DNA of 20,000 bases, taken from positions 1,288,164 through 1,308,163 of the forward strand of contig MU004231.1 of NCBI GenBank assembly GCA_010405405.1, given 5' to 3'. The DNA comes from Microthyrium microscopicum. Taxonomy: Eukaryota. The notes below the pieces were generated by a model that worked only from the letters and a program-made list of their open reading frames with translations, was not told the DNA's origin and made no database searches. Below are positions 1 through 20,000 of the stretch, in pieces. Each line of letters begins with the position of its first letter. The stretch's first letter is position 1. The position numbers were made by a program, and so were the translations under genes.

Positions 1-1470
1 TTAGTCTCTATATAGAAGTTCTATACCTTGCTAATTTACCTCTAATTTCTTAATATACGCTATAAGTAAAGGTTTTAAAGAATAAAGAGAAAAGCTTACT
101 AAGTTTAATAAAAAGAATAAAGATAAGTACTATACTTAGAAAGCTAAAGTGCTTAATTATCTTAATAAGAATACCCTTATATATAATATAGAGTTATTTA
201 AAATTTGTCTAATTTAGGAATAGATAGATAAATAGGCCTTTACTACTATTAAGGAGCAAAGTAAATAAGATTTTTATAATCTATATCTTTACTTAAAAGA
301 GGTATAGGTAGACCTAGACTATAAATACACTACTAAGGATAGTTTTATAAAGGTTAAAACCTAGCTTAAAATATTAAAAGCTTAAATAAAGATATTAGAA
401 AAGGTAGAAGAATACCTTACTTACTTCTCTTCTAATTCCTATAAAGTAAGATTATTTAACGAAGAGAAGATTATTAAATTACGCAACTTATTACTAAAGC
501 GTTTTACTAATTATCTACTATTTATTAAACTAGACTCTTACTTTAAATTTATTAATAACCTTTATAAAGTATTCTATTAAATAAAATATTAACTTTCTAT
601 AGAAACTAATAATAATAGCTACTCTAACTCTAATAGCTTTTATAGAGGCTATAGAGGTAGAAGGCGTAAAAACTATAATAGTAGTAGTAGCACCTATAAT
701 AATATTACTAATAATAATAGCAAAATTATACGTTTATAGGAAGTCTTTTATACCCTACGAAAGAATAACTATTATATCTAATATAAAGAATAAGGATATA
801 GCTATTAGAAAGTAAATACTCTATATATAGATAAAAATTCTTTTTCTAATACTAAGATTTATGCTAAAGTTACTTATATAGCTACTATCTTTACTATAGT
901 ATTTATATAACTTAATTTTAATCTTTTACGTACTAATAATAACTTAGAAAACTAAAGGCTCTTCTATATAGATACGTAAAGAAGCTAAATAAGTAAGAAG
1001 TATATAACTATTAAAAGAAGAAGAAATATTAAGTATATATATCTAATTTAGAAGATAAGCTAAAGACTATTTTTATTATTAATAAAATATTAAGATATTA
1101 AGCTTATATATTTAACCCTAACTTAGATAATAAGGAAGAGAATAAAGATATACTAAATTATAACTTTAACTTTAACCTAGAGCTAAATCTAGAGCCTATA
1201 AAGAAGACTTAGTCTAAATAATTAACTATAAAAGAATAAACATTTAATAAAGAACTTATTTTTACTAAAGAATAAATCTAGAGTATAGTCTAAGATATAA
1301 TTAAATACTTATAAAAATTAGTAAAGCTAGAGTTTATAGTAATCTAAATCTCTTTAGTATCTATTACTAATAGTTTTTATCTAAGAAGTATTTCTAAGAT
1401 ACTTATAGTTAATAATTAGTAGACTACTAAAGGTATAGCTTATTTATTAAAAGTAGAATATTACGTCTAA

Positions 1471-4400
1471 ACTAATATATTAATTAATATAAGAAGTAGA
1501 GTAATAGGTATTATATACCTAAATTTTATTTATTAATATAGTATTTCTATAATAAATCTATCTACTCTTTAAGTAATATAACTTACTAATAGCAAAGTAG
1601 TTATTAAGGTAGATAAAGCTACTATAATAAATATACGTCTTAGTAAGTATATTAAGTAAATCTACTACTTTATTATAAATATTACTAATTATAATATTAT
1701 CCTTAAAAATTTATAGGTAAACCTCTATAAAGTTACCTTTAAAGGAGATAAGAAGGAAATCTACTTTAACTCTACTTATTACTTAGTAAATTATCTACTC
1801 TATAGTTACTTAATATTAGTAGATTATAAAGGCTATTTTTATAACCTTACTAATTCTCTACTAAATAAGAAAAACGTTACTATAATTAATATAGTAGCTT
1901 TTATAAAAATGCTAGAATAAAGATAAGAATTTAGTAAAGTATAGCTAGAAAATTTAGATAAAGATAAAGATAAAGCACTACTAGATTCTTTTATATTAAA
2001 AACGCTAAAAGAGAATATTATAATTAATCTTTCTAAGATATTTCTAGAAGACTATAAAAAGTAGTATAAGAAGTATAATTAGCCTCTATTAAGTTAGGAA
2101 GAAATCTTAAAGAAACTACTAAAGGAATTCTATTACTATATTAATATCTTTAACCTAAAGCTAAGTAATAATTTAGTACTATACTATAGTAAATAGGACT
2201 ACTCTATTAATATTATCCTTAATACTACTATTCCTAAGTAAAGATATAATATCCTCTTATATTAAGAATTACTAGTTATTAAGTAGTATATTAATTAAAT
2301 ACTTAGCTATAATTAAGTTTAAGCTAGTAAATTCTACTTTGCTATCCTAATATTATATATATATAAACCTAGAGGTAGTATCTACATCTATATTAATTAT
2401 TAAAGCTTAAATAAAATTACCTAGAAGAACTATAACGTTCTTCTATAACTACTAGAAACCTTAGCTAGAATATATTATATAAAATTCTTCTTAAAATTTA
2501 ACATTATTATAGTCTTTACTTATATCTAAATTAAACTAGAAAATAAATATAAAACTATATTCCTTACTTATTATAGTCTCTATAAATTTAAGGTTATATT
2601 ATTTAGCCTTATTAAAGCTCTAAGTATCTTTTAAGTATACTTAAATTACGTCCTTATAAAATACTTTAATAACTTTATTATAGGCTATATAGATAACCTC
2701 TTAGTTTTTAGTAAGAGCTAAGATTAGCATACTATATATATCTACCTTATCCTAGAAGCTATAGGTAAAGTAGGCCTCTATCTTAATATTAATAAGTATA
2801 ACTTCTTTACTAAATAAATTAAATACCTTAGCCTTATTATTACTACTACTAGTATTAAAATAGATCTAGATAAAGTTAAAAACGTTACTAAATAGGCTTA
2901 ACCTTTATTAATTAAAGACGTATAGGCGTTTCTAAGCTTTACTAATTTCTATTACTATTTTATTTATAGTTACTCCTAAATTACTACCTCTCTTACTATC
3001 TTTACTAAAAAAGATATAATAGTAATCTTTTTATAGAATCTAGATAGACCTAAGGACTACATATTTAAAAAGCTAAAAAAGGACTTTACTACTATACTTA
3101 TTCTTTATTACTTTAATTATATAAAGGAAATATAGTTAGAGATAGATGCCTTTAATTAGATATATACTATAGTACTTTCTTAGAAAGATAAAGAAGGTAA
3201 ATTATAGCTTATTATATTCCTATTAAAGAAGATAACTCTTACTAAATATAACTATAATATTTATAATAAAGAGTTATTAGTAATTATCTACGCCTTTAAA
3301 GAATAGAAACTAAAGCTATTCTTTATAATAGATATAGTTAAGGTATTCTTAAACTACTAGAACTTATAAACTTTTATAATAACTAAAAAGCTATTTTACT
3401 AATAGATAAGATAAGCTAAATTCCTATCCTAATTCTACTTCTAAGTTTAGTATTACCCTAGTCTATTTAATAGCAAAGCTAATATACTTACTTACTAATT
3501 ATAAGATCTACCTTAGGATAATAATAACCTATAAGTCTCTTAATAAGTCTAACTACTATTATTCTCTTACTAATTTAATATTCTTTACGCTATTAAGTTA
3601 GCCTTACTATTAGTTAAACTAATAATACTATTAATTATATACTTAGTTACTCTTACTTAGAATAAGTTAGATATTTTAACCTTTATAAAGGAGTTAATAA
3701 ATCCTATAAAGGGGCTAGCTAATAATAAAAGACTACCTAGAAAAGAGTTAATAAAACTCCTAGGAAATAATAAATTCCTAAATTTTAATAATAATTAGTT
3801 TATATAGGATATAGTTTAAGAGTTTACTAGTAATAAAACTATAGAAGCTATCTAATAAGCTAAAGTAAACTACTAAACGTATCTACTCTTTAATATACCT
3901 AAGTAGGAAAGTATTAAGCTAGATAACTACGTAGTTACTATAAATAATATAATTCTATATTATAACTATATCTTTATTCTTTATAATAAATTACGTTATT
4001 AAGCCCTATTCTTTACTTATAGCTATAAAGTTATAAGTTATAAAAGAGTAGCTATAACCTATTATTATTTATAAGAAACCTATTAGTAGCCTAAAATATT
4101 ATAAGATATAAAGATATATATAAAAGATTATAAATACGTCTTTACTAAATTAGTATAATAAAAAAAGTAAAAATTCTTAAGAAGCTTCCTCTTACTAGAA
4201 TGCACTTAGTTAGATATTTCTATTAACTTTACTATTTTATTACTATATTATTACTACTAAGGAATAATCTATTACTACGTTATAGTTATTATAGATCATT
4301 ATATAAGAATACGTTATTTTATCTTACTATTAGACCTTTCTATAGAATCTATAGTTTTAGTATTTATTAACTATATCTAGAAATTAGTAAGTTAGTCTAA

Positions 4401-5409
4401 AAGTATTCTTTTAGATTATAGTAGCTAATTTACTTTAGCCTTTTAGAAACATTTATATAAACGCGTTAGTACTATTCTTTACCTTAGTATAGCTTTTTAC
4501 TTAGAAATAGATAGTATTATAGAAATCTCTATTATAGCCTTAAAGTAGTATTTATAAGCCTTTATTAATTAGGATTAAGATAACTAGGTTACTTTATTAT
4601 TATTTACAGAATTTATAGTTAACTTAATAGTAAACGTAATTATAAGAATTATGCCTTTCTAGGTATAAAATAGCTTTAACTCTTAATTAGGCCTTAAAGC
4701 TAATTATTCTATTCCTTACTTATTCTACGCCTTTACTACTACTAATAAGGAAAAAGCTAATATAGATATTATATAGTAAGGCTATACTAATATATATAAA
4801 TACCTTATAAAGTAACTTACTTAAGCTTAGGTATAATAAGCTAAGTATACTAACTATTATTACTAAGCTATATTAGATTTATAGCTAGGTAATTAAGTAA
4901 GATTAGATACCTATAATTACTCTACTTCTTATTCTTTAAAAATACTTAATAATAAAAGCTCTAAACCTTTTTATATTATTAAAAAGATTAATGCTATTAT
5001 ATATAAGCTAGATCTACCCTCCTTAATAAAAATATATAATATCTTCTATACTTAGATCCTCTACTATATTATTAATAACGCTAAATTCTTAAAACATTTA
5101 AATTCTTTTTTTACAATTATAGATAAAACTAAAGAAACTACAAAATAGTAGGTAGATATAATTATTAATAGCTATTATAAGCCTTAGATTAAGAAGAAGA
5201 CGTTATAGTATATAATTAAATTTATAAGCTATAATATAGTAAAATAGTATAATTAGCATAATGCTAAAAACGCTCTAAATCTAATTATAGAATTCTATGC
5301 TTATTATCTTAATAAACTAGGCTTTTACTCTTCTTAGATCTTACTATAGCTAGAGTTAACTAAAGATAATAACGTTATATATAACTTTAATAGTATCTTT
5401 ACTAACTAG
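1471..5409 (+). pseudogene. pol: pol polyprotein relic (aspartic protease, reverse transcriptase, RNase H, integrase, chromodomain); true start lies further upstream
   Basis: Frame-1 motifs, de-RIPed reading: 1480-1497 LIDTGS (protease); 2371-2412 GGGIRICIDYRGLN; 2686-2712 YIDNLLVFS as read (YIDD RT motif); 3139-3153 ETDAS; 3250-3285 NYDIYDKELLAI; 4207-4230 WSDISIDF; ~4405 ILSDRGSQF; ~4495 FHPETDG; ~4963 GPF and ~5002 YKLDLP..MKIHNIFH; 5146-5322 chromodomain-like W.VD.IIDS...YxIKF.GY...W...FH..YP.KP. The internal stops seen are TAA/TAG, as expected from RIP of CAA/CAG/TGG/CGA. Confidence 0.92.
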
Positions 5410-5614
5410 TACTAAAAAGTTTACTTTCTTTATATTACTAATATCCTTATTTAGTATAGATATACTAGCCCTTAGACTACTAAGACTTAAGAATTAGAGT
5501 ATTCTAGAGATATCTTAAGGTTTATTAATACCTCTTAATAGTTACTTTAGTAGGCTAGAGGTTAAGATACTCTAAATATCTAATTATTAGCATTATATTA
5601 TAGAAGGAATTTAT

Positions 5615-5680
5615 TAGACTAGACTAGATTAGACTAGACTAGATTAGACTAGACTAGAATAGACTAGAATAGACTAGAAG
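5615..5680. repeat. Pentanucleotide tandem array (TAGAC/TAGAT/TAGAA)n, about 13 units, in the retrotransposon 3' untranslated region
   Basis: Directly visible: tagactagactagattagactagactagattagactagactagaatagactagaatagactagaag. Confidence 0.9.
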
Positions 5681-5717
5681 AGTAATAATAAGCTAAGATA
5701 GCTTAGAGAGCTATTCT

Positions 5718-5728
5718 AAAAGGAGGAG
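5718..5728 (+). other. Polypurine tract (PPT) of the retrotransposon
   Basis: AAAAGGAGGAG ends 3 nt before the TGTAAT start of the putative 3' LTR. Confidence 0.8.
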
Positions 5729-5731
5729 TTA

Positions 5732-5949
5732 TGTAATAATTCTTTATAATACTATATTAAGAGAGATCTTAGTATTATAAGATTACGTACTAGACCTAGA
5801 GAGTATTAGTATATCTAAGGTTCTACTAAGTAGACTTACTTTCCTTATAGATCTATAGTAGTTCTAGATCTTTTTCCTCTCTCTCTTATACGTAGATTCT
5901 TAAATACTAGCTAATTATCTACTTACTCTAAGTCCTATCGCTCGTTACA
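5732..5949 (+). repeat. 3' long terminal repeat (218 bp)
   Basis: Begins TGTAAT (TGTAAC before RIP) just after the PPT and ends GTTACA, a canonical TG...CA inverted terminus. The 5' LTR is not in the window, so direct-repeat status is not verifiable. Confidence 0.8.
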
Positions 5950-6149
5950 GACTATACGATAAAGCACTTAGATTATCTGCTACTAAACTACTTCCTTAAC
6001 GACCTACTAGTTTAACCTACTTTACTTATAGATAAATATAAAAACGAACAGTAGTGCGATAGCGATTATCTACTATAGCTATAAGATTATATAAATATTA
6101 ACTCTAATAGTAACTAGATAGATAATAATAAGAAGGATAGTAACTACAA

Positions 6150-6876
6150 TAATTAATTTAAATTCTATACTAATAAACTACCTAAAGAAATTAAGTACTA
6201 TAGTAAACTATTAAATAGTACGCCTTAGTTAATAATAGTACCCTAAGAGAATAATATTATACTTAAGAAAGTACTAATTAAAATATCTACTTTAATTAAC
6301 TACTTTATTATAGAGAAAGTTATAATAAATAATTAATATAGGGATTATAATAATCTTAAGGAATATAAATACCTTAATAATTTAGAGGCTAGATAACTAC
6401 TTAATAAAGTTAGGTAGCAAAATTTATCTATATAATAGGTCTATAATAGTATAATCTAATAAAAGAATGTATAGCTTTATAGTCTTTAGTTTATATATTA
6501 TCTAATATAGTAAAAATATAATTAGATAAGCTTCTTATCTTTAGAGCTAATAATATTTTCTAATACTATATTACTAACTATTTATAGCTTATTATAGCCT
6601 TTGCCTATTTTATAATAAAATAAAGTTAAGAACCTAAATATAGATACTTATTACTTAATACTATATTTAATATATATAAAGATATATAAGATTCTTTATA
6701 AAAAGGAATAGCCTAAAAAAGAATATAACTTATTATTAACTATCTAACTTAAATAGAAATTATTTCTAGATAATATACTAGAAAATAGTAAAGAAGAGAA
6801 TAAAGATACTAAAGAAGAGGATAAGGAAACTAAAGATAGTAAGTCTACTAAGACTAATAAAAAGGAAATTAAGTAA
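6150..6876 (+). pseudogene. RIP-destroyed relic ORF of unknown identity with a charged/acidic C-terminal tail; start approximate
   Basis: Frame 1 reads as protein-like sequence interrupted by TAA/TAG and ends ENSKEENKDTKEEDKETKDSKSTKTNKKEIK*. It lies in a RIP-like AT-rich block (5950-~7100) outside the LTR. Confidence 0.4.
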
Positions 6877-8658
6877 TAAGAAATTTATTAATAAAAGGTT
6901 TATTTATATATAAGATTAAGATTATATCTTAACCTTTATTATTTATAGAATAGTTAATAGCTAAATTACTAACCTATAGTCCTTAGTACTATATAGACCT
7001 AATAGCGTAGACTATATCTAAAAGTATAGAAATAGGTAAGATCTTAACTTACTTTAATTATTAAGATATACGTTATATAGCTAAATTAAGTACGTCTTCT
7101 ATATTTGATTCATATCTTCTTGTCCTCTAAATTCCACGACGTACATTTAAACGCACGGTGGAAGCGCTAGCCTATTTGGAGGTTCACACATAAACAACGC
7201 GACCAAAGGTCCGGCGAATAATACACATGCCAGTGCTTCTTTTCTCCACTTCCATACTTCAATATCAAATGATCCACCTCCTACGCTAAAGTTAAATGGA
7301 CAGAGGCTAGAGTGCTAGCAGCCGTACCCTTGGGACAGTGGTCATACATCTGACAGTCGATATTGCCAGCGTAAAGCTACATAAGAAACCGGCTGCCTCT
7401 GAGCTTCAACCTGAGCGCCTTAAGCTTTCAACTCAGAAATTTGAATCAAGAACTTTCTAATGGCTAAAAAGCAATGGCTGGAGTTGAACGCCACAATCGC
7501 GTAGTCCCCGCTATTTTTAAGAGCCGCATACCTCAACGGGCTATAATTAGTTTAGTTACTGGAGAAAGAGAAGAAGCCTTCTCTTGAGCAATAGTAGGCA
7601 TTGTGAGAGGAATGTTGATAGGTCAAGTTTTCGCTTTGGATAACTTACTTCAGGTTTGATACTTCCTCATGGACTGGTTACAAGCACACAAGCATGACTG
7701 ATTGATCGTGAAATGCAAGCGGGCAAACGAATCAATGGGCTTCAAGCCGACTGCGACCCTGGCGCTAGGAACACAACCTCGCGATGCAACCATCTTTCGC
7801 TCGCCAAGCCTTTTCCAACTTCAACTTCAACTTCACCACTCCCGTCACTAGCACTATCAGGTCTCTGCAAACTAACCCAAAGATACGACTGGTATCAAAT
7901 CTGTAGCTACCTGACTGGTATCTTCTTATCCTGCTAGCATTTAATGCCACGGTAACTAGGTACATACACCCTCTAGAGTCTAGCTCTTGATGATACTGCA
8001 CAATCGGGCAGTTGACTACCACAACCTTGCCATCAGAATAGCGGATATCGTCGGAAGAAAGATATCACAATCCACTGCTACACATCCCAGCAACACATCT
8101 ATCATGATCAGAGAAACATAGCGATCACTTCGTCACTTTGCATCTCCAACGAGGGTCAATACCCCTCCAGTGGAAATCTCGTGGAGATCCCAGAAGCTTG
8201 TTCGGGCCTGTCAAGCGCGAATGTTTAGCAAGTCCACCCATGATACGACCTTCTCGTAGCATGTGTGTTCAAAGCTACCCCATGTGCAACTCTCAGCCTT
8301 GTCCCAGTATCAATGTAGGCATAAAAAACTTTCTTCCACTATAGCTTCTGTAACACCGAGTCATCACCACTTTTCTTGCCTGTGCTAGTATCGATGAGTC
8401 TGATTTGCCTCTTGTGACGACCGATTGGAGACCTTGCTAGGACTTTGTCAAACGCTCGCTAGGTCATTCCATGGCAAGTTACTGCCTACCGCTTGGGGAG
8501 GGAGCTTGTTGGATGGTATATATCGAGTGGTGTCATCAATAGTAGACAAGATATGGAGACAAGAAACCTAAACTTCTACATTGCTCGATAACCCCTGAGC
8601 CAAGATAGAATTTACAACACCATCATCAAACTTACACCCTTCCTATATCCCAAGCAAA

Positions 8659-9911
8659 ATGTATGCTACCCTCTCCTCCCTATAGCCAACCAGCTAACCA
8701 CAACCAGGCGTCTCGTCGTACGTGATAACCAAGCCACCGCATCTGAATATGTAGCCGAATACATCATCCGTAAGTTCCTCCCAGCAACACCATTCCCACC
8801 ACAACCTTTCTCCTAAAAACATCCAGAGCGCATCAACGCCTTCGCCCCAACCGCCACCCGCCCTTTTGTTCTCGGCCTTCCCACCGGCTCCTCCCCCCAA
8901 CAAGTCTACGCCATCCTCGTCGCCGCCTTCCGCGAAAAGCGCATCAGCTTCAAACATGTAATCACCTTCAACATGGACGAGTACGTCGGACTACCTTCAG
9001 CCCACCCACAGTCCTACCACACTTTCATGTACAACCACCTCTTCAGCCACATTGACATCGACCCTTCCAACGTGCACATACTCGACGGCAACGCACCAGA
9101 TCTAGAGAGTGAGTGCGCAGCCTACGAAGCAGCGATTCGCAAGGCTGGCGGAATCGAGCTGTTTCTAGGCGGCATTGGGCCAGATGGACATGTGGCGTTC
9201 AACGAGCCTGGGAGTTCGTTGAATAGTCGCACACGCGTCAAGACACTGGCGTATGATACGATTCTGGCGAATAGTCGGTTCTTTGGAGATGATTTGGGGA
9301 AAGTGCCGCGGATGGCATTGACGGTTGGTGTTGCGACGGTTTTAGCGGTAAGTTTCGCACATTACTGCAGATCTGTCAAAACCTTTTAGGCTAATTGGTG
9401 CATTTAGGCCAAGGAGGTTGTCATCATCATCACTGGCGCCCACAAAGCTCTTGCGCTGCAAAAATGCATCGAGGGCCCGGTCAACCACATGTGGACGCTG
9501 AGTAGCTTGCAAATGCACCAACATGCGCTCATTGTGGTCGATGAGGATGCTACGCTCGAGCTGCAGGTTAAGACTGTCAAGTATTTCAAGAGCATTGAGG
9601 GAGTGGCCAAGGAGTGCGGCTATGACCAGATGGTGCCAAGTGAAATCGCTCGCCAGAACGCAGAGCGCGCTGCGGAGGAGGCGGAGATGAAGGCGCTGCT
9701 TGAGTCCAAAGGCAATGGAACCAAGGCAAACGGTGCCAATGGCGGATTGATGGTGAATGGCACTCCTCAGAGAGCGGTTACGCCAGATATCATTCCTGAT
9801 CGCATGAGTTCGCGCATTAGCGACCCACCGATCCCAGAGGGCATGATGAAGGAAAATGGCGAGCTGAAGATGTCAAATATGCACTCTCGTATGCCAGTGC
9901 CAGCTTATTAG
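8659..9911 (+). CDS. NAG1: Glucosamine-6-phosphate deaminase (isomerase), 362 aa; exons 8659-8660, 8708-8769, 8827-9347, 9408-9911
   Basis: Spliced translation [27 protein letters not shown]...[11 protein letters not shown]...[12 protein letters not shown]...[26 protein letters not shown]...[25 protein letters not shown]...[12 protein letters not shown] carries the NagB/GNPDA signature motifs. Three GT..AG introns (47, 57, 60 nt), with CTAAC/CTAAT branch sites in introns 1 and 3, restore one continuous frame. Confidence 0.96.
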
Positions 9912-10619
9912 GAAGTAGCTGGCTTTCGGAATAGCGATGAGGATAATGATAGAAAATAATGGCGCTAATGGGGCATTCATTCTTTGGTATAGCAGTCCGT
10001 CTCTAATCACATATAGAAATTGATTGTCAAGGCGAGGAAGCACTGTATTCATGGTAAGTAGATCTAGATATTTTTAAATAGGCTCTTAGTCCTTATCAAA
10101 GAGAGCAATTTCTGATCAAAGTCGTGGTAGCTGTATGGAGTTTAATTGAGAAAGAATATGTAATACGGCCCAGGTGTCCGTCCCGCACTCTTGCAAAGAC
10201 TTTCGCAAGCGGTGTTAATATATGCCCTTATCATCGCCAAGTTCTATTCGGCCACCGGGCTTCCTTACTGTCAGTTCTCTAGTCGAATCCATCAGACTGG
10301 AACGATGTTGCACGTTCCACTTCTCACTATACAGGAAACTTGTAGATCAACTATAGGGGCTTGTACCTTTCTTGACTATCTCGGCCTAATCTCGTTGCTA
10401 TTCTGGTGATCGGAGATTTGCGCCTGATAACATGATATCATACGGAATGTTAGATTAAAATCTGGCGTGATGTTGAGATTTTATCATCACTCCAATGTCC
10501 ATAGAAAATAGAAATCATTACTTGGCCATATAATGCCCAGATACTACCATCTCATAACACCGTTTGCATCCTGATCGTCAAGAAACAACGCTCCGGAGAT
10601 CAAAACTCTTCGTGTCAAG

Positions 10620-11695
10620 ATGCAGTTATTTTTACACCTTGCTCTGGCAACCTTTGTGGTAGCACAATCAGAGCCGCTCGCTGCCATTACACCTCCGAAG
10701 GGTACTCAAGCAACGAACCTTCCAGCTCTTGGACTGGGAACATGGTACGCAAAGGGTAGCAATGCCACGGCCGCTGTCGCTCAAGCTATCGTTGACGGCT
10801 ACCGGCTCATTGATACATCTCCCTTCTACAACAATCAAAAAGAAGTAGGCGCAGGTGTCAGAGAGGGCATCAAAAGAGCTGGAATTAGCAGACAAGACGT
10901 ATGGGTAACAAGTAAACTTTGGACTACAAAGTAAGGACTCTTTGCTATCCATTGATTACCTAATATAGAATGTGCTAACATATACGATCAGACATTCTGA
11001 CCCCAACGGTGGTCTCAAAGAGACACTGGCTGAATTAGGACTCGATTATGTTGATCTCTGGTTGATACACTGGCCAATGGGTCCTGGAAATACTTTTGAC
11101 CATGTTCCTGTGAGTCTGAACAGAATATCTTTTGTGATCTTGCTAATTTGCTTGTCAGACATGGCAAAAGATGGAAAAGCTTCCCGCCACAAAAATGACA
11201 CGATACATTGGAATATCGAACTTCAGTCCAGCACAAGTAAAAGACGTTCTTAAAGTGGCTACTATCAAGCCAAAGGTCATGCAAATCGAACTGCATCCGT
11301 ATCTTCCACAGGAAGACTTCGTTGCCTCGCTCCAGAAACAAGGAATTACCGTCAACGCTTATGCCCCTTTGGGGAATACGAACCCGGCATACAAGAGTAG
11401 TGCCACTAAGCTACTACAGCATTCTACTATTCGGTCAATCGCATCCGCAAGGGGATGTACTCCGGCTCAAGTTGTGCTTGCATGGAATATGAAGCGCAGT
11501 GTCGTTGTTATCCCAAAGGCTGTGCAGATTGCGCATCAAAAAGAGAACATTGCAACTCCTGCCTGTGCTGCCAAGTTGACTGCAGAGGACTTGGAAAAGA
11601 TTGCACAGATATCTAATCCTCCGCATAGATTCATGAGCTCGCCCTGTGCTTCGAACCAGTTCAAATGCTTCGAAGGTACCACGAAGGGCTTTTAG
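10620..11695 (+). CDS. Aldo-keto reductase with predicted N-terminal signal peptide, 321 aa; exons 10620-10930, 10992-11109, 11159-11695
   Basis: AKR motifs LPALGLGTW, GYRLIDTSPFY (D65, Y70), VWVTSKLW (K99), LGLDYVDLWLIHWP (H130), IGISNFS, QIELHPYL, AYAPLG, TPAQVVLAW, VIPKA, ENI. Introns are GTAAGG..GCTAAC..CAG (61 nt) and GTGAGT..GCTAAT..CAG (49 nt). Hydrophobic N-terminus MQLFLHLALATFVVA-Q. Confidence 0.94.
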
Positions 11696-13209
11696 CCGCT
11701 ATGTCTAAAACCTTTTGCGAAAAGACAAAATCTAAGAATTTAATGATTCCAAATGGCTGCTGCAAAACTCATGGTCAACCATCCAAATTTCGAACAACCT
11801 TGTGCTAAATCTATTCTCGTCAACTCTAAGTTTAGACACCAGAGAGACTTCATGCCAAAGAGGTCTTGGTATTCATGACAGCTTGGTATGTTTTGATTTG
11901 GTCCAAATTTAACAACTTACAGTGCAAAATGAAACCCTTCAGACTGTCATCTAACAGCAAGTCAAAAGCTAAGAAGTCGAACATTCAATAAGTAAGCTAT
12001 ATCACATAGGCGACAATGATCGAAATAGCCATGAGACAAGCTTTTCCAAGAGGATTGTTTGAATTGTGCCAAGATCAATGAGAGTTATTTTTATCAATTT
12101 CAAGTGTTTTCAGAGATCTATTCGCACTCATTGAACCTGTTCGTGTCAGTTGTCAACATTACCAGGAGAAAACCATCAAAAGTGTTCCTTTCTTGGCCAG
12201 AAACGCGACATCTCTTAGCATAAAAGTTTGCAAGACAGAATATGTATATCACCCAAATTATTATTGTTTCCTCGGCCAAGATCTAGACCTTGAATCGCCT
12301 CACGGAGAGAAATCTGTACATGGCGTTGAAACCCCTTGCGGTTTCAGGGTGCAAAAAGATGCAGCTATAACCACTCTGTACTAAGAGATAATAGAACGGC
12401 TCTCTATCTCAACGGGATCTTGTTAAGATATCCTCCTTGTTCTGGAAGTATTGGCGTAGTTGAAGTTGTCACGGCCGAAAACAAGTTCATATTATCCTGA
12501 TTATATCGCCGTCGTCTCAAAATAGTACTTACTAAACGCAGATTGAAATGCACAACGACTTTCTAAGTTTACTTAGAATTATCTACTGCTGAAAGGTAAG
12601 ATAGATATGATAGGGTGTCTTGTGGCAGTACATTAAATGTTCTCTTTTGGACTTGTATGTAGATCTTATGTTACTCAACTGCGACTAGATATCGTCGGTC
12701 GTCTGTGCTGCCTCGTGGTATAGGTGATCTTTCATAGTTGACAGGTTCGGATTGGATAGCCGCACGAAGCGTGGGTTGCCCGTGCATGGAATAATAGATC
12801 CCATCGATCTTACCCGGTTGTTCCTGGGACGCCCTCCGCTCATGATAATGCAGGTCACAGACGAGACCAATAGCCTGCATCCATACTGCATGTTGTAAAC
12901 AAACAGCTTCAAACCCTGAGGGTATTAGATCTTGTAACAATCAAGCCAACCAGCAAGAATCTGGCGAGTCTAATATTATGCAAACGAACAACATGATCTG
13001 ATCGCAGCCAAGCAGTTTATGTTCCATCTGTAAAAGTCTTGGGACACTTGGAAATACATAAAGGCAGCAATCGCGGCCATGTCAACATATTTTCAACAAC
13101 ACAGTTCATCCAAACATTCAGTCTTTTACATTCCATTCTTTTGAGCAGGCCTCCTAATTCAACTACTACTTTCACTTACAACCAAAAATCAACCAACAAA
13201 ATCATCAAC

Positions 13210-13614
13210 ATGAAGCTCATCACTCTCCTCACCATCGCCTTCGCCGGCTTTGTTATGGCCACCCCAGTTGCCGAGCCAGTTGCTGAGGCCGGTCTCATGG
13301 ACTCCATCACTGCTAAGCTTCCTCACTCTTTGACCGCCACCGACCGTATCATGACCCCCGGTGCACCAACTGAGCAGCTTGTCACCCGTCAAGGTTAGTA
13401 CAGTCCAGCGGCTCCCAAGTATCAACACTAATGAAGTCTTACAGCCAAGGCTAAGAAGGCAAAGAAAGCCAAGAAGGCTAAGAAGGCAAAGAAGGCAAAG
13501 AAGGCAAAGAAGGCCAAGAAGGCTAAGAAGGTATGATAGTTCATACATTACATCCACGTCTCAACTTTTCTAACTCATCATCAGGCCAAGAAGGCAAAGA
13601 AGGCTGCTGCTTAA
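13210..13614 (+). CDS. Small secreted pre-pro-protein (99 aa) with a C-terminal (AKK)11 polycationic repeat; exons 13210-13393, 13445-13530, 13585-13614
   Basis: Start context ATCAACATG after an A/C-rich leader; signal peptide MKLITLLTIAFAGFVMA-TP. Introns GTTAGT..ACTAAT..CAG (13394-13444) and GTATGA..TCTAAC..CAG (13531-13584) join in frame to give ...EQLVTR-QAK(AKK)11AAA* with TAA at 13612-13614. Confidence 0.88.
13450..13602 (+). repeat. Coding 9-bp tandem repeat GCNAAGAAR (Ala-Lys-Lys), 9 units in exon 2 and 2 units in exon 3, interrupted by an intron
   Basis: Units differ only at synonymous third positions (GCT/GCA/GCC; one AAA for AAG). Confidence 0.92.
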
Positions 13615-13755
13615 ATGCAAGACCTGAAAATGGAGTAACCACCTCAAGGTGCTCGGTGTTCGCGATCATATGTAAATAACGTGGATCTGGCAGCAGTAAA
13701 CAAGAAATTAAAGTCCTTTTCGGTCAAGCATTGCTTATTACTTTTCATCGTGTGC

Positions 13756-14575
13756 TTAGCCAGGGTATCTCATTCGATTCGATCCGGAATGGCCACCTCT
13801 ATTTCCTCGTGGCATGTTCTTGCCGTTTCGAGGAGCTCTAGGGCAGTCATTTCTCATATGGCCTGGTTGGTTGCATATGAAACACTTTCTGACCGGAGCT
13901 TTAGTGCCACCACCGGCTGAAATACTTCCAAACGTGATTCCATCATCGATTGGTCTAGAAGGTGTGGTTTTTGCTGCGGCAGCTTGGCCTTGTGCTAAGA
14001 GTTGATCAACGCTAGATGGGTCATAATCTTCTTCATCATCTTCGCTGTCTTCCTCATCCGAGTTTTCAGACGGGCGCGGTTTATCTGCTGAATCAGTTGT
14101 CAGAGGCTACATCGCTGTTAGTAAACAGCATGTTGAACCACATAAACCGGAATCATCGGCTCCTGTCACGAACCTTGCCAAACCTCATGCGGCTATCTGG
14201 CTTGTCGGCAGCATCTTCATCGCTTGACGCATCAATATCTGCAAACCCAGCCGTGGCGATGCTCAGCGCCGTGGCAGGCGTAGCATCTGCCTGCTGTATG
14301 CTTAGCACCCACTTGGTCTCGCCCTTCTCCGCTGCCTGACGCTCAAGCGCTTGTTCTCTCTTGGTTTCTTCTTCAGCCAGCGCATCGTTCATGGTCTTCA
14401 AGTCTGAAGTTGAATGACGGGGTGCGCTTGAGCCGTTTGACATGCGTTGACGTTTGGAAGGCGGCGAGTCGGTGGAAGATGCTGCAGCGCGCTGCATAAA
14501 CTGCATGTATTGTTAGGTGACAGCTGAATGATTTGAGCCCTAACTAACCTTCATGGTTAAAAGTCGCGACGACAT
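13756..14575 (-). CDS. MPP6: Mpp6 (M-phase phosphoprotein 6)-like nuclear exosome cofactor with C-terminal CCHC zinc knuckle, 234 aa; exons 14575-14549, 14500-14174, 14106-13756
   Basis: The spliced N-terminus MSSRLLTMKFMQRAAA resembles the Mpp6 L..MKFMQR motif. It also has KWVL, GFADID, RMRFGK, an acidic tract, then CFICNQPGHMRNDC (Cx2Cx4Hx4C) and an RG-rich tail. Introns are GTTAGT..CCTAAC..CAG (48 nt) and GTTCGT..ACTAAC..TAG (67 nt). The family assignment is from motif recall, not a search. Confidence 0.78.
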
Positions 14576-14870
14576 TTTGGCGGAGTTGTGTTTCTAGCCG
14601 CTTCTGAGCAAAAGAACAAGGCTGATATGGTATTTTTCTGTAATTCTGCGGCTTCGCTTTCATAAAAAATCACGCAAAAGATTAACGACAGCGCAGACTC
14701 GCAGATGGATCAAGAATTGTAAGTGGTGAAACATTCATGTGCAGCAGGACATTGGCATTGAAGTTGAGGTTCAGAATCAAAAAGTCTTGTCGGCCCGAGA
14801 TTGATCCCATAGATTATCAATCGGGGTTCTGATATAATGGCGCATTACTACCAACCCTGCTTAAGATAAG

Positions 14871-14955
14871 AACTTCTAAACTTCTAAACTTCTAAACACG
14901 TTACTATATTACTATATTAGCAACGTTACCCTATTACTATATTACTATATTACCC
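14871..14955. repeat. Short tandem repeats at the left edge of the right-hand AT block: (AACTTCTA)3 then two clusters of an 8-bp TTACTATA-type unit; candidate subterminal repeats
   Basis: aacttctaaacttctaaacttctaaac; acgttactatattactatattagc; aacgttaccctattactatattactatattaccc. They coincide with the GC-to-AT transition. Confidence 0.75.
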
Positions 14956-15259
14956 TTTAATCTCTAGAGCTCTAGATTATTAATTATAAATAATTATAAT
15001 TCTACCTTACTACTTAAAAGTTATTATATTTATATTAGGATATATCTTTCTAATAAGTTAATATAGTTATATATATATTATATAATAATTAGTAGAAAAT
15101 ATAAAGTATAAAATATATAAATAATTACTAAATATAAGTTTATATTACTATTTAATAAATAAGTATATATATATATATCTATCTAAACTAATTAAGTATT
15201 TATCTCTTTCTTAGAGTTATTCTTTATACTTTTTACCTTATTACTTTATTTATAATAAA

Positions 15260-17031
15260 ATACTAAGCTTTACTTCTATTAATTTAGAGTTCTATTAAGA
15301 TAAGATTAAAAATCTTATTATAAGATAGTTTTTTACTTATTTAAAAGTTATATATTAGCTAAAAGAAAACTATAATATTAATATTATACTAAGTATATTA
15401 CGTTAAAAAATTAAGTAATAAAAGATTTAACGCTTTATAGCTTCTTTATTAGAGCGTTATAAAAAGCTTAAGAAAATAATAAAATTCTTATTTTATAATA
15501 AGAATAGTAATAAAGATAAAATACTCTTTATTCTTTAAATTATAAAATATTTAATAACTATATAAACTTTCTAGCGTTATTAATAAAAGCTTAGTCTTAA
15601 ATACTACTATAAGTTTATATTAAATAAAGATTTTATAATAGCTTACTACTAAAATAAAGTAATAGTTCTAGCTAAGCTTTATAGGGCTTATTTATTAGTA
15701 TTATTATATAGCTATTAAGCTCTAGCTATTAGACTTTATAAATATAGATACCTAATTCTAAAAGCCTAGATTAATTAAATTTAATAAGATTTAGATTTTA
15801 TTAATATATAAGCTTACTAAAAATAAAAATATTAAAAATATAGCAAATATAAGACTAAAGGCTTAAACTATATCTAGTTAATTAATAAGTATAATAAACT
15901 TAAAAAAGTAGGAATTAAAATTTATAGCTATATTAATACCTACTTATAAAATATAATCTAGTATTATATTAATATATTAAATACTATAAATATAAGTTAT
16001 TTATATTAGTACTTAGATTAGTTAACTATTAATTCTATAATTTCTTAGTTTATTTGCTTAGATTAAGAAGATAAAACTATAATGCTTACTAACGCTTATT
16101 ATAAGTTTATAAAGGCTTTAAAGTATAGAATTTCTTTCTTAGATTATTATTTATATAAGACTAATATTATAAATTAGAGAATTAAGCGCTAATAAGGAAG
16201 CCTTAGTAAATTAATATTAACTAAATAGTAAGTAAATTATATAACTATATATACTTAAGAGTTAGTACTAATATAATAATCTATTAGATATTTTTTAATA
16301 GGCTAGTTAATAAGAGTTCTTATTTAAAAGATAAACTTAAGAATTAAATTATAATACTAGCTATTTACTTTCCTATTTTATAACGTATAATAAAGAAATT
16401 TATTAATGACTAGAATAACTATAAGATTATTAATAATAAGAAAAAGTAACTATATATAATAAATAGTAAACTTTAGTATCTATATACTCTTCCTTAAAAA
16501 GTATAAGATATAGGCCTAGTTACTAATCTAGTAGTACTTTAAGCTAAGAAAGTAATAGTAAGAAATTAGAATAAGAATACTTTTTTACTACTTAATATAC
16601 TTTAATAGTATAATAAAAAGCTAAATATAATAAAATTTAATCTTAATAGTAATCCTTTTAAAATAGAAGAGAATTAGTATAACCTAATAAATTTATATCT
16701 TAGTTATTATTTCTACTTATAAGAAGTAATTAGTTACTATATAGTATTAGATAATGCCTTAATTCTAGCTACTTTTAAAAATCCTTAAGATAATAAAGCT
16801 TAAATTAGAAATTACTTAAACTACTTTATAGTTTAGGAAATATAAAGAGCTATAAATAAAGATAATAGAGATAATAATATTATAAAGTTCTAAGCTACTA
16901 TAAAATATATAAAACTTAGCTATCTTAATAATAATTAATTAAGAAATAATTCTAATATTAATTTAATTAAAGAAGAGGAAATTTAAGCTAGTAATATAGA
17001 AAGTAAGAATAATATAGAAAAGAAGCTTTAG
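15260..17031 (+). pseudogene. Transposase relic with IS3/IS481-like integrase core and a relic intron (16232-16287)
   Basis: De-RIPed reading in one frame from 15260 (ATA, formerly ATG): ..IDLE.Y.D.I..L; 15860 GPNYIWSIDG[YH]DKLKKVGIEIYGCIDAYSRNIIWYY; ~16050 FIRSDRG.ET; ~16172 NQRIERWW. After GTAAAT..TACTAAT..TAG the frame continues LAIYFPIL...FIDDWNNHKI and remains in register to TAG at 17029-17031. Confidence 0.82.
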
Positions 17032-17189
17032 TTTATATTTAGGCATTCTAATTAATAATAATAATTTATAATAATTTTATATACTTTAATTACTTTTTAA
17101 AACCTTACTATATTAGTAAAGCTTAATACTATAAGGTATATTATTAGATAAATAGTATATTCTCTTTATATTAAGTAGTTAAAGATTTC

Positions 17190-17237
17190 TAAGTCTCTTA
17201 AGTCTCTTAAATTTCTTAAATCTCTTAAGTCTCTTAA
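17190..17237. repeat. 9-bp tandem repeat (TAAGTCTCT-like) x5
   Basis: taagtctct taagtctct taaatttct taaatctct taagtctct; the period of 9 is compatible with a former coding tripeptide repeat. Confidence 0.8.
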
Positions 17238-20000
17238 AAAGAATAATATAGATATTACTTAAATTTTTAGTTTCTTTCTTTATTCTTAATAATATTAATA
17301 ATAGAGTAAAAGCCTATAGTAGTATTAGGTTTAGTACTCTTAAATACCTATCTTATTATTATAAATAGCGTATAAATTAATTATAATTAGATAATTAAAA
17401 TATAATACTTAAAGTACTAGGCGCTTATAGATATATCTTTTAAAAAAGTTATTCTTATATCTTTAGTTATATCTATTAACCTATAAGAGCTTAAGCAAAG
17501 ATAGATAAAAGATAACCTAAAGCTTTATATATTACTACTACTAGTACTATATATAATTAAAAACCTAGATAATATAATTAAAGTTTCTAACTCTAAAATA
17601 TTATTATAACTATAGTAATATATTAAATAAGAGCTTTCTTTTATTAAGATAGAGGAATATAATAATATTTTATTATAAAATCTAAGTAATGAAAGAACTC
17701 TAAATAATTTTATTAAAGCGTAATATAGTTAAAAAAGCTACTAAAACTATATAAAATATAGATTAATAAACGCTATAATAAAGCTAGATCCTATTATATA
17801 AAAGATTTAATAAAGTATATTAGTAATTTCTATAAAAAAAAGGTATAAGATTCTATTAAAATATAAGTATAAAAACTTACTTTAGTTTAGTTCTTAAAAT
17901 AACCTTAGTATAAATAGAATAAAAAGTAGAGATTTATTTTTATATTATTAACTATAAAACGTAAAGTAACTATATATAATTTAACTTTATTAAAGAATAT
18001 TATAAGTAGCCTAGTTATTAGAATAGCTTATACTAATGTATATAATAGCTTTAGTAAATATAGACCTTTTTTAAAGTAACGTTAAGAGTATTTAAGACTT
18101 TATTTATAAATACCTAACTTTTTATTTAGATAATATAGTACTTATTAATTATAATAAAGTCTTTACCTATAGTAAAAATATTTAAAACGTTAAACTTATT
18201 AATAAAATTAAACTAAGTAAAGGACCTATAGGTTATATATTTTTAAAGAATAAAAAGGGTAAGGCTTTAAGCTTTCTCTTAAAGTAAGGAGAGCCTTCTA
18301 AGATTAGTCTTATTAGTAGAATATATAATGTTATTAAGCTAGCTAGTATTATTATAAATAAGTTTATTAAAAGAGCTATCTTTAATATTAATAAAAAAAG
18401 TTAATTATAAATTTATTTAATTATATATAAGTATTAGAAAATTATTCTAAACTTTAATTCTAATATATTTACTTTATTAGCGTCTATCTTAAAGACTTTA
18501 AAGGTACTTATTCTAAAGACCTTAAAAATATACTAATAGCTATCTTTAGAATAAACTCCTTTAAGACTTAGGTTAAGTAAAGCTATTAAAGCTAATCTAA
18601 GTATTTAAGTAAAGCTTAAGAAAGTTAAGCTTAATATAGACGTTCTTAAGAAAATAAAAGCTACTATACTAAAAGCTAAGTAAATTATAAAGAATTTATA
18701 AATAGTAAAGAATCTAGTAGAGAATAAAAGTAGATAAGGCCCTAAGTCTACTATAAATAATAAGAATAATAGCCCTAATAATAAGAAAAAAGCTATAGCT
18801 AGTAATAAAGATAATAATTCTAATATCTTATTGCTATTATTAAGGACGTTATTCTAGTAATTAAGAAAGAAGAAAGCTACTAAAAAAGAGAAAGAAGCTA
18901 CTACTATTAAGTAAGAGAAGAAAACTACTAAATAAGATATATAAAAGTAAGCTATATTTTAGGTTAAGCTATTAAAGAATAACGTATCTACTTACGCTTT
19001 TTAATCTTATAAAATAGTACTTACTTTAGTAGATAAATAAGTAGCTATAGCTATTAAAGTAGATATTCTTAAAGTAGCTAAGGCTAATATAATAGTAAAG
19101 AAGTATAAAAGATATAGAAGAAAGGGTATAGAACGTAGATATAGAAATAAAAAGTAAAATAGCGCTACTTAGTTATATTAAAAGGCTATTTAGATATTTC
19201 TACTTATTTAATACTTATTATAATTTTATTATACTTATTCTATTCTTTTTCTTATTAATTTTTAAATAATTAAGGTAGCGTTAACTTATTAATAATTACT
19301 TAGTAAATATTTTCTTTATAAACTTAATAAGAGTTTTATATATAATAGATATAATATTATCTTAATTTAGTAAAGAGGCTAATAAAACCTATAACTACTA
19401 CTAGCTTATTATTTCTAATTCTATTACTAAAGTTACTAACTTAAAAAAAATATATTAAATACTTAGCTAAAAAATAAAGAGTAAGCGTAGAGAACTTATT
19501 AAGATTCTCTTCTAATAATAATGTTATAACTAGGATTAAGCTATATTTAGTAAGTAGATCCTACGTTAAGCCTACTAAATTATAAGCTACTTATAACTTA
19601 ACTAGACTTTAATAAACTTTAGTTTCTTAAAATAATTATTCCTTAAAGTTAATTAAGTAATTTTTTATTAAGCTTTAAGTATTATGCTCTTTATATATAA
19701 ACTTTAAACTTAAATAGAACTAAATCTTAAAAAGAGCTAACGCTTTTTCTAAAATAGGATTAACTAATCTAATAATATATTCTTATATAAGTATTATATA
19801 TATATTATAAAAGAATAAGTAACTAGCTTATTAAACTATTATACTTCTTCTTTATTTTATTAAATTAATACCCTTATAATACTTAAGTAGTTTATTAACT
19901 TATAAGTTAAACCTAAATAAACGTTAGTAAGTATAATAATTAATATAATTTATTAAGTAGAAGTTATAAAACGTAGTATAAAAAACTACTATATAAAGAT

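Follow-up and report, generated by a model that had tools for sequence, protein, structure and literature searches.

What kind of gene contains the 9-nt tandem repeat at 13447-13531 (9.4 copies), and what would its product do? A reading of the window, that is, of the whole 20,000-nucleotide stretch of DNA analysed here, had proposed from sequence only that two canonical introns interrupt a coding sequence for a signal peptide, a 43-aa pro-region, the motif LVTR and a 39-aa tail of Gln, Ala and Lys with 23 lysines. We found the sequence to be as claimed. Splicing both introns, each of which runs GT..AG, yields a joined CDS of 300 nt that starts with the ATG at 13210 and comprises 99 codons and a stop (Table 1). 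Exon 1 ends in CAA G/GTTAGT, with the slash marking the splice site, and intron 1 contains the branch-like site CTAAT, while intron 2 has the ends GTATGA..CAG and contains CTAAC. Translated in silico, a transcript that keeps intron 1 would give a protein ending in LVTRQG, and one that keeps intron 2 a protein ending in nine AKK units followed by one Val. The same reading held that the list of open reading frames misses this frame altogether; the pieces of it are indeed just 33 and 24 aa long, but they do appear at a threshold of 20 aa. A longer ORF of 123 aa on the minus strand (13189-13560) was rejected, since it lies antisense to the repeat, and it is on the plus strand that the introns show their GT..AG ends. 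Within the window we found no paralogues: out of 29 tblastn matches, 8 lay outside the gene, all of them with E values of at least 0.4. The neighbours in the gene island are a glucosamine-6-phosphate deaminase, an aldo-keto reductase and a CCHC zinc-knuckle gene, and because the island holds only these, a RiPP cluster was also rejected.

Table 1. Features of the twice-spliced gene; positions are those of the window.
Feature	Positions	Strand	Evidence
Exon 1: start codon, signal peptide, pro-region, LVTR, Gln61, base 1 of codon 62	13210..13393	+	sequence; X1 contigs
Signal peptide, aa 1-17: MK, 15-residue hydrophobic core, V-M-A before the predicted cut	13210..13260	+	sequence
Pro-region, aa 18-60, 43 aa, net charge ~-2.5, includes L-P-H	13261..13389	+	sequence
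Five X-Pro/X-Ala dipeptides in register (TP VA EP VA EA)	13261..13290	+	sequence
LVTR, candidate Kex2-type cleavage site, extended L-x-x-R motif	13378..13389	+	sequence, family alignment
Intron 1, 51 nt, GT..AG, phase 1	13394..13444	+	skipped in X1 contig, depth 607
Exon 2: bases 2-3 of Ala62, one Lys, nine AKK units	13445..13530	+	sequence
Intron 2, 54 nt, GT..AG, phase 0, at a repeat-unit boundary	13531..13584	+	skipped in X1 contig record 4, depth 165
Exon 3: two AKK units, AAA, TAA stop at 13612-13614	13585..13614	+	sequence; contig record 4

Both predicted splice junctions were seen in contigs of a public sequencing run, X1. The joint for intron 1 runs from 13391 to 13443, which corresponds to 13393/13445 when the cut is moved by +2, and that for intron 2 runs from 13528 to 13583, which in the same way corresponds to 13530/13585. 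Five more joints of the GT..AG or CT..AC type were found in two adjoining genes, giving a total of seven intron-like joints across three genes, and 14 of the 18 placed contigs were at least 99% alike to the window. No X1 contig covered the intergenic region 11744-12913. The run, whose record itself carries no RNA label, behaves as cDNA, because its joints match introns and this intergenic region is uncovered. On this evidence, which comes from a single run and from contigs rather than reads, the gene is real, expressed and twice spliced, and belongs to a RIP-affected filamentous ascomycete.

Among the parts of the gene, homologues were detectable for exon 1 only. A phmmer search with this exon against 1.84 billion representatives returned three matches at E <= 0.001, among them P0001 (E 5e-11, 64% identity). 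With a cut-off of E <= 0.01, profile searches returned first 19 proteins, at E-values of 1e-31 to 5e-10, and then 20, and in all there are 24 distinct relatives (P0001-P0024), whose leaders are 33-64% identical. The sole named relative is the hypothetical protein FKW77_002132 of Venturia effusa, a plant pathogen. The layout of the signal peptide is kept in 23 of the 24 relatives, the remaining one (P0019) beginning inside the signal peptide, and all 25 family members carry X-Pro/X-Ala dipeptides in register, four to seven per protein. In a 20-sequence alignment (A3), the invariant columns were A17, P19, L37, P38, H39, P53, L57 and R60; the L-P-H that is invariant there is missing from P0024. 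The order of the window protein, V-M-A followed by TP VA EP VA EA, then KLPH and then LVTR, matches that of the family.

Twenty of the relatives are ORFs called on contigs that seemingly run into introns, whose positions were deduced solely from the switch of the ORF to unrelated residues, and their tails can be read only in part; wherever readable, the tails are acid-poor and lysine-rich, and the four long-tailed relatives have 14-23 Lys and Arg and 0-1 Asp and Glu. These tails are also rich in Gly, Asn and Ala, with 17-27% Lys as against 59% in the tail of the window protein, and they are predicted to be disordered (the Atlas model of the full-length Venturia relative has a pLDDT of 0.39). 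An N-x-T sequon lies at most 10 residues after the candidate cleavage site in 19 of the 24 relatives, which is consistent with a protein that traverses the ER and whose mature part begins at that site. The window protein contains no such sequon and, given this and its 59% Lys, it may behave unlike its family. Judged by these alignments, the window protein is the extreme member of a conserved, unnamed family and no one-off invention.

That this is no described family, as had been suspected, agrees with our searches. Pfam returned 0 families for exon 1 and none for any of the 24 relatives, and in the PDB profile search no match fell below E 0.1 (best E 0.11). A brief word search of the literature, not exhaustive, found the repeat string and the Venturia locus tag in no paper, and likewise no fungal ribosomal polylysine-like product. 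A word-indexed single-sequence search with exon 1 yielded no candidate, neither of two metagenome contig scans confirmed a locus (586 pattern matches for alignment A1, 491 for A2), and the ESM Atlas feature matches of 0.81 and 0.80 are at chance level.

We then asked how such a protein might be processed. Read from the sequence, the signal peptide has the n/h/c layout and follows the -3/-1 rule as V-x-A, and the AF2 model places a helix at residues 2-17 within it. The protein would very probably enter the ER and be cut by signal peptidase after V-M-A, leaving 82 residues of 8.6 kDa with a computed pI of 10.7. When run with the family alignment, AF2 modelled the pro-region with a mean pLDDT of 65, as a short helix at residues 29-36 and otherwise coil, the conserved coil being modelled at a pLDDT of ~54-69. 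A 12-nt tandem repeat at 13264-13287 partly forms the X-Pro/X-Ala run, and Ste13 is described as preferring and removing XA/XP dipeptides (PMC6339444, excerpt). LVTR occupies residues 57-60 of 99, in a protein that contains no KR or RR. Since the P2 residue of LVTR is Thr, neither Lys nor Arg, Kex2 cleavage at this site would depend on the extended motif only; LxxR has been described as such a motif, and N-terminal pro-domains as disordered (PMC8528282, excerpt). The relatives strengthened the proposed layout around LVTR, as the pattern L[VI][TSA]K?R was found in 24 of 24, its L and R were invariant in the 20 aligned sequences, P0021 has LVTKR, and Gln directly follows the motif in 20 of 24. 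The arrangement, as far as sequence can tell, is that of a Kex2-processed pre-pro-protein in which a conserved leader precedes a variable polycationic payload. Probably, then, a Kex2-type convertase of the Golgi would cut after LVTR and a Ste13-type dipeptidyl aminopeptidase would trim the pro-piece.

Such processing would release the 39-residue peptide QAK(AKK)11AAA, perhaps with an N-terminal pyroglutamate. It consists of 23 Lys, 15 Ala and one Gln, with neither an acidic residue nor Cys, and has a computed charge of ~+23 and pI of 11.3. Its computed mass is 4160 Da (4160.3), or 4143 Da (4143.2) with pyroglutamate, which corrects the earlier figure of ~4.3 kDa. The 11 AKK units vary synonymously only (A5/T3/C3 at unit position 3 and G10/A1 at position 9), with no replacement change among them. 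The helical hydrophobic moment at 100 degrees is 0.08 and the mean hydrophobicity -0.67, the sole periodicity being one of three residues (moment 0.71 at 120 degrees). The tail is not amphipathic. Of the activities that the earlier reading had proposed, it may have the killing of microbes, the binding of DNA or the masking of pectin, but permeabilisation of membranes is disfavoured insofar as it would need an amphipathic helix. The ER-retrieval motif KKXX was considered and rejected, as the last two lysines stand at -4 and -5 from the C-terminus and the protein lacks a membrane span.

Because the peptide has no hydrophobic face, binding through charge is to be expected, and we consider it fairly probable that, once released, it acts by multivalent electrostatic binding to extracellular anionic polymers. 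As its target we would favour the fungus's own wall or matrix, which is negatively charged, together with the surfaces that the fungus touches, and the effects might be charge masking, adhesion or shielding from cationic antifungal proteins. In this sense the peptide would do as a protein what deacetylated galactosaminogalactan and chitosan, the cationic exopolysaccharides that fungi use in adhesion, do as polysaccharides, and there is precedent for cationic extracellular polymers in that role (PMC4817252, PMC6307706, PMC4912089, excerpts). As regards the choice of target, nothing that we saw favours the producer's wall over other cells, and a GPI signal, a PIR motif and a Ser/Thr-rich region are all absent from the window protein. 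The pro-region, with its net charge of ~-2.5, cannot neutralise the +23 tail. Taken as a whole, a secreted pre-pro-protein releasing a polycation that binds anionic extracellular polymers is the reading that we tentatively prefer from the sequence.

The main rival, which we regard as somewhat unlikely, is that the gene encodes a polylysine-like antimicrobial against competing bacteria or fungi, which would adsorb to anionic envelopes as alpha- and epsilon-polylysine do, while the acidic leader keeps export harmless. In the precursors of animal host-defence (antimicrobial) peptides a conserved leader precedes a variable cationic payload, and leaders with X-Pro/X-Ala dipeptides occur in insect cationic peptide precursors. 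Both traits recur here, in a conserved pre-pro cassette joined to a varying cationic payload at the C-terminus and in the dipeptides of the window leader, and the charge of ~+23 without acidic residues points the same way. A fungal precedent is the antimicrobial epsilon-poly-L-lysine, non-ribosomal in origin, which an Epichloe endophyte secretes (PMC7179176, excerpt). The tail fits an antimicrobial less well, as it has no amphipathic face (moment 0.08, mean hydrophobicity -0.67), and the tails of the relatives have just 17-27% Lys, are Gly/Asn/Ala-rich and in 19 of 24 cases come with an N-glycosylation sequon, which is unusual for antimicrobial peptides. Moreover, the net charge of the leader is far too low to mask the tail, and a +23 peptide must first escape the anionic wall of its producer. 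It is unlikely, in our view, that the relatives form a family, in filamentous ascomycetes, of gene-encoded, Cys-free, polylysine-like defence peptides in which a conserved cassette for secretion and processing, made up of a signal peptide, a dipeptidyl-peptidase leader and an L-x-x-R convertase site, is followed by a fast-evolving polycationic payload. If they did, they would parallel the antimicrobial-peptide genes of amphibians and insects and offer a ribosomal counterpart of epsilon-polylysine, in a family that gene finders missed because its genes are small, intron-split and of low complexity.

Three further readings appear improbable. According to one of them, LVTR stays uncut and the 82-residue, 8.6-kDa protein is the working form, its L-P-H region being active and its lysine tail holding it to the wall or to a substrate by ionic contacts. 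It is the N-terminal region that is conserved, with L37, P38 and H39 invariant in 20 sequences, and the weak Kex2 context given by Thr at P2, as well as the pI of 10.7 without the signal peptide, would also suit an intact protein. Set against this are the invariant L and R of L-x-x-R, the LVTKR of one relative and the Gln that comes next in 20 of 24, and the fact that the conserved region is modelled as coil (pLDDT ~54-69), which suits a pro-piece more than a domain.

A second reading to which we give little chance takes short leader peptides around L-P-H, similar to signals or pheromones and arising as they do from Kex2-processed precursors, as the active products and the tail as a carrier, a processing handle or waste. 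KR or RR is present in the leader of 18 of the 24 relatives, KR adjoins the L-P-H module, just before or after it, in 17 of 24, and P0010 has two L-P-H modules with KR between them; the Ste13-type signature, linked to signalling peptides (PMC6339444, excerpt), is present as well. The window protein, however, lacks KR and RR, the location of KR differs from clade to clade, and the Lys-rich, nearly acid-free composition of the tail is kept across the family while the variation among repeats is synonymous, a constraint that waste would not show.

Equally hard to favour is a host-directed effector, whose lysine tail would enter the cells of plants or other eukaryotes, reach the nucleus or nucleolus and bind nucleic acids in the manner of a histone H1 tail. 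The consensus of classical monopartite nuclear-localisation signals, K-(K/R)-x-(K/R), matches the tail at 10 overlapping places, and the one named relative belongs to a plant pathogen. In EffectorP 3.0, what best sets the cytoplasmic effectors of fungi apart is a C-terminal part enriched in lysine (10.1101/2021.07.28.454080, excerpt), a trait that the tail shows. The gene island, on the other hand, holds housekeeping genes (glucosamine-6-phosphate deaminase, CCHC zinc-knuckle), we found no trace of any host in X1, and such peptides are not known to have an uptake motif. Finally, it is very improbable that a small gene in decay ends here in a transcribed, microsatellite-like expansion that has no function, for although a 9-nt tandem array is a sequence type that expands readily, all differences between its units are synonymous, both introns are spliced in frame, and lysine-rich tails recur across a family with just 33-64% leader identity.

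Should the prediction hold, ordinary secretory processing in fungi yields a polylysine-like polymer of ribosomal origin. The family also marks a blind spot of annotation: among billions of predicted proteins, one of the 24 relatives comes from an annotated genome, and most of the others are shortened ORFs apparently running into introns. The conserved leader offers a search handle for more such payloads in fungal genomes, and the peptide, be it a modulator of surface charge, an adhesive or an antimicrobial, is short enough for direct synthesis.

Among known systems, the C-terminal tails of histone H1 are Lys/Ala-rich, disordered and bind polyanions, and the tail of the window protein resembles them in its Lys/Ala-rich, disordered composition. 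H1 itself resides in the nucleus and contains a globular winged-helix domain; an H1-like nuclear protein was rejected on account of the signal peptide, the 0 Pfam families for exon 1 and the absence of a globular domain. In promelittin, cecropins, dermaseptins and cathelicidins, a conserved signal and an acidic pro-piece precede a variable cationic C-terminal peptide. The window gene has this layout of animal host-defence genes, with an X-Pro/X-Ala pro-piece as in insects, but the animal peptides are amphipathic whereas its tail is not (0.08), there is no sequence relationship, and most of its relatives carry an N-glycosylation sequon. An amphipathic alpha-helical antimicrobial peptide or lytic helix was rejected on the same moment of 0.08 and the mean hydrophobicity of -0.67.

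With the Kex2-processed pro-domain (K2PP) effectors of plant-pathogenic fungi, as excerpted from their description (PMC8528282), the window protein has in common a putative signal peptide and a disordered N-terminal pro-domain with an end motif of the KR/RR/LxxR type; its pro-region is coil (pLDDT 54-69), lies in the first half of the protein and ends in LVTR. K2PP effectors release folded, mostly Cys-containing proteins, whereas the window gene is predicted to release a Cys-free, disordered Lys/Ala polycation, and its family, unlike them, conserves the leader and not the mature part. Precursors of Kex2-processed repeat proteins (KEPs) and of the alpha-factor type (PMC6339444, PMC7329392, excerpts) share with the window protein a secretory precursor and the Ste13-type X-Ala/X-Pro signature, and some relatives have KR-flanked modules. 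In KEPs this signature comes after a Kex2 site, in the window protein after the signal peptide. A KEP is described as several peptide cores separated by KR or RR and less often by KK, a lesser Kex2 site (PMC6339444, excerpt). The window protein was rejected as a KEP precursor, as it has no KR or RR, its one repeated dibasic site being KK, and KK-delimited cores would be single Ala residues.

Among extracellular polycations, deacetylated galactosaminogalactan and chitosan mediate adhesion to anionic surfaces (PMC4817252, PMC6307706, PMC4912089, excerpts), as is proposed here for the window product; they are polysaccharides and the window product would be a peptide, and the analogy is functional only. 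Another is epsilon-poly-L-lysine of Streptomyces and Epichloe, likewise a microbial, secreted, polylysine-type polycation, of ~25-35 residues (PMC7179176, excerpt). It is joined by epsilon-linkages in a non-ribosomal synthetase, whereas the window peptide would come from the ribosome as an alpha-peptide, its lysines spaced by alanines and a leader for processing in front.

A two-intron gene for a signal peptide, a pro-region, an LVTR site, and a tail of Q, A, and K had been proposed by the sequence-only reading, and the sequence reads as claimed. The joined coding sequence (300 nt) gives 99 residues: 17 that resemble a signal peptide, a pro-region of 43 that ends in LVTR, and a 39-residue tail, QAK(AKK)11AAA (K23, A15, Q1). 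As that reading had also stated for the ORF track, ordinary ORF lists miss the tail frame, because its pieces are only 33 and 24 aa long. Retention of intron 1 would stop the predicted protein at LVTRQG, and retention of intron 2 would stop it behind nine AKK units.

Features of the peptide gene and of neighboring genes (window positions)
Feature	Position	Strand	Remarks
Start codon ATG	13210	+	First ATG of its own open frame; A at -3
Exon 1	13210-13393	+	3' end CAA G, then GTTAGT
Intron 1	13394-13444 (51 nt)	+	GT start, AG end, CTAAT/CTAAC branch-like site
Exon 2	13445-13530	+	Read from sequence
Intron 2	13531-13584 (54 nt)	+	GT start, AG end, CTAAT/CTAAC branch-like site
Exon 3	13585-13614	+	Last codon TAA
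Glucosamine-6-phosphate deaminase gene	8000-9965	+	Introns 8661-8707, 8770-8826, 9347-9406; one 2024-nt RNA contig
Aldo-keto reductase gene	~10620-11695	+	PF00248, E 1e-19; thin RNA cover
CCHC zinc-knuckle/MPP6-like gene		-	Convergent to peptide gene; introns 14107-14173, 14501-14548

Transcript evidence comes from the one public run that contains this stretch (X1), present as contigs only and with no RNA label in its record, which we mapped onto window positions 8000-15000. Eighteen contigs were placed, 14 of them matching the window at 99% or more, and all seven joints that they contained had GT..AG or CT..AC ends: three in the deaminase gene (47-, 57-, and 60-nt introns), two in the zinc-knuckle gene (67 and 48 nt), and two in the peptide gene. 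The latter, 13393/13445 (contig depth 607) and 13530/13585 (depth 165), lie exactly where the sequence-only reading had predicted them. No cover was found over intergenic stretches, such as 11744-12913. Run X1 behaves as cDNA, and the peptide gene is transcribed with both introns spliced in these contigs, a form of data that would not show rare retained forms. We also observed a single RNA contig (13583-14716) that covers the final exons of this gene and continues into the zinc-knuckle gene, so the 3' ends of the two genes abut or overlap. Other X1 contigs, with loose ends at 13468, 13471, and 13504, have AAG/GCC-rich words in common with the repeat and go on into a different lysine-rich coding sequence, indicating further Lys-rich transcripts in this organism.

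The peptide gene is part of a gene island some 8 kb long (roughly 7000-14900, 45% GC) between AT-rich flanks (1-~7000, 22% GC; ~14900-20000, 18% GC). The flanks carry strong signatures of repeat-induced point mutation (RIP), with TpA/ApT ratios of 1.66 (left) and 1.58 (right) and (CpA+TpG)/(ApC+GpT) ratios of 0.08 and 0.04, respectively, which point to a filamentous ascomycete in which RIP operates. The other island genes are housekeeping-like, and we found no peptide-tailoring enzymes among them. The first exon of the aldo-keto reductase gene opens with a signal-peptide-like hydrophobic stretch, which suggests that this enzyme may be secreted or ER-targeted.

A word-indexed search with exon 1 gave no match, and an exhaustive phmmer search of 1.84 billion representatives matched three proteins, the best being P0001 (E 5e-11, 64% identity). 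Of 496 candidates for a profile built from these and the window protein, 19 reached E <= 0.01, and a 20-sequence profile matched at least 20 among 8000 candidates scored, at least five of them new; P0001, P0002, and P0012 were absent from the matches listed for that profile, probably owing to the limit on candidates scored. In total there are at least 24 relatives (64-153 aa), all with Pfam assignment '-'. Except for P0016, the NCBI entry 'hypothetical protein FKW77_002132 [Venturia effusa]', they come from ENA, Logan, or JGI contigs (23/24). Judged by its sequence, the window protein belongs to a conserved but unannotated family.

Signal peptides of this family finish in A/V-x-A, and all 25 members, including the window protein, have four to seven X-Pro/X-Ala dipeptides in register. 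An L-P-H module is invariant in the 20-sequence alignment and missing from the shorter P0024; 18 of the 24 relatives have a KR, located before or after this module except in P0021, where KR is the site itself. Behind the module come an invariant Pro and then L-[VI]-[TSA]-R (24/24 relatives; LVTKR in P0021), followed directly by Gln in 20/24 and by an N-x-T sequon within 10 residues in 19/24. The sequence behind the sequon is Ala/Lys-, Gly/Lys-, or Thr/Lys-rich, and the four relatives whose tails can be read at length contain 14-23 K+R and 0-1 D+E. In most metagenome-derived relatives (range P0003-P0023), unrelated residues (G-M, G-K-S, G-E-F, G-L-F) appear straight after K-K-G, the pattern that would arise had gene callers continued into a putative phase-1 intron starting GTATG, GTAAGT, GTGAGT, or GTTTGT; these database entries are probably truncated gene models. 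Two metagenome contig scans returned no DNA of the relatives. One member, P0010, has two L-P-H modules with KR between them, a small duplication of the leader module that resembles Kex2-processed repeat proteins (KEPs) and is not seen in other members. The window protein is the extreme of the family, with no sequon, a tail that begins directly at the site, and a lysine share of the tail of 59% versus 17-27% in relatives.

Passages of PMC8528282 describe disordered N-terminal pro-domains of fungal effectors that are taken off by Kex2, searched for as KR, RR, or an extended LxxR with an aliphatic P4, an invariant P1 Arg, and a tolerant P2. LVTR matches the extended motif, the L and R of the site are invariant family-wide, and one member has the canonical KR at that place; by this comparison, the leader carries a conserved convertase-type site. 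According to parts of PMC6339444, repeated XA or XP dipeptides are Ste13 substrates and are removed, and Kex2 recognizes KR and RR, with KK as a lesser site. AF2 modeling of exon 1 with the family alignment gave a signal-peptide helix (2-17), a short helix (29-36), and otherwise coil (mean pLDDT 65), and for the full-length Venturia protein the ESM Atlas model reaches a pLDDT of 0.39. Taken together, motifs and models give the conserved part the look of a processing leader and the variable part that of a disordered payload.

The computed payload mass is 4160.3 Da (4143.2 Da as pyroGlu), with a pI of 11.3, a charge of about +22.7, and a mean hydrophobicity of -0.67. The pattern K-(K/R)-x-(K/R) occurs 10 times in the payload, and the pro-piece, with a net charge of about -2.5, falls far short of neutralizing it. 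The hydrophobic moment is high at 120 degrees alone (0.71, versus 0.08 at 100 and 0.02 at 180 degrees), so the three-residue repeat is the sole periodicity, and the payload is amphipathic neither as a helix nor as a strand. The tail is polycationic and non-amphipathic and, going by the models of relatives, is predicted to be disordered. The earlier interpretation is partly borne out: the architecture it described (signal peptide, pro-region, site, tail) stands, the activities it suggested are putative, and membrane lysis is unlikely at a moment of 0.08.

We propose that the precursor very probably enters the ER and is cleaved by signal peptidase, that a cut after LVTR plus Ste13-type trimming of the leader would probably follow, and that the released payload would, with similar probability, act by electrostatic binding to polyanions. 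Its first target would be the producer fungus's own anionic wall or matrix, together with surfaces contacted. We prefer this target because a +23 peptide has to cross that wall, because relatives' tails resemble glycosylated hydrophilic spacers, not lytic peptides, and because fungi already use extracellular polycations for adhesion, namely deacetylated galactosaminogalactan and chitosan (PMC4817252, PMC6307706, and PMC4912089). As a whole, the reading as a putative released polycation that binds wall, matrix, and surfaces is tentative, with somewhat less than even chances.

A conserved leader in front of a variable cationic payload is also the arrangement of animal antimicrobial-peptide genes, and it speaks for the main rival, a polylysine-like antimicrobial, which we regard as unlikely. 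This rival is also favored by an Epichloe fungus that secretes epsilon-polylysine (PMC7179176). It is improbable that LVTR stays uncut and that the 8.6 kDa protein works whole, its tail serving as an ionic anchor, and we give equally little weight to signaling peptides derived from the leader and to a host-cell or nuclear effector, the latter favored by the lysine enrichment that EffectorP 3.0 finds in cytoplasmic effectors (parts of 10.1101/2021.07.28.454080). Finally, expansion without function is highly improbable: the 11 AKK units differ solely at synonymous third positions (position 3, A5/T3/C3; position 9, G10/A1), and by our own arithmetic a GCA-AAG-AAG unit can change by one base in 27 ways, of which only 5 are silent, so that three independent events would all be silent with a chance of about 0.006, which is unlikely without selection on the peptide.

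In agreement with the earlier view that this is not a described family, no match for the window protein turned up in Pfam, in the Atlas, or in a profile search of the PDB, and limited word searches of the literature gave no description of the protein or family. Identity with histone H1 was rejected, as were an amphipathic antimicrobial peptide (moment 0.08 at 100 degrees) and a KEP, since the window protein has no KR or RR and its KK-delimited cores would be single alanines. Its sequence features fit the Kex2-processed pre-pro-protein class, with the signal peptide predicted and with cleavage and an effector role putative. Convertase-processed secretory precursors are a known kind, and what appears new in this putative one is its payload, an unprecedented Lys/Ala polycation.
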